In this document: positions 1 through 64,000 of the stretch, in pieces
Position numbering within the stretch: the first letter of the stretch is position 1
Layout of the letters: the number at the start of each line of letters is the position of its first letter
IMG/VR virus record: IMGVR_UViG_3300023174_000110
Coordinates: 1-64,000 of that record
DNA from: a virus
Length of the DNA stretch: 64,000 nt
Reading direction: 5' to 3' (one strand)
The notes under the pieces: generated by a model
Databases searched by the model: none
What the model was told of the DNA's origin: nothing
What the model saw: the letters and a program-made list of their open reading frames with translations, nothing else
Program-made: the position numbers and the translations under genes

Positions 1-31
1 AGTGGTCTATAACTTTATCTGAATATGCCAT
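1..31 (-). CDS. iscU: Fe-S cluster scaffold IscU, N-terminal fragment (runs off window)
   Basis: Reverse strand reads MAYSDKVIDH, the characteristic proteobacterial IscU N-terminus; only 10 codons visible. Confidence 0.75.
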   Translation of the reverse strand, partial: MAYSDKVIDH

Positions 32-193
32 TTATTTTTTTTGTTGTTTTTCTATTCGTTTAAATTCTTCATCTTCAGCAATAGCATCATCAATATCTTT
101 TGGTTCGGGTGGCTCAGCACCTGTGCATGAACCACCATTACTGAACCACAATTCCATGGCTCTCTTACGATATTCTTCTAAATCGGAAGTCAT
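32..193 (-). CDS. hypothetical protein, 53 aa (MTSDLEEYRKRAMELWFSNGGSCTG...)
   Basis: Manually translated; stop abuts the iscU ATG, start overlaps the upstream stop (ATGA). Confidence 0.6.
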   Translation of the reverse strand: MTSDLEEYRKRAMELWFSNGGSCTGAEPPEPKDIDDAIAEDEEFKRIEKQQKK

Positions 194-327
194 CTACCTC
201 TACCCGCCTTACGCATTACAGTCATCTTAGGTGCAAAGTTTGGCTTTGCTTGAGGTTTTATATTTGCAGGTTTGAGATTGCGAACTTTTTTTAACTGTTC
301 TTCACGAAATTTTTTATCATCTGACAT
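190..327 (-). CDS. small basic hypothetical protein, 45 aa (MSDDKKFREEQLKK...RKAGRGR)
   Basis: Manually translated; AAGGAG Shine-Dalgarno upstream. Confidence 0.6.
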   Translation of the reverse strand: MSDDKKFREEQLKKVRNLKPANIKPQAKPNFAPKMTVMRKAGRGR

Positions 328-342
328 ATTATCTCCTTATGT

Positions 343-417
343 TGGTTGCGGGGGAAGGAATCGAACCTACGGCCCCTGGATTATGAGTCCAATGCTCTAC
401 CTCTGAGCTACCCCGCT
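343..417 (-). tRNA. tRNA-Met(CAT), initiator-like
   Basis: Cloverleaf, CTCATAA loop, GTTCGATT T-loop, encoded CCA; unpaired 1:72 (A:A) as in fMet tRNAs. Confidence 0.85.
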
Positions 418-442
418 ATAATTATATATCTCATTTTAAAAC

Positions 443-518
443 TGGCTGTCTTGGCTGGGCTTGAACCAGCGACCCAATGATTAACAGTCATTTGCTCTAC
501 CAACTGAGCTACAAGACA
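443..518 (-). tRNA. tRNA-Asn(GTT)
   Basis: Cloverleaf, CTGTTAA loop, GTTCAAG, CCA end. Confidence 0.95.
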
Positions 519-521
519 ATT

Positions 522-597
522 TGGTGCCCCAACCATGACTCGAACACGGGACCTACTGATTACAAATCAGTTGCTCTACCAACTGAGCTATTAGGGC
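522..597 (-). tRNA. tRNA-Thr(TGT)
   Basis: Cloverleaf, TTTGTAA loop, GTTCGAG, CCA end. Confidence 0.95.
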
Positions 598-606
598 AAT
601 TATGTT

Positions 607-792
607 TTAATTAACCGCAGGTAATTGTTGTGTTAACTTTCTTTTAGCTAGTGCTCTAGAAATTTTAGCTGCGTGTTTTTTACGAGCAGATTCTAAAAGC
701 TTTTCTAGTTGAGCAACATTTAACGGACCTAATTTTGGTTTTCCGTTTTTCGTTAACATGGGATTTTTGTTTTTAGATTTCAAAGTTGCCAT
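607..792 (-). CDS. small basic hypothetical protein
   Basis: 61-aa Lys-rich ORF with AAGGA upstream. Confidence 0.65.
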   Translation of the reverse strand: MATLKSKNKNPMLTKNGKPKLGPLNVAQLEKLLESARKKHAAKISRALAKRKLTQQLPAVN

Positions 793-810
793 AATATAGT
801 CCTTAGAATT

Positions 811-880
811 TGGAGCGGTGGTCTAGATTCGCACTAGATGAGTAGATTGGACACCTACTCTGGTTCTATACCCCGACCGC
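811..880 (-). ncRNA. non-canonical tRNA-Gly(TCC)-like RNA
   Basis: GCGGTCG...CCACCGC-T-CCA acceptor stem, 3-bp mini D arm, 7-bp anticodon stem with TGTCCAA loop, 5-bp T stem TCTAG/CTAGA with TGCGAAT loop. Confidence 0.75.
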
Positions 881-889
881 ATATGTAAT

Positions 890-918
890 ACTATAACATT
901 ATATAGGGTGCTTGTCAA
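890..918 (-). promoter_or_regulatory. sigma70-type promoter driving the tRNA-like RNA and tRNA cluster
   Basis: TTGACA-17 nt-TATAGT with TG extension. Confidence 0.75.
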
Positions 919-1438
919 TGTTTATTTGTGGTATATTTTTCCAAGCAATAGGTTCTGGTTTTAGTATATCATCCGGATTCCGGACATCCGAAAACACTTC
1001 CCATAACTTTTCTTTAATTGCAAATTTGGTAAACAAACCTGTTGATAAACCATATGCTTCTATTTCCCATGGTTCATCGTAATAATCCATATTTTCAGTA
1101 TTGATTCTTTGGCCTCTCCAACGAGTACCATATTCATTGGTTTCACCATAAACATATTGTTTGATGTGAACCATTTCATGAGCCAAAGTTTCTAAAATAT
1201 CGTGTGATCCAATTAATGGATTTATCTCTATCTCAAACTCTCTTGGTTTATTGCTCTCATTATAATCAATAACTCCAGCATATCCCAAAGCATCCAATTT
1301 AGAATCAAATTTAATGCGAACAAATATATTGTCCAACATCTTAGGTGTCATCAATTTTTCAGCATAAAAGATAGCCGCACGTTTCACAAAAGGTCGGAAA
1401 CGTTTTTTATCGGGACAACCAACTATACTTAATTGCAT
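899..1438 (-). CDS. zinc metallopeptidase-like protein (HEXXH)
   Basis: LAHEMVHIKQY plus downstream PWEIEAY third-ligand motif. Confidence 0.75.
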   Translation of the reverse strand: MQLSIVGCPDKKRFRPFVKRAAIFYAEKLMTPKMLDNIFVRIKFDSKLDALGYAGVIDYNESNKPREFEIEINPLIGSHDILETLAHEMVHIKQYVYGETNEYGTRWRGQRINTENMDYYDEPWEIEAYGLSTGLFTKFAIKEKLWEVFSDVRNPDDILKPEPIAWKNIPQINIDKHPI

Positions 1439-1533
1439 TAGGTCTCTCCTTAGTAAATTGACCCAATAATTGACATGGTGTTATAACACCTTATCTATTT
1501 ATGACTAATATTCATTTCACCAGGTGAAATAAA

Positions 1534-2019
1534 TTACTCTACTTTCTCGACCATTATATCACATTTCCTAAGAAAGTCAAGCCCTATAGTATCTCTGTAG
1601 GTGTTTCGGTAATATACTTTTTTAATACCAGCGGTATACATTTGTTTAGCGCAATGAATACATGGGGCATGCGTCAGGAACATGGTGGATCCATCTCCAG
1701 ATTCACTACTCTTGGCTAGTTTGGCGATAGCATTAGCCTCAGCATGGATTACTTCATCCTTGGTTTTTAATCGACCAATACCACCATCTTCTTCTTTAAA
1801 TAACCATTCATCGTTTTTGTAGTTTTGTGGAAAGTTACCAATAAAATACTCTTTTTCTTCACATTCATTGGTCCATCCGGCCGGCATACCATTGTATCCA
1901 ATAGATATAATTCTATCATCTTTGACAATAATAGCCCCAACTTGTAGTCGTTTTGCGGATGACAGTTTGGCAAATCGTTCTGCCACATCCATGTAAGCAT
2001 TAATAAATTTTTGTTTCAT
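1534..2019 (-). CDS. cd: dCMP deaminase
   Basis: VGAIIVKD..IISIGYNG, HAEANAI and PCxxC zinc motifs. Confidence 0.93.
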   Translation of the reverse strand: MKQKFINAYMDVAERFAKLSSAKRLQVGAIIVKDDRIISIGYNGMPAGWTNECEEKEYFIGNFPQNYKNDEWLFKEEDGGIGRLKTKDEVIHAEANAIAKLAKSSESGDGSTMFLTHAPCIHCAKQMYTAGIKKVYYRNTYRDTIGLDFLRKCDIMVEKVE

Positions 2020-2033
2020 ATTTGTTTTTTTTT

Positions 2034-2108
2034 TGGTCCGGCCGCCAGGAATCGAACCTGGATTAATAGCTTAGAAGGCTACTGTTCTATCCATTGAACT
2101 ACAGCCAG
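2034..2108 (-). tRNA. tRNA-Arg(TCT)
   Basis: Cloverleaf, CTTCTAA loop, GTTCGATT, CCA end. Confidence 0.93.
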
Positions 2109-2112
2109 ATAT

Positions 2113-2189
2113 TGGTGGGCCCACCTGGACTCGAACCAGGGACCAAAGGATTATGAGTCCTCTGCTCTAACCAACTGAGCTATAGGCCC
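2113..2189 (-). tRNA. tRNA with CAT anticodon, probably Ile2 (lysidine, reads AUA); elongator Met not excluded
   Basis: Cloverleaf with paired G1:C72, GGGCCTA acceptor and TGGTTAGAGC D arm similar to bacterial Ile2 tRNAs. Confidence 0.8.
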
Positions 2190-2194
2190 AATCT

Positions 2195-2368
2195 TTACCA
2201 AGATCCATCGTCAAACCATATTCGTATGGTGAATGGCATTAGTTCAATAATATAAGAAGTTGATACTTCCCAAGCATCATTTTCACTACCTTTACTAAAA
2301 TGTAATCTCCAATGAAATGGATTTAATTTCAAAATAATATTACATCCAGAATACTTTAACCAATTCAT
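2195..2368 (-). CDS. hypothetical protein, 57 aa (MNWLKYSGCNIILKLNPFHW...WFDDGSW)
   Basis: Manually translated; ATGA overlap with upstream stop. Confidence 0.6.
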   Translation of the reverse strand: MNWLKYSGCNIILKLNPFHWRLHFSKGSENDAWEVSTSYIIELMPFTIRIWFDDGSW

Positions 2369-2595
2369 TTTAAAATTTCGCCAATTGGTTGTGAAATGTT
2401 TAATTGTTGTCTGATAAATTTATCTTTTAACATATCTGGAATATTAAAATATGGTTCTTCTAAAATAAACGGACACGGATTACCCCATTTATTTTGAGAT
2501 AAAAATGTTTTAAACAATTCTATATCTTTTTTATTTTTTGGGTCAAAAATATGTTTTTGATTGTTCATCATTTGATGATTTGTTAGAAATGTCAT
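2365..2595 (-). CDS. hypothetical protein
   Basis: ORF in a chain of ATGA-coupled genes. Confidence 0.6.
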   Translation of the reverse strand: MTFLTNHQMMNNQKHIFDPKNKKDIELFKTFLSQNKWGNPCPFILEEPYFNIPDMLKDKFIRQQLNISQPIGEILK

Positions 2596-2819
2596 TTTAT
2601 ATACTCCACATTATCTTTACGCATATAGTGAACCACTTGATTTTGTTTTTGATTTGGCATTTCTTTTACTACGGGAATAAAAGTGACCCCTTCGATTTCT
2701 CTGGTATCCCAATTCGAATAGGTATAATAGACATCGGAGTTCGTTTTTGAACGAACCTTTTTTAAGATAGATTTGTCGCCGGTATAACCGGGTCTAGGAG
2801 ATTTTTTCAATGATTTCAT
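2592..2819 (-). CDS. hypothetical protein
   Basis: ORF downstream of a sigma70-like promoter, coupled to next gene. Confidence 0.65.
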   Translation of the reverse strand: MKSLKKSPRPGYTGDKSILKKVRSKTNSDVYYTYSNWDTREIEGVTFIPVVKEMPNQKQNQVVHYMRKDNVEYIK

Positions 2820-2839
2820 AATATAATATTAACATAGAG

Positions 2840-2865
2840 ATAGGGGGTTGTCAAGAACCCCCTAT
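2840..2865 (-). terminator. hairpin after hsp20, overlapping the -35 (TTGACA) of a downstream promoter
   Basis: ATAGGGGGTT / AACCCCCTAT inverted repeat. Confidence 0.55.
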
Positions 2866-2869
2866 ATTT

Positions 2870-2935
2870 TTACCGAAATTTTGGATAATTCAACTGTTCC
2901 CATTCATCATCAGATACGGGCCACCAGTTATTCAT
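2870..2935 (-). CDS. putative 21-aa micropeptide MNNWWPVSDDEWEQLNYPKFR
   Basis: ATG overlaps hsp20 end (GATGAATAA), purine-rich SD-like stretch upstream, stop just before the hairpin. Confidence 0.45.
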   Translation of the reverse strand: MNNWWPVSDDEWEQLNYPKFR

Positions 2936-3392
2936 CTTTCTTTTCCTTGATGGCAATCTTCTTAATAGCATCTTGGGTTTGCACAAAATTTTCCAACCAT
3001 ACTCGTAACATACCATTTACCATTTCGGCATCTTTGATTTCAATCTTATCTGCCAGAGTAAATGCACGTGTGAAATTACGGTTAGCAATACCTTTGAATA
3101 AGAAATTTTCTTCTTCATTGATATCGTTTTCTTTTGCGGAACCTTTGATGACCAATTTATTGCCTTCAAGTGTTACTTCAATATCAGACTTGGCAAAACC
3201 AGCAACTGCCATTTCAATGACATACTTGTTTTTGCTTACTTGCTTGATATTGTATGGGGGATATGACGGCACAGCCTTTTGAATCGTTTTGGTAACTTCT
3301 TCAATATCTTTAAAGAAACTGTCAAAGCCAACCGTATATGGATCAAGGGTCTTGTGAAAGTCAAAAATGGAAGGTAATAGACTTGTAGTCAT
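2928..3392 (-). CDS. hsp20: small heat shock protein (Hsp20/IbpA family)
   Basis: YPPYNI, IEMAVAGF, GIANRNFTRAF, A.MVNGML alpha-crystallin motifs. Confidence 0.95.
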   Translation of the reverse strand: MTTSLLPSIFDFHKTLDPYTVGFDSFFKDIEEVTKTIQKAVPSYPPYNIKQVSKNKYVIEMAVAGFAKSDIEVTLEGNKLVIKGSAKENDINEEENFLFKGIANRNFTRAFTLADKIEIKDAEMVNGMLRVWLENFVQTQDAIKKIAIKEKKDE

Positions 3393-3401
3393 GTTTATGT
3401 G

Positions 3402-3419
3402 CTCCTTAGTTTAAGCGAG
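3402..3419 (-). promoter_or_regulatory. ROSE-like RNA thermometer hairpin sequestering the hsp20 SD
   Basis: CUC(G)CUUA-AAC-UAAGGAG: UCGCU motif with bulged G paired to AGGAG. Confidence 0.6.
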
Positions 3420-3457
3420 TTAATCAAAATTGTAGGCCCCTAAGGCACCTACATCCA

Positions 3458-3488
3458 TATTTATAACACATTTGCTTTTATTTGTCAA
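3458..3488 (-). promoter_or_regulatory. overlapping sigma70 (TTGACA-17-TATAAA) and T4 late (TATAAATA) promoter for hsp20
   Basis: Both consensus elements are visible. Confidence 0.65.
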
Positions 3489-3501
3489 TACTTTTTTGGT
3501 A

Positions 3502-3915
3502 TTAATAATTATCCGTTTTAACTTTGTTACCAATATTATATTTTGGTATAAGTTGCCAATCACCTTTTTCTTTATGTGAAAGAATTTTAATTTGTGATAA
3601 AAAGGTTGGTTGTGGAACTTCTGTGGATTTTTTATTGACTAAACCTACCAAACCCCAATCTTCTAACAAATTGGCAATAGCGTTTCTACGAGAAAGGTCA
3701 TTATCACTAATGTCAGTTGGCTTTCCATCCAAAGCAAATAATTCTTTAAAATGAACAATATAATACCTGCCTTGTTTATGTAAAATATGGCACGATTGAT
3801 ATAGTATTTTTTCTTTTTTTGATGCCACGCCAATGCGTGTGAGGGTTTCTCTGACTTTTAGGAAATCATCTTGTTGATTCAAAGTCACTTCAACCAAATC
3901 TGTAATATTAATCAT
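3502..3915 (-). CDS. regA: translational repressor RegA
   Basis: DDFLKVRETLTRIGVAS, LYQSCHILHKQGRYYIVHFKELF. Confidence 0.97.
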   Translation of the reverse strand: MINITDLVEVTLNQQDDFLKVRETLTRIGVASKKEKILYQSCHILHKQGRYYIVHFKELFALDGKPTDISDNDLSRRNAIANLLEDWGLVGLVNKKSTEVPQPTFLSQIKILSHKEKGDWQLIPKYNIGNKVKTDNY

Positions 3916-4301
3916 TACTTAACTCCGCCTTTATCTGTTTTTCTTTTTATTTCAGCGATTTGTTCGTCAGTAAGAATTCGTAAAGCCTCTTTGGCTTTTT
4001 CATTAGAATAACCAAAATATACCTTTACACATTCTATATTCTTATCGACCTCTGATTTCTGCCACGGTTGAAATTTCCGTTTCATTGGTCTGATGGTATT
4101 TAGAAGATATTGATATTGAAGGTCTTTTTCAAGATTTGGATGTTTGTTTAGTTCATTGACATATAACACACAGTCCATATGATAGGACAAGGCTCGGTTG
4201 ATGATGTAGGAGTTATAATCTTTATAATCCAACTCATCACGAAATACATTTTTTTTCTTTTCCAAAATAGATGGAAGAATTTCTTTGAATAAATCTGGCA
4301 T
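3915..4301 (-). CDS. 62: clamp loader small subunit gp62
   Basis: YIINRALS...KRKFQPW...YFGYSNEKAKEAL; adjacent to regA. Confidence 0.9.
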   Translation of the reverse strand: MPDLFKEILPSILEKKKNVFRDELDYKDYNSYIINRALSYHMDCVLYVNELNKHPNLEKDLQYQYLLNTIRPMKRKFQPWQKSEVDKNIECVKVYFGYSNEKAKEALRILTDEQIAEIKRKTDKGGVK

Positions 4302-4302
4302 C

Positions 4303-4755
4303 TTAATACCCCGATACCGTATATTTCATCATTTCTGTCAAAGTGTTATCATCAACTTTTTGAATAGGTGTAACTGCCTCTTGTTCAATGTCAATCAAAA
4401 CCATATTACGACCATCTTTGGTATAATAGTTTCTTGTTTTAAATAATTTAGGATCAACTTTAAACAACCAACCAGCATACTTATAATTGTGTCGAGCTGC
4501 CGGGACGGTGACAAAATATAATTCATCTACACCACGGCATTTGCGTAACTGATTTGGTTTAATCGTGATTGCTTTTTCTTTGATAAAAGGCACTTGTGTT
4601 TTTACTTCGATTGTTTTGCCATCACCCATTAAATCTTTTTTACTATCAAAATGATTAAGTGCTTGCTCAACAACAACACCCTTTTTAGTCAAATAATTGC
4701 TAACATATTTCTCACCCATACGGCCAAGAATATCCATCATCTGTGAACGATCCAT
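4303..4755 (-). CDS. putative PD-(D/E)XK endonuclease
   Basis: G..GE helix, D-L and IEVKT catalytic-type motif. Confidence 0.55.
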   Translation of the reverse strand: MDRSQMMDILGRMGEKYVSNYLTKKGVVVEQALNHFDSKKDLMGDGKTIEVKTQVPFIKEKAITIKPNQLRKCRGVDELYFVTVPAARHNYKYAGWLFKVDPKLFKTRNYYTKDGRNMVLIDIEQEAVTPIQKVDDNTLTEMMKYTVSGY

Positions 4756-4763
4756 GATTTTTC

Positions 4764-5696
4764 CTATCTAAAAGAACAATCAACCATGATTTCTGTCAAG
4801 CAGGCTATCATGTTAATTTCGTGGTCTGCCACAAAAGCGGATTGATATTGATATTTGGCAAGAATTAAAACTAACTGAGGAACGGAATCCGGTTTTAATT
4901 CTTCATACATTGAATCGTATAGTTTACGATAAACTTTTATAGGATCATTATCAAGATTATTTGTGACCCATTTACGAGCTGATGAAAAGTCTTTTTCTTT
5001 AAGAGATTTGATTAAGGATTCAAGTTGAATATCAGCAACATTAGAAAGAATGCCAGAATCAATGGCACCCGACACAGAATATCGCTGAAGCTCATTAAGA
5101 ATTCTTCGATTGTCAGGAAAGTGTTTCGTGATGACTGCGGCAACAACGTCTTTGGAGTATTTGATTCCTTCTTGCGAAAGGATGTTTTCAACCCGTTTAA
5201 AAAATTGTGCCGCCAATTTTGGTTTAGAACCGTTGATTTTAAAATCGATAACAGAACAGCGGGAGTGAATTGGATCAATGATACGATTTTTGAAATTGCA
5301 TGTGAAGATGAATGAGCAGTTTGATGCAAATTCTTCAATGGCTCCCCGTAGAGCAGGTTGAGTTGAATTAGGATTGAGATAATCAGCCTCATCAATGATG
5401 ACAACTTTTCTGCCACCCATGAGCGACATTGAAGAAGCATAGTTTTTAATTTTGTTACGGAGGACATCAATGCCAGACTCGTCAGAGCCATTGATGATAA
5501 TATAATCGCAACCAACCTCATTGCACAAAGCTTTAGCAACTGTTGTTTTTCCAACACCTGCTGTACCAGATAAAAGAAGATTTGGTATCTCTTTTCTCTT
5601 AACGAACTCCTGAAAAGTTTCCTTGAGCGCATCAGGAAGGATACAATCTTCGATTGTTTTCGGCCGATACTTCTCGACCCATAATAAATGTTCCAT
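4764..5696 (-). CDS. 44: clamp loader large subunit gp44 (AAA+)
   Basis: LWVEKYRP, GTAGVGKTT, IIDEAD, SRC motifs. Confidence 0.97.
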   Translation of the reverse strand: MEHLLWVEKYRPKTIEDCILPDALKETFQEFVKRKEIPNLLLSGTAGVGKTTVAKALCNEVGCDYIIINGSDESGIDVLRNKIKNYASSMSLMGGRKVVIIDEADYLNPNSTQPALRGAIEEFASNCSFIFTCNFKNRIIDPIHSRCSVIDFKINGSKPKLAAQFFKRVENILSQEGIKYSKDVVAAVITKHFPDNRRILNELQRYSVSGAIDSGILSNVADIQLESLIKSLKEKDFSSARKWVTNNLDNDPIKVYRKLYDSMYEELKPDSVPQLVLILAKYQYQSAFVADHEINMIACLTEIMVDCSFR

Positions 5697-5754
5697 TCAA
5701 AACTCCCATAATATATATTTTTACTTCTATACTGCTTTCAGAATATTGAGTTGT

Positions 5755-5780
5755 TTAAAGGTTCCGATTGGAACCTTTAA
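5755..5780. other. perfect 11-bp inverted repeat between gp45 region and gp44
   Basis: TTAAAGGTTCC-GATT-GGAACCTTTAA. Confidence 0.6.
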
Positions 5781-5784
5781 CATA

Positions 5785-5991
5785 TTAAGCCAATGCTCCG
5801 TTGAGTTGGCCAACTACATCCAAATAAGCCTCTTCAACTACAACTGGTTGTGCACCGATCGCTATAACTGTTTTGCCTTTCATCTCACCTTGTGGTGCGG
5901 TGAATACGGCATTAACTGCTGTAGGATTGACTGCGATAGGATCTTTGCTTGATGCTTCTGTAAAAGTTAATAACATTTTTTTATTCTCCAA
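5785..5991 (-). CDS. hypothetical protein
   Basis: 68-aa ORF between gp45 and gp44. Confidence 0.6.
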   Translation of the reverse strand: MENKKMLLTFTEASSKDPIAVNPTAVNAVFTAPQGEMKGKTVIAIGAQPVVVEEAYLDVVGQLNGALA

Positions 5992-6652
5992 ATTTAGAAT
6001 GTTTTGATTCTGATGCTACCCAATACTGGATTTCTTGTTTAGTATTTTTAAATGAGGCAAGTCCTTTAAATGAAATTTCTACATCATAAGAACCGGCAAT
6101 CATCTTTAAATTCTGAGTCAAGAATACCATTTTAAAACTTTTTCCGTTACCTACTCCAAGTTCAATTGAGTTGGTGTGAGCAGAATTATCTTCAGCATTA
6201 AATGTTGTTAGATTAATTTTGTCGCCCGAGGTTTCAATAGAAACATGGGGTGTTTGTAATACACTTGCTGTTTTTAAAATAGAATCATAATCTTCCGCAC
6301 TTAAAACAAAAGATGCATCGACACTAGGAAGATTTAATTCTTTTTCAGGTGGAACAACAATTTGAGTTTTTTCAGTTTTACGATATTTAACCTTACTGCG
6401 ACCAGATTTAAAAATCACATCAATATCGTTAAAATCAAGTTCTGTATCCTTATATAGTGAATGTACGGATAAGAATTGATTTAAATCGTAAATACAAAAA
6501 TCTTGAGGGAATTCATCCTTCAATGTAGCTTTGGCAAGCACAGATTTAGTGGCAGCCATTGTAGCCAATTTATTGCCTTTTTTAAATTGAATGCCTTGAT
6601 TGATTGTAGAAAAGTTTTTTAATACAGTTAGTGTTTCATTTGATAGCTTCAT
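5981..6652 (-). CDS. 45: sliding clamp gp45
   Basis: MKLSNETL.VLKNFSTIN, F.IYDLNQFL, Y.V.IS, YWVA. Confidence 0.95.
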   Translation of the reverse strand: MKLSNETLTVLKNFSTINQGIQFKKGNKLATMAATKSVLAKATLKDEFPQDFCIYDLNQFLSVHSLYKDTELDFNDIDVIFKSGRSKVKYRKTEKTQIVVPPEKELNLPSVDASFVLSAEDYDSILKTASVLQTPHVSIETSGDKINLTTFNAEDNSAHTNSIELGVGNGKSFKMVFLTQNLKMIAGSYDVEISFKGLASFKNTKQEIQYWVASESKHSKFGE

Positions 6653-6956
6653 TTACATCTCCATTATTTAAAGAATACATTATATCATGTTCATACAAAA
6701 ACATCAAGCAGCACATAGCATGTGCCAAATGATGTATACCAGATTCAGGATCTAATTGTTCGCCTTCTTTCCAGGCCCAAGTATGCCTTTGCAGTGCATC
6801 AAAATACCTACGCTTTGAATTGGGTACTTTTTTCCAGTTATCTCTGTCATATTTTTGAGCACCAAATGTTAATACTTTTACTACTTCTTTTAATGCTAAT
6901 GGTGGTAATAAACCATATTCTAGTTTGCCACCATCAAATTTACGACCTGCTTCCAT
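6636..6956 (-). CDS. DUF5664 / dATP-dGTP diphosphohydrolase N-terminal-domain protein
   Basis: GRKFDGGK...LLPP...VLTFGAQKY...NW...DPESGIHHLAHA. Confidence 0.8.
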   Translation of the reverse strand: MEAGRKFDGGKLEYGLLPPLALKEVVKVLTFGAQKYDRDNWKKVPNSKRRYFDALQRHTWAWKEGEQLDPESGIHHLAHAMCCLMFLYEHDIMYSLNNGDVNEAIK

Positions 6957-7753
6957 TACATTTCACCGACATAATTAGCAACAGCAGGCATATCTCCTTG
7001 GAAATGATATGTACCGATGTGTGAAGTTTTCATCCAAGGACACAACCAGATTTTACCACCAATATTTCTCCACCATTGACAGAACATATAATCTTCTGAT
7101 AGGTAACGCTCAGAGTCTTTATCAATTACAGTATCAAAATAAGCATGAATATAACGAGTACCATCAAAATGTGCTTGGCCAACATGGTCGGGACGATATT
7201 TAAGGTGTGGATAAGCTGCAGCAAATTTAGGAAACACTTCACGTTTTACCATCATAAATCCTGTACCAATTTCCATAACTTCTAAAGGTTCTGTTACAGA
7301 AAATTGTTGTGTACCTTTAACTGGATTGAATACATAGTCACCAGTAAGTTTATCTAAAATGCCAGCATCCATTTGAGGATTCATTTCTAGTGCTCGTTTA
7401 ATAGAACGCCATTTAATTGCTTTCTTAGGATAAGGACCACCGGCAACATCTTTGTCTAAGGCTAAAAGAGCCAAAACATCACGAGCTTCAAAGTGAATAT
7501 CGGAATCGATAAACAACATATGAGTACAATCCGAACGATTAAGAAACTCATCAACGAGATAATTACGAGCTCTAGTAATCAAAGATTCATTAAACAAGAA
7601 TGAAAATTTCGCCTGTACGCCATATTGAAAACATAAACCTTGTAAATCAAGACAAGCTTTCATGTATAGGCCGTGGTTAACTCCGCCATACATTGGTGTA
7701 GCAATGAACAAGCTTTTCTTTTGTAAATCTTCTTTTTTTATTGAAATTTCCAT
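6956..7753 (-). CDS. GT-A fold glycosyltransferase-like protein
   Basis: IATPMYGG, ESLITRARN, HMLFIDSDI (DxD), GTGFMM, LSEDY.FC. Confidence 0.75.
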   Translation of the reverse strand: MEISIKKEDLQKKSLFIATPMYGGVNHGLYMKACLDLQGLCFQYGVQAKFSFLFNESLITRARNYLVDEFLNRSDCTHMLFIDSDIHFEARDVLALLALDKDVAGGPYPKKAIKWRSIKRALEMNPQMDAGILDKLTGDYVFNPVKGTQQFSVTEPLEVMEIGTGFMMVKREVFPKFAAAYPHLKYRPDHVGQAHFDGTRYIHAYFDTVIDKDSERYLSEDYMFCQWWRNIGGKIWLCPWMKTSHIGTYHFQGDMPAVANYVGEM

Positions 7754-7770
7754 TTTTACTCCATGATTAT

Positions 7771-7806
7771 AAAAAAAAGGAAAATCGTTTTAACAACGAC
7801 TTTCCC
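7771..7806 (-). terminator. probable intrinsic terminator after wHTH gene
   Basis: Imperfect GGAAAATCGTT/AACGACTTTCC stem followed by an 8-U tract on the minus strand. Confidence 0.55.
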
Positions 7807-7817
7807 GATAAAACAGA

Positions 7818-8090
7818 TTAAGCAGTAAAGCTGTAACCTGCGCTGAGAGCAGCACGAACCATAGATTTGGTTGGTTTGCCCATGCGATATGCTTTAACTT
7901 TGGTACCATCACTACGCTTAACGGTGTTGGTGTAAATGCAATGTCCTTCTTGACGCAATTCGTCAATGCGGGCAGATACGTTTTGAATGCCGAAACGAGC
8001 ACGAGCCTGTGCTGTGGTTAAAGTGTTGTAACCTTCGGATTTGCTTAGGTAATTTACGATCTTTTGTTTAGCGGATAATTGCTTTTTCAT
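7818..8090 (-). CDS. winged helix-turn-helix DNA-binding protein
   Basis: TLTTAQARARFGIQNVSARIDELRQEGHCIYT; start moved to MKKQLS (GGAG upstream). Confidence 0.75.
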   Translation of the reverse strand: MKKQLSAKQKIVNYLSKSEGYNTLTTAQARARFGIQNVSARIDELRQEGHCIYTNTVKRSDGTKVKAYRMGKPTKSMVRAALSAGYSFTA

Positions 8091-8144
8091 AATAAAACTC
8101 CATAGTAAGTTAATAAAATAACCTTGCGTATTGCAAGTTCTCAC

Positions 8145-8174
8145 ATCATAACATTATATAGGTGCGTCTGTCAA
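8145..8174 (-). promoter_or_regulatory. sigma70-type promoter of wHTH gene
   Basis: TTGACA-18 nt-TATGAT; spacer nearly identical to the promoter at 890-918. Confidence 0.65.
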
Positions 8175-8193
8175 GTATAATAATGGTATATTT

Positions 8194-9519
8194 TTATCTG
8201 CCAACTTGTGGCAAATACTTTGCCTTGGTTTCTTCCCAAGAAAGGTAAATAAGGTCATCATAAAAGAGTGATTCATATGAAACATTATTTTTCTTTTGTA
8301 ATTGCCTAATTCTACCTTTGGCATATTTGGTTTTCCAAATATTTGCCAATGTTTCTTCACTGGTATCAAATGACTTTACCAGAGATTCATCCGTAATTTC
8401 TTTACGGAGAAATTCGTTTGTATTATTATACAGCGGACTAAAATAGATACCACGTTGGTGTTCTGTACGAATTAATTCTTTAGGAATATTAAGTTTTGAA
8501 TAGGCAAAATTCAAAGAACGATTTTTATGATCTCGTTTGAGTGGAAGTCCTTGAGGATTTTTGGCGTCCCACCATTCAAAATATTTTTTGGTGTGGTTCT
8601 TTTTAATCCAGTCAAATACCATTTTTTTAGTTTCTCTAGTTGGTTCAAAAGCAACCGAGCCTGAAGAAAATCCCATTGCCTTCCAATGTTCAAGTCCGTC
8701 ATATTGTGATAATCCACCAGCTTTAGTTTTTCCATAAAGACTAGTTGTGGTAACTCCGACCAAAGTGTCACCATATCTTTCTTTCCAATCTTTTTGAACG
8801 GTATCAGATAGGCACATCAAAGCTAGTAATTTACCACCCATATAATTATAGCCAAGCGGTTGTAATGGAACAATTGTAGAACCAATTGCCGTATGGTTAA
8901 TCATGTTTTGTTTTGTTTTGACATCTCTTGGCCAACCGATTGCATTATCTCTTGGAGTCAAGTCCAGAAAGTCTGACGAGATACAGATGACACCAAGATA
9001 TTTTTTGGTAACTTTATCTTGTAAAATATAATACAGATTACGACCAATGTTACTATTATTTTTCATTGTAGAAGAAAAAGTACGAATGGCATTCCAAGTT
9101 TCAACTCCAGTACCATTGGAAAGAATCATAACGGGTTCTAATTTTTCATAATCATCAGAAGATTCTGGTACCCAAAAGTTTTCTTTAACTTCTTTAATTA
9201 GTTCTTCTTGTTTTTTATCAATTATTTGTATTTCAATACCATCTGACATAGTTGATACTTCATGTACTGGATATCTTTCTTTGATTTCACACCATTTTTG
9301 GTATAATGTATATTCACGAACATCCATATCCGAAGCATATCTTAAATCGGAGATTAAAGTTTCTTTTAAAGTAAGGTCATCAATATGTTCAAAAGATTCT
9401 ATAGGATTTTGTTTTTGCCAAGCTTCCCATTGTTCTTCAGGTGTTCCAATTTCTTTAGTTGAAACAACAACTTCTTCATCACCCCATAATGTACTTATGG
9501 TATCAATCTTTTTTGCCAT
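8194..9519 (-). CDS. DUF4338 / DruA-like (Mom-related GNAT-like) protein
   Basis: GRNL..., LGVICISSD, RD..IGW, P.GYNYMGGKLLA, TTTSLYG, SQY, W..MG.SSG pattern. Confidence 0.7.
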   Translation of the reverse strand: MAKKIDTISTLWGDEEVVVSTKEIGTPEEQWEAWQKQNPIESFEHIDDLTLKETLISDLRYASDMDVREYTLYQKWCEIKERYPVHEVSTMSDGIEIQIIDKKQEELIKEVKENFWVPESSDDYEKLEPVMILSNGTGVETWNAIRTFSSTMKNNSNIGRNLYYILQDKVTKKYLGVICISSDFLDLTPRDNAIGWPRDVKTKQNMINHTAIGSTIVPLQPLGYNYMGGKLLALMCLSDTVQKDWKERYGDTLVGVTTTSLYGKTKAGGLSQYDGLEHWKAMGFSSGSVAFEPTRETKKMVFDWIKKNHTKKYFEWWDAKNPQGLPLKRDHKNRSLNFAYSKLNIPKELIRTEHQRGIYFSPLYNNTNEFLRKEITDESLVKSFDTSEETLANIWKTKYAKGRIRQLQKKNNVSYESLFYDDLIYLSWEETKAKYLPQVGR

Positions 9520-10091
9520 TATTTAAGTTTTAATTTCTTCATTAATTTATTTCGTTTTTGCATTCCAGATTGCAATGCCATTGGTTTAGTTTTACTAGTA
9601 TAAACTATTCCATTCATGTGGTCAAGCTCATGTTGAAAACAACGAGCAGATATGCCAGAAAAGGTGGCACCTTTCCATTCTCCATTAAAATCTTGGTATC
9701 GAACTCCTATTTCAGCCGGTCTGGTAATTCTTAAACCTAATAAAGGAAAAGAAAGGCATCCTTCTATCATATGGCTTTCTTCTTTTGAAGAATTAATTAT
9801 TTCTGGATTAAAAAATGCCACGTAATCATCATCGGTACCCATAACAAATACTCGATACCTAAAACCACATTGGTTTGCTGATAAACCATAACCACGATTG
9901 TGTTTGCATGTTTCAACAAGGGTGGATGCAAATAAGCTAGGATTAACTGGTGGATTGTTAAAATTAAATTCTGGCATTACCTCATTTAAAATAGGATCTG
10001 TTTCTGCCACCAATTTAAAAATATTAATTTGTTTTTTAGGTTCAGAAACTTTTACTGCATCTTCTGTGTTAAATGTGATTATATCACTCAT
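9519..10091 (-). CDS. def: peptide deformylase
   Basis: GYGLSANQ, EGCLS and QHELDH motifs. Confidence 0.95.
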   Translation of the reverse strand: MSDIITFNTEDAVKVSEPKKQINIFKLVAETDPILNEVMPEFNFNNPPVNPSLFASTLVETCKHNRGYGLSANQCGFRYRVFVMGTDDDYVAFFNPEIINSSKEESHMIEGCLSFPLLGLRITRPAEIGVRYQDFNGEWKGATFSGISARCFQHELDHMNGIVYTSKTKPMALQSGMQKRNKLMKKLKLK

Positions 10092-10632
10092 TTATTTTCT
10101 CCTGTAATTCATCAAATATTCCCATGGACAATTCAAATCCGAGCAAAGCTTCTTCAACTAACTCTGTGGATAATTTAGCATCTAATGCTTTGATTAATGC
10201 GGGCCTATCTTCAAACTGATATGCTTTGCCAGAACCAGGTACTCTTTTTGCAATAATCTTTCCGCCATATAAATCGCCCATGTGTCTAACATAGACATGT
10301 GCCAACAAAAGGTGTCTTTTTTCTGGTGTGTAAAACAATTCTTCTATGTGTTTACGGTACTTTTGTGTGCTTTCGTATTTGTTGGTTGGATAACCAGAAT
10401 GTAATTCAGACAAATCCTGTAGAATATAATTAGACCTTTTTATGTCCGGTAAATCTTGAATTAAACCAGCCAATTCTGCATAATATTCCAAAATAGCATA
10501 AACAGGAAACATCTGTTGTAGATACATTACATAATGTGTTTCTGTAATTGTTCCACCAAGAAGATATTGAACGAAAGGTTTAGATTCCGCTTCTCGATGT
10601 TTTGCATTAGTATATTCTCTCAACACACTCAT
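10084..10632 (-). CDS. heme oxygenase
   Basis: LREYT..KH..AE, LLAHVYVRHMGDLYGG. Confidence 0.88.
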   Translation of the reverse strand: MSVLREYTNAKHREAESKPFVQYLLGGTITETHYVMYLQQMFPVYAILEYYAELAGLIQDLPDIKRSNYILQDLSELHSGYPTNKYESTQKYRKHIEELFYTPEKRHLLLAHVYVRHMGDLYGGKIIAKRVPGSGKAYQFEDRPALIKALDAKLSTELVEEALLGFELSMGIFDELQEKINE

Positions 10633-12344
10633 TTCGCCACCTGACTAAAATTATTTTTCTTTTCAAATTTAATAATCGACCTGAATTTATCAAATAACTG
10701 GTCGCCTTTGTGGGATATAACAAATACATTGGTGTCAGTTCCCATGTCATGAATTAATTTTAAAAATTCTTCCGTGCCAACACCATCTAAAGAAGAATCA
10801 AATACCTCATCAAGAATCAATAGATTGGTATTAGTACTGTTTTTTAACTTGGCAATCTGTCGCCATGTAAATAACAATGCCAAGTCAATACGCATTTTTT
10901 CACCTTCTGAAAAATTGGCATAACTAAACTCATCACGGTGCCTTGATTTGATTGTTTCTTCAAATGATTCATTGATATTAAAGTTTACAAAAAAATCCAT
11001 GGCTGTCAAATACTTATTAATTAATTTATTCATAATAGGCAAGTATTGTTTAATAATTTTGGTTTTAATACCAGTATCTTTTAATAGTGCTCCAGCGAAT
11101 TCATAATATTGTTTATCAATCGACAATTGTTCTTGAGTTGAAATTAAACCTTTAAGTTCTTCACGCAACTCTTTTAATTTAGCATTTTCTTCTTCCAACG
11201 AATCTTTTTTGGAAGATAGTTCTGTAATTTCTTTTTCTACTTTAGTAATATACGAAAGAACGGCTGTTATAGTAGAATTGTGTTTGACGATTTCATTATT
11301 GTGTGCCGTAATATGTTGAAGTGTTTTTTGTATTTTTTCTATTCTATCATTTGTTTCAGAAATTTGTTTTTCAATATCTTCTAACGCTGTATTAACTTGG
11401 CTTTTTGTTTCACTTAATGTAACAATTTGTTGAGTTTTAAATTCATGTTCAATACCTTGTTTACAAGTAGGACAATTATCATGGTCATGATAAAATACCA
11501 CATCCTTTTCAAGTTTTTTTAAACGAGATTCTAATTTAGATTCGTATTGAACCAACTTGGCACTTTTCTTTTGCATAGCCATTTGATCAGCAATCTTACT
11601 TTGTAACACATTAATGTGTTTTTGTATTAGAGCCACGTCTTTATTAAGTTGATCTATTTGTGCATTACTGGTGGCCACTTCTGTTTTTTTCTTCTCAATT
11701 TCGGCATCATTGTGTTTCTTATGTTCTTCAATATTTTGTTTTTGAAAATTGATTCTTTCGGATGTCAAATCCATTTGATGTTTATTTTTTACCGTTTCAT
11801 CTTTAATTGCTGTCATTTTTTCTTTAACAATTGTATTCATTGATGAAAAGATTTGAATGTCCAATAAATCCTCAATGATAGCTCGCCTATCAGCTGGAGA
11901 TAGTTGCATAAAAGGAACAAACGAAGCCGAACCTAAAATCACCACTTGTGTGAATGATTTATAGTTTATTTTAAGAATAAACTTTTCTAGATGTTCTTGA
12001 TAATCTTTTGCTTTAGCATCTTGATCAACAAGATTACCATTACAATAGATTTCAAACATGTTAGGTTTAATACCACGAATAACCTTATACATTTTTTTAC
12101 CAATTGTAAATTCAATCTCCACAAGACAATCAGCTTGATTGATGGAGTTTAGTAATTGTGGTTTGTTGATTTTACGAAATGGTTTACCAAAAAGGCCAAA
12201 ACATAACGCATCTAAGATGGTTGATTTGCCGGCACCATTATTGCCAATAATGAGTGTGTTTGGTGATTTGGTTAGATGAATCTCAGTAAAATTGGCGCCT
12301 GTTGAAAGAAAATTCTTCCAACGGACTTTTTCAAATATAATCAT
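10629..12344 (-). CDS. 46: recombination endonuclease subunit gp46 (Rad50/SbcC-like)
   Basis: GNNGAGKST, CPTC zinc hook, FSEGEK, LILDEVFD. Confidence 0.97.
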   Translation of the reverse strand: MIIFEKVRWKNFLSTGANFTEIHLTKSPNTLIIGNNGAGKSTILDALCFGLFGKPFRKINKPQLLNSINQADCLVEIEFTIGKKMYKVIRGIKPNMFEIYCNGNLVDQDAKAKDYQEHLEKFILKINYKSFTQVVILGSASFVPFMQLSPADRRAIIEDLLDIQIFSSMNTIVKEKMTAIKDETVKNKHQMDLTSERINFQKQNIEEHKKHNDAEIEKKKTEVATSNAQIDQLNKDVALIQKHINVLQSKIADQMAMQKKSAKLVQYESKLESRLKKLEKDVVFYHDHDNCPTCKQGIEHEFKTQQIVTLSETKSQVNTALEDIEKQISETNDRIEKIQKTLQHITAHNNEIVKHNSTITAVLSYITKVEKEITELSSKKDSLEEENAKLKELREELKGLISTQEQLSIDKQYYEFAGALLKDTGIKTKIIKQYLPIMNKLINKYLTAMDFFVNFNINESFEETIKSRHRDEFSYANFSEGEKMRIDLALLFTWRQIAKLKNSTNTNLLILDEVFDSSLDGVGTEEFLKLIHDMGTDTNVFVISHKGDQLFDKFRSIIKFEKKNNFSQVAK

Positions 12345-13456
12345 GCCTGTTCAGTATTCAATGCCTCAACGTATAGTTCTTTTAATACATTTTTAAGGCG
12401 GCCATTGTCAATGTGTTCTTCTTGGATATTATCCACGTATTTGTTAATAATAGTTAAAGTATCTTCCGCTTGGTCAACCATATCATCTTCTAAGCCTTCT
12501 GTCAAGTCTGTAAAGTCCTCGGCAATGGTAATATCAACAGGATTAACTTGATATAATTTTTCCATAAACTTATCAAACAAATAGGGGTTGGTTTTATTCA
12601 ATACAACAACTTTTACATAAGTATTGGTAAACTTGCTAACATCTTTATTGGTAATCTCAGTAATTGATTCTTCCTTGTCATCATAAACGATTCTATGAAA
12701 CATTACATTAGGATTTTTTATAAAAACAAGATTGCGTGTAGCAAGATCAAAAATGTGAAAGCCTCTAGGGTCATTATAATCTTGCCAAGTAAGTTCATAC
12801 GGGTTTCCAAGATAATGTATACCGTCAGCTGAACTCCTATGATGATAGTGACCACTAAAAGTAAAATCGAAGCGTCTAAATAATTCACGACTTAATCCTT
12901 CTTGACTTGGCATACCACGATACATAGCAAATCCTTGAATCTCAAAGTGTCCCATGCAAATATCAGCAGATGTATTTTGTAACTCTGCTAAACTGTTATT
13001 GTAATTTTCTGGACAAATCCATGGCATCATACAGATATCGTAATTTGTATCCTCATATTTTAAATGGATTGTTTGTGGAGAAGATATAACATTGATATTA
13101 CTGTATTCTTGCAACAATAAATCAACTGAATTTACTTCATTGGTATTTTTAAAATAAGTGTCGTGATTACCAGCCAACATATGCACTTGAATGTTTTTGT
13201 CATACAATTTATCAAAAAACATTTCTCTAGTGCGTTTTAAAGTATAAAAATTTACATACTTTCTACGATCAAAAGTATCACCTAAAATGAGAACAGTATT
13301 AATCCCATGTTCTTCAAGAGCTGGAAAGAAAGTACCAGAATAGAATTTCTCATAATAATCTAAGAAATGTATTGAATCATTACGGGCACCAAAGTGTTGG
13401 TCAGTAATGATGGCAACTTTAGTTGCGGCCTGGTTTTCTGTGGTCAATGTCATCAT
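12341..13456 (-). CDS. 47: recombination endonuclease subunit gp47 (Mre11/SbcD-like)
   Basis: TDQHFG, GDTFD, GNHD, SGHYH. Confidence 0.96.
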   Translation of the reverse strand: MMTLTTENQAATKVAIITDQHFGARNDSIHFLDYYEKFYSGTFFPALEEHGINTVLILGDTFDRRKYVNFYTLKRTREMFFDKLYDKNIQVHMLAGNHDTYFKNTNEVNSVDLLLQEYSNINVISSPQTIHLKYEDTNYDICMMPWICPENYNNSLAELQNTSADICMGHFEIQGFAMYRGMPSQEGLSRELFRRFDFTFSGHYHHRSSADGIHYLGNPYELTWQDYNDPRGFHIFDLATRNLVFIKNPNVMFHRIVYDDKEESITEITNKDVSKFTNTYVKVVVLNKTNPYLFDKFMEKLYQVNPVDITIAEDFTDLTEGLEDDMVDQAEDTLTIINKYVDNIQEEHIDNGRLKNVLKELYVEALNTEQA

Positions 13457-13577
13457 AATATTTAATCTCTAATATAGAACCAACTGGCTGTTTGATACCA
13501 AAAACTGCGGCATCTTCAAACTTATCAAATTCTTTTGTTATAATATAATCTTCTAATAGATATGTCACTTTATACAT
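13419..13577 (-). CDS. small hypothetical protein, 52 aa (MYKVTYLLED...EIKYYD...)
   Basis: Manually translated; AGGAG SD; paralog of the neighbouring ORF. Confidence 0.65.
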   Translation of the reverse strand: MYKVTYLLEDYIITKEFDKFEDAAVFGIKQPVGSILEIKYYDDIDHRKPGRN

Positions 13578-13589
13578 TATATAATTCTC

Positions 13590-13757
13590 CTAAAGTGTAG
13601 GTGTGTTAGGATCATTTTCGTCATAGAATTTAATTTCAAATAAACACTCTTTGTCCATTTTTTTAGAAAAATCCAGTGACTCTCTATGAGTTTTAAACCA
13701 TTTAAAAAGTAAAACATCTTTTTTATCCAAAGATGGATAATATGTAACTTTGTACAT
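13590..13757 (-). CDS. small hypothetical protein, 55 aa (MYKVTYYPSL...EIKFYD...)
   Basis: Manually translated; GAGG SD at the end of gp55. Confidence 0.65.
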   Translation of the reverse strand: MYKVTYYPSLDKKDVLLFKWFKTHRESLDFSKKMDKECLFEIKFYDENDPNTPTL

Positions 13758-13761
13758 TATA

Positions 13762-14310
13762 CTATTCCTCTAAAAATTTTTCAATACCTTTTGATTTTTT
13801 TGCCACTTCTTTTTTGGCTTTTTTTGTTTTTTCGTATGTGCCTATAAATTCGGCTATGTTGTCATACAATTCAAATTGTTTGGTGGTACCATCTTCAAAT
13901 TCCATTAATTCCATTTCATCTAAGATGCCCATCTGTTCTGTGGCTTTATATTTGACATATGTTTGTTTTTTCTCTTTACCAATTCTTCGCAAAAAGGCAA
14001 AGTAAATGACTTGTGTAAAATAAGCAAATGGATTTTTTGATTTGGCTGGATCAAAATTATCAAAGTATTGTAAACAGTTTTCAATACCATCAGACATCAT
14101 TTCATCACGATATGTATAGTTAATGAAGTTTGGTTTATGTGATAAACCCTCTGCTATCTTCATAAAGCACTCACCAATATAGTTTGGTATGGCTGGTTTT
14201 GGTTTCTTTTCTTTTTTGGCTTTGTTGCAAGCCTCTTTGTAATCAACGAGTGCTTTTAAAAAATCAGCATTGTTTATATAATGTTTTTGTTTAGTCGCCA
14301 TGTTTACCAT
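13762..14310 (-). CDS. 55: late-transcription sigma factor gp55
   Basis: HYINNADF, YIGECF.KIA.GLS, NPFAYFTQ..YFAFLRRI.KEK. Confidence 0.96.
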   Translation of the reverse strand: MVNMATKQKHYINNADFLKALVDYKEACNKAKKEKKPKPAIPNYIGECFMKIAEGLSHKPNFINYTYRDEMMSDGIENCLQYFDNFDPAKSKNPFAYFTQVIYFAFLRRIGKEKKQTYVKYKATEQMGILDEMELMEFEDGTTKQFELYDNIAEFIGTYEKTKKAKKEVAKKSKGIEKFLEE

Positions 14311-14319
14311 TTAATGTTG

Positions 14320-14348
14320 TTGACAATCGCTTGACAAGTGTGTATAGT
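14320..14348 (+). promoter_or_regulatory. antisense sigma70-type promoter upstream of gp55
   Basis: TTGACA-17 nt-TATAGT on the + strand with a second TTGACA inside the spacer. Confidence 0.6.
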
Positions 14349-14372
14349 CGAGTATGTCCTTGGTTGAAAGTA

Positions 14373-14753
14373 TTAATGTAATATATTTCCATTATGATTT
14401 AAATCTTCAAATTGTTGTAAAGCATCATTTATTTCTTCATCAGACATATCTTGTACCATTTTTTTAGCTTTCAATAAGTCTTGTATTTTCTTTATTGTGT
14501 TGACGTAATATTCACAGAAATCATCTGCGGGTTCAATTAAACAAAGTATGTCTTGTTTTTCCAAAATGATTTCATTTTTTTTAATTAATTGTATTGGCAA
14601 CCAATGCCTCATCACGAGGCCAAGTTCTTTACCTTGAAATTCTAATCCAACAGTCATAGGCTCAGTAACATCATATGCACTTATACCGTTGGCTGTTAAT
14701 TGTCCAACAATATCTTCACCATTCTTTAATCTGACTATTTTTATATTATCCAT
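14373..14753 (-). CDS. conserved T4-like hypothetical protein (Sm-like fold candidate)
   Basis: IKIVRLKNGEDIVG N-terminus; usual position between uvsW and gp55. Confidence 0.7.
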   Translation of the reverse strand: MDNIKIVRLKNGEDIVGQLTANGISAYDVTEPMTVGLEFQGKELGLVMRHWLPIQLIKKNEIILEKQDILCLIEPADDFCEYYVNTIKKIQDLLKAKKMVQDMSDEEINDALQQFEDLNHNGNILH

Positions 14754-16236
14754 TTTTTAGTCCTATTTTGTATATTTTGAATGGGAACTTCTCCTCATTA
14801 TATATCTTAGTTCTTTCCACGAAATGTTTTAATGTATAATTCATATGTTTTTTATATCGTAAGTCATCTGATATGTCATATAATGTGGCTATTTCTTTTC
14901 CATCATTTTGCCTAAGACCCCTGCCAATACTTTGTAATGTTCTAATAGACGATTTAGTTGGCATTGCAAATATAATATTATGCAAATTTCTAATATTGAT
15001 ACCAGTACTAAAAGTGCCAAAGGAAGCGACCACGATAGCATCTTGTTCTATTTCCATAATTTTTCTAATATCTTCACGGTCAGTTGTGTCTGTACCACCA
15101 TGAACAAAAAATACTTTTCTATTACCAATCTTCTCCGTTTCTCTTATCATATCATACAATATTTTACCATGTTTGTCAACCATTTGATACAATACAAGTG
15201 TATTTTTACCTAAGCTAACTGCAAGATTTTTAATAAACTTATTTCTAATTTCATGTGATATCAGATATTGAATTTCTTCGGGGTAAGTATAATCTTTTGC
15301 CTTTAAACATTCCTCATCACTATGTTTTAACACTAAACATTTTATTTCAAAATTTGAAAGTTGCTGTTTGTCAATTAATTCTTTTGTGCTAATAACTTTT
15401 TTAACTGTGCCAAACAAACCTTCTAATACCAGTTTATGTGTTTTGGTACCATCTAAAGTACCAGTAAGACCAATACGATATTTGGCATTGACACATGAGG
15501 TTAATATGGTTGTTAATGATTGTGCTTTAAAAAGGTGAGCTTCATCACCAATAACATAATCAAACTGATGAAAATATTCTTTTGGCATTTTATATAACGA
15601 TTGCCATGTTGAAATAGTAAGTGGTTTATCCGTTTCTTTTTCTTTACCTTGGTAGATACGATGAACATCTGTCATTTCACTATCATTGTAATCACCAAAA
15701 TCGGAATACAACTGTTCGACTAACGATGTGGTAGGAACAATTATGAGACCTTTGAGTTTTTGATATTGATGTAATTGTCGAAAGATTAGATAGATGATAA
15801 GAGATTTACCAGAAGCAGTTGGTGAAACCAACAACGCTCGGCGTTTTTGCATGGCGTGAATATAAGCATTTAGCTGATGTTCTCGTACTTCAATTGATTC
15901 ACCACGAGAATGAATGTTTAAAGAATCAATAAACTTTTTGGCATGATACGCCGAATATTCATCTTCAATATCAGGCCTTGGATCACCATAATCAAATTTA
16001 TATTCTCTTTCATTACAAAATTCTTCAATGTATGGCAAAAGACCAAGATAAACTTGGCTTGTTTGTAAATTATATAAACGAATTTTTCCATCCCAAACTC
16101 GATTACGATATGCAGGAACAAATTGATAACCAGGAACAAAGAATGTAAAAAACTCTGACAACTCTTTTGAAATATGTTTCTCACAAGTTATCTTGGCATA
16201 CACCTCATCTTTTTTGGATATAACTATATCACTCAT
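14746..16236 (-). CDS. uvsW: RNA-DNA/DNA helicase UvsW
   Basis: WDGKIRL, SPTASGKS, DEAH, QSIGRGLR. Confidence 0.96.
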   Translation of the reverse strand: MSDIVISKKDEVYAKITCEKHISKELSEFFTFFVPGYQFVPAYRNRVWDGKIRLYNLQTSQVYLGLLPYIEEFCNEREYKFDYGDPRPDIEDEYSAYHAKKFIDSLNIHSRGESIEVREHQLNAYIHAMQKRRALLVSPTASGKSLIIYLIFRQLHQYQKLKGLIIVPTTSLVEQLYSDFGDYNDSEMTDVHRIYQGKEKETDKPLTISTWQSLYKMPKEYFHQFDYVIGDEAHLFKAQSLTTILTSCVNAKYRIGLTGTLDGTKTHKLVLEGLFGTVKKVISTKELIDKQQLSNFEIKCLVLKHSDEECLKAKDYTYPEEIQYLISHEIRNKFIKNLAVSLGKNTLVLYQMVDKHGKILYDMIRETEKIGNRKVFFVHGGTDTTDREDIRKIMEIEQDAIVVASFGTFSTGINIRNLHNIIFAMPTKSSIRTLQSIGRGLRQNDGKEIATLYDISDDLRYKKHMNYTLKHFVERTKIYNEEKFPFKIYKIGLKNG

Positions 16237-16871
16237 TCTTTTTCATCAAACTTATAGAACCATGAATCGGGTGTACCAACACTCCACTTAGATACATTTT
16301 CTACCGAATAAATTTCTGTGGGTATTTTGAAATCAGGAGTTTTAACTACAGGAGGTACCAGTGACACATCATACCATAGGCAACGATTGTTTGGTTGACA
16401 GGCAAAATGGCCATTATCTAATTGAATAAAGTTATACGATTTGTGTTCTTGTACGCCTTCTGAGAAACTGGTGTCAATACGATTAAAATCTGGTGCCGCA
16501 AAATCAATCGTAAAAAGGTATTTTCCAAAATGAAACACTCGGTCTTTGCCAAAGTATTTTACTTTAAGTCCTCGTAGATTTGATTTCTCAATTACCGCCA
16601 TGTCATATGACAAACAATCCCATATCTGTAGATTATCCAACGGCAAATACTCATCAACAGGTTTCCACACGTATGCAGATATTGGTAACTTATCAAACAA
16701 AGCACCATAATCGGTTAACATACATTCAATACGGAATGCCTGACCTTTGATTGCCTTGGCAGTAATCCATACACAAGGTTCTAATTCACCATGACCTTTT
16801 TCATGGTTATAAAGGAACTCTTTACGAACAAAACACTTAACTGGTGGTATATTTGCAACTAAAAAAGACAT
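16233..16871 (-). CDS. conserved hypothetical phage protein
   Basis: Long ORF; start MSFLVANIPP coupled to uvsY stop (TAATG). Confidence 0.75.
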   Translation of the reverse strand: MSFLVANIPPVKCFVRKEFLYNHEKGHGELEPCVWITAKAIKGQAFRIECMLTDYGALFDKLPISAYVWKPVDEYLPLDNLQIWDCLSYDMAVIEKSNLRGLKVKYFGKDRVFHFGKYLFTIDFAAPDFNRIDTSFSEGVQEHKSYNFIQLDNGHFACQPNNRCLWYDVSLVPPVVKTPDFKIPTEIYSVENVSKWSVGTPDSWFYKFDEKE

Positions 16872-17305
16872 TACTGACCACCTATGAATTTTTCCCAAGA
16901 GATAAAATCTCTCAGTTGCCAAGTTCTTTGTTTTAATTCATTCATAATGGATTCAATGACCGACACACATTCTTCGTGGTATACTTTTTTTTCTAACATC
17001 TTAATTAAATCTAAGTCACCTTCTAAGTAGGCATTGATATCGGATTTTAAAACAAATGAAAATGGTTCCCATCCATTTGCATCCAATTCTTCTTGGCTCA
17101 TACGACCAGAATAGTATTCAATTTTTACTTTACGCATACGTAGGTAATCAAAGTGTGCTTTTTTAGAGGCAATTTTGTGTTTGGTAAGTATGGAGAGATA
17201 TTGGTTGTGTAATTTAGGTATCTTTAACAGTTCTTTACCAGGTTCGGTCTGGTCAATTTCTGTATCTTTTTCCCACAACTTTAATATTTGTTCTAAATTT
17301 TCCAT
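16871..17305 (-). CDS. uvsY: recombination mediator UvsY
   Basis: W..D..ID, IPKLH..Y, YYSG, position next to uvsW. Confidence 0.9.
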   Translation of the reverse strand: MENLEQILKLWEKDTEIDQTEPGKELLKIPKLHNQYLSILTKHKIASKKAHFDYLRMRKVKIEYYSGRMSQEELDANGWEPFSFVLKSDINAYLEGDLDLIKMLEKKVYHEECVSVIESIMNELKQRTWQLRDFISWEKFIGGQ

Positions 17306-17336
17306 AATATATTCAATAATATAACGACAATTCTAC

Positions 17337-17365
17337 ATCATAACACAAATTATGTTAAATGTCAA
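17337..17365 (-). promoter_or_regulatory. sigma70-type promoter for the uvsY-uvsW operon
   Basis: TTGACA-17 nt-TATGAT with TG extension. Confidence 0.7.
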
Positions 17366-17373
17366 TACTTTAG

Positions 17374-17910
17374 TTAAACTTTTTCAAAGTTAAAATAATC
17401 AAATATAAAAACGGCATCACCAGTCATAATGTCATCTGCCGATTGTTTGGTATCAAATAGTATATCTGATAGTGTGATGGGGAACATGTTGAAAAAATGA
17501 ATTCGAATAATTGGATTATTCAAGTTAGACAATACTGTTAATGTGGCATCTGAATATTGTTGTTTGTCAACAGATTTATTATATTGATTTTGTAGTGCTG
17601 TTAACCTATTCCGTTCCTGAAAACTCTCTGGAGATGCGATGGAACGGAACCAAGAGTGTAATTGTTGCCAACCTGATAACGTTTCGTCCAATAAAAAATT
17701 AACACTAAAAGGGTTATACGTGATTTTATTACCAGGCGCAAATATATCCAACATAGGAGTGCTGATTGGAGCTTGTCCTAAATTGATTCCTGGAAGATTT
17801 ACTGACTGACAAAAGTATTGAGTTGTTGTGCCTATACGATCAAAAGTCAACAGAAACTTTGTTGGTTGTAGTAAATTGGTATTTTCGGGAGTTCTGGTTA
17901 ATACTGACAT
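17374..17910 (-). CDS. 3: tail tube terminator gp3
   Basis: N.NLLQPTKF, YFCQSVNLPG, YSDATL, FP..LS; located after gp23. Confidence 0.8.
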   Translation of the reverse strand: MSVLTRTPENTNLLQPTKFLLTFDRIGTTTQYFCQSVNLPGINLGQAPISTPMLDIFAPGNKITYNPFSVNFLLDETLSGWQQLHSWFRSIASPESFQERNRLTALQNQYNKSVDKQQYSDATLTVLSNLNNPIIRIHFFNMFPITLSDILFDTKQSADDIMTGDAVFIFDYFNFEKV

Positions 17911-17955
17911 TGTTGGAACACTTTTTTTATCTTATCATACACCTATTTAGGTCAT

Positions 17956-17986
17956 AAAAAAAGAGACCTCCGTGTGGGAGGTCTCT
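17956..17986 (-). terminator. intrinsic terminator after gp23
   Basis: AGAGACCTCC/GGAGGTCTCT stem plus U7 on the minus strand; second hairpin at about 17988-18014. Confidence 0.85.
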
Positions 17987-18016
17987 CTAAAGGTCACTCT
18001 TGTTGGTGACTTTATA

Positions 18017-19366
18017 TTACATCAAGTTTGCAACTTTGAATATACGATAGTATACGTTAGTTCTTGGTGTAATCTGGTTTGTACCAGCACCGCTTGCCAA
18101 AGCACCTTTAGCAAATGGGTTGGCTACCATGCCGTAACGAGTTTTGAATCCAATCTTTGGTTGGAATGTAAACTGGTCAACAGCACGAACCATTTGGAGA
18201 GGAACGTATGGGCAATAGAACAAGCCAGCATCGTATGGGCTAGAACCCTTATAACCGATAGTAACTAGTTCTTGGTTGCTTGTGTAACCACCAAAGTATG
18301 GGTCAATGTAAACCTTGATACGACCATGGAGTAAACCAGCGAATGTATTGCCAGTATCATCTACTTGCAAATCAGCTTGGAGAGCAGGAGTATATTGCAG
18401 TACACCAGCCATTGCCATAGCAGAAGCAACGTCAGAAGAAACGATCAACACATTACCTTTACCACGGCGAGTTTGCTTAGCAATAACGTTTGCATCACGC
18501 TCGATTTGGAAAATCAAACCTTTGAAACGCTCAACAGACCAACGACCATTGGAGTCTGTGTCTAAGTCAAATGTACCAGCAGTTGTTGTGCCATATTGTG
18601 CACCTGTTACAGCGGACAAATAAATGGTACGAATAACTTCACGGTTAATTTCAGAAAGAATCTCTGTGGACAGAATGTTAGATAATTCTGTTTCAGCATC
18701 AAGACCATGAATTGCTTTCAAGTCTTGTGCAAGTTCTAATGAATATTCAGCTTTCAAAGCACGGCTTTGAGCAGTTACAGTAACTTTCTCAATGCTAAAT
18801 GCCATTTGGCCAAATACGCTGTCAGAGTCAGCGCCAAGATTTTCAGCTGTTGCTGTAGGCATGCCAATACCAGTTGTGAAGGCATTAGCTGTAAAGCTTG
18901 CTACAGGATTTGTGCTAATATCATTATCTGGAGTTGTTGTGCCACGGAAACCGTATGGGTTGGCAACAGAAGAAGCACCAGAGAATACTGTGTTGGCTTC
19001 ATTGAAGAATGCCTCAGAACCAGTTTGATTAGCGTAACGAGCACGCATTGCAAAAATCAAACCGGTAGGACCTGTCATTGGTTGAACACCAGCAACGTCA
19101 TAAGCGATAAGATTTGGCAAAGAACGGCGAACTAAGCTGATCAAAATAGGATCAAAATTGCTGATACCAGAACCGGTAACGTTGGTAGGACCACCTGTAC
19201 CGTATGCTGTTTCATTCAATGTTTGAGCATCTTGAGCCATAGCTTGTTGTTGATTTTCCAAAACAAGAGCTGTAACAGCACGCTTGTATGGGTCTTTAAT
19301 GGCTTCAAGTTCTGGATGTTCCAAAACAGGAGTCCACTTTTTTTGTAGTTCTTCAGTCATATACAT
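18017..19366 (-). CDS. 23: major capsid protein gp23
   Basis: GVQPMTGPTGLIFAMR, SRALKAEYS.ELAQDLKAIHGLDAE, FQPKIGFKTRYG. Confidence 0.99.
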   Translation of the reverse strand: MYMTEELQKKWTPVLEHPELEAIKDPYKRAVTALVLENQQQAMAQDAQTLNETAYGTGGPTNVTGSGISNFDPILISLVRRSLPNLIAYDVAGVQPMTGPTGLIFAMRARYANQTGSEAFFNEANTVFSGASSVANPYGFRGTTTPDNDISTNPVASFTANAFTTGIGMPTATAENLGADSDSVFGQMAFSIEKVTVTAQSRALKAEYSLELAQDLKAIHGLDAETELSNILSTEILSEINREVIRTIYLSAVTGAQYGTTTAGTFDLDTDSNGRWSVERFKGLIFQIERDANVIAKQTRRGKGNVLIVSSDVASAMAMAGVLQYTPALQADLQVDDTGNTFAGLLHGRIKVYIDPYFGGYTSNQELVTIGYKGSSPYDAGLFYCPYVPLQMVRAVDQFTFQPKIGFKTRYGMVANPFAKGALASGAGTNQITPRTNVYYRIFKVANLM

Positions 19367-19396
19367 TTTTTGTTTTCCTTTTTTGTATATTAGTTA

Positions 19397-20587
19397 TTAT
19401 TTGTTTACAGTTTGTGAAATTGCTTTCGAGTAAACTTCCATTAAAGGATCGGAAGATTTTACAACCTTCTTTTCTTCTTCAATTTGGACTTCATCATCCA
19501 AAGCAGAACTATCAGCAGAAACTACTGGATTTTTGAAATATGATTCTTTCAATGTTTCCATTTTTTCTGTAAATTCTTCCTCAGTAGTAAACTCAACACT
19601 CTCTGCGAGTGATTTCATTTTTTCTACTTGGGTCTGCGTTAGGCCTTCACACGCTGCGTAAATAGCCTCAAACTTTTTGTGCTCATTGAGTTCTTTTTTC
19701 AACTCAATAGCAGATTTAATTTGTTCGTTATAAGCTTCTTCAAGCTCTTCTACCTTGGCAGTAAGCTCTTCTACAACATCTACCTTTTCGGCAGGAATAT
19801 CAATATAGTGCTCTTCAAACAAACCTTTTAATCCTGTAATAAAATCTTCAACGATTTCAGCACGGAGGCCTTTTTCGATGGCGATTTCGTTGTCTTTAAC
19901 CCATTCTTCAACCATGTAGTTGAGATAGTCATCAACTTTAGTTGCCATTTCTTCTTTAATTTCTTCAATGGCAGCTTCGAATTGCTCAGTTAAAGCTTCT
20001 TCGGCTTCAGCAATAACTTCTTCAGCACGTGCAATAACTGCGGCTTCAAAAATTGTAGTTGCTTTGGCAACAAATTCTTCAGAAAGGTTTTCTCCAGATA
20101 TTAAAGCATCAATATCTTCTTTCATTTTTTCTTTCTTAAGCATTTTTTTAATCATGGCTTTATCTTCTTTCTCATCTTCGTGGCCTTCTTCTTTTTCGGC
20201 CTCAACAATAACTTCTTCATCAGAATCAGTTTCTTCGTATTGTTGAACGCCAACAGAATTTTTATTTAAAGGCATTTGATTTTTACCCGTTTTACCTTCT
20301 GGATGTTCTACAGAACCCTGTTCAGCAGGCTGACCTTTGAGTTTTTTCATTGGCTCAGAACCTATAGGAGGAGTTGCACCAGGAGCGCTTGCTGTTGGAG
20401 CGCCTTTGGTTGCATCTGGACCACCATCGGTTGTTTTGGTAACTTCCGTGCCAATGTCACCAGCTTCTTTGGTACCATAGGCTACTTCACCACCTAATTT
20501 CTGTGGTTTGTCTTGACCGGATTTTTTACCGTTTACTGTCGCATTAAGAATTTCTTTAGCGGCTTCGGACAGATTAAATTTTCCCAT
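19397..20587 (-). CDS. 22: prohead core scaffold protein gp22
   Basis: Acidic coiled coil, IFEAAV, VDDYLNY..EEW..N. Confidence 0.92.
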   Translation of the reverse strand: MGKFNLSEAAKEILNATVNGKKSGQDKPQKLGGEVAYGTKEAGDIGTEVTKTTDGGPDATKGAPTASAPGATPPIGSEPMKKLKGQPAEQGSVEHPEGKTGKNQMPLNKNSVGVQQYEETDSDEEVIVEAEKEEGHEDEKEDKAMIKKMLKKEKMKEDIDALISGENLSEEFVAKATTIFEAAVIARAEEVIAEAEEALTEQFEAAIEEIKEEMATKVDDYLNYMVEEWVKDNEIAIEKGLRAEIVEDFITGLKGLFEEHYIDIPAEKVDVVEELTAKVEELEEAYNEQIKSAIELKKELNEHKKFEAIYAACEGLTQTQVEKMKSLAESVEFTTEEEFTEKMETLKESYFKNPVVSADSSALDDEVQIEEEKKVVKSSDPLMEVYSKAISQTVNK

Positions 20588-20615
20588 TTTGAAAATCTCC
20601 TTGATTTATATTGGA

Positions 20616-20623
20616 TATTTATA
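20616..20623 (-). promoter_or_regulatory. T4 late promoter
   Basis: TATAAATA upstream of gp22. Confidence 0.8.
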
Positions 20624-20624
20624 A

Positions 20625-21269
20625 TTAAAGTTTTTTGACGAGTGATTCCCAAATGCGTAGACTCACTTCTTCAATTTCTCTTTGTGAAGCTTTTTTAATT
20701 GCTTGTCTAGCTTCAGAGAATTGCTGTTCTGTCCATACACCGTTGACCAACACCCATTCTTTGCCTTCCATAATACCGTGAACGAAAGCATTTGGAGCAG
20801 AGGGGTCTGCTACAATATCCGCCGCTGTGGCCAGATGAAAATCATCTTGAACTATGTTAACACCATTAACATTTTTAAGAGAACCCATACCACGGGAAGA
20901 TACTCCAATTTGAGCTCCTCCTTCGATTAAGCTCTTAACAATATTGCCCATAGGTGTGTCAAGAATCTTTGCTTTGCCTATCCAATCATTACCTTCTTGG
21001 CGGAGACCCACAACCATGTGTGAAACTCTGTCGAGATTGATAGATGGAGTGTCTGGATGACCCAGCTCACCAAAGGCACGATTTTTATTAATGTATTGTT
21101 CAGTATATCTTTGCACTTCTTTGACCATAGTTTCTTTTAAATACTTGCGACCATTGCGGTTTACCACTTCTGCTTGAAGAAATGGGCCCTCAATATAAAG
21201 TGCCTTCTTGCCGTCTTTTTCTTCAGCAAGATAATTTAATGTTTCGGTGACTTCTGTTATTAACTTCAT
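20625..21269 (-). CDS. 21: prohead protease gp21
   Basis: NRNGR.Y, GELGHP, GVSSRGMGS, DIVADPSAP. Confidence 0.97.
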   Translation of the reverse strand: MKLITEVTETLNYLAEEKDGKKALYIEGPFLQAEVVNRNGRKYLKETMVKEVQRYTEQYINKNRAFGELGHPDTPSINLDRVSHMVVGLRQEGNDWIGKAKILDTPMGNIVKSLIEGGAQIGVSSRGMGSLKNVNGVNIVQDDFHLATAADIVADPSAPNAFVHGIMEGKEWVLVNGVWTEQQFSEARQAIKKASQREIEEVSLRIWESLVKKL

Positions 21270-21661
21270 CGTAGTCCCATTGCCTTTCTTTTTCTTAAAG
21301 ACATTTGCCGTTTTCTCAACGATTGTCTTAACTTACTTCTTCGTTTAAACTTAGAACGCCTGGCTGCCATTTTTCTTCGTCTGCGTTCTTGTGGTGACAT
21401 TCTTACTAAACGACCACCACGAATCGTATAACCAGGTACTGCCGCTTTTTTAACCCTTCGTTGAATTTTTCCTCCACGGAATCGTACACGAATAAGTTTA
21501 GTTCTACCTATTTTTTGTATATTACCTTCGTTCAATTCTGCTGACAAACGCATTTTAATCTGATTAAATTTTTCATTAACCAGATTTATAATGTGTTTAT
21601 CTAATATTTTTTCTGCTTCTACCAGATTATTAGATAATAATTTGGCAATAAATTCTTTCAT
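21266..21661 (-). CDS. Arg-rich prohead core protein (gp68-like)
   Basis: Highly basic C-terminus directly upstream of gp21. Confidence 0.6.
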   Translation of the reverse strand: MKEFIAKLLSNNLVEAEKILDKHIINLVNEKFNQIKMRLSAELNEGNIQKIGRTKLIRVRFRGGKIQRRVKKAAVPGYTIRGGRLVRMSPQERRRRKMAARRSKFKRRSKLRQSLRKRQMSLRKRKAMGLR

Positions 21662-22191
21662 TATGGCGTTAAATCATATGGTGTATAATTAAACGCAGCC
21701 GGATCATTAAACTGTCCACGCTGATAATGGGCATTGTCTTTACGCAACTCTAATATGATAGTATAACTGGCATTGGCCAATTGACCTCTGGATCGAATAG
21801 CAATATCTCCATTATTATTACCTGTTACTGTTGGATTTTTAATTGTAATCCAATTTCCATTACCATCATATTCACCATTACCCTGTAGGAAAACGATTGG
21901 AATACCATCTCCTGCATCAGAACTTGCTGTATTTCTCCAATATAATTGAACATCACCAACGGATGTATCCACATCATACCACAAACGATGCACAGTCAAA
22001 CCATAATATGATTTTGCAGTACCACCAACATTTAATAAAGTATCTGTGGTATTTAATGCACCATATAAGGTGTTTGCTTGAATTCGAGCCACGTTATTTT
22101 CTTGGCCACTACCATCAAATTCGCCAGTTATTTTAATAACAGCGTGTTGAGTATCGTCTTTTAAAACTTGGTATGAAAATCGATTTGCCAT
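21661..22191 (-). CDS. hypothetical virion protein
   Basis: Beta-rich ORF in the head cluster. Confidence 0.65.
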   Translation of the reverse strand: MANRFSYQVLKDDTQHAVIKITGEFDGSGQENNVARIQANTLYGALNTTDTLLNVGGTAKSYYGLTVHRLWYDVDTSVGDVQLYWRNTASSDAGDGIPIVFLQGNGEYDGNGNWITIKNPTVTGNNNGDIAIRSRGQLANASYTIILELRKDNAHYQRGQFNDPAAFNYTPYDLTP

Positions 22192-22194
22192 TTT

Positions 22195-22416
22195 TTATTC
22201 CTGTTTAAATTCTTCTGGTATGGAAGAGGACCATGTCATAGATTCATATGGTATGGTCACATATTTATTAATTTTATCCACATAATACAATGCTACTTTT
22301 TGACCATTGGGAAACAACCTAATAGATTGCCTTTTCATAATTAAAATATTTGGCGGATCTTGTTCAGCCTTATTCTTTTTTTCACAAAGATTATAAAAAT
22401 CTTTAAGCGTTTTCAA
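22195..22416 (-). CDS. hypothetical protein (likely TTG start)
   Basis: DPPNILIMKRQSIRLFPNGQKVALYY; start overlaps the upstream gene end. Confidence 0.55.
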   Translation of the reverse strand: MKTLKDFYNLCEKKNKAEQDPPNILIMKRQSIRLFPNGQKVALYYVDKINKYVTIPYESMTWSSSIPEEFKQE

Positions 22417-22642
22417 TCTCTTGTTCCTGTTCTTGGTCTTGTGCCTGTGATGGTTCAATGGCCACATCTTGTGCTGTAGCCAAAGGATCTTCAACAGGTC
22501 TTAACATGTTTTGTGCTATCTCTTGTTTTTTGGCATCCAAATGTGCCATTACTCTATTTTGTATATCACTATACAAAGCATCTCGCATTTCTTTTGCGTT
22601 ATCGTCATATGCGTAATCAACAATTGCTTTTGTATTTTCCAT
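22403..22642 (-). CDS. acidic prohead core protein (gp67-like)
   Basis: Small acidic ORF immediately after portal, with its own late promoter. Confidence 0.6.
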   Translation of the reverse strand: MENTKAIVDYAYDDNAKEMRDALYSDIQNRVMAHLDAKKQEIAQNMLRPVEDPLATAQDVAIEPSQAQDQEQEQEIENA

Positions 22643-22661
22643 TATTTTTCTCCAATCAAAA

Positions 22662-22669
22662 TATTTATA
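22662..22669 (-). promoter_or_regulatory. T4 late promoter
   Basis: TATAAATA at the end of gp20. Confidence 0.75.
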
Positions 22670-24359
22670 GTATTTGTTTTAATTTACCAAAAGTACCAAC
22701 TGATTCTTTAACTTTAGAAGCCGCTTTTGCTTGTTGCATTGCTTGATCAGCTGCTTGTTGTTGTAAGTCCATTTGGTGTTGTTGGTCATCAGGATTTTGT
22801 GGTTGTTGTGGTACTTGTGCCATCATCGACTGTTGTGCCACATCATTCATAACACCAACAGGTAATCCAAGACCATCTTTTTTCTCTTTCTCGATTTCTT
22901 TTTCCATTTTCTTAATATCATCATCATTCAAACGTAGTACATTTCTTTGAATCCACGCTTGAGAAAAATAACGACCAGTATACGGATCAACAGAGCCCAA
23001 CAATTGTAACCTGTTTGTCATTAATTCTGCTTCTTTTAATTCGCTAAAATTGTTATCTTTAATAAAATCGTAATAAATGTTTTCTTTAAAATCCAACCAT
23101 TCATCAGCTGTACAAATTCCTTTTAATACACATTGTACTCTAAGTGCTTGATCAAATATATCAGAAAATTTATTACGAACTCTATCTACAAATTTAGAAA
23201 ATTTCAATTCGTCACGAGTTACTTCTGCTACACGGCCAATTGAAAATCCTTGATTAGGTTCTAAACGAGAAATTGGTACAGAAAGAGCACCATATAATTT
23301 CTTTTGAAAGTATTTTACATCTTCCAATTCGCCTAAATTTTGGCCACCCGGTAACGTGGTAATTTCTGTGCCTTTACCACCTTCACGGCGAGGCAACCAA
23401 AAATCTTCCATCATTGACAAGAATTTGCGGTCATCACGAACTTCACCAGTGTTTGCATCATATACTAGTTTGTTCTTATACTTGACCATAATGTCACGCA
23501 GATATTGTTCTGCTTTTAACTTAGGTAAATTACCTACATCAATATAAAATATACGGCGCTCTGGTGCTCGTGAAATACGATAGATAACTGTAGCATCTTC
23601 AATCATACGTAATTGATTAAGTGGCTTAATTGCTTTATGTAAATAAGACAACACAACAGCACGGCGAGAATCCATTAATCCAGAAACAACTGAAATGATA
23701 GAATCTGTTGTAATTCGTACACCAACAGGACCATAATTAGTGGAACTGCCTGTAACTACTTTGTCGTTGTAAATATAATATTCATTTGCCACATGAACAA
23801 TTTCAGCGCCAGTTTTTTCATCTTTTTGTTTTCTTAATTCACGAACTTTTCTTAGTTTTCGTGGATCAATATATCTTAATTCTTTAATACCAGCAACAGG
23901 ATTTTCTTTATCGATAATTACATTATAATATAATCGTCCATCAATATAATATCTGCGAAAAATATCTTGAGCCATATTATTGTAATTTAATAATTTCAAA
24001 ATATTTTCAAACTCATCTTTAATTGCTTTTTTAATTTTATCAGGTTGATTTAAATTATCTAAAACAATATTAATGGTTTTACCATCATCATCTTGCACAA
24101 TAGCTTCATTTACAATATCATCTATTGCAGATTCAATTTCTGGTTGCATAGCCATTTCTCTGTAACGAGAAATTAATTCCACCTCATTTTTGGCCGTACC
24201 ATCCAAATCAACATATGTTCCATAATATGCAGCTGATTGTATAGTTAATGCACCATCTTCATTTGCAGGAACCGTAAAAGACGGTTGTGCTGATTTTTCG
24301 CTTTCGGATTTATTCCGTGCGATTGTGAAACCAAAAAGAGAGAATTTGTTATCCGCCAT
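22665..24359 (-). CDS. 20: portal protein gp20
   Basis: YRISRAPERRIFYIDVGNLPK, EDFWLPRREGGKGTEITTLPGGQ. Confidence 0.99.
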   Translation of the reverse strand: MADNKFSLFGFTIARNKSESEKSAQPSFTVPANEDGALTIQSAAYYGTYVDLDGTAKNEVELISRYREMAMQPEIESAIDDIVNEAIVQDDDGKTINIVLDNLNQPDKIKKAIKDEFENILKLLNYNNMAQDIFRRYYIDGRLYYNVIIDKENPVAGIKELRYIDPRKLRKVRELRKQKDEKTGAEIVHVANEYYIYNDKVVTGSSTNYGPVGVRITTDSIISVVSGLMDSRRAVVLSYLHKAIKPLNQLRMIEDATVIYRISRAPERRIFYIDVGNLPKLKAEQYLRDIMVKYKNKLVYDANTGEVRDDRKFLSMMEDFWLPRREGGKGTEITTLPGGQNLGELEDVKYFQKKLYGALSVPISRLEPNQGFSIGRVAEVTRDELKFSKFVDRVRNKFSDIFDQALRVQCVLKGICTADEWLDFKENIYYDFIKDNNFSELKEAELMTNRLQLLGSVDPYTGRYFSQAWIQRNVLRLNDDDIKKMEKEIEKEKKDGLGLPVGVMNDVAQQSMMAQVPQQPQNPDDQQHQMDLQQQAADQAMQQAKAASKVKESVGTFGKLKQIL

Positions 24360-24391
24360 ATTGTTTATTTTTCCATTTCAATTAAACATAA

Positions 24392-24410
24392 ATGGGGTAA
24401 AATACCCCAT
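24392..24410. terminator. hairpin between gp19 and gp20
   Basis: ATGGGGTA-AAA-TACCCCAT. Confidence 0.6.
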
Positions 24411-24421
24411 ATAAAAACATA

Positions 24422-24964
24422 TTAAGAAGTAGTATCTGATTCCCAATATTGGAATGCAAATGTTGTTGCATATTCTTCTATAGAATCATTTGAGCCCCAA
24501 TCCAAATCAATTGGTGCTATGTCTACAGGAAACAAACCAACAAATTTATATTTTTTCAATTCTTGTCCGGCTTTACCATATTGAGTAACTTCGGCATCAA
24601 CTGAATAATTTGAAGGATTTACAGCACCAGGATTTCTTACGTTTGATACATGACTGTTGATTGAATTCATCCACGATTCTAATGCATTGCGGATTAAAAA
24701 ATCTTCGTCATTAATAATTTGTAATGTCCAATCTGTAAATGTTCTATTACCAGCAAACTTTAATTCACGTCCAAAGTAATACAATGGAAAGCTATTAATT
24801 GTTGAACCAGGTAATTGTGCTGTTTTGGCCATAAAAGTTGTTTTTTGGCCAGCTGCAACACCGTTTGTTGCTACTGTTGGAAATGTTAAAGAGACCTTAA
24901 ATAGATTAGGACGAGCTCCGTCACCAATCATATTTGCTCTAAATTCTGCTACATTGAATGCCAT
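24422..24964 (-). CDS. 19: tail tube protein gp19
   Basis: ARPNLF, GRELKFAGNRTF.DW, NDEDF. Confidence 0.96.
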   Translation of the reverse strand: MAFNVAEFRANMIGDGARPNLFKVSLTFPTVATNGVAAGQKTTFMAKTAQLPGSTINSFPLYYFGRELKFAGNRTFTDWTLQIINDEDFLIRNALESWMNSINSHVSNVRNPGAVNPSNYSVDAEVTQYGKAGQELKKYKFVGLFPVDIAPIDLDWGSNDSIEEYATTFAFQYWESDTTS

Positions 24965-24993
24965 TTAATTTCTCCTATTATTCTTAGTATTTA

Positions 24994-26697
24994 TTAGACA
25001 GCACCAACAACTGTTGTGAAGTCAACACCAGTTCCAACAGCAACAAAGTTCAATTGGATGAAATTGACTGAACGAGCAGGTTTGATGAAAATATCACCAA
25101 CAAATTGATTAGAATCAATAACTTGTGGAGTATTATTTGTTGTATCACATACAACCTTAAAGTCTGTTATACCACGGCGACCTTGAACATCCCGTAAGAA
25201 TGGAGTTACTAATGCAACAAACTGAGCTCGTGTAAATTCATCGTTATATTCAAACAATGAATATTTTGCAGCTTCAGCAATTGCTTTTTCAAGAACAATA
25301 AACAATCTACGGACATTGATTCGGTCAAATGCGGACGGTTTTGATTGTAATGTTTTATCGCCAAACAAAACAATTCCTTGGCCAGCCAAAGACACAACAG
25401 GATTAACACCAGCCGAATATAATACATCTCTTTGGGTTTTATTTGGATTCCAAGCCAATTTAATTGCATTTTTAAGTTGACCACGATTTAATCCAGCGGG
25501 CGAGAACCATGGATCACGAACTGTATCGGTATTAACACAGAGACCGGCAACATCACCGTTTAATGGAATCCAACGATATGTATTGTTATACTTGTCATAC
25601 ATATATTTAAATCCACTATCAGCCACAACATATGAACTTGACCGAGCTAACGATGCTAACCATGTTGTAATACCTGCTGTAGGAGTATCTCCAATGCCAT
25701 CAATTGCAGTGAATGGAGGTGAAATGAATCCTACACAATCTTTTCGTGAATTTACAATGTTATCAATAACATATTGTTGTAATTCTGTAGTGGCACCACC
25801 AGTTAAAACTAAAGAAATATTAGTTTCTTCTTTATTGGCAAACAAATCATAACCTTGTTGATATTGATTTAATGCAGGAACAGCATCATCAACAAATTCA
25901 ACCAAAGAAGCATCAGCTAAAGGAATACTTAAATTTGTTGTTAAATTTGTAAAATTAGTATTTGCAGCTGAAGAACCCCAAGACAAATAAGTAGAACCAT
26001 AACTTGGAGGGTCCATGGCATAAACATATTTTGATTTATTAAAAATTACATTTTTATAATAATTTGAAGAACCATTGATTGAAGCATCAGATGCTCTTGA
26101 CAAAAACGCATAAGTTTCTAATACAGTTCCTTGTGATCCAGTAAATTTACCGCCAGAATCTATTACAATAACGTGGAGTTCATCATTAGAACCTCCAACC
26201 GATGCCGCATATTCAGAAGTTCCTGGTGCACTGGTAAAATACGATTTATATGCCCAAGAGCTGAATAGTGATGTGTTTGCACAAACATGTACATCCAAAG
26301 AATTCCCTAAAGAACCAGGATACCGAGCAGCAAAAGCACCATAACGATTATTGTTGTTATTATTTAAATAAAGATATTGAAATACATCTTCATTTGCAAT
26401 TTGCAATACAGAATTTGCTGTTGCATTAGATACGTTGGCTTCAACAGCCCGAACAACACTTAAATTATTTCCATATGATAAAAAACTTGCTGCAGTGAAA
26501 AAAGATGCAGCTGTATTGTTGGTTGGACTTCCAAATGTTTGTTTTAAGGTTGATTCGTTGTCCACAAGAATTATTTTTTTTGCTGGCCCCCACGCAAAAT
26601 TTCCAACAAAAGCACCGGCCGTAGTTAGAATCGAAGGAACGACTGTAGTTAAGTCAACCTCGGAAACGTTTACGCCTGGAGAGATTTGAAACGCCAT
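24994..26697 (-). CDS. 18: tail sheath protein gp18
   Basis: MAFQISPGV, PWFSPAG.NRG, FDRINVRRLF, IKPARS.NFI; start moved to MAFQ (AAGGAG upstream). Confidence 0.97.
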   Translation of the reverse strand: MAFQISPGVNVSEVDLTTVVPSILTTAGAFVGNFAWGPAKKIILVDNESTLKQTFGSPTNNTAASFFTAASFLSYGNNLSVVRAVEANVSNATANSVLQIANEDVFQYLYLNNNNNNRYGAFAARYPGSLGNSLDVHVCANTSLFSSWAYKSYFTSAPGTSEYAASVGGSNDELHVIVIDSGGKFTGSQGTVLETYAFLSRASDASINGSSNYYKNVIFNKSKYVYAMDPPSYGSTYLSWGSSAANTNFTNLTTNLSIPLADASLVEFVDDAVPALNQYQQGYDLFANKEETNISLVLTGGATTELQQYVIDNIVNSRKDCVGFISPPFTAIDGIGDTPTAGITTWLASLARSSSYVVADSGFKYMYDKYNNTYRWIPLNGDVAGLCVNTDTVRDPWFSPAGLNRGQLKNAIKLAWNPNKTQRDVLYSAGVNPVVSLAGQGIVLFGDKTLQSKPSAFDRINVRRLFIVLEKAIAEAAKYSLFEYNDEFTRAQFVALVTPFLRDVQGRRGITDFKVVCDTTNNTPQVIDSNQFVGDIFIKPARSVNFIQLNFVAVGTGVDFTTVVGAV

Positions 26698-26748
26698 TTT
26701 ATTCTCCTTAAATATGATGTTATTCTGGCAGTTATAATACCATAGCAA

Positions 26749-26756
26749 TATTTATC
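26749..26756 (-). promoter_or_regulatory. late promoter variant (GATAAATA)
   Basis: nnTAAATA upstream of gp18; similar variants at 1496, 17944, 24988, 31527, 35323, 50297, 51120 and 61236. Confidence 0.6.
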
Positions 26757-26767
26757 AACCGTAGGAT

Positions 26768-28450
26768 TTATAGATCCTTGAACCATTTACTGGCATAATT
26801 CGCATAAGTGTCGCCACCATTGGCAACTTCCCATAAATCTCCACCTTCAATCATAAAATCTGGTTTTGTACCATCATCTATAATAGGCTCCGGTAGAACC
26901 TCTTCATCAATTTGATTCATATTTTCCAATTGAATCTGTTTTCTTAAATCATGGTTTACTATTTCTCTAAAGTATTTCTGAGTGGCTGCCCAAGCAAAAA
27001 TAACCAAAGTCATTACATTATCGTCATTGGCTCCATCGGCTGCAGCAAAAGAGGTTTTATATTGTTCAAAAGTGGTTAATTCTGAATAGGTATCAAAATC
27101 GTTAATCAATAGTTTGTCACCTTCTATCAATGTTTTAAGGTTTGAACAACCAATTTGTTTGACCTGTGGTGACATTTTAAGTCCCATCTGTACACCTCTG
27201 GCAAAACCAGCAGACAATTGTTGTGGTTTTTTATTACCTGTAAAGACTTTTAATAAGTTTTCATACTCAAGGTCTTGGTGTAATATGTCAGCCACTTGAG
27301 GATTGTTGTTTATTTCTACTAAAACGTAAGCATCGTTATACAGTTTGGCCGCATTGTAGATTACGGTAGGAAATAATATTGGTGATATTGAAGAACTATT
27401 GTATGTGGCCACCTGTTTATATGGTGTAGAAGATATATCTATTACCGAAAAAGCAGAAGAATCTAAATTTTTACCTTCTGACACGTCCACACAAATACAA
27501 TATAAATGGTCGGACTTATGTTCAGTACCTTCTTTAATTGGATGTTCATAGATTTTCATCTTGTCATGTTCGGCAATTGGATTGATATATCTTAATTGCT
27601 GTAGTTTGTAACCAGAAATGAGAGTGTTTGATGATCCTAAAAACTCTGTTTCAAACTCTTGAGCAAACTGCCGTTCTGATGTGTTACGAATTGTTTCTTC
27701 TTTCCAAGCATCATCTCGACCTGGCACCATTGACCAATGAATCTGAAAGTTCTTGTAGTTATTTCGACCTTCTAGTGAATCCATCCACAACTTATAGAAT
27801 AGATTCATACCATTTGGTGTGGAAACAATGATAATCTTTGATGACTTACCAGATGAGATTACAGGATAGACTGAGTTAAAGAACTCGTTGGCAATATTGT
27901 TTGGTACGAAAGCAAATTCGTCCAAGAATACAATGTTAAAAGAACCACCTCGGATTGCTGAAGATGATGTACTGGCCGCAATAACCTTAGACCCGTTCTC
28001 TAGTTCTACATTACCCTTGTTCCATGTCACCACACCTTGTTGGAGCCATTGTGGTAAGTTTTCATATGCCAGTTGATACTTGGCTAGAATATCTCTTGCC
28101 AAAGAACCTTTGTTGGCCAATACCGCCACATTTTGAGAATCGGTAAAAATGGTTGCCCAAAGAAGATAACCAACGGTAGTGGTTGTTTTACCAACTTGAC
28201 GAGGACATTTGGTAATAACAAAACGATTATCTTTAAACAGATTAATCATTTCTTTTTGAAAGTCCCACATATTAAAATTAATAAGACCTTCATCTACGTT
28301 AACAATTTTAATATAATTCATACAGAAATATACAGGATCTTTAGAACATTTTATATATTCTTGTACCTGTTCTTCTGTATATTTGTGTTCAACGCCTACC
28401 TTTTTTAATAACGGATTATCACGGTAAGAATCTTTATTTTGGGTGGCCAT
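26768..28450 (-). CDS. 17: terminase large subunit gp17
   Basis: PRQVGKTT, FLDEFAF, STPNG, VDVSEG, DD.VM. Confidence 0.98.
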   Translation of the reverse strand: MATQNKDSYRDNPLLKKVGVEHKYTEEQVQEYIKCSKDPVYFCMNYIKIVNVDEGLINFNMWDFQKEMINLFKDNRFVITKCPRQVGKTTTTVGYLLWATIFTDSQNVAVLANKGSLARDILAKYQLAYENLPQWLQQGVVTWNKGNVELENGSKVIAASTSSSAIRGGSFNIVFLDEFAFVPNNIANEFFNSVYPVISSGKSSKIIIVSTPNGMNLFYKLWMDSLEGRNNYKNFQIHWSMVPGRDDAWKEETIRNTSERQFAQEFETEFLGSSNTLISGYKLQQLRYINPIAEHDKMKIYEHPIKEGTEHKSDHLYCICVDVSEGKNLDSSAFSVIDISSTPYKQVATYNSSSISPILFPTVIYNAAKLYNDAYVLVEINNNPQVADILHQDLEYENLLKVFTGNKKPQQLSAGFARGVQMGLKMSPQVKQIGCSNLKTLIEGDKLLINDFDTYSELTTFEQYKTSFAAADGANDDNVMTLVIFAWAATQKYFREIVNHDLRKQIQLENMNQIDEEVLPEPIIDDGTKPDFMIEGGDLWEVANGGDTYANYASKWFKDL

Positions 28451-28869
28451 TAATCTTTGCCTTTAATGAGTTTATTCAACTCAGCGGTAGAACCAATAAA
28501 GATGGCTTTATCAATATTGGTACCGCCTTTATCTTTTTTGGCGTTTTCATCCATGTCACGCATTTGTTTTTGTATTGCCAGTAACTCTTTATTGGCGTCT
28601 ACCACATTTTTGAGTAATGTGCCATATACTTCAAAAGCACGGGGATGCTGTCCTGCTTTAGCAATGTTAAGTATTTCTTGCATTGCTTCTTGGCCTTGAT
28701 CAATAAGGCCTTGCAGGTTTTCTCTTGATTGTTGGTATGCATCTGTAAGGTCCTGTTTTAAATCAGGCTCGTTATAGTGTGTTTGAAATACCGGAAGCTT
28801 TTCTTTTTTTTCTTCTGGTATAGGAGTCACATCAAAAACATCAGATAAATTTTTATTCAAATCATTCAT
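28450..28869 (-). CDS. 16: terminase small subunit gp16
   Basis: HPRAFEV, FIGSTAEL; upstream of gp17. Confidence 0.9.
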   Translation of the reverse strand: MNDLNKNLSDVFDVTPIPEEKKEKLPVFQTHYNEPDLKQDLTDAYQQSRENLQGLIDQGQEAMQEILNIAKAGQHPRAFEVYGTLLKNVVDANKELLAIQKQMRDMDENAKKDKGGTNIDKAIFIGSTAELNKLIKGKD

Positions 28870-29854
28870 ATTCAGTTATAATTGTGTTTGCTGTCCATGT
28901 GTTAGCCAAGGCTACATTTGCATTGGCTGGGTTAACTAAAGTATCTATTTGCACATATTTTCTAGATGTTGGACTATAAGAAGCAAATTTATAGTTTGTG
29001 CTTGAACTTGTAGATTTTATGGGCACACTAGAAATAAAATTACCATTTATGTTTGTTAAATGTAGTTGATTGTTATTCCAAAAAATAACTTTTCCTGTGG
29101 CCGTTGCTGTGCCGGCTGAATATCCTTGATATACAATTTCACCTATTTGGTAATTTCCTACTCCAGAACTTCCATTCATATTAAAAATAACAACATCTTC
29201 TGGACCAATTTTATTTAAAACAGATGTAATTGAATGTGTAATAAGTCCTTTTGAAGAATCATTAATTTTACCAAATACAAATCCTTTAACCGTAAAATTT
29301 AATGTCCAAATAATATTTCTTGTTTCTCTGGAGTGTACACCCTCATAATCAATATCTTGTGATGTTGAATTTAAAATAATTGGAACCTCTTTAATAATAC
29401 CCATCTCTGGAATCAAATTTAATTTGATTGTATAATCAGGTGTAAAATAAGGAAGAATATGTTCAATAATTTGTGTACCATCTTCTATGTTACGGACATA
29501 GATATACAAATTAAAATCAAAATTATACGGCACTGGATTGTATTGAGAAATTAAACCAGCATTTGTTTTAGCAAAATTTTTAACGTTTGTATTTAATTTT
29601 CTAGAAGAATCGTAAGTAAACCCTGTCATTTCAAATGACATTCTTGGTAATGTTACTTGAACTTTTTTGTTTAATAACGGATCTTCTTCATTACGAAAAA
29701 CATATAATTCTTTTGGACCATAGATAATAGGTACAATTAATCTTTCTGCTTCGGTAAAATCAGGATTGTATCGAACCAAAGTAATATCATTAAACATATT
29801 ACCAAAACCAATAACAAGTTTTCGTATGATTCGATTATAAAAAATATTGGCCAT
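28862..29854 (-). CDS. 15: tail sheath stabiliser/terminator gp15
   Basis: VPI.YGPKE, LPRMSFE, PVPYN, QIIEHILPYF.P. Confidence 0.93.
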   Translation of the reverse strand: MANIFYNRIIRKLVIGFGNMFNDITLVRYNPDFTEAERLIVPIIYGPKELYVFRNEEDPLLNKKVQVTLPRMSFEMTGFTYDSSRKLNTNVKNFAKTNAGLISQYNPVPYNFDFNLYIYVRNIEDGTQIIEHILPYFTPDYTIKLNLIPEMGIIKEVPIILNSTSQDIDYEGVHSRETRNIIWTLNFTVKGFVFGKINDSSKGLITHSITSVLNKIGPEDVVIFNMNGSSGVGNYQIGEIVYQGYSAGTATATGKVIFWNNNQLHLTNINGNFISSVPIKSTSSSTNYKFASYSPTSRKYVQIDTLVNPANANVALANTWTANTIITEYE

Positions 29855-30735
29855 TATATACTTCCAAATGGATTGGTTTCAGAAAAATCAATAATTGAAT
29901 TGGCTTGATTTTCAATAATGTAGTTATCACTTGATTCATCTCTAACATTATCTTTTAGGGGATCAAAATTGGCCAAAAGATATTTAGCATTACTGGAAGC
30001 ACCAATAATATTGGCTGATGGCCTAAACTCTCCTGCAATATTGGTCACGTTTAATGTATTGGCTTTTTTATTCCATTCTTGTACAATGGCAACCACAGTT
30101 GCATTGGATTGAGTGTTGTCATGAGCTTGATAAACAATTTCTTTATTTTGATATGTGCCTGTACCAGCCCCAACATTAAGTTGAATGGTGTAAGAAGAAA
30201 AGGTTGCGGAGTCATCAATCTCTTGAACACCCGTGTTAATAAGTTCATGTGAGAATTTGAATTTCTCTAATTGTAATTCATAAAAATAAGGTACTCGTCT
30301 ACCCAATGTATGAAAATCTTTATCTTGGTCTGCAAATTTGATTTCATATAATTCACCAGTACCATTTAAGTAAGGTACGTAAATCAAATCACCTTCACGA
30401 GGCCTTTGAAATACATTTTGTGGAACTCGTTGAGCAAAGGATCTTTTGGAAACAATAACATTGATATTGTTTTTAATTTCAAGACCAAATTTAGAAAAGA
30501 ATTCTTTTTCACCATCATAATCTAATGTATTAGAAAGATACAATTCTACAGGAAAAGCAGATTGAAATTTTTTAACTGGATCTTCACCAAATAATAAATC
30601 CCGAGCAATGTCATTATCGTTAGGCAAATAGTAACCATCAAAGCCCATTATTTTAATGGACTCAACAATTAAATCTTCTAAAACTCTTTGTTCGGCTATT
30701 GAGTTATAGTTGTTAAAGTAAACTGAAGTTGGCAT
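29854..30735 (-). CDS. 14: neck protein gp14
   Basis: EDLIVESIKI.G, FFSKFGL, RPREGDLIY, DFSETNPFG. Confidence 0.95.
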   Translation of the reverse strand: MPTSVYFNNYNSIAEQRVLEDLIVESIKIMGFDGYYLPNDNDIARDLLFGEDPVKKFQSAFPVELYLSNTLDYDGEKEFFSKFGLEIKNNINVIVSKRSFAQRVPQNVFQRPREGDLIYVPYLNGTGELYEIKFADQDKDFHTLGRRVPYFYELQLEKFKFSHELINTGVQEIDDSATFSSYTIQLNVGAGTGTYQNKEIVYQAHDNTQSNATVVAIVQEWNKKANTLNVTNIAGEFRPSANIIGASSNAKYLLANFDPLKDNVRDESSDNYIIENQANSIIDFSETNPFGSI

Positions 30736-30736
30736 T

Positions 30737-31504
30737 TTAGTTCAAGAAAAACTCCAATGGAGCTCCATATTCATTTTGCATTTCTGTTTCTAATTTTTCA
30801 ATTTCACCAACGGCTTCTTCATAAATTTTGTCGCCATTTAATGTAACACCACCAGGTAATTGTAGGCCATTGAATTTCTTTAAATTGTTACCCCATGTTC
30901 TTTTTATTAATGCGGTTGCATATTCTTTCATCCAACGATCATTCCAAACTCTATTATAAACTGCAGGATCAATATTGGCATAACATTCAGCCACAACAAT
31001 TTTAGGTGATTGTGATGCTCCCCACGCCCAATCAATATATAATTTTTGCATATGGCGTTGAAAACGAATTGGCACTTCACCAGAAAATAATAATTCCAAT
31101 GAACGTAAATGTTGTAATGTTAATGTATAGTTAACATAAGAAGCTGAAGTAAAATCATATAATTCATTTAAACGAAGTTGATATCTTAAATCAAACATAC
31201 TGACTGAAGCCATAGAATCTTGAATTGGAAATATACGAGTAATACCAACAACTTCTAAATGGTTATTAGAACTATCTCTGACATTACTTAAATCAATATA
31301 TTTTTGATTAATATCGGTTTGATCAATTCTTTTTACATAATAAAATTTTTGAAGTCCATCAAAATGATAGTCTTGCCAATATTGCAGCGCATCGTCAATG
31401 CGATCTTCTATTTGGTCCTCATCCACATTAATGTCGATTACAGGAAAGCCCAATCTACGTAAACAGTAGTCTTTAAAATCTTGTCTGGATGTGATTATTG
31501 CCAT
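30737..31504 (-). CDS. 13: neck protein gp13
   Basis: YCLRRLGFPVIDINV, WG.NL.KF.G.QLPGGVTLNG. Confidence 0.95.
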   Translation of the reverse strand: MAIITSRQDFKDYCLRRLGFPVIDINVDEDQIEDRIDDALQYWQDYHFDGLQKFYYVKRIDQTDINQKYIDLSNVRDSSNNHLEVVGITRIFPIQDSMASVSMFDLRYQLRLNELYDFTSASYVNYTLTLQHLRSLELLFSGEVPIRFQRHMQKLYIDWAWGASQSPKIVVAECYANIDPAVYNRVWNDRWMKEYATALIKRTWGNNLKKFNGLQLPGGVTLNGDKIYEEAVGEIEKLETEMQNEYGAPLEFFLN

Positions 31505-31546
31505 GGTATATTCCTATTTTATAGGCTATTTAGTTCACGAGCGGTA

Positions 31547-33013
31547 TTAACTCCAATACGCTGTAGCCCCAGAAACACCACCTTCTCCGCCTGTACCGCC
31601 AACACTATACAAATTAGTAACAACTTGAGCAAAACCTGAATTAAATCTAAAGGTTATTGGACTATAAGCTGTGGTGTCTACCCGCACTGGCCACAATGGC
31701 ATGCCTGTAGTATATAACGGCCTTATTTGACCACCAATTAAATAATTTTCAAATGGTAAAGAAATTGGATTAACACTTGTAATTCTTTGCAGTAATCCGG
31801 CTTGTAAACTTGCATTTGTGTTTGCAGTTATAACCTGCGTTGAATTTTGAATATTAAATGGTTTTGCTGTTCCTCCTGCTACCATATCATTGATAGTAAC
31901 AGACGCAATAGGAAGAATAGAAGCAGCAATATTTGGTATTAAATTGCCAGCTGGAATACGGCTATCTACAAAAACAGGTGATGGAAGTTGATTTCTAATA
32001 TTATAAGGCCGATAAGGGTAATTGTTTGGTCCTAAATTGTTTGGCATATCAACTGCAGTTGTGGTTGCCGCTACAGCATTTAACGTTGATGGCGTAATAC
32101 TTGGAATTAAACTATTTGGTCCACCATAATAATTTGTTACAACAGTTGCACGATTCAACTCTGCATAAGCATTAAAAGGATTAAAACTTTCTGATTGAGT
32201 GATTGTACTTACAGTAACAGGTCTTGGGTCTGTAATATATCTATTAATAAACAAATTAATATCATTATTTGATTTAATAGCCACAACACAAGGACTCATT
32301 ATTTGCTTGTGTTCTGTATTTCCTGTACTAGTAAATGTGTTTGCAAAACTTCTGGATTGAACATCAATTAAATTTATTACGGTATTAGTTCCTGTGTAAT
32401 AATCTGTTAAAACTTGAACCATAGGATAGTTAAAACCAACATTTGAAGTAAATGTGTAATTTGGTCCAAAACCTACAACGGGATTTGGTGAACCTATGGA
32501 TACAGTTGTGGTAAAAGGTAATACAGCCAATTGAGAACCAACGGCTGTTGTGGATAAATTTGATCCAAATGTTTGAGGTCTACCAACATTTGTTATTACA
32601 GTTGTTGCTTGTTGGTTGCTATCATCCCTAGAACCGTATGTGTATACAGGATTTGAAGCAATTTGAGTTAAGGAGGATAAAGAAGCCCAATTATTTGCCT
32701 GAACTACAACAGGTGTACGAAAATCAGTAACTACAGCAGCAGAAACATAACTTAAACCATTTGTTAATCCGCCGTTTAATAGACCATAATTAACATTGGT
32801 TATTACTGGTACTGTTGCATTTTGTATTGAAACTATCGTATTGGAAATGTAATTACCTTGATTCCCAATACGATATTGTATCAATATTTCAATAGTATTT
32901 AATCCCAAAAAATCTGCTTGGTTACCCTTAGATGTATTGGGTACTACTGTTGCAACAGATGCTGATACTACTGCTGAGGCGGTAGAAACCGGTAACCCGG
33001 TAGCGAGTGGCAT
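31547..33013 (-). CDS. hypothetical virion protein (Asn/Thr/Val-rich)
   Basis: 488-aa ORF in the structural region. Confidence 0.6.
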   Translation of the reverse strand: MPLATGLPVSTASAVVSASVATVVPNTSKGNQADFLGLNTIEILIQYRIGNQGNYISNTIVSIQNATVPVITNVNYGLLNGGLTNGLSYVSAAVVTDFRTPVVVQANNWASLSSLTQIASNPVYTYGSRDDSNQQATTVITNVGRPQTFGSNLSTTAVGSQLAVLPFTTTVSIGSPNPVVGFGPNYTFTSNVGFNYPMVQVLTDYYTGTNTVINLIDVQSRSFANTFTSTGNTEHKQIMSPCVVAIKSNNDINLFINRYITDPRPVTVSTITQSESFNPFNAYAELNRATVVTNYYGGPNSLIPSITPSTLNAVAATTTAVDMPNNLGPNNYPYRPYNIRNQLPSPVFVDSRIPAGNLIPNIAASILPIASVTINDMVAGGTAKPFNIQNSTQVITANTNASLQAGLLQRITSVNPISLPFENYLIGGQIRPLYTTGMPLWPVRVDTTAYSPITFRFNSGFAQVVTNLYSVGGTGGEGGVSGATAYWS

Positions 33014-33026
33014 CGGCTTACCTGCT

Positions 33027-35291
33027 TTACACGCTTATAGCAGCATAGATGTTATTAATTCCACCACCAGTAATATTCACGGGAACCACAGTATCAGCTG
33101 TATTACTTGTGGCTACTGTTAAGTTTCTAGAACTATTTGTAGCAAACAACATTGTAGAACCATCAATTGATAATTGTACGTTGGCGGCTAATCTATTTCC
33201 AGTATAATCATAAGCATTTACTGTAGCGGTTGCTGAGATAGTTGTTCCTGTATATGTAAAGTTTGTACCAGACATAATAACAGCAACGTTCACAGGTAAT
33301 GTAGGAGTAATAATGTGAATACTACCATTATTTTTATCCATTGCATAACCCCAAATACGATTTGTTGCGTCCATACCTAATGTGCGGAATTCAGAATTGT
33401 ATACTGAACCAACTCTCCAACCAGTAGCATTTTCCCAAACAAAGAATGAAGTCTTGTATGTTTGTGGAACTATCATTTGAGTTGAATTAGCATTTAAAGG
33501 CATAAAATTCTTAGGAATATCTTGCAATGTGAAGAATGTATATGCGCTATGATATGTCAATTGGTTGTCATTAGTACCTGTACCTGCCTGATATGTAATC
33601 ATGGTTCTGGTATTTGGAGTAGGCCAACGCCGAGCACCTTGACCAGTTGAAGATAATGCCATCTGGTCTGTAATCCAGAAAGTAATATATGTGTTACCAT
33701 TTGACACAAACTGATGAGGCTTCATTCCCCATGGGCAAGTATTGTTTGCTGTATCTGGAGTCCATTGGTTCATATTCATTACCATTGGAGCAGCAATGTT
33801 CCAATGAGTATTTGATCCAAGATAAGCAATGTTACAATATGAAGCTGATACGTTACCTGTATTGATATTAATTGTCCATCTTAAAGGAACTAAGTTTGCA
33901 TTACCAAAAGCGGAACCTCCAGGGAAATTACCAGGATTGGTTGCAGTACCTGCATCATAATGAGGAGTATAGAATACCCAACGAGTGGCGTCAGCCGCAT
34001 CTCTGCGCATGTTACTTGGAGATAGTCTACGTAATCTTTCGCCAGTATAAGAACTGAAATGTGTATTTTGGTTTGCTGCTGTGTGAACAAATGATACGTT
34101 TGAGAAGAAATTGTTTTGTGAGCTTAAACGATTAACTGTAATACCGCAATCTACAGCATGAGCTCTTGTTGGATGGTCATTGGCTACTACCCACAAAGTA
34201 TTACCTGTATTATCTACACCAGCAAAGAAAATACGTTGAGAATTGTTTGCTATTCCATTAGGTTCTATAAGAGATGAATTTGTACCACCAGCGCCACCTG
34301 CACCAATTACTGGAATGATCACAGGATTTAATGTTGTATAACCAGTAATTTTATTAACATAAGGTTTAGATGGATTTGCATTGTTCATTAGATATATTGC
34401 ACCGTTACCAGCATCTTCGTATGCAATAGAACTTCCCATTTTACCAAATCCCCAAGTACCACCAATATTGTTACGGGATGATATGCCACCGGCCGCCGTA
34501 GCCGCCTCGGCTTCGGTTAAAGGAAGTGTTACTTGCGGAGGGTTGTTGCTACCACCAGTTAAAAATGCTGTTAATCCCGGTATACCAAATGTGGCACCAA
34601 TACCAGCAGTTATATCAGTACCATAAAGGAACCAACCATCGTTTGCATTTCCATTATATCCGCTGCTATTTGCAAAAGGATTGTATTGTTGTGGAGAGCT
34701 ACCAGCTCCTGTAGCAGCCATACCACCGAGGCCTCGATCACCAGGTAAAATTGCAACAATTTGAGTATTATTAGCAACTCTTGCTAATTTTAACATAGGA
34801 TAATTTGCAAAATCCATTGTCTGATGATAAGTGTCATGTTGGAAATTATTAAAAGCTCTTGAACCACCTATCATTGCATTAGCAGCAATATTGGTGTTTG
34901 CAGCATAGTTGCTTGACTGATCACCTACTGCATAAGTTGAAATTGTTCCTCTGGACAAACACATAATTCCTGCTCTAAAAAATCCATCATCAGTTACAGG
35001 AAAATAAATGTTTGTTTCCATGGATGCCATTTGGTTTCCTAAGGAATTAGTTATATTCCTTTGTATTCCTTGTCCTGGGCCAAATGATCCAACAAATACA
35101 TAAGATGAATTACCTGTGGCATGCCATTGAATACCTTGATAATTATAATGCCAGCTTTTGGTCCAAGATGGAGTTAAAGTTACTAAATCGTGTTGAACCG
35201 TATCAAGAAAAATACGGCTAAATGTTGGATTTGGATCCTCAATAACTGCAATTTTTCTATCTGTATATTGAACTGTTCTGATTTCTGGCAT
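33027..35291 (-). CDS. putative receptor-binding/virion protein, paralog A
   Basis: 754 aa, colinear similarity with the adjacent 653-aa protein. Confidence 0.65.
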   Translation of the reverse strand: MPEIRTVQYTDRKIAVIEDPNPTFSRIFLDTVQHDLVTLTPSWTKSWHYNYQGIQWHATGNSSYVFVGSFGPGQGIQRNITNSLGNQMASMETNIYFPVTDDGFFRAGIMCLSRGTISTYAVGDQSSNYAANTNIAANAMIGGSRAFNNFQHDTYHQTMDFANYPMLKLARVANNTQIVAILPGDRGLGGMAATGAGSSPQQYNPFANSSGYNGNANDGWFLYGTDITAGIGATFGIPGLTAFLTGGSNNPPQVTLPLTEAEAATAAGGISSRNNIGGTWGFGKMGSSIAYEDAGNGAIYLMNNANPSKPYVNKITGYTTLNPVIIPVIGAGGAGGTNSSLIEPNGIANNSQRIFFAGVDNTGNTLWVVANDHPTRAHAVDCGITVNRLSSQNNFFSNVSFVHTAANQNTHFSSYTGERLRRLSPSNMRRDAADATRWVFYTPHYDAGTATNPGNFPGGSAFGNANLVPLRWTININTGNVSASYCNIAYLGSNTHWNIAAPMVMNMNQWTPDTANNTCPWGMKPHQFVSNGNTYITFWITDQMALSSTGQGARRWPTPNTRTMITYQAGTGTNDNQLTYHSAYTFFTLQDIPKNFMPLNANSTQMIVPQTYKTSFFVWENATGWRVGSVYNSEFRTLGMDATNRIWGYAMDKNNGSIHIITPTLPVNVAVIMSGTNFTYTGTTISATATVNAYDYTGNRLAANVQLSIDGSTMLFATNSSRNLTVATSNTADTVVPVNITGGGINNIYAAISV

Positions 35292-35675
35292 TTTTAACTT
35301 CCCTAAAATTAAATTATGATGTTATTTAGATTAAGCGTAGGCGTAGATATTGTTAACACCACCACCAAAGATGCTTAAATTAACTGTAGTATCAATGGTA
35401 GAACTTGTTTGAATATTTAATGTTCTCAATCCATTTTGTGCAAATGTCATTGTTGTGCCATCAATAGTTAGTGTAACGTTAGCTGCTACTCTAGCACCTG
35501 TGAAGTCATAAGCATTAATTGTTGCTGATGTACTAATCGTTGTTCCTGTATATGTATAACTTACAGAAGCCATTTGAATTACTACGTTTACTGATAAACT
35601 TGGTGTAAGAACATGGATGCTACCATTGTTTTCATCCATTGCATAACCCCAAATACGATTTGTTGTGTCCATACC
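33336..35675. repeat. 42-bp near-identical direct repeat between the paralogs (33336-33377 and 35634-35675)
   Basis: ATCCATTGCATAACCCCAAATACGATTTGTTG-x-GTCCATACC, 41/42 identical. Confidence 0.85.
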
Positions 35676-37292
35676 AAGCATACGGAATTCAGTATTGTAC
35701 ACACCACCTGATGCCCAACCAGTTTGATTGTTCCAAGCAAAGAAGTTTGTTTTACTTCCAGAAACAACAGCCATTAATGTGTTGTTGGCATTGATTGGCA
35801 TAAAGTTTTTAGGAATATCAAGAATTGTATTGAATGTGTAAGCACTATGATAAGTTAAATTAACATCAGTATTTGCATTTAAATTTCCAAAACCTGAATT
35901 AGCAGCAATTTGATAAGTTACCATTGTTCGTTGTGCTGTATTTGCCCAACGAATATTTCCGTTACTGGAATACCATGTTTGAAAAGTACTGGATAAAGAA
36001 GCCGATGGCCAAGCAAATTGATCAACTAACCAGAATGTAATATACGTATTACCATTTGAAGTAAACTGGTGTGGCTTCATCATCCATGTATGATTGTTGT
36101 TGTTGCTTGGGTCGGTCCAAGGAATTGACATGGGTGATGCATAAGTACGGTAGTTTGTGCCTACCGGGAAAATCATATTACAGTTGGCGGTATTAACCGT
36201 TCCGTTTGCTGCATCATATACAATTCGCATTGGTTGTAACATTGCATCATTATTATCATAATGTGAAGTATAAAATACATAACGATTGTTGGCGTCACGG
36301 CGAATATTACTTGGATAATTTCTCTTATATGATCCGCTAGTTCTAGTAACTTGTCCAGCCTGAGATGTTAAATTGGAAATCATTGTTGTTGATGCTAAAT
36401 TTCTAGGATCAATTTTGTAAATAAATCCACGACTATCAGTTGTTTGATCTTGATGTTGGTACCACCAAGTAAATCCATTATTATCAACACCTATAAAAAA
36501 TATTGTTGATTGATCACCTGGAGCTACAATATTGGTTGTATAATTGTAAGTATTTCCAAAATTAAATCCTTGAACAGCTACAGCTCGTTGGTTTATGCCA
36601 GCAAGTTTTCTCATACCATACATAACACCAAAATTGGTATCTTCCCAACAAAACATATTCATTGTGCGGAGTGATGTATTAACGAATAATGCTGAATTAT
36701 TTGATGTATTGTTTATACCCTGTGTTAAATCGGATAACCAAGTTCCCCAACCTATGGTAGTTGTGTCATCATTTCTTATTTCTTTTGGATAATAAAGCAT
36801 ATGACAATAACCTGTCACAGGACTTTTCCAACTTTTCACCGTAGGAAAATTATTAAAATCTAAAGACCACCAATAAGTATCATATTGACCTTGTGCAGTT
36901 GATCTTGAATAATCTGCTCCGGTGAGTTGACTTGTACCGGATCCATCACCAACAGCGTAAGTTGAAATGGTACCTTTTTGTAGTGCTATATAACCAACTC
37001 TAAACCATCCATAGTCCAAAATAGGAAAATTATCTGTAAAACCGTTACTCGGTTGCAATGCAGTTCTAGTTAAAACAGGTTGAATATCTTGGAACCTTGC
37101 AGTATTAACATCTTGCCCGGCATATTGTACGGTACCGTTGATATTGTACATAAATTGTTTTTGCCATGCAGGAACCAATGTGTTTAAATCGAGAGCTTGT
37201 CCATCTTGAAATAATCTATTGAAGCTAGGATTTGGATCTTCAATTAATTGGTATCTTGTATTTGATACTTGAACTGATTTAATTTTTGGCAT
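35331..37292 (-). CDS. putative receptor-binding/virion protein, paralog B
   Basis: IEDPNP, GTISTYAVGD, MKPHQF.SNGNTYITFW, NRIWGYAMD shared with paralog A. Confidence 0.65.
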   Translation of the reverse strand: MPKIKSVQVSNTRYQLIEDPNPSFNRLFQDGQALDLNTLVPAWQKQFMYNINGTVQYAGQDVNTARFQDIQPVLTRTALQPSNGFTDNFPILDYGWFRVGYIALQKGTISTYAVGDGSGTSQLTGADYSRSTAQGQYDTYWWSLDFNNFPTVKSWKSPVTGYCHMLYYPKEIRNDDTTTIGWGTWLSDLTQGINNTSNNSALFVNTSLRTMNMFCWEDTNFGVMYGMRKLAGINQRAVAVQGFNFGNTYNYTTNIVAPGDQSTIFFIGVDNNGFTWWYQHQDQTTDSRGFIYKIDPRNLASTTMISNLTSQAGQVTRTSGSYKRNYPSNIRRDANNRYVFYTSHYDNNDAMLQPMRIVYDAANGTVNTANCNMIFPVGTNYRTYASPMSIPWTDPSNNNNHTWMMKPHQFTSNGNTYITFWLVDQFAWPSASLSSTFQTWYSSNGNIRWANTAQRTMVTYQIAANSGFGNLNANTDVNLTYHSAYTFNTILDIPKNFMPINANNTLMAVVSGSKTNFFAWNNQTGWASGGVYNTEFRMLGMDTTNRIWGYAMDENNGSIHVLTPSLSVNVVIQMASVSYTYTGTTISTSATINAYDFTGARVAANVTLTIDGTTMTFAQNGLRTLNIQTSSTIDTTVNLSIFGGGVNNIYAYA

Positions 37293-37505
37293 TTATTCTG
37301 CTCCCAAACTTGTTTGATATTCTGCAATTTCTTCTTTTGTAAATCTATGAGAACCGTTTTCATAAAACCATTCGAGAGCTTCTTGCTCATCTGCCCATGC
37401 AGGTTGGTCGCCTGTTGAAGTTGGTCTAAATGGTTGACTAAGTTGTATTACACCATCTTTAAACACTTCAAGATTGTTGTTTGTAAAAGTATGAGTTATT
37501 GCCAT
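37293..37505 (-). CDS. small acidic hypothetical protein (possible fibre chaperone)
   Basis: 70-aa ORF with QPF.P..G..W..EEA..W pattern. Confidence 0.6.
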   Translation of the reverse strand: MAITHTFTNNNLEVFKDGVIQLSQPFRPTSTGDQPAWADEQEALEWFYENGSHRFTKEEIAEYQTSLGAE

Positions 37506-37526
37506 CTTATTTCTCCAATTATATTT

Positions 37527-38093
37527 TTAAGAGGTTCTGTAGTATTTGAGGGTGATATACAAGTCGGCACCAGCAACTGTTGATCCAGTAGTATTTATAT
37601 TTATACTAAAGAAATCTCCGGTATTTGCTGAAATAGGACTGATTACCTCTGATGAAACAGTTTGACCGGATACGATTGTTAAATTTGCACTAGGAATGCC
37701 ATTTTTACAAATTGAAAATGTTGCATTTGCTCCAATTGGTGCTGTTCCTACTCTTGCCAAAAAAGAAGTTGCCACAATAGGAGCAGACGGATAAAATCTA
37801 TTTAAATTATCCACAAAAGGAGTTAGTCCTCCTAATTTTGTATATTGTCTTTCCAATAAGGTTGCACCAGTAATTGTTTGTGCTGGAGATCCTGTAGAAT
37901 TATTAGCAGGAAAAAATATTGATGAAGCAAATAATGTTTGTGTTACCACATTAGATGTTATAATATTTCCTGTATAGGTGTTTCCTTGAACAACTAAATT
38001 TTGGCCAATAGAAACACCACCACCGGATGCCACAAGCTGACTGTCACCTACAATCAACCCATCAGTTTCTAATACTATTTTATTAATAGACAT
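37527..38093 (-). CDS. fibre-associated structural protein
   Basis: 188-aa ORF with beta-sandwich-like C-terminus. Confidence 0.6.
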   Translation of the reverse strand: MSINKIVLETDGLIVGDSQLVASGGGVSIGQNLVVQGNTYTGNIITSNVVTQTLFASSIFFPANNSTGSPAQTITGATLLERQYTKLGGLTPFVDNLNRFYPSAPIVATSFLARVGTAPIGANATFSICKNGIPSANLTIVSGQTVSSEVISPISANTGDFFSININTTGSTVAGADLYITLKYYRTS

Positions 38094-38105
38094 ATTATTT
38101 TTTTA

Positions 38106-41100
38106 TTATGCCTGAGCTTCTGTCCAGTTTAAACGAGCTTGACAGTTTGCTGAAGCGGTACCAATATTGGTTGCCAAAATTGTAACAACGTCAGGACCAT
38201 CTGGATAAATTCCTTGTCCTGGTGTATTAGATAAACCACCACCAATAATAGAGTTGCCCATTTCACGAAGGAAACCTAATTCGGATGATTGTACGGAAAA
38301 ATTACCAGAACCAGCAGAATTAACTGCATAGAAACCGTAAATATTTTCACCGCCAGTTACCGATACGTTACCAGTATGATCAGCAATTTGAGCCAAACTT
38401 GATGTTCCTGTTGCTAAACGACCAAAGGTTCCTAAACTACCACCTTGTGATACTACAGTACCGTTTAATACTAAGTTAACTAAAAATGAACCATTAACTA
38501 GAACACCAAGTGATTTTAATTGTAATTGCATACGGTTAACAATCTCTTTTTGACCAAGAAATCCTGTAATACCATTATCGACAGAAGGAGCAATACGAAT
38601 GCTTAATAAAGCGGCCGTAGCACCAGGAGCAACAGTAGTTTGAGTGAGTTCACCATAAGTAAATTGTAAATTTTTATCATCATCAAATCTACCGTCCATC
38701 ATTACAGAAGTTCCCCAATGGCTTAATGTTGGACCATAAGATGGATTATGTAAATATACTGCAATAGGACCTGTAGCACTATATGGATGATTTGTTGCTG
38801 CTACACCCATTTGATTAAAGTTTAATGTTTGTCCTGTAGCAGTTCCGGTGGCAGCTTGCGTCAATTGAATTGTGCTTGTGGCTCCAGGAATAATATTGAA
38901 AACGGATGTATTGTTTGGAATATTAGGACCATATACATACATTCCATTTTGTATTCCTGTTACAGAACTTGTTGTGGTAACATTAATTGAATTTGCAGTA
39001 GTTGAAATATTTGCAATAGTAGTTGTGGATCTACCTCTTGTTAAACCCGTAAATACTGTGTTAGATGAAATGCCTGTGTAATTAACATATTCATATGAAC
39101 CTTGGTTTGCAATTAATAAAGTTCCTGTACTTGGAAATCCAGCAGTATTAGCTACTGTTAAAGTTGTATCCGAATTCAAACAAGTTGCGGTTAAAACAGT
39201 TCTTCTTGCACTATTATCAACTTCATAACGAGCAGGTAAATTACCAGAACGCATATAAGCTTCAAAGTTCTGATTGCTGTTGACCATTCTGTGTACGTAA
39301 ATAATTTTACCTTGAGTATCACGGAATCCAAAACGAACTGTACCCGCACCATACCAAGAATAATCAATGAAGAACATTTGCATTTTGGATAAATCTAAAA
39401 CCATACCGCTTGGACCGGTTCCATCCAATTTATCAATATTGAATTGTGATTGTGGAGTTCTTATTTCGTTGGTTTTAGAAACAGTTACTCCATTACTACC
39501 TGTATAACTTGGTCCTCTGTATGGAGGAATAATTGTCATTGATGTATCACTAAGAATATCATTAACTCTATACGATACTCCACGAATTAATACAGTATCA
39601 CCAGGAACCAATTGTTTACTAAATTTGGTTGTTACACCATTAACAGGTGTTCCTGTAACTGTTGAAGAATTATTTGTTAAAGTTACATAACCAGAAAGTT
39701 GTTGAGTTGTATTTCTTCTAACTGCAAACAGTTGTTGACCATCAAATTCAAAGAAAAGACCATTATTACTGTCAAACATTCCTAGTCGAGCAGATGCATT
39801 ATACCATGATGTAACTGATACTGATGGTACACCAGAAGCTGGAGTTGCTGATGGTGTAGTAATAGCTGTGTATGTAAATACAAAAGGATTTAAAACAGCA
39901 GTAATAACAAATGTTCCGTTATAAGCGCTTTCAGTAGCACCTGAAACTTGTACAGTAACGCCTGCAGCTAATTGATGAGGAATTCTGGTTGTTACTGTGC
40001 AAGTTGTGCCTGATGAAGAAATTTCATCAATATTATAACTTGGTTTAAGAATTGTGCCAGAACTCATTTGTAAACCTTTACCTGATTGGTAACGGAAATA
40101 TTTACGAGTTTGACGAATAGCGGCACCACCAGAAGCAGAACTGCCTGATGAGAATTGAACACCACCATCAAAAGCACGGTGTGTAAAGAGTCCGTCAGGC
40201 CTTGGATAAATTGTACCAGCAGTAGCATTCAATGAAGTGGGAGTATTATTAACAATAACTTGAAAAACTGTACTTGATGTTACGGCAGCTACTGTCCATG
40301 CTCCATTTGGAGCATTTGCAACAGCAGTCATATTAATAAAATAAACTCCATCACCAACCTGAAAACCGTGTGGATCAGTTGTTGTTGCTGTAATTACTTG
40401 ACCTGATGCTGTTACAGAAGTAAAAGCAATATTTGTATTGCTATAAAAAGTTCCAGCATAAGCAACAGTTTGAGCAGAATTAAAAATTGAACCAGTTGAT
40501 CCTGTAAAACTGTTTCGTGCCGTGTAAGTAAACGTATTTAATGATGTATTATTTGCTTCAACCAAAAATGGCCCATTTCCTCCAGGGAAATAACTGTCAT
40601 TAACTAAAACTGGAGTACCAATTGCTGGTGGAGCAGATGGAGAAGTATTTGCCACAACTGCAGTAGAACCATTAGTTGCTCTTAAATCTAACAAAGCTAT
40701 TGGCGTCTGTGTATTTGTAAAAAATGAAGGACGATTATTTAATAAAGTCATATTTTCCCATTTTGTTGGCTGTAAACCAAATTCAAAATCGGTATCAATT
40801 AAAGATTCTGGTGAAGAAATTCTTAGTTTACCAACAGGATCTAAAAGTGAATCTGTTGGTTCAAATGATTCAGCAACTTCATCAACAACAATTTGTATTT
40901 TATCTGTTGATGACATACTAGTAGTATTATAACTTAATACAATGCTTGTAGTTGGCGGAGCAGATACATCTGTACCTTGAGCAATAATATAATTAGTAGT
41001 GGTAAGTGTTGGATCACTAAAATTATAAATTACTTTGTTTGTTGTGACATTCGTAATCAACAATAAACGTTCTTTTGGCAGAACTCTCGGTAGTACAATT

Positions 41101-41156
41101 GTTCTTGTTGATGGTGTGAATGTATAAGCGGTTTCTAAGATTATTCGTCTTGCCAT
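38106..41156 (-). CDS. large virion structural/fibre protein
   Basis: 1016 aa; DPVGKLRIS.P..LIDTDFE.G.Q.TKWE, RQTRKYFRYQSGKG, repeated T..T..H.L..G modules, ends WTEAQA. Confidence 0.75.
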   Translation of the reverse strand: MARRIILETAYTFTPSTRTIVLPRVLPKERLLLITNVTTNKVIYNFSDPTLTTTNYIIAQGTDVSAPPTTSIVLSYNTTSMSSTDKIQIVVDEVAESFEPTDSLLDPVGKLRISSPESLIDTDFEFGLQPTKWENMTLLNNRPSFFTNTQTPIALLDLRATNGSTAVVANTSPSAPPAIGTPVLVNDSYFPGGNGPFLVEANNTSLNTFTYTARNSFTGSTGSIFNSAQTVAYAGTFYSNTNIAFTSVTASGQVITATTTDPHGFQVGDGVYFINMTAVANAPNGAWTVAAVTSSTVFQVIVNNTPTSLNATAGTIYPRPDGLFTHRAFDGGVQFSSGSSASGGAAIRQTRKYFRYQSGKGLQMSSGTILKPSYNIDEISSSGTTCTVTTRIPHQLAAGVTVQVSGATESAYNGTFVITAVLNPFVFTYTAITTPSATPASGVPSVSVTSWYNASARLGMFDSNNGLFFEFDGQQLFAVRRNTTQQLSGYVTLTNNSSTVTGTPVNGVTTKFSKQLVPGDTVLIRGVSYRVNDILSDTSMTIIPPYRGPSYTGSNGVTVSKTNEIRTPQSQFNIDKLDGTGPSGMVLDLSKMQMFFIDYSWYGAGTVRFGFRDTQGKIIYVHRMVNSNQNFEAYMRSGNLPARYEVDNSARRTVLTATCLNSDTTLTVANTAGFPSTGTLLIANQGSYEYVNYTGISSNTVFTGLTRGRSTTTIANISTTANSINVTTTSSVTGIQNGMYVYGPNIPNNTSVFNIIPGATSTIQLTQAATGTATGQTLNFNQMGVAATNHPYSATGPIAVYLHNPSYGPTLSHWGTSVMMDGRFDDDKNLQFTYGELTQTTVAPGATAALLSIRIAPSVDNGITGFLGQKEIVNRMQLQLKSLGVLVNGSFLVNLVLNGTVVSQGGSLGTFGRLATGTSSLAQIADHTGNVSVTGGENIYGFYAVNSAGSGNFSVQSSELGFLREMGNSIIGGGLSNTPGQGIYPDGPDVVTILATNIGTASANCQARLNWTEAQA

Positions 41157-41168
41157 TTTAATTTTCCT

Positions 41169-42527
41169 TTAAGGTCCTAGCATTATATTTAGTGGTGTAA
41201 ATGGTGTTGTTATATATGTATAATCTTTTGGTATTACTTGGTTCGATGTATAAGTACCAAAAAATCCTAAACTTGGCGCTGGCGCCGAAGCAAATATAAT
41301 TTGATTATTTGAGAAAATATAACCTCTATCAAATAAAGAAATTTCCGTCAAATTAACCAAATCATCAATTCTGGTTGCTGGGTTTATTTTTATATTTCCT
41401 ATTGATATATTTAGTTGAACTGGATTAGTAGGAATAACCGCTTGGCCGCCAGAATGTGTTAAATCAAAATTGGTTGTTTTGCCATCAAACTTTTGTGAAA
41501 TATCATCTAATACATAGGTAACAAAGGTTGTGGCCACATTGAAGGTTGAACCATCAGGAAAGTTAAGTCCATTATTACCTGTAATATAAATTTGACTTAC
41601 ATAGAGGTTACCTTTAATTCCGGCACCGCCTCTAACTTGCAAAGAACCTGTGGTGTTTGACACAGCATCTTCTGTATTCAGAAGAATTAACTGTTGAGTG
41701 ATTGAACCTCCGTCAAAATTACTTCCACCACCGCCACCACCTGAACCACCACCAAAAGTATTTGCTTTATCAAAAGCAGCTTGAGCTAAAACAAGTGAAT
41801 TATTTGCTCTTAAAAACGCACTATTGGTATAAGAAAAAGAATTTGCTACAGAAGCATTTTGAGAATCATTAATACCTTGTACATAAATTTGTGTGGTTGT
41901 TAAACCTGCTTGTACTGTGTTGGCCAAAGAATAAGCAAATTGTGAATATGTGCTTACTTGGCTAATTTGTACCGCATTTGTATTTGTTGAACCAAATGCC
42001 GATTGGGCATATTGATTAACAGCTGTTATTAAAGCATTTTGTGAATCTTGTTGGCCTTGTAATACAACAGTATTCGAATTGGCAGTATTTAATGCACCTT
42101 GTAAATATACGGTATTTGCTGAAGCTGTATTAGCTTGTTGAAAAGCACTTTGAGCAAAAGAACTTACAGAATTAATAAAAGCATTTTGACCACTATTAAC
42201 ACCTTGAATAACGGTAATTGCAGCATTTTGTGTATCTTGTTGGCCTTGTAATACAACAGTATTTGCGGCCGCTGTATTGGCTGCCAAAAATGCCGCATTG
42301 GCATTGGTTCTGGCTAATTGATCAACGGAATTAAGTGAGCCTTGAGAGAGCCATTGTCTATTACCTGGTGCAGTTGCGCTATAAATTAAAACTTCACCAG
42401 TATTGCCAACACCTAAATTTGGTTCCGCAGAACTTAAATCCAGATATTCATATCTATCTGATGTTACACTGGACGAATTACTTACCGGAACTCGCCCACT
42501 AATTAATCTTGAATCTTTATTAGGCAT
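41169..42527 (-). CDS. fibre protein with coiled-coil stalk
   Basis: AEPNLG N-terminus, QAAF..ANT repeats, LDDIS..FDG domain; 30-bp exact repeat at 42045-42074 and 42234-42263. Confidence 0.7.
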   Translation of the reverse strand: MPNKDSRLISGRVPVSNSSSVTSDRYEYLDLSSAEPNLGVGNTGEVLIYSATAPGNRQWLSQGSLNSVDQLARTNANAAFLAANTAAANTVVLQGQQDTQNAAITVIQGVNSGQNAFINSVSSFAQSAFQQANTASANTVYLQGALNTANSNTVVLQGQQDSQNALITAVNQYAQSAFGSTNTNAVQISQVSTYSQFAYSLANTVQAGLTTTQIYVQGINDSQNASVANSFSYTNSAFLRANNSLVLAQAAFDKANTFGGGSGGGGGGSNFDGGSITQQLILLNTEDAVSNTTGSLQVRGGAGIKGNLYVSQIYITGNNGLNFPDGSTFNVATTFVTYVLDDISQKFDGKTTNFDLTHSGGQAVIPTNPVQLNISIGNIKINPATRIDDLVNLTEISLFDRGYIFSNNQIIFASAPAPSLGFFGTYTSNQVIPKDYTYITTPFTPLNIMLGP

Positions 42528-42535
42528 TTGTTATT

Positions 42536-42874
42536 TTATTGATTAGCAGTTTCTAAGTAAGACAATAACAATTGTCCTCTATTATTGGCATCAGCAATTG
42601 CAGTAAATGAATCTCCTGTTTGTAGAATTAATTTACCTGTTAATAAAGTGGCGGCATCTCTAATAGGAATAGTGGTGTTTCTAATGATTGAAGTAACATT
42701 TGAACCTCTAACGTGATTTGCAGAAACTGTTACAGAATTGGTTGTATCTATATTTGAAACTTGAGCCAAAAGAATAACTGTGGTTACTCCAGCTGGTGCG
42801 GTATATATTGTCTGTTGAACTGTTGTTACATTCGCTGTAGTTGTTTTAAATGTGTTTAATGCTATTGTAGCCAT
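42536..42874 (-). CDS. small beta-sandwich fibre adaptor
   Basis: TIYTAP.GVTTVIL.AQVSN...KLIL.TGD; similar to 46520..46849. Confidence 0.65.
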   Translation of the reverse strand: MATIALNTFKTTTANVTTVQQTIYTAPAGVTTVILLAQVSNIDTTNSVTVSANHVRGSNVTSIIRNTTIPIRDAATLLTGKLILQTGDSFTAIADANNRGQLLLSYLETANQ

Positions 42875-42877
42875 TTT

Positions 42878-44656
42878 TTAAGTCTCCAGAGCAAGAATAT
42901 ATGGCGTCATTTCTGCAAAAAGACTTTTTGAGAAAGTTCTACCTGTAATGGTTGATGTTGATTGGTTAATTACTAATTCCGATACCTTAAAGTTTCCGTC
43001 TTGATCGGTAGATGTAGCAAACACTGCACCTTCACCAATTGTAATAATTTGTGATTCCACATTTGGTACCCCACCTGATTTTGGCAAAGAATTTATACTA
43101 GTACCAGCACCAACAAATTCAAATGTTTGGCCAGAAGCTCTTAATTGACTTTGTTGAAAAAATGAAACTGTTGTTCCACTTGGCCAACTAACAGGTAATG
43201 AAGTTTGAAATGTTACTCGTGTATTTCCTGCAGACAATGGAGTTGCCTCAGCAACTGAATAATAATTGTCTACATTATCTCCAGTAATTTTCATTACTAA
43301 ACCAGAATACGGTACGCTGGCGGTAATACCTAAATCGGTATTTGAACTAATTGTATTTAGGAAAATAGAGGTACAGGCCTCTGCCGATGTATTAGCAAAA
43401 CGGGCTGTCATTGCTAAAGAACCTTTACCATTAGCCACTAGACCTTTGTTACCAAAGTTAACGTTACAGTTACCCATTGAAGCAGTACCACCATTATCAG
43501 CTAAAAAAGCAGTGTCACAGAAAATGCCGTAAATAGAAACCAACTGAGAATATCCGTCATTGGTAATATGAATGCCTCGACCATTAGAATTTACTTGTGT
43601 AAATTGTGCAGAAATAATACTCTTATTTCCTGTTGATAAAGCTCCATCAACTTTAATGCCGGTACCATTTGAAGTAATAGAAGAACAATTATAAATGTAA
43701 GGACTACCTGTAATATTGGTTGAATATCTTGTTGTGTTGGCAGCAGGTGTCGTTCTTAAAGGAATACCAATCGTATAGGTGGATGTATTGGTTGGAAAAG
43801 GATTCCAATTTACATCCATTGTACAAACTCTAGTTGCGGCATTATAAGATGCCACATTTGAAAATTGTCCAGCACCAATACCGCCAGTAATAGTAATTCT
43901 CATACTATTATAATAATTATCGTAAGGCAAACCTGATCGTAGAGTGAACGTGTTTTGTGTTGCAGCTACCGTAGTATTGGCATCAATGACTAAATCTGGA
44001 AAAGCAATTGCAGATTTGGAATAATTTATAAATTTAAAACCGGTCACATAAGAATTGTTATTTACCCAAATAATATCTTTAGTTGGATCAGAAGGCTGAA
44101 TAATACAAGCTCTTTCACCAGCACCTACTAATTGTACGTTTTGTGGAAGAATTAAAGGATTAAGTTCTGTGTAAGTACCACCAAATACTTGAACGATATC
44201 AGTTGGTTGAGCTAAAGCTAATGCAGCACGAATGGTCGCTTTGGCGCCAGATGGTGTCGTTCCATCAAAAGTATCTGAACCGTTTGTTGAAACATAGTAT
44301 GTTTTACCTACAGCTCTTGTTGAAAGGTCAATAATGCGACCTGTTGTGAGCTGCATATACAATTTACCATCGACTAAATTACCAAACAATTCACCTGGTA
44401 ATAAGGTATTGGCTGGCGGAACATAACCTGCGGTATTACTTACTGTAATTCTATTATTGGTGGGAGTTGTATTCGCTTTGTTAAAAGCAGCTTGAGCAAA
44501 CGCTGCGGTTGCCATTGGAGTACCACCAGGAGTGACGGCATCGTGAACAACAATAACTTTCTTGTCCGTGTCTACTGTAACCTCGGCAAACGCACCGGTG
44601 AAGGTAGAGTGCTGGGCGGTGTTACCTTTTCTGAATTGTAATTGTGTAGCTGGCAT
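42878..44656 (-). CDS. tail fibre/spike with Mtd-N-like N-terminus and beta-helix-like region
   Basis: QLQFRKG.TAQH..FTGA..EVTVDTDK..VVHD..T.GG; YYVSTNGSD...G...A.ATI..AL. Confidence 0.75.
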   Translation of the reverse strand: MPATQLQFRKGNTAQHSTFTGAFAEVTVDTDKKVIVVHDAVTPGGTPMATAAFAQAAFNKANTTPTNNRITVSNTAGYVPPANTLLPGELFGNLVDGKLYMQLTTGRIIDLSTRAVGKTYYVSTNGSDTFDGTTPSGAKATIRAALALAQPTDIVQVFGGTYTELNPLILPQNVQLVGAGERACIIQPSDPTKDIIWVNNNSYVTGFKFINYSKSAIAFPDLVIDANTTVAATQNTFTLRSGLPYDNYYNSMRITITGGIGAGQFSNVASYNAATRVCTMDVNWNPFPTNTSTYTIGIPLRTTPAANTTRYSTNITGSPYIYNCSSITSNGTGIKVDGALSTGNKSIISAQFTQVNSNGRGIHITNDGYSQLVSIYGIFCDTAFLADNGGTASMGNCNVNFGNKGLVANGKGSLAMTARFANTSAEACTSIFLNTISSNTDLGITASVPYSGLVMKITGDNVDNYYSVAEATPLSAGNTRVTFQTSLPVSWPSGTTVSFFQQSQLRASGQTFEFVGAGTSINSLPKSGGVPNVESQIITIGEGAVFATSTDQDGNFKVSELVINQSTSTITGRTFSKSLFAEMTPYILALET

Positions 44657-44681
44657 GGAATATCTCTATTAAGTTATCTTA

Positions 44682-44689
44682 TATTTATA
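44682..44689 (-). promoter_or_regulatory. T4 late promoter
   Basis: TATAAATA upstream of the Mtd-N gene. Confidence 0.75.
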
Positions 44690-44702
44690 TTATTATTTCC
44701 GA

Positions 44703-46499
44703 TTAGGTCAACGTACCCATATCAAGAAGTACACTCGGATTTTCCCAAACAAAACCTAAATCAACATATGGAAAACCGGTACTAGTACCACCACCAGTAC
44801 CATTTATAGCAGTCAAAGTAGTCCATTGTAATCTTCCGTAACCATCAGTTATTAAGGACTGACCAGTAACACCATCATAATTTGGTAAAGTATATACTAC
44901 ATTACCGCTGGTGTTGGCAATTCTTACAGCACCGTTGGCTTGTAGTGTACCAGCAAAAATTGTGTTGCCCGTGACCAAACCACCGGTGAATGTGCCACTT
45001 CCGCCTCCACCTTGAATGGTGTTAGCGTAATTGAAAGCCGCTTGAGCCAATGTTGTAGCAATGTTTGCTTGACCATAAGCTAAAGTGATATTGGTATTTT
45101 GAGTATCATTAACACCTTGAGTATAGATCGTATTGGCTTGCGCTGAATTGGCAGTTGCCAAAGCAGCATTTGCATTGGCTCTAGCAATAAGGTCTATTGA
45201 ATCTGATATACCGGTATTGGCTCTATTAAAAGCCGCTTGAATAAATGTATTTTGACCTGAAGCAACACCTTGTAAATAGATTGTGTTTGCTGAAGCTGTA
45301 TTAGCTGTATTAAAAGCTGCTTGTGAAAAAGCATTTTGACCTAAAGTGATACCAAATATTTGTACTATATTGGCATTGGCTGAAGTCATTGCTCCTTGTA
45401 ACAAGGAGATATTGGTATTCTGAGTTGTATCTACACCTTGAGTATAGATGGTATTGGCTTGTGCTGAATTGGCAATTGCCAAAGCAGCATTGGCATTAGC
45501 AAAAGCCGAACCAGCAAATGTATTAACAAATCCAATATTTGTTGTGTTTGTATTACTTGCCGCATAAGCCGCATTAGCATATGTCTGACTGGCAATTCTA
45601 TCATAGGTTATACCATTATTGGTAAATTCCCAAGCATTGTTTGCTTCAGACCATAATAGTTTTGTATTGGCCAATGAACCACGATTAATTTCAATGCCAG
45701 CATTTGATGTTGGTACACCAGTTACATTTGAATTCAATGTAATGATGTTATCTTCAATATTTAAATTAACCGTGTTGGCGTAAAATGTTGTACCTGTAAC
45801 GGTTAAATTTCCTGATACTACTGTATCTCCAGAAATTGTTCCACCAGAAGAATTGAATTTGGTATTTGCAGTGTTAAAAGCTGCCTGTGCTTTAGCATCA
45901 GCGGCCACAATATTGGTATTTTGTGTAACATTGGTGCCTTGAATAACAACAATATTTGCTGTTGCTAAATTTGCAGTATCTCTGGCATACTGGTCAATTG
46001 AAGTAGTTACACCAGTATTTGCTTTATCAAAAGCTGCTTGAGCTTTTACATCAGCGGCTGTAATATTGGTATTTTGTGTAAGATTAACAGTTTCTATAAT
46101 ACTCAAACGAGTATTTTGAGTATCATCTATACCTTGAATATAAATTGTGTTTGCTGAAGCTGTATTGGCTGTAGCCAAAGCCGCATTTGCATTTGCTCTG
46201 GCAAATGGGTCAATTTGTGTATCACTAACAAGTGTATTGGCGTAATTGAAAGCTGCTTGAGCCAATGTTGTGGCAATATTTGCCTGACCATATGCAGAGG
46301 TTGCATAGGTGTTAACATTGGTTATTGTGGTGTTTTGATAATCATTTACTGAAAATAGTAAAGCAATATTGGCATTGGCACCAATAATTGAATCGTATAC
46401 ATTGACCGTATTTACAAGTAAATTATTAGCCGTGACTGTGTTAAAATAAAAGTCACCGGTTTGGTCTACTGCTAATGGTTGTATCTTTAAGGTGGTCAT
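44703..46499 (-). CDS. fibre protein with repetitive coiled-coil stalk
   Basis: Multiple AQAAFN.ANT and NTIY.QG..DTQNTNI repeats; EDNIITLN...AGIEINRG domain. Confidence 0.75.
   Translation of the reverse strand: MTTLKIQPLAVDQTGDFYFNTVTANNLLVNTVNVYDSIIGANANIALLFSVNDYQNTTITNVNTYATSAYGQANIATTLAQAAFNYANTLVSDTQIDPFARANANAALATANTASANTIYIQGIDDTQNTRLSIIETVNLTQNTNITAADVKAQAAFDKANTGVTTSIDQYARDTANLATANIVVIQGTNVTQNTNIVAADAKAQAAFNTANTKFNSSGGTISGDTVVSGNLTVTGTTFYANTVNLNIEDNIITLNSNVTGVPTSNAGIEINRGSLANTKLLWSEANNAWEFTNNGITYDRIASQTYANAAYAASNTNTTNIGFVNTFAGSAFANANAALAIANSAQANTIYTQGVDTTQNTNISLLQGAMTSANANIVQIFGITLGQNAFSQAAFNTANTASANTIYLQGVASGQNTFIQAAFNRANTGISDSIDLIARANANAALATANSAQANTIYTQGVNDTQNTNITLAYGQANIATTLAQAAFNYANTIQGGGGSGTFTGGLVTGNTIFAGTLQANGAVRIANTSGNVVYTLPNYDGVTGQSLITDGYGRLQWTTLTAINGTGGGTSTGFPYVDLGFVWENPSVLLDMGTLT
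45025..46292. repeat. intragenic direct repeats (45025-45077 / 46240-46292 and 45112-45176 / 45433-45497)
   Basis: 49/53 and 61/65 nt identical by manual alignment. Confidence 0.8.
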
Positions 46500-46519
46500 G
46501 TCGGTCCTTTAATTAGTTT

Positions 46520-46849
46520 TTAACTAATTTCACTACCAAATACATTAAAACTCACCGTGTTAGTGTTAGCATTACAAGAAATAACATCAGTAGCAGCTAA
46601 TGTGATACCGAGTGTTAGTGTGGTTGTTTGATACCCAGCTAATAGAGTTCTATAGCTTACATAGTGTTTTGCTTCTAGAGTTGCACCTGCCGGCCGAACC
46701 GCCAAATCAAAATTAGCTGGAGTTGCTGACTGATTACAAATTGCAACGGTACTAACCACCGCACTAGTAGCTCCTGGTACGGTATACAAAGTTGTAACAG
46801 TATTAATTGCTGGATTGGATTGTCCTAGTACTTTATAAACTATCCCCAT
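46520..46849 (-). CDS. small beta-sandwich fibre adaptor
   Basis: YKVLGQSNP...TTLYTVP...VVSTVAICNQ...SFNVFGSEI. Confidence 0.65.
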   Translation of the reverse strand: MGIVYKVLGQSNPAINTVTTLYTVPGATSAVVSTVAICNQSATPANFDLAVRPAGATLEAKHYVSYRTLLAGYQTTTLTLGITLAATDVISCNANTNTVSFNVFGSEIS

Positions 46850-46859
46850 ATTTTTTCCT

Positions 46860-47522
46860 TTAAGCGCCCATTAATAAAAATGGACTAAGAATATTATTTG
46901 TTGTGTAATTAATGGTATATAGTGTCGTATTGGACGTGCCTACCGTAGTTACTTCAACAATAATATTGTTTGCTGGCGCTGAACTAGTTGTTAATAAAGA
47001 ACCAACAACCGTATAATAACTTCTAGGTTGTGCAACACCACCAATTACTAAAGTTGTATAATTAATATCTGTAGGTGTTACCGTTAAATTAAAAAATCTA
47101 TTTGAACCATTACCTAAAAAAGTATTAACCGTAGAAGTTAATACTCCGCCACTTCCACCAGAAGCATTATTTGCGGCATCAAAAGCTGCTTGAGCTAATT
47201 GTTGAGTGGCTGCATCACCAAATGTAATTGTTTTGGTGATTGTATTGGTTGTAATACTAATACCATTTGCGGCCGCTAAATTTAATGTGTCTGTAGGAGA
47301 TGTAGCAAGAACTAAAGATGAATTTGCATTAACAGTTGCAAATGATGATGTATTGGAAGCATTTGCACCAGAAGTAAATGCTACAATTGAATTGTTGGCG
47401 TTTTTATAAAATAATTTTCCATCGGCGTAATTGATCGCCAACTCACCAAATACTAGTGATGATGGTACATTATTTGCTACACCTGAATTTCTTAACTTTA
47501 CAGTCGTGTTTGCAATTGCCAT
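46860..47522 (-). CDS. short fibre/connector protein
   Basis: N-terminal PSSL.FGELAINYADGKLFYKN domain; ends SPFLLMGA. Confidence 0.7.
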   Translation of the reverse strand: MAIANTTVKLRNSGVANNVPSSLVFGELAINYADGKLFYKNANNSIVAFTSGANASNTSSFATVNANSSLVLATSPTDTLNLAAANGISITTNTITKTITFGDAATQQLAQAAFDAANNASGGSGGVLTSTVNTFLGNGSNRFFNLTVTPTDINYTTLVIGGVAQPRSYYTVVGSLLTTSSAPANNIIVEVTTVGTSNTTLYTINYTTNNILSPFLLMGA

Positions 47523-47526
47523 TTAC

Positions 47527-48210
47527 TTAAAAACTTCCGCCGTCCTTATCTAGTGTATCCGAAACAAATAAATCTGAAGTAGGAGTTTCTATTTCTTTAG
47601 CTCTTTCTTCATCAACTTTCTTTCGCTTTGCAGGAGTTAATTGTAAATATTCAATTTTTTGTGATAATTCAGCAATTGCTTTATCTTTATCAATATTAAT
47701 TTTCTCAATAATACCATTTTTTTGAATGATAATATTTTGTGAATTAGTAAGTTCAGCTTGTAATCTATTAACTTGGTCTTTTAAACTTTGTTGATTAACA
47801 TTTTGTGCTTTAATTTCTTCTAATTCTTTTTGAGTTTTAATCAATTCATTTCTAAACGTATCAACGTGTTGAACTTGATGTTTTACATTTTCATATTCAT
47901 TTTTAAGTTTGTCGGCTTCAGCAATTTGTTCATTTAAACCTCTAATGGTATTTAAATGCTCTTTAATACTATTTTCTAAATTTTGATACTTTTCTTTGTC
48001 AGAAACCTCTTTAGTATTTTGTATAGATTGATTATCTTTTTTTAAAGATTCAATAGTATTTTGTAAATCTTCAATTGCTTTAGCTTGATCTTCAATTGCT
48101 TCTTTACTAATTCTTTCATTTGTTTGTAATGATATGTTTCTAATTAAACAATCATTCATTGTAGCAATTAAATTTTCAATATAATAATTAACAAACTTTT
48201 CATTTCCCAT
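47527..48210 (-). CDS. coiled-coil protein
   Basis: Charged heptad-rich sequence, ends DGGSF. Confidence 0.7.
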   Translation of the reverse strand: MGNEKFVNYYIENLIATMNDCLIRNISLQTNERISKEAIEDQAKAIEDLQNTIESLKKDNQSIQNTKEVSDKEKYQNLENSIKEHLNTIRGLNEQIAEADKLKNEYENVKHQVQHVDTFRNELIKTQKELEEIKAQNVNQQSLKDQVNRLQAELTNSQNIIIQKNGIIEKINIDKDKAIAELSQKIEYLQLTPAKRKKVDEERAKEIETPTSDLFVSDTLDKDGGSF

Positions 48211-48230
48211 TTCAAACTCCTAAATTGTTG

Positions 48231-48248
48231 GGCCACCCGAAGGTGGCC
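48231..48248 (-). other. cUUCGg tetraloop hairpin
   Basis: GGCCACC-TTCG-GGTGGCC on the minus strand, intergenic, no U tract after it. Confidence 0.7.
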
Positions 48249-48280
48249 ACATAAAAAATAATATAAATTATAAAACTACT

Positions 48281-50257
48281 TTAGAATGTACCACCATCTA
48301 AAGCACTAGTCCAAACTGGAACACCAGCATTTGTAACAGTAAGAATTTGATTACTCCATGTTTGATCAGCGGTACCTGCGGCAGCAGTTACTAATTGACC
48401 GTCTGTGGAATTGCCATATATGATACCGTTTGTGGTAAATGTTGAACGACCTGTACCACCTTGACCAACAGTTAAACCAGAAATTGCCGAGAACGTTGCA
48501 GCTGTTAAACGGCCATAAGCATCAACAGTCAATGAAGATATTGTGTTGTTCGAAGCACCAGAACCTGTTGCTGAGAAGTTTGAATTAGCAAGAGTTTGTA
48601 GAGCACCTGTACCATTACCAACAAGAATTGCACCTGTTGTAAATGAACCTTGTCCTGTACCACCTCTTGCAACACCTAATGTACCAGAAGTAATTTGTGA
48701 AGTAGCAATTGCAATATCTTCAGTTGTAGCAGCTGTTACACGGCCATAAGGATCAACAGTAAGAGATGTAATTGTTCTTGAAGTACCTAATGTACCACCA
48801 GTTAACACATATGTTGTATTTGCCAATGTTGCAACAGTATTACTACCAGTGCCAATAACTAACTGACCTAATGTTAATGATGTTGTAGATGTTACAGAAG
48901 AATTGGCCTTATCAAATGCAGCTTGTGAGTGGTCGTTTAGATTGAGACCATTAGCAATAACTTTACCAAAAACACTTAATGTGCCATTGTTAGCAAAGGT
49001 TGCTACATAATTATTGTTTGCACGAATGTATACTTCTTTTGTAGTGTCACTTACATTAACATTAGTTTGTTCACCACCCAAATATAGTTCAGCAGTAGAA
49101 GCATCAATATTGCCACCAGCACGAACATGGATGTGATTTGGTGCGGTTGGATCAACAACAATATATTGGTTACCTGATGCGGCATATGCTTGATTTGGAT
49201 ACAAATTCAATACAGCGCCTGCATTACCATAAAAACCATCAGATACGGCTGTTGTGGCAATCAAATTACCTTTAACAAATCTCGCATTAACGTTTGCATG
49301 TCTAAAAGATGCATTAGCAACATCAATGCTATTACCAGTCAATTCAGGAGTGTAGTTATCAAATACGTGGTATTCTTTTGTACCAGCATCACGGAAGAAA
49401 CCGGTATGTCTGTTTGTAGAACCATCATTGTAATGAGCAGCAAAACCAATATCAACTGCATCAGATGTGTTATTTGAAGCTAAGATAATTAATGGATCAA
49501 CAACATTCAATGTGGATGTGTTAACTGTTGTGTGTGAGCCTTGAACTGTTAAGTTACCAGAAATTGTAATGTTGCCATCAATAGTCTGACTTGTGATTGC
49601 TGTATTGGAACGAACAACTGTATTATCGACATCTAAAGTTACTTGGTCACCAGAAACGTTACTTGTTATGCCAGCACCACCAACAACAGTAAGTGTGTCA
49701 CCGCCAGAAATGGTTGTAGTACCAGAATCACCATTTAAAGTAAATGATGTTGAAATTGATTGTGTCGAGATTGCTGTAACACGGCCGTTAGCGGCAACAG
49801 TAACAACTGGAATTGCAGTCGAAGAACCGTATGATCCAGCAGATAAACCGGGAATAGCATTAAGTGAAGCATTTAGTGTTACGTTACCTGTACCATTAAA
49901 ACCTACAGCACTAGCAGTAATGTCGCCACCAGAAATAGAAAAATCTCTAGAGTTTTGTAATTGCACAGCAGCATTTGCAGTACCTTGAATAGTACCAATA
50001 ATGTTGGCAGTAATGAAATTAAACGAAGCGTTGCCTGTGGCATCTCGTTTAACCAACGTATCTGGAGTGGCAGCATTAGTGGCATTATCAATGGCTTGCG
50101 TGTAGTATATACCACCAACGTTGATAGCACCATTACCTGCGGCAGTACCTAAGAATAATGTGTTTGATTGATACGAGTACGCTAATTCACCAGCAGCGAG
50201 CGAACTTGGGCGTCCTGTGCTCGATGAACGTTTAATTAAAATATTTGTATTTGCCAT
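48281..50257 (-). CDS. tail fibre protein
   Basis: IKRS...PSSLAAGELAY N-terminus, TVD.YGR.TAA and GGTG repeats, ends DGGTF. Confidence 0.8.
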   Translation of the reverse strand: MANTNILIKRSSSTGRPSSLAAGELAYSYQSNTLFLGTAAGNGAINVGGIYYTQAIDNATNAATPDTLVKRDATGNASFNFITANIIGTIQGTANAAVQLQNSRDFSISGGDITASAVGFNGTGNVTLNASLNAIPGLSAGSYGSSTAIPVVTVAANGRVTAISTQSISTSFTLNGDSGTTTISGGDTLTVVGGAGITSNVSGDQVTLDVDNTVVRSNTAITSQTIDGNITISGNLTVQGSHTTVNTSTLNVVDPLIILASNNTSDAVDIGFAAHYNDGSTNRHTGFFRDAGTKEYHVFDNYTPELTGNSIDVANASFRHANVNARFVKGNLIATTAVSDGFYGNAGAVLNLYPNQAYAASGNQYIVVDPTAPNHIHVRAGGNIDASTAELYLGGEQTNVNVSDTTKEVYIRANNNYVATFANNGTLSVFGKVIANGLNLNDHSQAAFDKANSSVTSTTSLTLGQLVIGTGSNTVATLANTTYVLTGGTLGTSRTITSLTVDPYGRVTAATTEDIAIATSQITSGTLGVARGGTGQGSFTTGAILVGNGTGALQTLANSNFSATGSGASNNTISSLTVDAYGRLTAATFSAISGLTVGQGGTGRSTFTTNGIIYGNSTDGQLVTAAAGTADQTWSNQILTVTNAGVPVWTSALDGGTF

Positions 50258-50299
50258 TTTTTTTCCTTATTATTAGGCTAATTGTTCCACTACTACTAT

Positions 50300-50536
50300 T
50301 TAGAAATTTCCACCGTCTATGGTCGCAACATTAATATTACCATTTGCATCCCTAAGAACTACTGTATTTGCTGCATTTTCCGTAGTGGTTAAACCACCAA
50401 CCGTGATTATTTTACCATTTCTATCACCAATAAAAAATGTATTGGATACAAAAGAATACGCCAATTCACCATCATCTAGATTGGACGGCCTTGTGTTTGC
50501 ATATGAACGGAGTATCTGTATGGTTGTATTGGCCAT
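50300..50536 (-). CDS. minimal fibre linker protein
   Basis: ILRS...PSNLDDGELAY domain followed by C-terminal DGGNF. Confidence 0.7.
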   Translation of the reverse strand: MANTTIQILRSYANTRPSNLDDGELAYSFVSNTFFIGDRNGKIITVGGLTTTENAANTVVLRDANGNINVATIDGGNF

Positions 50537-50760
50537 CAGAACTCTCCGGCATCCAAACTAGCAGCTGCTCCAGAAACTGGAGCCAATTTAAATGAATTCG
50601 TATCGGCTTCATAAACCACGACATCTCCATCAGCCGCACCCGTTATTGACAGGTCTGTGGCACTTTTTAATGTTCTGGCACCATAGGTAATCGACCTGAC
50701 CGCACTGGTTTTCTGAGTATTAACTTGCACATTGACTGTGCCTATTACTTGTCCTGGCAT
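50536..50760 (-). CDS. small fibre adaptor
   Basis: L...TD......DGDVVVY motif, ends DAGEF. Confidence 0.65.
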   Translation of the reverse strand: MPGQVIGTVNVQVNTQKTSAVRSITYGARTLKSATDLSITGAADGDVVVYEADTNSFKLAPVSGAAASLDAGEF

Positions 50761-50762
50761 TT

Positions 50763-51104
50763 TTAAAACCTAGTTACTTGTGGAAGAACACTAACAGTAC
50801 CTTCTAGAACTCTAGTGATTGTGTTAGATGAATCTTTAATTGCCACGTCATATACATATCTGCCTGCTGCAATATTTGCTGTCGTATTTGCAGCCAGATT
50901 TAAAATAATACCACCTTCTGTTGGAGTAGGAATGGTTACAATAAAAGTGGCTGTAGCATTAGCAGAATAATAAGACCTTCTTATCTGTCCTTTAGCCTGC
51001 ATGCCAGTCAAATCATAAGCCACACCATCAACATCATCTAAAGTGATAGTTGTTGAAAAGGTTGTACCTTGTTCTAAAAATAAATCTTGGTAACCGGCCG
51101 GCAT
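50763..51104 (-). CDS. Ig-like fibre-anchoring adaptor (BppU-like)
   Basis: L.LEQGTTF, DLTG..A..QIR, GRYVYDV, TRVLEG.V.V.P.VT. Confidence 0.7.
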   Translation of the reverse strand: MPAGYQDLFLEQGTTFSTTITLDDVDGVAYDLTGMQAKGQIRRSYYSANATATFIVTIPTPTEGGIILNLAANTTANIAAGRYVYDVAIKDSSNTITRVLEGTVSVLPQVTRF

Positions 51105-51134
51105 TCTTTATCCTATTGGTATTTAGTTTTAATT

Positions 51135-53336
51135 TTATTTGGATTTTAACAAATCCATTTCAGCTTTTAATTCTTTTATGGCCTCTATTAGTAAAGGAAC
51201 CATTCTTTCATAACGTACTGTCATATACTGTGGATCAATAGGTGCCGGTGCAACAACCTCAGGCATAACCCTTTGAACATCTTGGGCTGAAATACCAACC
51301 TCACGAACAGGAGTATAACCTAACGATTGAGCGGTCTCATTGGCTTCATGGTAGAAACCAGTTAAAGACATTACTTTATCTAAAGCATTTTCAATGGTAC
51401 CCAAACGTGTTTTTAATCTGTCGTCTGAATAATAAGCAGTGATGTTATTAGTTGCTCGAATTTCACCTGCAGTACCAGATGCGGCTGTGCCAACACCAAG
51501 AGAATTAAATCTTGTATTATCACCCGTACCAACACTTTGATTAATTGTAAATCCAGTTACGCCTGCGGCTGTTCCTGGTATGGCACCACTAATTTGAGAA
51601 CCAGGTATTGAACCTGTTACTTTCGTTGAAGCTAACGATGTAATAAATGCAGGATTAGCATAAGAACCATTTGTATATACACCATTGGTAACTGTGCCAG
51701 CATTACCGGATATACTAATATTTTTGGTGGTTGTAGAATTTAATACCGAATCTATTGATGAATTAACAAAAGCAGTAGTTGCAATTTGTGTTGTGTTTGT
51801 ATTGGTCGTGGCAGTTGGTGCTGCAGGAGTTCCTGTCAATGTCGGACTAGCAATAGTTGCTTTTCTTGTTTCAAGGTCTTGTATTGCTAATTGAATGGTG
51901 TTCTGAGTAATACCACCAAATGGTGTAAATGTTAAGTTATTAGCAAAAAATGGTCCACGAGTTGTCCAATATATTGTGTTGGCGTTAGCGGCCAATACAG
52001 ATCCATTTGCTACGCCAATTGTAGATGGTAATAAGTTAATTAAGCCTTGAACTTTTTCAGATGCACCTATGCCACCGTTTTCTACTGAAAGTGGATTACC
52101 TAAACTGTAAATACTGTTAAATGTTGGATTGGATAAGGTGGTTAACTCTTGTGGAGTATTTACAAATAATGTATTTCCTGTTGCCGAAATTACAACACCA
52201 TTATTACTATTAAACGACATTCTTCCGTTAGTGGCCACAGCCGAAACACCGGTTGTACCAGTAAATACATTTGATGATGTATTTGCACGAGCAAATGCCG
52301 TATGTGAATATTGATTGGCGGCCGCCAAAGTGGTTGTTAAAGTATTTACATTTGATGTAAACGTATTTGTATTTGCTCGCACTTGTGTTTGTAAATCAAA
52401 CACAGCTGTTGATGTTGCCACGTTTAAAGAATTATTCAACATTGTTGAATCACTTAAATGCATATTGGTCAATACTCTAAAGTGTTGACCGTTTTGAACG
52501 TCAAGTGTTTCCCAATATTTTAATGATTCATTCCATCTAAAAGAAGCATTTGCACCACTAATACCTCGATCAACACCTAGAGTACTTGTTTGTCCTGCAC
52601 CAGCACCAGCATTCAATACAAAAGTGTTGGAAGAATAAATGGTTGGCGCACTAACTACAAAATTTCCAGAAACGGTCATTGATCCGGCAATAAAACTATC
52701 AAATGTTCCAACTCTACCAAAGAAATCTCTACCACGAACATCAGTGGTTACATTTAAATCAGAAATAACGTTGGTGGTTACGTTTAGATATGGCGTTGTT
52801 ATTTGGTTATTGGCAGTAATGTCCTCAAAAGTACCTCTTGTTGTAGCAGTAATATATGGTGCCGATACACCAGAATTAGCTCTTAAATTATTAACCCAAG
52901 CTGAACCTGTGGTGTTTAATGTTGAAGCTAAAACCACATTATTGCTTGTTAAATTATTAACTCGTGCAATATCTGTAATATTAAGAGTTGATGACCTTAC
53001 TAATGTGTTAGCTGTAATATTATCAGTAACTATTTGTTTGTGTATAATTGCATTGTTTGCAACTTGTAATGTGAAACCAGGAGCATCCAAATAAACGTTG
53101 GCCAACAGAGTTGAATCACCACCAACCGATAAGGTTGTGGAAACAACTGCGGCACCAAGAGCTGCTGTGTTTGTTACGGATAAACCTGTACCAATACCAC
53201 TAACATATAATGTTCCACTATCCTTTGTGTAATTATTGGCACCAAGATTGTTTAATTCTTTCGCAATAATATTTTGTTGGGCCAGAAGGTCACCAAAGGT
53301 ATTTGTGAAGTTTAAAACTGATACGGTATTAGCCAT
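51135..53336 (-). CDS. tail fibre protein with C-terminal intramolecular chaperone (peptidase S74)
   Basis: YYSDDRLK...ALDKV..L.G...GISAQDV..V.PE.V...YERMVPLLIEAIKEL. Confidence 0.88.
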   Translation of the reverse strand: MANTVSVLNFTNTFGDLLAQQNIIAKELNNLGANNYTKDSGTLYVSGIGTGLSVTNTAALGAAVVSTTLSVGGDSTLLANVYLDAPGFTLQVANNAIIHKQIVTDNITANTLVRSSTLNITDIARVNNLTSNNVVLASTLNTTGSAWVNNLRANSGVSAPYITATTRGTFEDITANNQITTPYLNVTTNVISDLNVTTDVRGRDFFGRVGTFDSFIAGSMTVSGNFVVSAPTIYSSNTFVLNAGAGAGQTSTLGVDRGISGANASFRWNESLKYWETLDVQNGQHFRVLTNMHLSDSTMLNNSLNVATSTAVFDLQTQVRANTNTFTSNVNTLTTTLAAANQYSHTAFARANTSSNVFTGTTGVSAVATNGRMSFNSNNGVVISATGNTLFVNTPQELTTLSNPTFNSIYSLGNPLSVENGGIGASEKVQGLINLLPSTIGVANGSVLAANANTIYWTTRGPFFANNLTFTPFGGITQNTIQLAIQDLETRKATIASPTLTGTPAAPTATTNTNTTQIATTAFVNSSIDSVLNSTTTKNISISGNAGTVTNGVYTNGSYANPAFITSLASTKVTGSIPGSQISGAIPGTAAGVTGFTINQSVGTGDNTRFNSLGVGTAASGTAGEIRATNNITAYYSDDRLKTRLGTIENALDKVMSLTGFYHEANETAQSLGYTPVREVGISAQDVQRVMPEVVAPAPIDPQYMTVRYERMVPLLIEAIKELKAEMDLLKSK

Positions 53337-53338
53337 TA

Positions 53339-53557
53339 TTATTTCCTGGAGGATAACTGAATCAACATATTTTTGATGATTTTAATATCATCTCTTACTT
53401 CATTGATTTCATTTTTAATTTTATTTATTTCTTCTTTTTGGCTTCCCATTAATTCTTTTTTAAAGTTGTAATCATCCAAACCAGCTGTATCTTGGTTGAT
53501 TAAAGCCATTGTTTTAGTATCTCTTACAAATGTTGTACCAGTTACTTTAACTAACAT
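53339..53557 (-). CDS. small conserved coiled-coil protein
   Basis: KV.G..FVRD..T.ALIN followed by a coiled coil; start moved to MLVKV. Confidence 0.65.
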   Translation of the reverse strand: MLVKVTGTTFVRDTKTMALINQDTAGLDDYNFKKELMGSQKEEINKIKNEINEVRDDIKIIKNMLIQLSSRK

Positions 53558-53558
53558 A

Positions 53559-56500
53559 TTAAACCGCCGATGGTAAAGCGATAGCACGAATGTCCGAAAG
53601 GTACGGAACAAAAGTGTTATCTGATGTTGATAAAACAACTTTAATAGCGAATTGGCTAAAGTTGTTATACGTTTGATTTGTTACATCACTAGTATATGAA
53701 ACATAATTTTGTGCTTTGCCAAATGATCCTGGTGCGGCAACAAACTCATATGTATCATCTCGTGTTTGGGAATATAATGAATCACTATTGTTAATTAGTG
53801 TCATCAATTGCCATGTACCTTCTTCAAATTTCTGTGTATCACTTCTAGAAAGTATTTTATAATATACGTATATATTTGTATTGACCGGACGATAAGCAGT
53901 AAAGTAAACTCTTAGATCGCCAGAATCAAAACCTTGGTTCAACACAACCTTCTTAGTAAAATATCTGGCCAATGCATTGCCACCAGATTTAGAAGTTTCA
54001 CCAGCAAGAATAACGGAGGCATTTGAATTGCCAGAACGAGTACTATTATCCGTTATTGTTATTGTGGGAGTAGTTATATAACCTGAACCAGCATTAGTAA
54101 TGTAAACACTATCAATAACACCGCCAACAACGTTGGCCATCGCAGTTGCGCCGGTACCATAACCATCAGTAGAGTTCACGGTTACGGAAACTGTTTGTGC
54201 ATTGTATCCTGTTCCACCAGAAACAACTGTTATAATGTTGTTTGATAATCCAAGATTATTAATGCTCCATGTTATAGAATATACACTTAATCCATCATCA
54301 GAAATTACAGGAGAAACAGCATCATTTACAGAAGTCATTGTTGCAAATAGAGAGAATGACGTATTTGAATTTGCATTTAATACACGTTGTCCCAAACCAT
54401 CATTCAAATAAATGTCATCATAAGTTGGTGTACCAAATTTACCAGGAGTTACACTTACAGTAGGTGCACCTGCATATGATGATTTTACTGTTGATGCATA
54501 TTGGTAACCCACAGAAGTTGTACCTGGTATAAAATCTGTTGTTGAAATATTAAAAGCATCGACAGAAACATCCGTGTTCTCAAAAGATGTTATTGTATTT
54601 GAAATAGAATTTGCATTTAAATAATATTCTATTTCTTGACCAACAATTTTTCTACTAGGTAATTTATTAGGTACAACAAATTGTATTTGTGGTTGTGAAC
54701 CAACATCAAATACACATCTTTCAACAACAAACATCATAGATTCATTTTGATCTGCTGTCCATGTTTGAGAATTTTGTGATACAAATAATGAACCAACATA
54801 CGGCGCAGAGTTAATTTTTGTTGTTGTAGCTGGTGTAGGATCAGTTGGCAAATTTTTAACTGATGAAGAAATTGCTGTATCACCGTTTTGTGCGGTATAA
54901 ATTGTATACTCGTTAGATGTAGGACATTTTAATATAAATGCATACAATTTATTTGGTTCCAAATAAACTGGTGTTGGGAATTTAAATACTGTATATGTAT
55001 TAGGATTTAAATAGTGTGGATCATTGGATGTTTTTATGTGTTCGGCTGTTAAAGTTACTTGTGAATGATCCAAAGTTTCTCCACCAGGATATCCATTGAC
55101 TGTACCTACAATTGATATTGTTACAGGTGCATATCCAGTAGAAGGCTTGGTGGCAAAGAAAACTTTAATTGAATCTAAAAAACAACCGTTTGGATAATTA
55201 TCTTTATCGATAATAAATGTTTGAGCTACTGGATCCCACACAGTTGTGTAATTATAACTACTTACATTTGTTTTGGTTTGTGTTTGTGTAAATGTATTTT
55301 TTGCTGAATCAATTGAAGAAGCATAATTTACACCTTGTTTTGTTGTTTGTAAACCAGAAGCATGGAATGTAGCTTCAGAGAATGTTGTTTCTGAACCTAT
55401 ATTACCAGCAATTCGATTATCTACTCTGAAAGTTCTTTGGCCTGTTTTGAAAGTAGCACCAGGCAAAGCAAAAATACCAGATAACATACCAACTTCATTG
55501 GTTGTTAGTTTTCCAATAGAGTAGATGTCATTTGCAGCTGCACCAACTCCTGTTGTTAAAGTTGCTGTTTTTGTGGTCGTGTTGTACGCACTAATTACAG
55601 AAGATCGTCCTGCACCAGAACCACTAATAACATACAATGTTTGACCGGTATAAATGTCGGTGTTTGATGACGCAACAGACAACTGAATCGATGTTGTTGA
55701 GTTTGCACTTCTTAATCTTCCTGATACACCGGTATATGAAACAATTCTACCACTAGCAGTAGATGATTGATATTGTCCAGATGTATTAAATTTGGCATTC
55801 TGCAGTGTTACGCCAGAATTAAATGTAATTCCTTCTAAAGTTACAACATACAAACGAACATTTGAGTTTTGTGGATTAACATAATAAGAAACAATTTTGG
55901 CATAAGGTGTAAAGTTACCACCAGCAAATAAACCAATAACATCTCCATCAGCAAATGATCCACTAACATTTGTTAATTCTATAATATTTGGTTTACGAAT
56001 ATATTTGTCAACTAAAACACCATCAAAATATGCACTTACATCGGTGTTAACCAACATACCATAAGTATTGAACTGTAAAAATTGTTGGCGAATATATGGT
56101 AAAATACTGACATCGGTAATGTATCCAGATGTTTCGAGGTAACTGGAACTTAACTTATCATATTTACCTAATACAGTTTTTTGTTGTTGCTCTGTGTAGG
56201 TTGTAACCTGATTTACTCTCCAGTTTCTTCCGGCAGCAATTACATTATCTGTGGTGGTGGCTACTGTTGTTTTCCAATCACCAACTTGCAACACATTAAC
56301 TTGATCACTTGCACGATATACTTGTAGATTTGGATCAACAATTAATAAATCAGGAGCTTTTTCGGTATCAACCCAATTGTCCATTGGAGGAGTTAAATCC
56401 ATTACACCCGAATTCAATGATACAGCAAATGGATTTAAATTAACTGTACGAGAAGCAATCTGTTGAGTAATAACATTGGATGTTGTATAAGATAACGTAA

Positions 56501-59500
56501 AGAAATTGGATTTTCCAGCAGTAGTAATTTTGTAACCTAAATTATTTGCACTGGTGGAATCTAATTGACCCATATTGTATATCAATGATAGTGATTGTAA
56601 TGGGAAATTTTTAACCACTTGCGCTGCTGTCATTTGTTTTGTTCTGCGGTTAACGGAAACCAAATAATCATTATTGGAAATATCAGATGCAGCATAACTA
56701 GAAAAATCATCTACTAATATACCATTTTTAAATCGGTTTAAACCATTACCATCAGCAATTTGTAATGAAGCAGCACCTTTTTCCAAAGTGTTTAGAGCCG
56801 TATAGTATTCAATATTATTAACTCTGCTCTCCAAATCGGAGATATCTCTCATTTGCCAGCGTTTATGTTTTACTCTTTCAATTGAAAGATTTGGTAATTC
56901 TCCTGTTGCTTCACCTGGAATGTAAGCTGTGTATGGATCATGAGTTAAGTTTGCAATAACGAGTGCACCATCTGGTTCACCAGGCGAAATTGGATTGGAT
57001 GAAGGAGTGCCTTGGATAATTTCAAAAGACCTATCTTTACTTAAAATAAGTTTATCTTTTCTACTCAAGTAATAACCATAATTGGATTCAAATATTGAAA
57101 GATCGACAGGTATGTAAGCACCTGAGGCACCTGATCCAGATGCACTCGCTCTAATTGTAAAATTAGGTTGAGCATTAATTAAAGATGGCCTAAAGTCCAA
57201 ACAATCTCTTAATTGATATGGATTGCCAGTTGAACTTGTGTAAGATGGAATTTCAGCATAATTTTCAGGCGAAGAAGAAATTGGTGCCAAGTAGGACATT
57301 ACACTATAATATCCATCACCACCAGTTGTTGCATAGTAATCTAAAACCACAAGTAAATTACCTTTAATTGCAGGCTGACCTACACCTAAAGTAATTGTGG
57401 CAAAATCATAATGAGAATCTCTTTGGCCATTATCAAACGTAAATCTATTGGTAATATCATAAGAAGGATCGGACAACATTGCAGCTGTTGGGAATGTTGC
57501 TTGAGATTTTGTGTCAATGATTTTTACAATTCGTTTTACATCCGTAATGTATAATTTTTGTGGAGATCCTGGATTAACCAAACCTTGCCAAGTAATATAC
57601 ACTTGACCTTGTGTTGTGTCAACATAACTGTAACTGTTGACAGTTGTTCCAGAAAGATTAACGCCGGTTGTATTACCTGTTACTAAATTTTTAGCTTTAA
57701 TAATATAACTTGTATCGTTGCCGGCTTTAACATACGTTTTAGCAATAATTGTTCCAGTAAATGCAGTTAAGTCACTAGTTGGTGTTGTAAATGTGGCCGT
57801 AGAACCTGCACCAGTAATCGAACACGTTCTAGATAAAATGTTCCAAGGAAGTGTTTGACCAGCCCTTAAACCTGCATTTGAACCAGGATTTGTTACAATG
57901 ATTTGAAAGTTTTGTGAAACGGCATCGGCTGATAATGATCCTGATCCTAAAAAAGAAAGAGTAGAAACAGGTGCAGAACCAAAAGTTAATGTTGCAACAA
58001 TGTTTCCACCAGAAATACCAAACGCAACGTTTCTAAACACCTGTGTTGTTAAGTATGAAGTGTTGTTTGCATAACTTACATATTGATTACCTAAGTTAAA
58101 CAATAACTCAGGTGCATTTGGATTTTGAAGAACGGTGTCAGCAAGAACATCATTTGTTTTTTTGCTTGATGTATCAATTGTTGCATTTGCTGTAACAGTA
58201 TATGGCGTTCCTGCTGTTGCTTTAATGATAGTTTCTATATCAGTTACATCAAACCTTAATGTAAATTGAGAAGAAGTGGTTGGTGCAACCGTAAAAGGTC
58301 TATCAACGTAAGCGATTTTGCTAGCGGCATCATATCTAGTAATTACACGAAAATCTCCAGCAGAAGTACCTTTATCAATACTCACAGTTACATTGTAGTA
58401 AGCATTTGCTACATTTGAAAATTGATTTGTGCTTGGTAATGTTATGTAAGAATTGTTTGCTGAACCGGCGGCCACATTAGCTGTTAAGGTTTGGTTTTGA
58501 ATTCCAAAAACATATGCTTTATAAATGTAAGCTGATCCATTTGCTGTGTTGGATGTACTGGAGTAAACCATATTCCTAATATATCCTGTGGCTGCTTTAG
58601 TTGAGTTGTATGAATTTTCATTTGTCAAAGAGATGCTTGTTTTATCTACCGTGTGAAAATCAACAGAAGGTAAAGTAGTTACATCAAATACACCATTGGA
58701 TGAATTGACAAAGAAATAATTTCCATAATCAATAAATGTTGGATTATTTAATACACTATCTTGAGTTCTTGCTCGGTCGTTTGTTAATGATACAGGACTT
58801 TGATTCTCCAACCTATAACCACGGACATAAGAAACACCTTTTGAAATTCCAATATCATATTTACTGGAATTAATAGTGTTTGCTTTAGGAGTTAAAGTAT
58901 AATCACTAACAATAAAGTCACCATTAGTATCATTTGTTCTTTTGGCAAAATAATCGTCAATAACAGAGTATACGGTTCCATCAACTTGTTTTTGTATTGT
59001 TCCTTCTGAAAGGCGAACCAATTCAATAAAATTGTCATCGTCACCTAATGTTAGAGGCCGAGTTTCTAACGATAAACTAATTAAATACCGGTCGGCTCCA
59101 GGAGCTTGGTAGTTTGTAGCACCTAATGCTGGATCCAGCAAAGTGGTGTCATCATTAGAATCTATAATTGTTTCTGTTGCATTTAAACCTACTCTTAAAG
59201 AAGGATTTTCGTTGTATTTGGAAAGAATAACCGTATCTTCAGAAGCAGTTACAAAATTACCTTTAACATAAAAAATACCTCTCGATATAGAAGCAATGGA
59301 TCCTTTTCCTGTAGCCTCATTACCAACAGATGAAGTAATAATAGTTGCAATATAGTTTGATCCATTTAAATAGATTGTGTCACCACTACCAAATTTATTA
59401 CCGGTAATGTACGTTACCATTAACGTTGGTGGATCACCGTCAACTCCAATAGAAGTTGATGTGGCTTCTGCAAAAGCAATTACCTTTGCAACAACCGAAC

Positions 59501-59804
59501 CATCTTGGCTATAAATTGTTCCATTTTCAAACGATGCTGCAATTGTGGTTAGTCCAGATGGTGTGGTTCCATTTAACTTTAGAAAATAAACATTTTGGTT
59601 AACTGTTACTTTACCGCCAGAAACGGGAGTGTTCTGAGCAAAAATTGCATCAGCAAAACTTGTGATTTGATTTTGTAGGATGGTTTGAGATTGTGTTAAC
59701 TCACGAGCCTGAACAGAATAACCTGGCTTAAAAAGAATTCGATGGTAGTTTTTAGTTACATCAAAATCATCATAGTACGGTTCTACATTAAAATTAAGTG
59801 CCAT
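53559..59804 (-). CDS. DUF4815 / VrlC-like giant baseplate-associated virion protein
   Basis: FNVEPYYDDFD..KNYHRILFKPG..VQARELTQ.Q.ILQNQI, APGADR, RFKNGILVDDF. Confidence 0.88.
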   Translation of the reverse strand: MALNFNVEPYYDDFDVTKNYHRILFKPGYSVQARELTQSQTILQNQITSFADAIFAQNTPVSGGKVTVNQNVYFLKLNGTTPSGLTTIAASFENGTIYSQDGSVVAKVIAFAEATSTSIGVDGDPPTLMVTYITGNKFGSGDTIYLNGSNYIATIITSSVGNEATGKGSIASISRGIFYVKGNFVTASEDTVILSKYNENPSLRVGLNATETIIDSNDDTTLLDPALGATNYQAPGADRYLISLSLETRPLTLGDDDNFIELVRLSEGTIQKQVDGTVYSVIDDYFAKRTNDTNGDFIVSDYTLTPKANTINSSKYDIGISKGVSYVRGYRLENQSPVSLTNDRARTQDSVLNNPTFIDYGNYFFVNSSNGVFDVTTLPSVDFHTVDKTSISLTNENSYNSTKAATGYIRNMVYSSTSNTANGSAYIYKAYVFGIQNQTLTANVAAGSANNSYITLPSTNQFSNVANAYYNVTVSIDKGTSAGDFRVITRYDAASKIAYVDRPFTVAPTTSSQFTLRFDVTDIETIIKATAGTPYTVTANATIDTSSKKTNDVLADTVLQNPNAPELLFNLGNQYVSYANNTSYLTTQVFRNVAFGISGGNIVATLTFGSAPVSTLSFLGSGSLSADAVSQNFQIIVTNPGSNAGLRAGQTLPWNILSRTCSITGAGSTATFTTPTSDLTAFTGTIIAKTYVKAGNDTSYIIKAKNLVTGNTTGVNLSGTTVNSYSYVDTTQGQVYITWQGLVNPGSPQKLYITDVKRIVKIIDTKSQATFPTAAMLSDPSYDITNRFTFDNGQRDSHYDFATITLGVGQPAIKGNLLVVLDYYATTGGDGYYSVMSYLAPISSSPENYAEIPSYTSSTGNPYQLRDCLDFRPSLINAQPNFTIRASASGSGASGAYIPVDLSIFESNYGYYLSRKDKLILSKDRSFEIIQGTPSSNPISPGEPDGALVIANLTHDPYTAYIPGEATGELPNLSIERVKHKRWQMRDISDLESRVNNIEYYTALNTLEKGAASLQIADGNGLNRFKNGILVDDFSSYAASDISNNDYLVSVNRRTKQMTAAQVVKNFPLQSLSLIYNMGQLDSTSANNLGYKITTAGKSNFFTLSYTTSNVITQQIASRTVNLNPFAVSLNSGVMDLTPPMDNWVDTEKAPDLLIVDPNLQVYRASDQVNVLQVGDWKTTVATTTDNVIAAGRNWRVNQVTTYTEQQQKTVLGKYDKLSSSYLETSGYITDVSILPYIRQQFLQFNTYGMLVNTDVSAYFDGVLVDKYIRKPNIIELTNVSGSFADGDVIGLFAGGNFTPYAKIVSYYVNPQNSNVRLYVVTLEGITFNSGVTLQNAKFNTSGQYQSSTASGRIVSYTGVSGRLRSANSTTSIQLSVASSNTDIYTGQTLYVISGSGAGRSSVISAYNTTTKTATLTTGVGAAANDIYSIGKLTTNEVGMLSGIFALPGATFKTGQRTFRVDNRIAGNIGSETTFSEATFHASGLQTTKQGVNYASSIDSAKNTFTQTQTKTNVSSYNYTTVWDPVAQTFIIDKDNYPNGCFLDSIKVFFATKPSTGYAPVTISIVGTVNGYPGGETLDHSQVTLTAEHIKTSNDPHYLNPNTYTVFKFPTPVYLEPNKLYAFILKCPTSNEYTIYTAQNGDTAISSSVKNLPTDPTPATTTKINSAPYVGSLFVSQNSQTWTADQNESMMFVVERCVFDVGSQPQIQFVVPNKLPSRKIVGQEIEYYLNANSISNTITSFENTDVSVDAFNISTTDFIPGTTSVGYQYASTVKSSYAGAPTVSVTPGKFGTPTYDDIYLNDGLGQRVLNANSNTSFSLFATMTSVNDAVSPVISDDGLSVYSITWSINNLGLSNNIITVVSGGTGYNAQTVSVTVNSTDGYGTGATAMANVVGGVIDSVYITNAGSGYITTPTITITDNSTRSGNSNASVILAGETSKSGGNALARYFTKKVVLNQGFDSGDLRVYFTAYRPVNTNIYVYYKILSRSDTQKFEEGTWQLMTLINNSDSLYSQTRDDTYEFVAAPGSFGKAQNYVSYTSDVTNQTYNNFSQFAIKVVLSTSDNTFVPYLSDIRAIALPSAV

Positions 59805-59816
59805 TTTTTCTTTCCA

Positions 59817-61229
59817 TTAAAATCTTAACACAACACGGAATTGTTCAGTAGCATCTCCGCTACGTTCAACTCCTGTTCTATTTTCTATATAAGTGATATA
59901 TCCAGAATAGATAATAAAATCGGGATCGGTTACTTGTAATAACGTTCTAATAATAGCCTGACCTGATGATAAACTTTCTTGTACAAGAACTTCATTTGCA
60001 GTTGGTGTTCCTGTTATATTTATGACCTTTAATATATTGGTTGCTGGATTAAAGCTAACAATTTTTGCTTTGAAAGTTGCTCTTGCCAAAGATGGTCCTT
60101 GGTACACCACTTGGCCACTATCATACGAACCCAATCCAGAAGAAACCAAAATACTTGTCGTTACGTCATACACAGTTTCAGTTGCATATGGTATAAGTTT
60201 TCCTTGATTACTTTTTGAATAGGGATCCAATATCATACCTAATTGCCTGTAGGTAATATCGGTTGGTATTAATCCACCTTCACTACCATTAAATTCTAAA
60301 GCCGTCATAACATGATTACATCCCAACTCTGATATAGGATCAAATCCGTGACCTCCTATTGGCGATACAGGACTACTCGCAGTAGCAACTACATTGGGTG
60401 ACGGATAACCTGCCTCCGTTGTTATTATTGTTTCGGCATAAGTATATCCTTGGCCGGTATTTGCCATAACAATGTCTGTAATAAAGCCGGATGCGTTAAC
60501 ACTAGCCGTAGCATTTGCAAATTGACCATCACCATTAATGGTAATTTTTACACCACCAGAAAAGTAACCACGGCCGGTGTTTGTAACATTAATAACCTGA
60601 ATATCACCTTGCGCAGCAAAAGTTTCAACCGGATTTGGAATGTTTTGGCCAATACCAACCACAGGCATCCAATTCACATCTAAGAATTTTTGTTTTTGGC
60701 CAATGTTAATTGTATATAAAAATTTCCACTTATAACCATCTGCTGTTTTTACCAAGAATGATTTGTCAAATGTACCAGGTAAAAACTCAGGTTCAATAGT
60801 CGATTGTGATCGGTTAGCATTTCCTAAACATTTGAACACCTGATCAAAACGATTTCGCACATAGAAATTTTTTGTTAGTATACCATTTGCATCAACCGTA
60901 AACATATCTTCTGTATCGGAATATTCATCATATACTACACCAGTTTTCCAATCTCGCCTTGGTATTACCGGAGAAATATCAGATGATGTTACCTTTTTGG
61001 CAGCAATAATATTTTTGAATACTTGCTTTAAAGAATATTGATCCTGTGTTGGCATGGGTGGATCTTCTTCATCTGGCCATGGATCCACTTGGCCAATAAA
61101 CGCATATAAAGCATTCTGTAATGTGTTTGTGGCATTAGAGGTGGTTGCAGGAGCATAATAATATTGTAGCACCTCATATATTTTACTGCCGTATATGAGT
61201 TGAGATGAGTTTGCTGTAAAATTTGCCAT
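59817..61229 (-). CDS. 8: baseplate wedge protein gp8
   Basis: VIPRRDW..G..Y, VFKCL.N, DGYKWKFLY, GGHG.D...ELG, YIENR. Confidence 0.9.
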   Translation of the reverse strand: MANFTANSSQLIYGSKIYEVLQYYYAPATTSNATNTLQNALYAFIGQVDPWPDEEDPPMPTQDQYSLKQVFKNIIAAKKVTSSDISPVIPRRDWKTGVVYDEYSDTEDMFTVDANGILTKNFYVRNRFDQVFKCLGNANRSQSTIEPEFLPGTFDKSFLVKTADGYKWKFLYTINIGQKQKFLDVNWMPVVGIGQNIPNPVETFAAQGDIQVINVTNTGRGYFSGGVKITINGDGQFANATASVNASGFITDIVMANTGQGYTYAETIITTEAGYPSPNVVATASSPVSPIGGHGFDPISELGCNHVMTALEFNGSEGGLIPTDITYRQLGMILDPYSKSNQGKLIPYATETVYDVTTSILVSSGLGSYDSGQVVYQGPSLARATFKAKIVSFNPATNILKVINITGTPTANEVLVQESLSSGQAIIRTLLQVTDPDFIIYSGYITYIENRTGVERSGDATEQFRVVLRF

Positions 61230-61241
61230 AGTATGTATTTA

Positions 61242-63323
61242 TTAAGCGTATTGGATTGCTACAAATGTATTTGCGTTATCACCATCAATACTGAAGTATC
61301 TTAGGTACGCAGAAGCCGTTCCTGCTATACTAAATGTTGTTGAATTGACAGTTGAATTGGTTGCTGTACAACCATGTGTAATTGTTCTTGCTGCGCCGCC
61401 AGTATTTGTTAACCAAACTTCAACCACTTTGCCATGTACATAATTTGAAAGTGTTATGATACAATCTGCAGCAAGTGAAGCTTTAATTAATGATGTTGTT
61501 GAAAAATCAATTGTAAAGGCTGTCTGAGCGCCAGGTAAAATAGTTGGATTATAAATGAATCCTTTTTCTGGTTTAACTGTACCAGTAAATTCAACAGAAT
61601 CCGCATTGAATGAAGCAATTTCCGTGACCGCATTTGATCCATTAGGAACATTATAGAATTTAATTTTAGAACCACGAGCAGCATCTGTAAAATTCTCAGC
61701 AGCCACAATATCTATTCTTGATACACCTAGTGATGCAAATCTTGTGGTGCCATAACCGTTACCTGCTAATCTCAATAACACATCATTATTTTGTGTTGCT
61801 GTCGGTGCTGCAGCGGTACCTCTAGCAGAACGACCTGCCAATAAACCATATGTGTTTGCACCAAAACTATCCAAAACAACTCTGGTTGGTAAATTTGGTT
61901 TACCTGTAATCTGTAACATATAACCATCATTTTGTGGTTCAACTACAACTGCATTATTACTTCCCGTAATACGAACAGCGGCTTCAGTTGCTGAAGCTAA
62001 AGCTGTGTTTACAGTTAATTGACCAGTAGCAGCGACCCCAATCATTGTTACATTACCTGTAACATCTAAATCACCTGGTAACGACAATGATCCATCCGTA
62101 TTAAAATTAAATTGTTTTCCGTTGGCTTGTAGTGTAAACGAATTCGATGTCGAAACCATAAATGTGGTTGGACTTGCTGAAGGATTATATCCAATTTCAG
62201 TATTATCCGGGAATACAATATAGTTTGGAACAGTTAAATTTCCATCCGTTCCAAATTGGAATTGTTTCTGAACACCACCATTATCAGTTTGTATTTGTAC
62301 ACCAGCGTTTGAACCGATATAAAGATCATCAGTTGCTGAAATAGTTTGGCTACCATCAAACACCAAATCACCAGTAATGGTCAATGTACCACCAAATATA
62401 CCTGTTGTATTGGCTAAAGCATTGTTTGCTTTGGTAAATGCAGCCCAAGCATGATTGTTTGCTGTAGTGATGTTGGTGTTCTGTGTTGTGTTAACTGCCT
62501 GTAGTATGGCAATATTGCCAGAGTTTGTATTTGCAGCATTAAAAGCTGCCCAAGCTTGGTTGTTGGCAGTTGTTATATTGGTGTTTTGAGTTGTATTAAC
62601 ACCTTGCATTACTGTTATACTATTACTTTGTGTATTGCCTTGTGCATAGATTGCTGCAGCATAAGTGTTTACATTAATGGCAAAATTATATGCAGAGTTT
62701 GCTTGATTGAAAATGATTTGTGAATGTGCTGCTGTGACCGCTGCCGTGTTTTGTATGGTGTTATCAGCAAACTTGATAGGCATCTTTAGAGATAGACCAA
62801 CACCATCTTCAATTCTTGCAACTTCATTGGCTTGTTTATGATCACCAGTAAAGAAAACTAAATCAGTATTTGCAATCGCTGTACCAATCCACAAATTACC
62901 ATACTTTTGATTGTCCTTGCCATGCATATACAAATAACCATCATTATTGGGTAAGTCAAATGTTGGATCAGCATCCATATTTGAACCTTGAACACCCAAA
63001 TCCAAATAATTATTTGAGTTGTCGCCATCATCTGATGTTATAACAATGTCAGCAGAACCTTTTCGATTAATGTTTTGAAAATTAACTTGTGAAAAGATTG
63101 CAGTATTACTAATAAATTGTGCTACAGAATTTGGAAGTAAAAGACCGGTGTTTGCAGTACCAACATTCAAAATATTATTGGCATATAGGCCTTGAGCCAG
63201 AACTGTGGTAGAAAACTGTGAAGTTGTATTGGTAGTTCTATCTACCACCACAAATACTGTGTTGGCGTTGTTAGCCGATAACTGTGATAAAACTGGTAGT
63301 TGTGATATTTTTACTGTTGCCAT
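61242..63323 (-). CDS. baseplate-attached fibre protein
   Basis: MATVKISQLP N-terminus, TQNTNIT.AN..AWAAF repeats. Confidence 0.7.
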   Translation of the reverse strand: MATVKISQLPVLSQLSANNANTVFVVVDRTTNTTSQFSTTVLAQGLYANNILNVGTANTGLLLPNSVAQFISNTAIFSQVNFQNINRKGSADIVITSDDGDNSNNYLDLGVQGSNMDADPTFDLPNNDGYLYMHGKDNQKYGNLWIGTAIANTDLVFFTGDHKQANEVARIEDGVGLSLKMPIKFADNTIQNTAAVTAAHSQIIFNQANSAYNFAINVNTYAAAIYAQGNTQSNSITVMQGVNTTQNTNITTANNQAWAAFNAANTNSGNIAILQAVNTTQNTNITTANNHAWAAFTKANNALANTTGIFGGTLTITGDLVFDGSQTISATDDLYIGSNAGVQIQTDNGGVQKQFQFGTDGNLTVPNYIVFPDNTEIGYNPSASPTTFMVSTSNSFTLQANGKQFNFNTDGSLSLPGDLDVTGNVTMIGVAATGQLTVNTALASATEAAVRITGSNNAVVVEPQNDGYMLQITGKPNLPTRVVLDSFGANTYGLLAGRSARGTAAAPTATQNNDVLLRLAGNGYGTTRFASLGVSRIDIVAAENFTDAARGSKIKFYNVPNGSNAVTEIASFNADSVEFTGTVKPEKGFIYNPTILPGAQTAFTIDFSTTSLIKASLAADCIITLSNYVHGKVVEVWLTNTGGAARTITHGCTATNSTVNSTTFSIAGTASAYLRYFSIDGDNANTFVAIQYA

Positions 63324-63326
63324 TTT

Positions 63327-64000
63327 TTACCCTATGATTAGATAAGTTCCTTGTTCTGTGGTGATATCGTTGCCGGCTTCTGTCGCTAATAATGGATAAT
63401 CATATACAAATACTTGACCGTATATGAATGCGGTTTGTGTATTAGCATTCTTGTTTACTGTTATTCTAGAATTACCTGATGGTCCAAATGAACTGTTGGC
63501 CACCGATATGTTACCGTTGGCAAATACTCTGGTGACTGCATAATATGGTCCACCGTTTAACGAAACACTATCTCCAACGTATATAATGTTATTGGCTGGT
63601 GTCTTTCTGTCAAAATTACCATCATATTGTCCTGTAACTGATGTTATATTTATGACGTTTGAGGAGGCATTTGCATATCCAAAGCCCACATTCGCAAAAG
63701 TCAAAAATACATTGTCATCAATTGTTAATTTGTTATTCACATGATCAACATCAGTAATTAAAGAATACACTTTTACATTATTGCTGGATTCAAATTTTAT
63801 ATAATCATTAGCAAATATAGTGTTACCAATGTTACCAGATATAACATTGTTGACTTTGATAATATTACTACTAATTATATTGGTGGCTGTGTTGACTTCT
63901 AGGGTCAAGTAAGCTGCACCACCAGCCACATACTCTAAAGTGTAACCTTTTTGGTGTCCCGTTTCTGTTCCAAGGTTAAACGAATTGGAACTTCTTAGTA
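63327..64000 (-). CDS. C-terminal part of a baseplate protein (possibly gp7-like); frame open to the window edge
   Basis: No stop upstream of 63929 in frame; ends LATEAGNDITTEQG. Confidence 0.55.
   Translation of the reverse strand, partial: LRSSNSFNLGTETGHQKGYTLEYVAGGAAYLTLEVNTATNIISSNIIKVNNVISGNIGNTIFANDYIKFESSNNVKVYSLITDVDHVNNKLTIDDNVFLTFANVGFGYANASSNVINITSVTGQYDGNFDRKTPANNIIYVGDSVSLNGGPYYAVTRVFANGNISVANSSFGPSGNSRITVNKNANTQTAFIYGQVFVYDYPLLATEAGNDITTEQGTYLIIG

What the first reader, a model, noticed from the sequence alone, without database searches (positions are those of the whole stretch)
811..9519. Candidate tRNA-dependent DNA hypermodification system: dedicated Gly-tRNA-like RNA plus Mom/DruA-like enzyme
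Seen: a 70-nt tRNA-like RNA (811-880) with Gly identity elements, and 7 kb away a DUF4338/DruA-like protein (8194-9519) with a GNAT/Mom-like motif order (GGKLLA, TTTSLYG, SQY, W..MG), next to a glycosyltransferase and a DUF5664 protein. Known: phage Mu Mom is a GNAT-fold enzyme making N6-carbamoylmethyl-adenine, and from recollection (please verify) it has been reported to use glycyl-tRNA-Gly as donor. Fem-type GNAT enzymes use aminoacyl-tRNA, and staphylococci keep non-proteinogenic tRNA-Gly for this. Inference: the phage may encode its own non-ribosomal glycyl donor for modifying its DNA (anti-restriction) or another target. The genes are not adjacent, so the link is speculative.
Basis: partly seen in the sequence, partly recalled or inferred. 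Interest (0 to 1): 0.85.

Follow-up and report, generated by a model that had tools for sequence, protein, structure and literature searches.

The report
Phage mini glycine-tRNA and DruA acyltransferase
A T4-like aquatic phage encodes a shrunken, strongly conserved glycine-tRNA look-alike that keeps the marks for being loaded with glycine but not those for reading codons; it travels with an acyltransferase whose nearest solved structure is Mom, the phage enzyme that uses glycyl-tRNA to disguise DNA, so it may be a private glycine carrier, which is still untested.

Summary
Both observations are real. The RNA at 811-880 (minus strand) is a 70-nt mini-cloverleaf that ARAGORN and Rfam miss. Across 13 variants every stem position stays paired, and five pairs change on both sides. 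It belongs to a wider, undescribed family (classes A-E, 65-75 nt) in pelagimyophage-like T4 phages.

All classes keep the GlyRS determinants (G1-C72, C2-G71, U73, C35, C36) and CCA. They lose G18-G19 and psi55, and mostly lose U33 or a 7-nt anticodon loop.

The 441-aa protein is Pfam DruA. Its confident model has a GNAT core, and phage Mu Mom is the top hit among 48,161 solved chains (Z 10.1). It has no detectable sequence homology to Mom.

RNA and gene co-occur in 24 of 30 and 13 of 16 contigs and in both cultured SAR11 myophages. In a sister lineage the RNA starts 22-29 nt after the gene in 8 of 8 contigs.

The link is still confounded by shared ancestry. One DruA-positive phage lacks the RNA, and charging, transfer and DNA modification are untested.

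This scan has already noted the same pairing in at least 25 other genomes; I found no paper describing it.

The parts
811..880 (-). Class A mini tRNA-Gly-like RNA, 70 nt. It has a 7-pair acceptor stem with a conserved C.C mismatch at pair 6, a 3-bp D stem with an AUAGA loop (no G18-G19), a 7-bp anticodon stem, a UGUCCAA loop (G33, C35, C36), a 1-nt variable region, a 5-bp T stem with a UGCGAAU loop (G55), then U73 and an encoded CCA.
   Evidence: Fold. Alignment and covariation (100% paired, 5 compensatory pairs). Covariance model R1 scores it 101 bits. Missed by ARAGORN and Rfam.
890..918 (-). Sigma-70-type promoter-like site, TTGACA-17-TATAGT with a TG extension. It ends 9 nt before the first base of the RNA.
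   Evidence: 11 of 12 matches. The -10 region and the spacing to GCGG are kept in relatives. This is a consensus match only; promoter-like sites overall are not enriched in the region.
8194..9519 (-). DruA-family (DUF4338) protein of 441 aa. It has an N-terminal helical domain of no recognised fold (about residues 27-120), a GNAT core (about 123-385) and C-terminal helices.
   Evidence: Pfam and PADLOC hits. AlphaFold model with pLDDT 93.4 and pTM 0.90. VIA-align search: Mom 8bv8 at Z 10.1, with all other top hits GNATs. BFVD search.
9519..10091 (-). Peptide deformylase. Its stop overlaps the start of the DruA-like gene. It is the most conserved neighbour (18 of 19 long loci, including phage Mosig).
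7818..8144 (-). Small winged-helix (HTH_39) protein directly downstream of the DruA-like gene. It is conserved there only among the close metagenomic relatives.
   Evidence: 17 of 17 close loci; elsewhere or absent in the two isolates.
The assignment is weak.
   Evidence: Conserved neighbour only in close relatives.
6636..6956 (-). Stand-alone DUF5664 / dGTP_diPhyd_N domain protein.
   Evidence: E 1e-36. Present in 15 of 17 close loci and absent next to the gene in the isolates.
899..1438 (-). SprT-like, putative zinc-metalloprotease gene. The slot after it holds a class A or a class B RNA in related phages.
607..792 (-). 61-aa basic ORF of unknown family. It starts about 18 nt after the RNA's CCA and is probably co-transcribed with it and with the downstream tRNAs.
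343..597 (-). Canonical tRNA-Thr, tRNA-Asn and tRNA-Met, all with encoded CCA, downstream on the same strand. Canonical tRNA-Arg and a second tRNA-Met lie at 2034-2189.

Best explanation
Shown: the 70-nt RNA is a functional descendant of the phage's own tRNA-Gly, and selection keeps its cloverleaf.

Inferred: the host glycyl-tRNA synthetase still charges it, because it keeps G1-C72, C2-G71, G3-C70, U73, C35, C36 and CCA. It is kept away from the ribosome because it has lost G18-G19, psi55 and U33 and has a 7-bp anticodon stem. It would therefore act as a private carrier of activated glycine.

Inferred, weaker: the most likely consumer is the DruA-family GNAT encoded 7.3 kb upstream. That enzyme would take the glycyl group from the RNA's 3' end and put it on an acceptor.

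Inferred, weakest: by analogy with Mom, and because other DruA-family proteins are fused to DNA-handling domains, the acceptor is most plausibly a base in double-stranded phage DNA.

A dedicated carrier would spare the host's small tRNA-Gly pool for translation, as the non-proteogenic tRNA-Gly species do for FmhB/FemA/FemB in staphylococci.
For: RNA under selection:
- Class A: 273 of 273 cells paired, 5 compensatory pairs, loops invariant.
- Class B: 540 of 540 cells paired, 9 compensatory pairs.

Glycine identity kept, decoding features lost:
- In class B, positions 33 and 34 vary while C35-C36 never do.
- Class E has a 6-nt or shorter anticodon loop.
- All classes have G55 and lack G18-G19.
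- The GlyRS determinants, and the D/T-arm discrimination of non-proteogenic tRNA-Gly, are taken from PMC7826273.

Origin by duplication: the RNAs sit 5-9 nt from a canonical phage tRNA-Gly in many contigs.

Enzyme:
- The GNAT core matches Mom at rank 1 of 48,161 chains (Z 10.1, 169 residues aligned, rmsd 3.8). FemA is also listed (Z 8.1).
- Mom is the first named, characterised family in BFVD.
- Mom uses Gly-tRNA-Gly and reads mainly the 3' end of the tRNA.
- DruA-family GNATs are fused to UDG and ParB_N domains.

Linkage:
- 24 of 30 DruA-positive contigs carry such an RNA.
- 13 of 16 RNA-positive contigs carry the gene, including two distant contigs found by the RNA pattern alone.
- Both cultured pelagimyophages have both. 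HTVC008M's single tRNA-like gene is this RNA.
- 0 of 5 cyanophages without the gene have the RNA signature.
- In a sister lineage (about 60% identity) the RNA starts 22-29 nt after the gene, on the same strand, in 8 of 8 contigs.
Against: - There is no sequence homology to Mom (hhalign probability 0.2%; no PF25680 hit). Mom's essential R111, S124 and R151 have no evident counterparts in the conserved motifs.
- Mom's margin over ordinary acetyl-CoA GNATs is only about one Z unit, which the tool treats as nearly tied. Foldseek alone gave no hit at E<=0.001.
- The conserved QPLGYNYMGGK stretch resembles the CoA-binding loop of GNATs (my reading), so acyl-CoA may be the donor.
- Gene and RNA are both traits of one viral clade with strongly conserved gene order, so the co-occurrence is phylogenetically confounded.
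- One DruA-positive 89-kb relative has about 30 canonical tRNAs, including two normal tRNA-Gly, and no mini RNA.
- Five cyanophages that carry the shorter DruA paralog have none.
- Only 1 of more than 100 SAR11 genomes is reported to have an R-M system (PMC7029224), which weakens an anti-restriction rationale.
- There is no evidence of expression, charging or modified bases.
Confidence: 0.35

Rival explanations
1. The mini tRNA-Gly is functional, but its role has nothing to do with the DruA-like protein. It could be a decoy that soaks up host tRNA-targeting defences (anticodon nucleases, or GNAT toxins that acetylate Gly-tRNA-Gly). It could be an RNase P/Z processing signal at the head of its operon, or a regulator. 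In this reading the GNAT is an ordinary acyl-CoA-dependent acetyltransferase, for instance a protein N-terminal acetyltransferase working after the adjacent peptide deformylase.
For: - The RNA heads a transcript with its own promoter-like site, followed by a small ORF and three tRNAs.
- Many top fold hits are N-terminal acetyltransferases such as RimI, Naa10/50/60 and Ard1.
- The deformylase/DruA-like adjacency, with overlapping stop and start, is the most conserved neighbourhood (18 of 19 loci).
- The Gly-rich loop after strand 4 resembles a CoA site (my reading).
- A DruA-positive phage without the RNA exists.
Against: - A processing signal or a generic decoy does not explain why C35, C36, U73 and the first three acceptor pairs are invariant while positions 33 and 34 drift.
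- It does not explain the 22-29-nt adjacency of RNA and gene in a sister lineage.
- DruA-family fusions point to DNA rather than to nascent proteins.
Confidence: 0.35
2. The RNA is the target of the GNAT rather than its donor. The enzyme would acylate the RNA, or its aminoacyl group, as TacT/AtaT-type GNATs do with charged tRNAs. Alternatively the RNA is a structural cofactor or guide for the enzyme.
For: - The genomic linkage is the same as for the best explanation.
- GNAT toxins that act on Gly-tRNA-Gly are an established precedent, cited in PMC13219725. AtaT appears among the weak Foldseek hits.
Against: There is no toxin-antitoxin context. The gene sits in the phage replication module. The family's fusions are to DNA-handling domains.
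Confidence: 0.1
3. The RNA is an odd but working decoder: a phage tRNA-Gly(UCC) that supplements translation of GGA/GGG codons in an AT-rich genome.
For: - It lies among ordinary phage tRNAs and carries CCA as they do.
- The class D versions in HTVC008M and Mosig have a normal 7-nt loop with U33 and a purine at position 37. HTVC008M's copy passes Rfam's tRNA threshold (49.5 bits).
Against: - Class A has G33, a 7-bp anticodon stem, a 3-bp D stem, and neither G18-G19 nor psi55.
- Class B has C37 and variable positions 33 and 34. Class E has 6-nt or shorter loops.
- Many phages carry a canonical tRNA-Gly(UCC) right beside the mini RNA, so decoding is already covered.
Confidence: 0.08
4. The RNA is a decaying tRNA pseudogene with no function.
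For: Standard tRNA finders reject it.
Against: Every substitution in 13 class A and 27 class B variants preserves pairing, and the loops are invariant, even though the flanking protein has diverged to about 63% identity.
Confidence: 0.02

Closest known systems
Non-proteogenic tRNA-Gly (NP1-NP3) of Staphylococcus aureus, the glycyl donors for FmhB/FemA/FemB (PMC7826273)
   Same: - They are extra tRNA-Gly paralogues that keep the GlyRS determinants (G1-C72, C2-G71, U73, C35, C36).
[quoted passage not shown]
- They serve, or here would serve, a GNAT-fold aminoacyl-transferase away from the ribosome.
   Different: - The phage RNAs are shortened (65-70 nt), with 3-bp D stems, long anticodon stems and non-decoding loops.
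- They are virus-encoded.
- Their consumer is unknown. The candidate has a single GNAT domain of the DruA family, not a two-domain Fem protein.
- Weak EF-Tu binding is inferred here, not measured.
Mom of bacteriophage Mu (Pfam PF25680, PDB 8bv8; PMC13219725)
   Same: It is a phage GNAT-fold enzyme and the best structural match to the DruA-like core (Z 10.1). Mom takes glycine from Gly-tRNA-Gly, recognises mainly the 3' end of the tRNA, and modifies adenine in dsDNA.
   Different: - There is no detectable sequence homology.
- Mom's essential residues are not evidently conserved.
- Mom is 231-241 aa and uses host tRNA; this protein is 441 aa with extra N- and C-terminal domains.
- No modified base is known in these phages.
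DruA of type I Druantia (Pfam PF14236 / DUF4338)
   Same: The protein is a member of the same Pfam family. That family was already called a GNAT domain in PMC10853773 and was noted in six Synechococcus phages in the Phold preprint (10.1101/2025.08.05.668817).
   Different: There are no DruB-DruE partners here. The gene sits in a T4-type replication module next to peptide deformylase. The function of DruA itself is unknown, so membership explains nothing about mechanism.
Aminoacylatable tRNA-like structures of plant RNA viruses (my own knowledge, not checked here)
   Same: They are viral RNAs that mimic a tRNA well enough to be charged by a host synthetase without serving as decoders.
   Different: Those are 3' ends of RNA genomes with pseudoknotted acceptor arms. 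These are free-standing small genes of DNA phages, derived by duplication from a real tRNA gene.

Membership tests
Canonical tRNA (Rfam RF00005) | Scores above the family's gathering threshold (29 bits) | tested here: not met
   No match for 811-880, even at E<=10 in a 131-base search. ARAGORN also gives no call. Classes B and C and Mosig's RNA are also missed. HTVC008M's copy scores 49.5 bits.
Canonical tRNA (Rfam RF00005) | Elbow and decoding signatures: G18-G19, T54-psi55-C56, U33, a 5-bp anticodon stem and a 7-nt loop | tested here: not met
   The D loop is AUAGA, the T loop is UGCGAAU, position 33 is G, and the anticodon stem has 7 bp.
Glycine-accepting RNA (substrate of bacterial GlyRS) | Identity determinants G1-C72, C2-G71, U73, C35 and C36 (PMC7826273) | tested here: met
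   All are present and invariant in classes A and B and present in classes C, D and E.
Glycine-accepting RNA (substrate of bacterial GlyRS) | Actual aminoacylation with glycine | not testable with these tools
   Needs an in vitro charging assay.
Non-proteogenic tRNA-Gly of the staphylococcal type | D and T arms diverge from the translating isoacceptor while acceptor and anticodon identity are kept | tested here: met
   Comparison with the adjacent canonical phage tRNA-Gly genes. Criteria.
Non-proteogenic tRNA-Gly of the staphylococcal type | Poor EF-Tu and ribosome binding, and use by a Fem-type transferase | not testable with these tools
   Biochemical properties. By descent, that lineage is restricted to staphylococci, so this is an analogue, not a member.
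Pfam DruA / DUF4338 (PF14236) | Profile match above the curated cut-off | tested here: met
   69.4 bits against a cut-off of 27, E 3.7e-19, residues 154-372. PADLOC DruA E 1.6e-16.
Type I Druantia defence system | DruA together with DruB, DruC, DruD and the DruE helicase | tested here: not met
   The neighbours are gp46, heme oxygenase, deformylase, a wHTH protein, an Anp1-like protein, DUF5664 and gp45.
GNAT superfamily | GNAT alpha/beta fold | tested here: met
   The model has pLDDT 93.4. All 50 top VIA-align hits are GNAT-fold proteins, Z 7.7-10.1, over residues about 123-385.
Mom family (PF25680) | Sequence membership | tested here: not met
   No PF25680 hit. Profile-profile probability 0.2%.
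Mom family (PF25680) | Catalytic residues R111, S124 and R151 (paper numbering) | tested here: inconclusive
   No residue-level structural alignment was available. The conserved motifs differ: QPLG..GGK and TTSLYG here, against ELNR, NSESR and FADER in Mom.
Mom family (PF25680) | Gly-tRNA-Gly as donor and dsDNA adenine as acceptor | not testable with these tools
   Needs enzymology and nucleoside mass spectrometry.
Fem (FemABX) aminoacyl-transferases | Two tandem GNAT domains, with a helical arm in FemA | tested here: inconclusive
   FemA 1lrz matches one GNAT domain at Z 8.1. The model shows one GNAT core plus helical extensions.

The most novel reading that the evidence does not exclude
DruA-family GNATs, both the phage enzymes and possibly DruA of type I Druantia, are Mom-like enzymes that transfer an amino acid from a charged tRNA to DNA. 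On this reading, this phage clade has evolved a self-contained system: the enzyme plus its own non-decoding, GlyRS-chargeable carrier RNA. Glycyl-type hypermodification of phage DNA then would not compete with translation in a streamlined host.
Probability: 0.12. Interest if true: 0.9.

Novelty: new variant of a known kind. Interest (0 to 1): 0.7.

Why it matters
If the RNA is a private glycine carrier, it would be the first virus-encoded non-proteinogenic tRNA. It would also be a second, independent case of dividing a tRNA pool between translation and another pathway, after staphylococcal cell-wall synthesis.

If the DruA-type GNAT is its consumer, that would give a first biochemical handle on DUF4338/DruA. 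That family is widespread in phages, giant viruses and a bacterial defence system, and its function is unknown. It would also extend tRNA-dependent DNA modification beyond Mom.

Practically, these RNAs are invisible to tRNAscan-SE, ARAGORN and Rfam. HTVC008M is published as having no tRNA, and in Mosig the RNA is annotated as a protein-coding gene. Two cultured phage-host pairs (HTVC008M and Mosig on Pelagibacter HTCC1062) make the hypothesis directly testable.

Tried and rejected
- RNA-seq: the 24 RNA runs held only 4-8% of the sampled words. Four marine runs laid on 300-2300 covered only the canonical tRNA stretches and nothing at 811-880. They were contigs, so this says nothing about expression.
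- Profile-profile comparison of the DruA-like family with a single Mom sequence and with a 49-member Mom alignment gave nothing significant. Only a 14-column 'QRGVY' coincidence appeared.
- Sequence and profile searches of the PDB gave nothing. NCBIfam gave nothing for six proteins.
- My guess that residues 27-120 form a winged helix failed: the domain folded alone (pLDDT 83.5) had a best Z of 3.8.
- BLASTN of class A and class B RNAs against 50,697 phage isolates found no match.
Only 7 RNAs in 6 loci were real.
- My ad-hoc cloverleaf script missed class B and was replaced by covariance models.
- Contig G024 (RNA present, no DruA-like gene) proved uninformative, because it lacks the whole replication module.
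- The paralog-bearing cyanophage test was negative, but the pattern needs an encoded CCA and exact GCGG/CCGC ends.
- Host assignment failed: no psbA and no S21 in the 55%-complete record, and GC of 33.5-36% fits several hosts.
- Complex prediction was not used, because it does not take RNA.

Full report
**What the window is.** The window is the first 64 kb of a 91.6-kb IMG/VR virus record that is about 55% complete. The region 1-12,344 is transcribed entirely from the minus strand and is a T4-type replication module. In transcription order it holds gp46, heme oxygenase, peptide deformylase, the DruA-like gene, a small winged-helix protein, an Anp1-like protein, DUF5664, gp45, gp44, gp62, RegA and Hsp20. 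Then come tRNA-Met and tRNA-Arg, dCMP deaminase, an SprT-like protein, the RNA in question, a 61-aa ORF, and tRNA-Thr, tRNA-Asn and tRNA-Met.

The nearest isolates for the DruA-like gene are in fact the Pelagibacter myophages Mosig (57% identity, annotated DUF4338, next to a deformylase) and HTVC008M (56%). The sliding clamp is at most 42% identical to any cyanophage clamp. GC content is 33.5-36%, and neither psbA nor S21 is in the record, so the host is undetermined.

**The RNA is real and under selection.** The minus strand of 811-880 folds into a small cloverleaf. ARAGORN and Rfam do not recognise it. I fetched 80 related contigs through the adjacent SprT-like gene and found 13 distinct variants. 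On the cloverleaf, all 273 pair cells are standard pairs. Five pairs change on both sides: acceptor pair 5, one anticodon-stem pair and three T-stem pairs. Sliding the 3' partners by one to three columns drops pairing to 28-47%. The loops, the first four acceptor pairs, U73 and CCA never change. This holds even though the neighbouring protein has diverged to about 63% identity. A pseudogene is therefore excluded.

**It is one class of a larger family.**
- Class B (67-68 nt) occupies the same slot in the closest relatives. It has the same ends and a different body. Over 27 variants, 540 of 540 cells are paired, with nine compensatory pairs spread over all four helices.
- Class C (69 nt) and further near-canonical variants occur in other contigs.
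- Class D (74 nt) is in the two cultured phages.
- Class E (65-67 nt) is in a sister lineage.

All classes start G1-C2-G3-G4 and end C-C-G-C, U73, CCA. All keep C35-C36, have G instead of psi at position 55, and lack G18-G19. Classes A and B have a 3-bp D stem and a 7-bp anticodon stem. Class A has G33. In class B, positions 33 and 34 vary freely while C35, C36 and C37 are fixed. Class E has a six-base or shorter loop.

The conserved set is exactly the published GlyRS identity set. The altered parts, the D and T arms, are the parts that distinguish the staphylococcal non-proteogenic tRNA-Gly species from translating ones (PMC7826273). In many contigs the mini RNA lies 5-9 nt from a canonical 74-nt phage tRNA-Gly, and L070 has classes A and B in tandem. 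So the family most likely arose by tandem duplication of the phage's own tRNA-Gly.

In this window only the class A copy is present. A near-consensus sigma-70-type promoter ends 9 nt before its first base. All five canonical tRNAs of this phage also encode CCA, so that feature is not special to the RNA.

**These RNAs have been overlooked.** Rfam misses classes A, B and C and Mosig's copy. The pelagimyophage survey lists HTVC008M with zero tRNAs (PMC7029224), yet its only tRNA-like gene is the class D RNA with anticodon ACC. In Mosig the RNA is annotated as a hypothetical protein-coding gene. My literature searches found no description of the family.

**The protein.** It has thousands of close relatives in aquatic metagenomes and 895 cluster representatives at E<=0.001. 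With an 80-sequence alignment, AlphaFold gave a confident model (pLDDT 93.4, pTM 0.90).

An exhaustive structural comparison with 48,161 representative solved chains put phage Mu Mom (8bv8) first: Z 10.1, 169 residues aligned, rmsd 3.8. It was followed only by GNAT acyltransferases (Z 9.1 and below), including FemA at Z 8.1. Foldseek alone found nothing at E<=0.001, but listed Mom at probability 0.92. In the viral structure library, after the protein's own family (which includes giant-virus proteins), Mom is the first named, characterised family.

The GNAT fold is therefore established. It had already been stated for DUF4338 in one sentence of PMC10853773, and DruA-like proteins in Synechococcus phages were noted in the Phold preprint. 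The specific closeness to Mom is consistent but modest: one Z unit. At the sequence level there is no relationship, and the conserved motifs of the two families differ. The N-terminal domain has no recognisable fold. Longer family members carry uracil-DNA-glycosylase-superfamily, ParB_N or DUF3102 domains in front of the GNAT domain, which points to DNA as the setting for the family.

**Mom.** Mom transfers glycine from Gly-tRNA-Gly to N6 of adenine in dsDNA. It accepts all three E. coli isoacceptors but not Gly-tRNA-Ala, and it appears to read the 3' end of the tRNA and the amino acid (PMC13219725).

**Are RNA and gene linked?**
- Of 30 DruA-anchored contigs with at least 9 kb downstream, 18 have a class A, B or C RNA within 10 kb. 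Whole-record searches add five more, and one further contig has the RNA beyond 10 kb, giving 24 of 30.
- Of 16 RNA-bearing contigs, 13 carry the gene. These include two distant contigs (57-58% identity) that were found by the RNA pattern alone. The three negatives are fragments or lack the replication module.
- Both cultured pelagimyophages have both elements.
- Five cyanophage isolates without the gene have no RNA with this signature, while the two pelagiphages score one each and reversed-pattern controls score zero.
- Earlier notes of this scan said that in other lineages the RNA lies directly behind the gene. I tested this. In eight of eight contigs of a sister lineage (ortholog about 60% identical, gp46 about 50%), a class E RNA starts 22-29 nt after the end of the gene on the same strand, and its stems show compensatory differences between variants.

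**What weighs against a link.**
- Gene order in these phages is strongly conserved, so co-occurrence within one clade is weak evidence.
- The Anp1-like and DUF5664 neighbours are conserved only among close relatives.
- One 89-kb DruA-positive relative has about 30 canonical tRNAs, including two normal tRNA-Gly, and no mini RNA.
- Five cyanophages with the shorter DruA-family paralog have no such RNA.

**Verdict.**
- The RNA is a new, well-supported family of tRNA-Gly-derived RNAs, very probably charged with glycine and very probably not used for decoding.
- The protein is a DruA-family GNAT whose shape is closest to Mom.
- A functional pairing, with the RNA as private glycyl donor for this enzyme, is the single most likely reading. 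I put it at about one in three.
- DNA as the acceptor stands at about one in eight.
- The main rival is that the GNAT is an ordinary acyl-CoA enzyme, perhaps acting with the adjacent deformylase, and that the RNA serves some other purpose.
- Nothing here shows expression, charging, transfer or modified bases.

Noticed in passing
L170:1501-1574 (NC_020484.1 91140-91213, + strand): HTVC008M's only tRNA-like gene is a 74-nt tRNA-Gly with the unusual anticodon ACC, T loop AGCGUUA and no G18-G19. The published pelagimyophage table lists this phage with 0 tRNAs.
   Followed up: yes
L169 (MT647606.1 7779-7852, - strand): In phage Mosig the class D Gly-like RNA is missed by ARAGORN and Rfam. It lies under a CDS annotated as hypothetical protein Mosig_000011, which is probably a mis-annotation.
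   Followed up: partly
e.g. G020:C1:11101-11520, G018:C1:46002-46421; HTVC008M gp122 (L168:27390-28514): Many related records hold a second DruA-family paralog of about 370 aa (34-38% identity over residues 140-279). In HTVC008M it sits next to the DNA polymerase. The cyanophage hits ('putative cytoplasmic protein, T4-like GC 1216') are of this type, and one record (PQ898602.1) annotates it as 'methylcarbamoylase mom'. The paralog was not found in the window's incomplete record.
   Followed up: partly
P0146, P0175, P0186, P0236: DruA-family GNAT domains occur fused to uracil-DNA-glycosylase-superfamily, ParB N-terminal and DUF3102 domains.
   Followed up: partly
BFVD hits A0A3G4ZXG3, A0A5K0UAJ3, A0A3G4ZRA1: Giant viruses (Faunusvirus, Yasminevirus, Dasosvirus) encode proteins with the same fold as the whole DruA-like protein (Foldseek E 3e-19 to 3e-9). 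Some of these proteins are over 1,100 aa long.
   Followed up: no
window 9519: The stop codon of the peptide deformylase gene overlaps the start of the DruA-like gene. This adjacency is the most conserved one (18 of 19 long loci, including Mosig), which could mean translational coupling.
   Followed up: partly
window 10084-10632: The heme-oxygenase-like gene between gp46 and the deformylase is present in only 1 of 19 related loci, so it looks like a recent insertion.
   Followed up: no
L070:4537-4679; L062:2537-2988: Some phages carry class A and class B mini RNAs together. In L070 they are in tandem, 6 nt apart. So the classes are not simply alternative alleles of one slot.
   Followed up: partly
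window 607-792: A 61-aa lysine-rich ORF with no family match starts about 18 nt after the RNA's CCA. It follows the RNA in both class A and class B phages.
   Followed up: no
L311 (G004:C1:45000-64000): A DruA-positive relative carries an array of about 30 canonical tRNAs, close to a full set, but no mini tRNA-Gly. Mini RNAs may be a feature of phages with few tRNAs.
   Followed up: partly

Follow-up and report, generated by a model that had tools for sequence, protein, structure and literature searches.

A compact tRNA-Gly-like phage RNA linked to a DUF4338/DruA-family gene is a candidate glycyl donor

We describe a compact tRNA-Gly-like RNA of 70 nt, encoded on the minus strand at positions 811..880 of a viral DNA window and belonging to a class that we call cA. 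Together with its relatives it is confirmed as a genuine structured RNA under selection, and gene order links it to a DUF4338/DruA-family protein with a predicted GNAT fold (positions 8194-9519), for which we put it forward as a dedicated glycyl donor, a candidate role to which we give an even chance. The window is the whole stretch of DNA that was analysed, the first 64 kb (64,000 nt) of a 91.5-kb IMG/VR contig with 35.7% G+C and an estimated completeness of 55%.

An earlier reading of the sequence alone had quoted a 70-nt RNA that is the reverse complement of window positions 811-880, and the minimum free energy fold of this RNA is a cloverleaf of -25.6 kcal/mol (z = -3.46 against shuffled sequences). 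On the minus strand, the acceptor stem pairs positions 880-876 and 874-873 with 821-815, leaving C875 bulged, and is followed by the D arm (872-862), A861, a 7-bp anticodon stem (860-854 with 846-840) closing the loop UGUCCAA (853-847), A839 as a variable region reduced to a single nucleotide, a 5-bp T arm (838-822, with loop UGCGAAU at 833-827), the discriminator U73 at 814 and an encoded CCA at 813-811. The D stem has 3 bp (GGU/ACC) and a 5-nt loop, AUAGA, from which GG is absent; the 7-nt anticodon loop reads G33, U34, C35, C36 and A37; and the T loop has G53-U-G-C in place of GTTC, with G55 present. Every structural feature listed by the sequence-only reading is there (the identity pairs, U73, CCA, the 3-bp D stem, the 7-bp anticodon stem, G33, the 1-nt variable region and the lack of GTTC), and the revision needed is in how it drew the region around C6. 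Nucleotide 6 is missing in 21 of 45 distinct relatives, and nucleotides 7 and 8 pair with 61 and 60; C6 is therefore better taken as a bulge, with the D stem joined directly to the acceptor stem, than as mismatched to C67 with G8 as a linker.

The general architecture of a tRNA is retained: the cloverleaf has four arms, the acceptor and T stems have 7 and 5 bp, the T loop has 7 nt, and discriminator and CCA are in place. Of the features of an elongator, A37 is kept, but position 33 is G and not U, the anticodon stem has 7 bp and not 5, and the G18G19-psi55/C56 pairing of the elbow is lost, given a D loop of AUAGA and a T loop with G55. In the T stem, U-A and A-U predominate at the pairs 50-64 and 51-63, and as the same holds for the canonical neighbouring tRNA-Gly discussed below, they are non-discriminating with respect to EF-Tu. 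A low score from standard tRNA finders had been anticipated, and ARAGORN in bacterial mode does not call the RNA at all; Rfam gives nothing for window positions 600-1000 even at E ≤ 10, and nothing at the RF00005 gathering score of 29 bits. A Gly(tcc) call by ARAGORN in mitochondrial mode was discounted as evidence, as this permissive mode makes 25 calls in 91 kb.

Related viral loci, several hundred in all, were fetched with the SprT-like gene upstream of the RNA as anchor and with two DNA patterns, of which one did not depend on the anticodon, and a covariance model built from 21 distinct sequences yielded 46 compact relatives (45 distinct) of 65-70 nt. Standard pairs occupy 97.9% of the 979 pair cells in this set, and both sides have changed in 18 of the 22 pairs, with such pairs in each of the four helices and double-sided changes in all seven pairs of the anticodon stem. 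The covariation score is 0.599, compared with 0.208 after shuffling (0 of 500 shuffles reach the observed value) and at most 0.118 when the partners are slid; the cA alignment was fitted to the model, which favours the structure, and the margin over the controls is very large. The search for homologues with compensatory changes that the sequence-only reading had proposed thus comes out in its favour, as does its view that the stems are under selection rather than in decay.

The pairs G1-C72, C2-G71 and G3-C70, with U73, C35 and C36, make up the E. coli-type GlyRS identity set. All of these, and CCA, are invariant in the 45 distinct cA relatives while the stems vary; by the bacterial identity set the window RNA is a tRNA-Gly, and the earlier claim that it keeps the GlyRS determinants extends to the whole class. 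The UGC of the T loop is likewise invariant among these relatives, the T loop and 3' end being partly set by the search pattern, whereas the anticodon loop was free in the second pattern. That loop is UGUCCAA in 33 of the 45 distinct sequences, as many as have G33, and some compact relatives have canonical loops (AUUCCAU and CUUCCAG). We had also considered the GUGC T loop as a hallmark specific to Gly and rejected it, since it occurs in phage Met, Cys, Thr, Ile, Lys and other tRNAs.

The relatives also include another compact class, cB, of 67-68 nt. Its anticodon loop has the form A-N-N-C-C-C-U, with a pyrimidine at 37 and no fixed base at 33 or 34, and its T loop reads WGCAWAG. This class retains the same GlyRS identity set as cA, is 100% paired over 580 cells and has 10 of 20 pairs doubly changed, here in a plain, unfitted MAFFT alignment. 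In the closest relatives of the window (93-94% protein identity) cB fills the same site behind the SprT-like gene, and both classes are present in two loci, L058 and L066. U33 and a purine at position 37 are near-universal in elongator tRNAs. Judged from these alignments, the conserved part of the compact RNAs is exactly what a bacterial GlyRS reads, and the features of decoding (U33, purine 37 in cB, the G18G19/psi55 elbow and the 5-bp anticodon stem) are lost or variable.

In the window, the RNA lies directly downstream of a gene for a 179-aa SprT-like HExxH protein (899..1438, minus strand; phrog_10499, with the SprT-like match below the Pfam cut-off), which served as an anchor for fetching loci and for which we claim no functional link. 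The 3' end of this gene is overlapped by a sigma-70-like promoter, predicted from its match to consensus, at 890..918 on the minus strand, with TTGACA at 918-913, a 17-nt spacer and TATAGT at 895-890; the site has 11 of 12 matches and a TG before the -10 element, ends 9 nt before G1 and is kept in relatives of both gene arrangements described below. It had been proposed that the RNA is the first product of a strong promoter: the promoter-like site, its conservation and the promoter-proximal position of the RNA agree with this, the strength being a prediction from the motif. Directly downstream is a Lys-rich ORF of 61 aa (607..792, minus strand; Shine-Dalgarno AAGGA at 804-800), which matches nothing in Pfam or PHROG and whose homologues adjoin compact RNAs in two further loci, L157 and L103. 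This ORF is probably on the same transcript as the compact RNA, to be followed by three canonical tRNAs with encoded CCA on the minus strand, tRNA-Thr(UGU) at 522-597, tRNA-Asn(GUU) at 443-518 and tRNA-Met(CAU) at 343-417. Contigs from two metatranscriptome libraries of different studies (X16, 2,900 nt; X17, 205 nt) cover positions 810/811-882 at 93-94% identity, and as assembled contigs they attest the presence of relatives and say nothing on transcription, ends or level; nor can anything be read from the flanks that they leave uncovered.

Its place at the head of a transcript that would continue into an ORF and tRNAs is the kind of position in which an RNA-processing signal, cut by RNase P or RNase Z, might be expected, and a tRNA in decay would be the other modest interpretation. 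We regard both as highly improbable. A pseudogene would not give 18 of 22 covarying pairs and 97.9% pairing; a processing signal needs neither invariant C35/C36 nor U73; and in two loci (L098 and L126) a terminator hairpin comes right after the RNA, which there forms a stand-alone unit of promoter, RNA and terminator.

The DUF4338/DruA-family protein of the window (441 aa; 8194..9519, minus strand) is encoded 7.3 kb upstream of the RNA on the same strand and is its proposed partner enzyme, a distance that counts against the proposal as far as the window itself goes. At loci that had been found through the RNA alone, 28 of 74 compact elements, spread over 18 contigs, follow a DruA-like gene of their own strand at a distance of 28-140 nt. 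The adjacent proteins in these 18 more diverged contigs are 61-77% identical to that of the window, and the RNAs adjoining the gene are often a tandem pair, one cB-like and one cA-like, each RNA of the adjacent arrangement having its own promoter between the gene and G1. Of 79 Gly tRNAs that have canonical length and share the T loop and 3' end, by contrast, none occupies such a position. In two of the large contigs, G019 (70 kb) and G027 (60 kb), the compact RNAs behind the DruA-like gene are the only tRNA-like genes found, ARAGORN detecting no other tRNA there.

In a tree of the DruA-like proteins, the window-type arrangement, with the RNA roughly 7 kb downstream in a tRNA cluster, forms one clade with 100/100 support. 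It lies nested within a set of at least two deep lineages in which the RNA adjoins the gene, and the pairing of RNA and enzyme has thus outlived at least one relocation, and protein divergence to about 56% identity. Compact RNAs were found in 9 of the 12 large contigs with a DruA-like gene that were checked. Model R1 scores cB at just 19-29 bits, so that its silence on G001, G003 and G040 does not amount to absence; the pattern search recovered cB in G001 and G036 and nothing in G003, G034 and G040. Of these last three, G034 breaks off 5 kb past the gene and so does not reach the expected site, and G003 and G040, with no compact RNA seen by pattern search in the available part, are possible exceptions.

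All carriers fall within one broad pelagimyophage-like group, so that the linkage is not independent across clades. We dropped co-occurrence as independent evidence: a DruA-like gene is present in 25 of 25 large contigs of the clade and in 0 of 16 unrelated phages, which is a clade effect. Presence and absence being uninformative, we rely on adjacency and rearrangement instead. A DruA-like gene is missing from unrelated phages that carry a GUGC tRNA-Gly; in cyanophages, whose DruA-like genes are distant, the tRNA-Gly is canonical or absent.

A promoter of its own in both gene arrangements would also suit a decoy or sponge: a mimic of tRNA-Gly, expressed at a high level, might titrate GlyRS itself, a defence that senses tRNAs or a GNAT toxin of the TacT/AtaT2 type without passing its glycine on, and the acceptor-end features that such proteins read are retained. 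An acceptor-end decoy needs no invariant C35/C36, however, the linkage to a phage GNAT gene would go unexplained and the abundance would have to be assumed; we consider this reading quite unlikely. Three roles had been suggested at the outset, a donor of glycine outside the ribosome, a decoy and a GlyRS sponge. The first is now favoured, because the RNA sits directly behind a GNAT-fold gene in 18 diverged contigs and because Mom of phage Mu provides a precedent, and the other two are kept at the low probability just given.

In about 30 of the related loci (for example L038, L071 and L042), a canonical 74-nt tRNA-Gly(UCC) lies directly after or near the compact gene, and the compact RNA is therefore not simply the tRNA with which the phage decodes Gly. 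The canonical tRNA (for example L038:3881-3954) shares with the compact RNA the G1-C2-G3 start and the C-G-C-U-CCA end, and its anticodon loop UUUCCAA becomes UGUCCAA by the single change of U33 to G. It differs in having 74 nt, a D-loop GG, the T loop GTTCGAT, a 5-bp anticodon stem, U33 and a variable loop of 4-5 nt, and in being called by both ARAGORN and Rfam. The shared ends and loop of two genes that often stand immediately next to each other, the canonical one downstream, suggest that the canonical tRNA-Gly(UCC) is the likely parent, through tandem duplication and a subsequent change of function.

Phage tRNAs that escape anticodon nucleases through changes in the loop are known. The compact RNA could accordingly be an unusual but working decoder of GGA and GGG, resistant through its altered anticodon loop, elbow and T loop to a host defence that cleaves or modifies tRNAs. 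Its D and anticodon stems of 3 and 7 bp come to about the helix length of the normal 4 and 5 bp plus position 26, the canonical loops of some relatives suggest that the compact body may itself be compatible with decoding, and the window copy lies inside a tRNA cluster, on a 91.5-kb contig whose available part has no canonical tRNA-Gly. Against a decoder stand G33 in 33 of 45 relatives, the pyrimidine 37 of cB and the canonical tRNA-Gly(UCC) alongside in about 30 loci, and it would leave unexplained the adjacency to the GNAT gene in contigs without another tRNA. We judge it unlikely.

The proposed partner belongs to DUF4338 (Pfam PF14236: 69.4 bits against a cut-off of 27, E = 3.7e-19, residues 154-372), a family with 895 cluster representatives at E ≤ 0.001, and DUF4338 has been named a GNAT domain (PMC10853773). 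An AlphaFold2 model made with an alignment of 46 homologues has a pLDDT of 91.6, and residues ~122-385 of it are predicted to adopt the GNAT fold. Foldseek against the PDB found nothing at E ≤ 0.001 for this model, with weak GNAT matches only. VIA-align ranks Mom first (8bv8_B, Z 9.8, rmsd 3.5 over 165 residues), in a tie with SpeG (Z 9.4) and other acetyltransferases, which come next at Z 9.4-8.5; the structural neighbours are mostly acetyl-CoA enzymes. Membership of the Mom family was rejected, as the protein has no match to PF25680 and hhalign against Mu Mom gives a probability of 1%. At the PF25680 cut-off of 27.1 bits there is no match in the window genome, 13 related contigs, Mosig or HTVC008M, while the controls score 253 bits (Mu Mom) and 112.6 bits (a true Mom gene of cyanophage S-SSM7).

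The family retains a Q-x-x-G...GGK loop (Q220...G228-G229-K230, the position being read from the alignment) where many GNATs bind the CoA pyrophosphate, and given this glycine-rich loop the DruA-like protein may use acyl-CoA. The RNA could then serve the enzyme in a way other than as a donor: as a substrate for N-acylation, with the amino group of Gly-RNA taking an acyl group from acyl-CoA in the manner of TacT or AtaT, as a scaffold or specificity subunit, or as a regulator. The linkage evidence is identical for these roles and for a donor, and GNAT toxins that acetylate Gly-tRNAGly are on record (cited in PMC13219725); the retained loop and the mostly acetyl-CoA-dependent neighbours point the same way. 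Yet the simplest reason for keeping a full GlyRS identity set and CCA is that the glycyl ester is needed, and no feature that we observed calls for a scaffold, so that we assign these roles a low probability. The gene's neighbours in the window encode a peptide deformylase, an HTH protein, a MazG-like dNTP pyrophosphohydrolase domain, a sliding clamp and a clamp loader, a DNA-metabolism and early-gene setting that is compatible with DNA as the acceptor and proves nothing.

The glycyl-donor reading can be set out as a sequence of steps. The phage's own tRNA-Gly(UCC) would have given rise to a miniaturised derivative expressed from its own promoter, and this would be processed in the manner of a tRNA, with G1 a few nucleotides past the start site and the CCA encoded. 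As every GlyRS determinant is retained, the host alpha2-beta2 GlyRS is expected to glycylate it; and G33, the lack of elbow pairs, the 7-bp anticodon stem, the 3-bp D stem and the 1-nt variable region would largely keep it off EF-Tu and the ribosome. Charging combined with exclusion from the ribosome would therefore make the compact RNA a private pool of activated glycine for the DUF4338/DruA GNAT enzyme, which would hand the glycyl group to an acceptor, phage DNA being one candidate by analogy with Mom of phage Mu. In its widest form, the proposal is that cA and cB are private glycyl carriers for a DUF4338/DruA aminoacyl transferase, that RNA and enzyme make up a new tRNA-dependent system for modification, perhaps of DNA, in SAR11/LD12 T4-like phages, and that Druantia DruA is by extension aminoacyl-tRNA-dependent; we advance this tentatively, as somewhat less likely than not.

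Judged by its proteins, the phage of the window appears to be a freshwater relative of the SAR11 (Pelagibacter) T4-like phages, the nearest cultured relatives being the marine Pelagibacter phages Mosig EXVC030M and HTVC008M (Kyanoviridae). The DNA runs that contain the window sequence are freshwater and lake metagenomes, and freshwater pelagimyophages have been assigned to Ca. Fonsibacter (PMC7029224). Mosig and HTVC008M carry an aberrant tRNA-Gly(ACC) 6.5 kb and 3.9 kb, respectively, downstream of a DruA-like gene that is 56-57% identical to that of the window, on the same strand. These tRNAs resemble the compact RNA in the acceptor end, in C35/C36, in a D loop without GG and in having non-canonical T loops (GGCAGUA and AGCGUUA), and differ from it in their full length of 74 nt and in U33, A37 and A34. 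The copy in Mosig carries no annotation, and the published count for HTVC008M is 0 tRNAs (PMC7029224).

Outside viruses, a cA pattern scan of one genome each of 185,579 bacterial and archaeal species found no true copy: its 33 matches are all due to chance, lying in unrelated sequence, and none is a compact tRNA. Searching the 70-nt cA and 67-nt cB sequences against 50,697 phage records by blastn gave nothing at E ≤ 1, a search too insensitive for such short queries, and a covariance-model search of chosen records did recover relatives in pelagiphages. In the literature, we found no published description of the compact RNA and no link of DUF4338 to tRNA. What this analysis adds is the observation that RNA and gene directly adjoin each other in diverged lineages, the units of promoter, RNA and terminator, a protein tree on which the gene arrangements can be placed, and formal counts for cA and cB.

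Aminoacyl-tRNA is used outside translation by Fem transferases, L/F-transferase, MprF and, since 2026, Mom, and the carrier in such systems is normally a host tRNA or a full-size cellular paralogue. The closest parallel in function would be the non-proteogenic tRNAGly species NP1-NP3 of S. aureus and S. epidermidis, glycyl donors for FmhB, FemA and FemB whose T loops contain UGC or UGU and whose binding to EF-Tu and the ribosome is poor (PMC7826273). They share with the compact RNA the Gly identity, the UCC anticodon and a T loop where UGC (or UGU) replaces UUC, a trait in which the compact RNA agrees with them and which, as UGC, is also seen in other phage isotypes; and they coexist with proteogenic tRNA-Gly, dedicated to non-ribosomal transfer by a GNAT-related transferase. 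They differ in being cellular, full-size and confined to staphylococci, with Fem partners that act on peptidoglycan precursors, whereas the compact RNA is phage-encoded, has 65-70 nt, no acceptor-to-D linker, stems of 3 bp (D) and 7 bp (anticodon), a variable region of 1 nt and G33, and has DUF4338 as its candidate partner; weak binding to EF-Tu and the ribosome was measured for the staphylococcal tRNAs and is what we infer for the compact RNA. Membership of the staphylococcal lineage was rejected on the grounds that the compact RNA is phage-encoded, that its nearest relative is a phage tRNA-Gly(UCC) and that its partner candidate is DUF4338.

Mom of phage Mu, a GNAT, moves glycine from Gly-tRNAGly to N6 of adenine in DNA (PMC13219725; PDB 8bv8), and as in our proposal a phage GNAT draws glycine from Gly-tRNAGly for a non-ribosomal reaction. 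Unlike the system proposed here, Mom uses all three host isoacceptors and brings no tRNA (PMC13219725). The DruA-like protein of the window is ~200 residues longer than Mom, has extra N- and C-terminal domains and belongs to another family; Mom itself has the catalytic residues R111, S124, D149 and R151 and an insertion resembling a helix-turn-helix. It shares its Pfam family (DUF4338, PF14236) with DruA of the type I Druantia anti-phage systems, which is a component of bacterial defence, whereas the window protein is the product of a phage gene without DruB-E partners; in the literature we found no description of the activity of DruA. DruA-like proteins in Synechococcus phages have been noted by structure (Phold preprint, 10.1101/2025.08.05.668817).

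As regards the RNA body, tRNAPyl and tRNAs of the bovine mitochondrial tRNASer(UCN) type likewise have a short D loop without G18G19 and lack T-psi-C; their anticodon stem is also lengthened, and their variable loop and the connector from acceptor to D stem are also short. These are compact-core tRNAs that decode, with U33. Their anticodon stem has 6 bp, their variable loop 3 nt and their connector 1 nt; the compact RNA goes further, with 7 bp, 1 nt and 0 nt, and it has G33.

A whole class of tRNA-like phage genes escapes the standard tRNA finders; HTVC008M, for one, was published as tRNA-free. From the pattern of what is conserved and what is lost, the virus seems to have built a minimal carrier of its own, stripped of what the ribosome needs and keeping what the synthetase needs. 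If this is true, it would roughly define how little of a tRNA GlyRS needs in nature, it would give a function to DUF4338/DruA, a widespread domain, and it would point to a modification that has gone unrecognised in some of the most abundant phages of lakes and oceans.

Two compact classes of tRNA-Gly-like RNA occur among the related phages. The second, cB, has a length of 67-68 nt in the related loci, with stems of 6 bp (acceptor), 3 bp (D), 7 bp (anticodon) and 4 bp (T), an anticodon loop of the form A-N-N-CCC-U and a T loop that reads WGCAWAG (for example, L027:2722-2788, L002:1709-1776 and L187:4377-4444). The closest relatives of the window carry cB in place of the 70-nt class cA, at the identical site, and in other lineages cB and then cA stand in tandem, 3' of the DruA-like gene. 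Two related contigs, G003 (65 kb) and G040 (89 kb), have the DruA-like gene together with large tRNA clusters of 12-16 genes, and neither a compact RNA nor a Gly tRNA was detected in the examined part of them; they may be exceptions to the pairing of RNA and gene, or else the RNA gene may lie beyond the contig.

In the window, the DruA-like gene is flanked by auxiliary genes, all on the minus strand, that encode a dATP/dGTP diphosphohydrolase N-terminal domain (6636-6956, E value 1e-36), a peptide deformylase (9519-10091) and a heme oxygenase (10084-10632), and the gene order deformylase-DUF4338-MazG is common to the window and the cultured Pelagibacter phage Mosig. Related contigs encode a second DUF4338 paralogue of roughly 370 aa (for example, G005:C1:21814-22233 and G019:C1:40164-40577), with 34-39% identity over residues 140-279, which in these relatives sits across the tRNA cluster, on its far side, and which we did not find in the examined part of the window's own genome. 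It is similar to cyanophage proteins, and one of these, from S-SCSM2R, bears the annotation 'methylcarbamoylase mom'. A true Mom-family gene (PF25680, 112.6 bits) is found in Synechococcus phage S-SSM7 (NC_015287.1, 216832-217392), a cyanophage in which a distantly related DUF4338 protein is also encoded and the tRNA-Gly(UCC) is canonical.

Also in the window, a perfect, G+C-rich 10-bp inverted repeat at 2840-2865 (ATAGGGGGTT..AACCCCCTAT) looks like a terminator hairpin when read from either strand, and a promoter-like site at 2854..2826 has its -35 element, TTGACA, within the loop of this repeat. Two minus-strand tRNAs with a CAU anticodon lie at 343-417 and 2113-2189, one of which may be a tRNA-Ile2 read via lysidine; lysidine synthetase genes are reported for some pelagimyophages (PMC7029224).

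Both cultured Pelagibacter myophages, Mosig (MT647606.1, 7779-7852, minus strand) and HTVC008M (KC465899.1, 91140-91213), carry an aberrant 74-nt tRNA-Gly(ACC) with a D loop devoid of GG and with T loops GGCAGUA and AGCGUUA, respectively. That of Mosig is unannotated and overlapped by a 'hypothetical protein' coding sequence (7774-7869), and a published listing gives 0 tRNAs for HTVC008M (PMC7029224). Across the 519 distinct ARAGORN tRNAs from all fetched loci, uncultured phage tRNAs of many isotypes have a T loop with G53-U-G-C in place of GTTC (8/65 for Met, 4/18 for Cys and 4/57 for Thr, among others). The G55 elbow variant is therefore not confined to the compact RNA, but is common in phage tRNAs in general.

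What the first reader, a model, noticed from the sequence alone, without database searches (positions are those of the whole stretch)
46860..50760. Plug-and-socket code: C-terminal D[GA]GxF peptides followed by N-terminal GEL(A) domains
Seen: four consecutive genes end in DAGEF (50536), DGGNF (50300), DGGTF (48281) and DGGSF (47527). Three genes in the same run start with the same small domain, ...R.S....P.SL..GELA[YI] (50300, 48281, 46860). The 78-aa protein is little more than socket plus plug. A further internal socket occurs in 42878 (LLPGELFGNLVDGKLY) and an internal plug-like FDGGS in 41169. Inference: each terminal peptide docks into the next protein's N-domain, building a chained or branched fibre in gene order. 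The charged coiled-coil protein ending DGGSF could be a chaperone or decoy.
Basis: partly seen in the sequence, partly recalled or inferred. Interest (0 to 1): 0.75.

Follow-up and report, generated by a model that had tools for sequence, protein, structure and literature searches.

The report
Serial T4-type fibre plug-socket joints
Four neighbouring tail-fibre genes of an uncultured T4-like aquatic phage end in a five-residue peptide (Asp-Gly/Ala-Gly-x-Phe), and the next fibre gene starts with a small cap domain; the same sequence pair occurs where gp36 meets gp37 in the phage T4 long tail fibre, so the proteins are probably clipped end to end, though binding is untested.

Summary
Four consecutive minus-strand genes end in DAGEF, DGGNF, DGGTF and DGGSF, where 0.0016 such ends are expected by chance in the window. 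Three genes begin with one ~47-residue domain.

The pattern is strongly conserved. In 67 non-redundant related viral contigs, 155 of 158 genes that start with this domain directly follow a gene ending D[GAMS]G.[FY](S).

The domain is the gp37 N-terminal type. A profile built without T4 hits T4 gp37 residues 7-49 (E 2e-9). T4 gp36 ends in DFGYY, and 115 of 120 gp36 homologues keep [QE]DFGYY. The domain is distantly related to Mtd_N (hhalign E 4e-5).

Canonical Mtd_N genes in unrelated phages, including one pair in this window, follow tails of the form D-[YFWL]-G-x-[LIV]. The peptide sits at the exact C-terminus or one residue from it in 174 of 174 cases that have the motif.

Best reading (0.68): these are T4 gp36-gp37-type joints reused in series. 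The 78-aa protein is a pure adaptor. The 227-aa protein is a long helix with a floppy plug-bearing tail, and its role is unresolved.

Physical binding is not shown; a single-chain AlphaFold test was inconclusive. I found no solved structure of the joint and no paper that states the motif.

Earlier follow-ups of this scan reached the same reading on at least 32 other genomes.

The parts
50763..51104 (-). 113-aa LtfC-like beta-sandwich protein, the conserved neighbour at the head of the cassette. Candidate virion anchor (inferred).
   Evidence: PHROG phrog_3304 'L-shaped tail fiber protein assembly', E 2e-20. Pfam LtfC 19.7 bits, below the 27-bit cut-off. Present in 70 related loci as family 2. 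A homologue heads the same cassette in Limnohabitans phage DC31.
50536..50760 (-). 74-aa protein ending in the plug DAGEF (codons 50539-50553). No socket.
   Evidence: In family 9, 24 of 28 members end D[GA]G.F. The related families 10 and 18 end DMGFF, DSGFF, DAGTF or DGGTY.
50300..50536 (-). 78-aa adaptor: socket (residues 1-47, 50396-50536), variable spacer, plug DGGNF (50303-50317). Its ATG overlaps the upstream stop (ATGA).
   Evidence: Socket HMM E 2e-26. Alignment A5 shows an invariant socket and invariant D74, G76 and F78, with a spacer of variable length. The gene is absent where a family-18 gene directly precedes the fibre.
48281..50257 (-). 658-aa fibre: socket (residues 1-48, 50114-50257), shaft, plug DGGTF (48284-48298).
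   Evidence: Socket HMM E 7e-23. In family 0, 75 of 77 members end D[GA]G.F. PHROG phrog_15769 and phrog_697.
48211..48280 (-). Intergenic leader of the coiled-coil gene: TATAAT-like motif, GC-rich hairpin with a UUCG loop, AGGAG ribosome-binding site.
   Evidence: The hairpin (about -16 kcal/mol) occurs only in the 5 closest of 48 distinct relatives. The TATA(T)AAT motif and the AGGAGTTTGAA site occur in most.
47527..48210 (-). 227-aa all-helical coiled-coil protein with a disordered C-terminal tail ending in the plug DGGSF (47530-47544). No socket.
   Evidence: AF2 predicts one helix over residues 4-189 (pLDDT >90) and a tail over 203-225 (pLDDT <50). 586 homologous clusters; 118 of the top 120 end D[GA]G.F. 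No cultured-phage homologue. No longer fused forms found.
46860..47522 (-). 220-aa fibre protein: socket of the gp37-N type (GELAINYADGKLFYK; residues 3-48, 47379-47516). Ends in a different tail, SPFLLMGA.
   Evidence: Socket HMM E 1e-19. Aligns with the T4 gp37 N-terminus. In relatives the tail type LMGA is followed by the 109-aa family.
44703..46499 (-). 598-aa fibre ending in DMGTLT (44706-44723), the second plug class (D-hydrophobic-G-x-hydrophobic plus one residue).
   Evidence: Relatives end FDYGTL or FDYGSLA before a canonical Mtd_N gene.
42878..44656 (-). 592-aa fibre/spike with a canonical Mtd_N domain at its N-terminus (residues 7-39, 44540-44638).
   Evidence: Pfam PF18454 E 1.2e-10, 41.5 bits against a 26.3-bit cut-off. 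phmmer to Bordetella phage Mtd 1YU0, E 1.5e-13 over residues 3-112.

Best explanation
This is the tail-fibre gene cluster of a T4-like aquatic myophage. Separate fibre proteins are joined by one small, reusable joint.

The joint has two parts. The 'plug' is a short peptide at the very C-terminus of the virion-proximal protein: hydrophobic-D-[G/A]-G-x-F-COOH. The 'socket' is the ~47-residue N-terminal cap domain of the next, more distal protein: I.I.[KR].S....P..L..GE[LI]A. Both proteins are presumably trimers. This is the sequence pair found at the T4 gp36 C-terminus and the gp37 N-terminus, and the socket is a diverged relative of the Mtd_N beta-prism.

Most likely order, N-proximal to C-distal: 74-aa protein, 78-aa adaptor (socket plus plug only), 658-aa fibre, 220-aa protein. 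A second joint of the same kind, DMGTLT to canonical Mtd_N, links the 598-aa and 592-aa proteins.

The 227-aa protein is a ~28-nm helical rod with a floppy tail ending in the same plug. It most likely binds one of the same sockets, either as a whisker-like accessory or as an assembly helper.

Shown here: the motifs, their conservation, their adjacency, their C-terminal position, and the sequence match to T4. Inferred: physical docking, the order of the chain, and the role of the rod.
For: 1. The motifs are real and far beyond chance.
2. In 67 non-redundant related contigs, 155 of 158 genes that start with the socket directly follow a gene ending D[GAMS]G.[FY](S). The odds ratio is 526, although shared synteny inflates it.
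3. Plug and socket persist while the proteins around them are exchanged. Upstream partners come from families 9, 10, 18, 66 and 76; at least 10 different families follow the coiled coil.
4. The 78-aa adaptor is optional. Where it is missing, a plug-bearing gene directly precedes the fibre.
5. Within one family (family 6), the tail class switches with the class of the next gene: DYGxL precedes Mtd_N in 8 of 9, IAFS/IALG precedes family 7 in 11 of 13, and LMGA precedes family 16 in 2 of 2.
6. The T4 link: gp36 ends DFGYY, and gp37 begins with the socket. A socket HMM seeded without T4 hits gp37 residues 7-49 with 32.7 bits, and does not hit gp34, gp35 or gp36. Among gp36 homologues, 115 of 120 end [QE]DFGYY, and distant ones end IDFGSY, LDYGIF or LDYGEF. 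[quoted passage not shown]
7. Canonical Mtd_N genes from a broad IMG/VR sample follow D.G.-hydrophobic tails in 33 of 53 non-redundant cases. Other gene pairs do so in 11 of 286. The p-value is 1e-22, and the upstream genes fall into at least 7 unlinked families.
8. Cultured examples: BPP-1 Bbp9 ...DLGGIA precedes Mtd; Roseobacter phage CRP-3 ...DFGSI; Pseudomonas phage AH02 gp14, which is a P22 head-binding domain ending ...NLGGLA.
9. The motif lies at the exact end (143 cases) or one residue from it (31 cases), and never further in. This is expected if the chain end enters a closed pocket.
10. The plug occurs on unrelated folds: a beta fibre, tiny proteins, and the disordered tail of a helix. 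It therefore behaves as a short linear docking motif and not as part of a fold.
11. The socket is N-terminal in 149 of the top 150 of 10,678 matching cluster representatives, on bodies of 70 to 2,318 aa.
12. Limnohabitans phage DC31 has the same cassette without the coiled coil: its fibre ends DGGTY and is directly followed by a socket gene.
Against: - No binding or structure was obtained. AF2 on a natural read-through fusion of adaptor, linker and fibre N-terminus gave mean pLDDT 58.7, with plug and linker below 50. Foldseek found nothing.
- Adjacency statistics are inflated by inherited synteny.
- Mutual information between plug and socket positions did not discriminate between candidate partners.
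- There are four DGGxF plugs but only three N-terminal sockets of that type. The 658-aa fibre's plug is followed by a gene without a socket, so strict gene-order docking fails at that step.
- 20 of 53 non-redundant canonical Mtd_N genes follow other kinds of tails (MMMGA, AIAVALG, VVII) or none. Cyanophage P-RSM4 has no plug upstream.
- That the C-terminus of gp36, rather than another part of it, contacts gp37 is inferred from fibre polarity. The papers I read do not state it.
Confidence: 0.68

Rival explanations
1. The terminal peptide is a tag read by a shared assembly factor and does not bind the next protein. The factor could be a trimerisation chaperone of the gp57A or gp38 kind, a tail-specific protease, or a common hub on the baseplate. 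Adjacency to socket genes would then be inherited gene order only.
For: The same peptide sits on four very different proteins, one of them a coiled coil that may not be in the virion. There is one more plug than there are sockets of that type. Some Mtd_N genes have no such peptide upstream.
Against: The tail class switches with the class of the next gene inside one family. The pairing recurs in unrelated phage lineages with unrelated upstream proteins. In T4, the proteins carrying the pair are known to bind each other.
Confidence: 0.14
2. The peptide is an intrinsic end-cap that closes or registers the protein's own trimer, in the manner of a minimal foldon. The N-terminal domain independently caps the next trimer, and the two do not touch.
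For: Both elements lie at the chain ends of presumably trimeric fibres. Gly-rich turns ending in an aromatic residue could pack on a three-fold axis.
Against: In the coiled-coil protein the peptide follows ~20 residues predicted to be disordered. It also ends 65-78-aa proteins whose spacers vary in length. It co-varies in class with the next gene. A cap for the protein's own fold would not need a socket-bearing neighbour in 155 of 158 cases.
Confidence: 0.1
3. All plug-bearing proteins compete for, or share, one type of socket. The result is a branched or alternative-head assembly rather than a linear chain in gene order.
For: There are four similar plugs and three similar sockets, plus a possible internal one. 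Branched receptor-binding complexes are known in other phages (CBA120, G7C; from my own knowledge). This is a variant of the best explanation and not exclusive of it.
Against: Each junction keeps its own flavour of plug: [LVA]D[AMS]G.F before the adaptor, [KER]DGG[ST]F on the coiled coil, [LIM]DGG[QT]F on the fibre. This suggests dedicated partners.
Confidence: 0.06
4. Chance, or a DNA-level feature such as a recombination linker at gene boundaries.
For: None, beyond the location at gene boundaries.
Against: Chance expectation is 0.0016 per window. Codon choice differs between copies while the peptide is kept. The peptide is conserved at 45-50% protein identity across 77 loci.
Confidence: 0.02

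Closest known systems
Phage T4 long tail fibre, distal half: the gp36-gp37 joint
   Same: gp36 ends ...QDFGYY* and the next gene, gp37, begins with the same N-terminal domain ([33 protein letters not shown]). It shares the invariant S, P, L, G and E of the window's sockets. The genes are adjacent on the same strand, and the proximal protein comes first. Binding of trimeric gp36 to the N-terminal region of gp37 is established (PMC3004832).
   Different: T4 uses the joint once. This phage uses it at least four times in a row, with a 78-aa pure adaptor and a coiled-coil protein carrying the plug. None of the window's proteins matches the gp36 body (PF03903). Plug position 2 is G or A here and F or Y in gp36. 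I found no deposited structure of the joint, and the 2026 T4 preprint models it only at low resolution.
Bordetella phage BPP-1 tail fibre protein Bbp9 plus major tropism determinant Mtd (Pfam Mtd_N PF18454; PDB 1YU0)
   Same: The window's 592-aa protein has a canonical Mtd_N (E 1.2e-10; E 1.5e-13 to 1YU0). It follows a gene ending DMGTLT, and BPP-1 Mtd likewise follows Bbp9, which ends ...ADLGGIA. [quoted passage not shown]
   Different: The three GELA-type sockets do not reach Pfam's Mtd_N threshold. They are only remotely similar to it (hhalign probability 70%, E 4e-5). BPP-1 is a podovirus with one such joint and a DGR-diversified head.
Branched or anchored receptor-binding protein complexes (CBA120 TSP1-4, G7C gp63.1/gp66, KP32-type anchor-branch pairs)
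   Same: Separate receptor-binding proteins are assembled through small dedicated N-terminal docking modules, which allows modular exchange. This comparison is from my own knowledge and was not tested here.
   Different: Those systems use other domains (T4 gp10-like XD domains, conserved N-terminal anchor peptides). As far as I know they do not use a five-residue C-terminal peptide paired with a gp37-N/Mtd_N cap.

Membership tests
T4 gp36-gp37-type fibre joint | The proximal protein ends, at the extreme C-terminus, in D-x-G-x-aromatic/hydrophobic. | tested here: met
   The window has DAGEF, DGGNF, DGGTF, DGGSF and DMGTLT. T4 gp36 has DFGYY. The motif lies 0 or 1 residue from the end in 174 of 174 motif-bearing cases.
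T4 gp36-gp37-type fibre joint | The distal protein begins with the gp37 N-terminal domain. | tested here: met
   An HMM seeded only from relatives of the window hits T4 gp37 residues 7-49 (32.7 bits, E 2e-9 at Z=1000) and the three window N-termini (E 1e-19 to 2e-26). Alignment A3.
T4 gp36-gp37-type fibre joint | The two genes are adjacent, on the same strand, with the proximal gene first. | tested here: met
   True for three of the four DGGxF plugs in the window and for 155 of 158 sockets in relatives. The exception is the 658-aa fibre followed by the coiled coil.
T4 gp36-gp37-type fibre joint | The two proteins physically bind. | not testable with these tools
   Only single-chain AF2 is available, and the fusion model was inconclusive (mean pLDDT 58.7).
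Phage_T4_gp36 (PF03903) protein family | Match to the gp36 body domain. | tested here: not met
   T4 gp36 matches PF03903 at E 1e-52, but none of the window's proteins matches it at E <= 0.1. The joint is shared; the protein bodies are not.
Mtd_N (PF18454) | Pfam match above the gathering score at the N-terminus. | tested here: met
   Applies to the 592-aa protein only: 41.5 bits against a cut-off of 26.3, residues 7-39.
Mtd_N (PF18454) | Same test for the three GELA-type sockets. | tested here: inconclusive
   No Pfam hit at E <= 0.1 to 1. Profile-profile comparison gives probability 70%, E 4e-5 over 38 columns. tblastn of the 78-aa protein reaches the canonical Mtd_N start of cyanophage fibres at E 0.05.
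LtfC-like beta-sandwich (PF23926) | Pfam match above the gathering score. | tested here: not met
   The 113-aa protein scores 19.7 bits against a cut-off of 27. The PHROG relative phrog_3304 matches at E 2e-20.

The most novel reading that the evidence does not exclude
Tail-fibre assembly order can be read from sequence by a small docking code. Classes of C-terminal tail peptides would each match a class of N-terminal domain or small cap protein of a following gene. Candidate classes are D-G-G-x-F, D-[YFW]-G-x-[LI], [LM]MGA, IAFS and VVII. This would let phages build, extend and re-head fibres from interchangeable segments. Within this code, the plug-bearing coiled-coil rod would act as a registration chaperone or decoy: it would occupy the socket of the distal fibre until the true partner displaces it.
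Probability: 0.3. Interest if true: 0.75.

Novelty: new variant of a known kind. Interest (0 to 1): 0.55.

Why it matters
If the peptide-and-cap pair is a true joint, the order in which fibre proteins assemble could be read from a genome, for uncultured phages too. The socket profile alone matches 10,678 protein clusters.

It would also say where the atomic contact lies in the T4 gp36-gp37 junction, for which I found no deposited structure. And it names a five-residue handle and a ~47-residue cap that could be tested as a natural way to swap receptor-binding segments between phages of laboratory bacteria.

It is not a new principle. Serial assembly of fibre proteins is textbook T4 biology, and Mtd_N is already presumed to be an attachment domain.

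Tried and rejected
- blastn of the region against cultured phages found no match.
A 5-sequence alignment worked.
- AF2 on a natural in-frame read-through fusion, with a 22-row paired alignment: 78-aa adaptor, 15 codons of intergenic sequence with TAA read as G, then the first 120 residues of the 658-aa fibre. The model was low-confidence and the plug scored pLDDT below 50. This is inconclusive, because a single chain cannot form the trimeric cap and the tool returns no coordinates for contact analysis. Foldseek with this model found nothing at E <= 0.001.
- Mutual information between plug positions and socket columns gave similar background for the fibre's plug and the coiled coil's plug. It cannot assign partners.
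- A search for longer, fused forms of the coiled-coil protein found none. tblastn of that protein against cultured phages found none either.
- PHROG hits of the coiled-coil family are generic coiled-coil noise.
- A literature search for 'Mtd_N' was swamped by mtDNA papers. The BPP-1 cryo-EM paper could not be fetched. The motif strings appear in no phage paper in the library.
- Rejected: a DNA-level recombination linker, because the codons differ.
- Rejected: the internal FDGGS of the 452-aa protein as a plug, because of the position rule.


Full report
**Context.** The window is the first 64 kb of a 91.5-kb IMG/VR viral record. All genes lie on the minus strand. The major capsid protein is 64% identical to those of Pelagibacter phage Mosig and Methylophilales phage Melnitz, so this is a T4-like aquatic myophage. 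The finding lies in the fibre gene block downstream of the baseplate genes. In order, that block holds:
- a 2,081-aa VrlC-like protein;
- a 733-aa fibre with an S74 chaperone domain;
- a 113-aa LtfC-like protein;
- then the genes of interest.

**Observation.** Codons differ between the copies, so selection acts on the peptide. A strict match is expected 0.0016 times among the window's 67 genes. In the whole record, DGGxF followed by a stop occurs three times, all in this cluster.

**Conservation in relatives.** Seventy-nine related loci, down to about 40% identity of the 658-aa fibre, were fetched. Of their 1,137 plus-strand ORFs, 228 end in D[GA]G.F. After clustering:
- the fibre family keeps the peptide in 75 of 77 members;
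- the coiled-coil family in 76 of 77;
- the 78-aa family in 32 of 49, the others ending DAGNFS or DGGIFS;
- the 74-aa family in 24 of 28.

In 67 non-redundant loci, 155 of 158 genes that begin with the socket are immediately preceded by a gene ending D[GAMS]G.[FY](S). Shared synteny inflates this number. Three observations do not depend on synteny:
1. The proteins carrying the plug upstream, and those carrying the socket downstream of the coiled coil, belong to many different families.
2. The 78-aa adaptor is dispensable. Where it is missing, a plug-bearing gene directly precedes the fibre. In some relatives it starts with GTG, so my ATG-only ORF caller missed it at first.
3. Inside one family with a common N-terminus, the tail class changes together with the class of the next gene. 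DYGxL precedes a canonical Mtd_N gene in 8 of 9 cases. IAFS/IALG precedes a 108-aa family in 11 of 13. LMGA precedes a 109-aa family in 2 of 2.

**What the socket is.** tblastn of the 78-aa protein reaches the N-termini of giant cyanophage structural proteins, which begin with a textbook Mtd_N sequence. The window's 592-aa protein carries a canonical Mtd_N (Pfam E 1.2e-10) and matches Bordetella phage Mtd at E 1.5e-13. A profile-profile comparison of the GELA-type sockets with canonical Mtd_N gives probability 70% and E 4e-5, which indicates a remote relationship.

The match to T4 is much closer. T4 gp37 begins [39 protein letters not shown]. The preceding gene, gp36, ends ...IKDSVQDFGYY. A socket HMM seeded only from relatives of this window scores gp37 residues 7-49 at 32.7 bits, and it does not hit gp34, gp35 or gp36. 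Of 120 gp36 homologues, 115 end [QE]DFGYY; the most distant end IDFGSY, LDYGIF or LDYGEF.

The T4 literature states that trimeric gp36 binds the N-terminal region of gp37 (PMC3004832). The sequence pair in this window is therefore the one that flanks a biochemically established fibre joint.

**Generality.** A broad sample of canonical Mtd_N genes from IMG/VR shows the same rule with a second flavour of plug. In 33 of 53 non-redundant cases the upstream gene ends D-[YFWLC]-G-x-[LIVA], sometimes with one more residue, against 11 of 286 for other gene pairs (p 1e-22). These upstream genes fall into at least seven unlinked families.

Cultured examples:
- BPP-1 Bbp9 ends ...DLGGIA and precedes Mtd.
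- Roseobacter phage CRP-3 gp31 ends ...DFGSI.
- Pseudomonas phage AH02 gp14 is a P22 tailspike head-binding domain ending ...NLGGLA. This is direct evidence that the plug-bearing partner is the virion-proximal one.

Other Mtd_N subtypes follow other tails (MMMGA, AIAVALG, VVII). The window contains one joint of the canonical kind: the 598-aa protein ends DMGTLT and precedes the 592-aa Mtd_N protein.

Across both samples the motif is at the exact C-terminus in 143 upstream genes, one residue from it in 31, and never further in.

The GELA-type socket profile matches 10,678 of 1.84 billion cluster representatives at E <= 1e-3. In 149 of the top 150 the match starts within the first ten residues. 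The matched proteins are 70 to 2,318 aa long, and 43 of the 150 also end in a plug.

**The coiled-coil protein.** AF2 with 34 homologues predicts a single helix over residues 4-189 (pLDDT above 90). A short second helix follows, then a ~20-residue low-confidence tail that ends in DGGSF. The family has 586 clusters, and 118 of the top 120 end D[GA]G.F. Automated names such as 'chromosome segregation ATPase' are coiled-coil misannotations.

It has no cultured-phage homologue and no fused forms were found. Its gene has its own conserved TATA(T)AAT-like motif and a strong ribosome-binding site.

In Limnohabitans phage DC31 (Pakpunavirus) the same cassette lacks this gene. The order there is an LtfC-like protein, a small protein ending ESGQY, a fibre with a socket that ends DGGTY, and a socket protein beginning ...GELAVNYTDGKLFYKK. 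This makes the 220-aa protein the likely partner of the 658-aa fibre, and the coiled coil an added element that uses the same plug.

I cannot tell whether it is a fibritin-like whisker or a chaperone or decoy. T4 fibritin is thought to touch the gp36-gp37 junction.

**Mechanism and its limits.** I infer that the three C-terminal tails of a proximal trimer insert into, or clasp, the N-terminal cap of the distal trimer. A plausible detail is pairing of the plug's Asp and terminal carboxylate with the cap's conserved basic residue(s); that detail is speculation.

The only structural test open to me was inconclusive. It was single-chain AF2 on a natural in-frame read-through of the adaptor and the fibre N-terminus. 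Covariation analysis could not assign partners.

The PDB holds no gp36 chain and no GELA-type socket. A 2026 T4 preprint models (gp36)3-(gp37)3 only at low resolution. No phage paper in the library contains the motif strings.

**Relation to earlier notes of this scan.** After reaching the T4 link, I found that follow-ups on at least 32 other genomes had reported the same plug-and-socket reading, with the same closest known system. They are not independent evidence.

- the position rule for the motif;
- the within-family switching of tails;
- the AH02 head-binding adaptor;
- the DC31 cassette without the coiled coil;
- the fold prediction of the coiled-coil protein;
- the census of the socket profile.

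**Verdict.** I rate it a new variant of a known kind.

Noticed in passing
window 44703-46499 and 42878-44656: A second joint class occurs in the same cluster. The 598-aa fibre ends DMGTLT, and the next gene starts with a canonical Mtd_N that is 58% identical to the N-terminus of Bordetella phage BPP-1 Mtd. Relatives use FDYGTL or FDYGSLA.
   Followed up: yes
window 46860-47522 / 46520-46849, and 42878-44656 / 42536-42874: Other tail classes pair with small ~110-aa genes: ...FLLMGA precedes the 109-aa gene and ...YILALET precedes the 112-aa gene. In relatives, the tail class predicts the family of the next gene (LMGA with family 16, IAFS/IALG and LALEx with family 7, IVFGF with family 14).
   Followed up: partly
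window 48211-48280: The leader of the coiled-coil gene has a TATAAT-like motif, a GC-rich hairpin with a UUCG loop (about -16 kcal/mol, no U-tract) and AGGAG. The hairpin occurs only in the 5 closest of 48 relatives. The TATA(T)AAT motif and the ribosome-binding site occur in most, which suggests a separate late promoter for this gene.
   Followed up: partly
L087 (Pseudomonas phage AH02, 3426-5404): A split tailspike. gp14 is a 190-aa P22-type head-binding domain that ends ...NLGGLA, and gp15 starts with Mtd_N. This looks like an adaptor-plus-head arrangement using the same joint.
   Followed up: partly
L169 (Limnohabitans phage DC31, 4344-7167): A 76-kb Pakpunavirus carries the same four-gene cassette as the T4-like phages (LtfC-like protein, small plug protein, socket-fibre-plug, socket protein). 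The cassette therefore appears to move between myovirus lineages.
   Followed up: partly
proteins P0273-P0390 (homologues of window 47527-48210): The coiled-coil family is labelled 'chromosome segregation ATPase' or 'SbcCD ATPase subunit' by one source. These look like coiled-coil misannotations.
   Followed up: no
proteins P0141, P0165, P0150, P0242: Several short representatives in the public protein library end in peptides that look like translated sequencing-adaptor read-through (for example ...IGRASCRERV...RSEEHTSELQSH). Their C-termini are likely artefacts.
   Followed up: no
window 50300-50536 and relatives L006, L009-L011, L013, L043: In some relatives the 78-aa adaptor gene starts with GTG directly after the upstream stop codon. 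ATG-only gene calling misses it there.
   Followed up: yes
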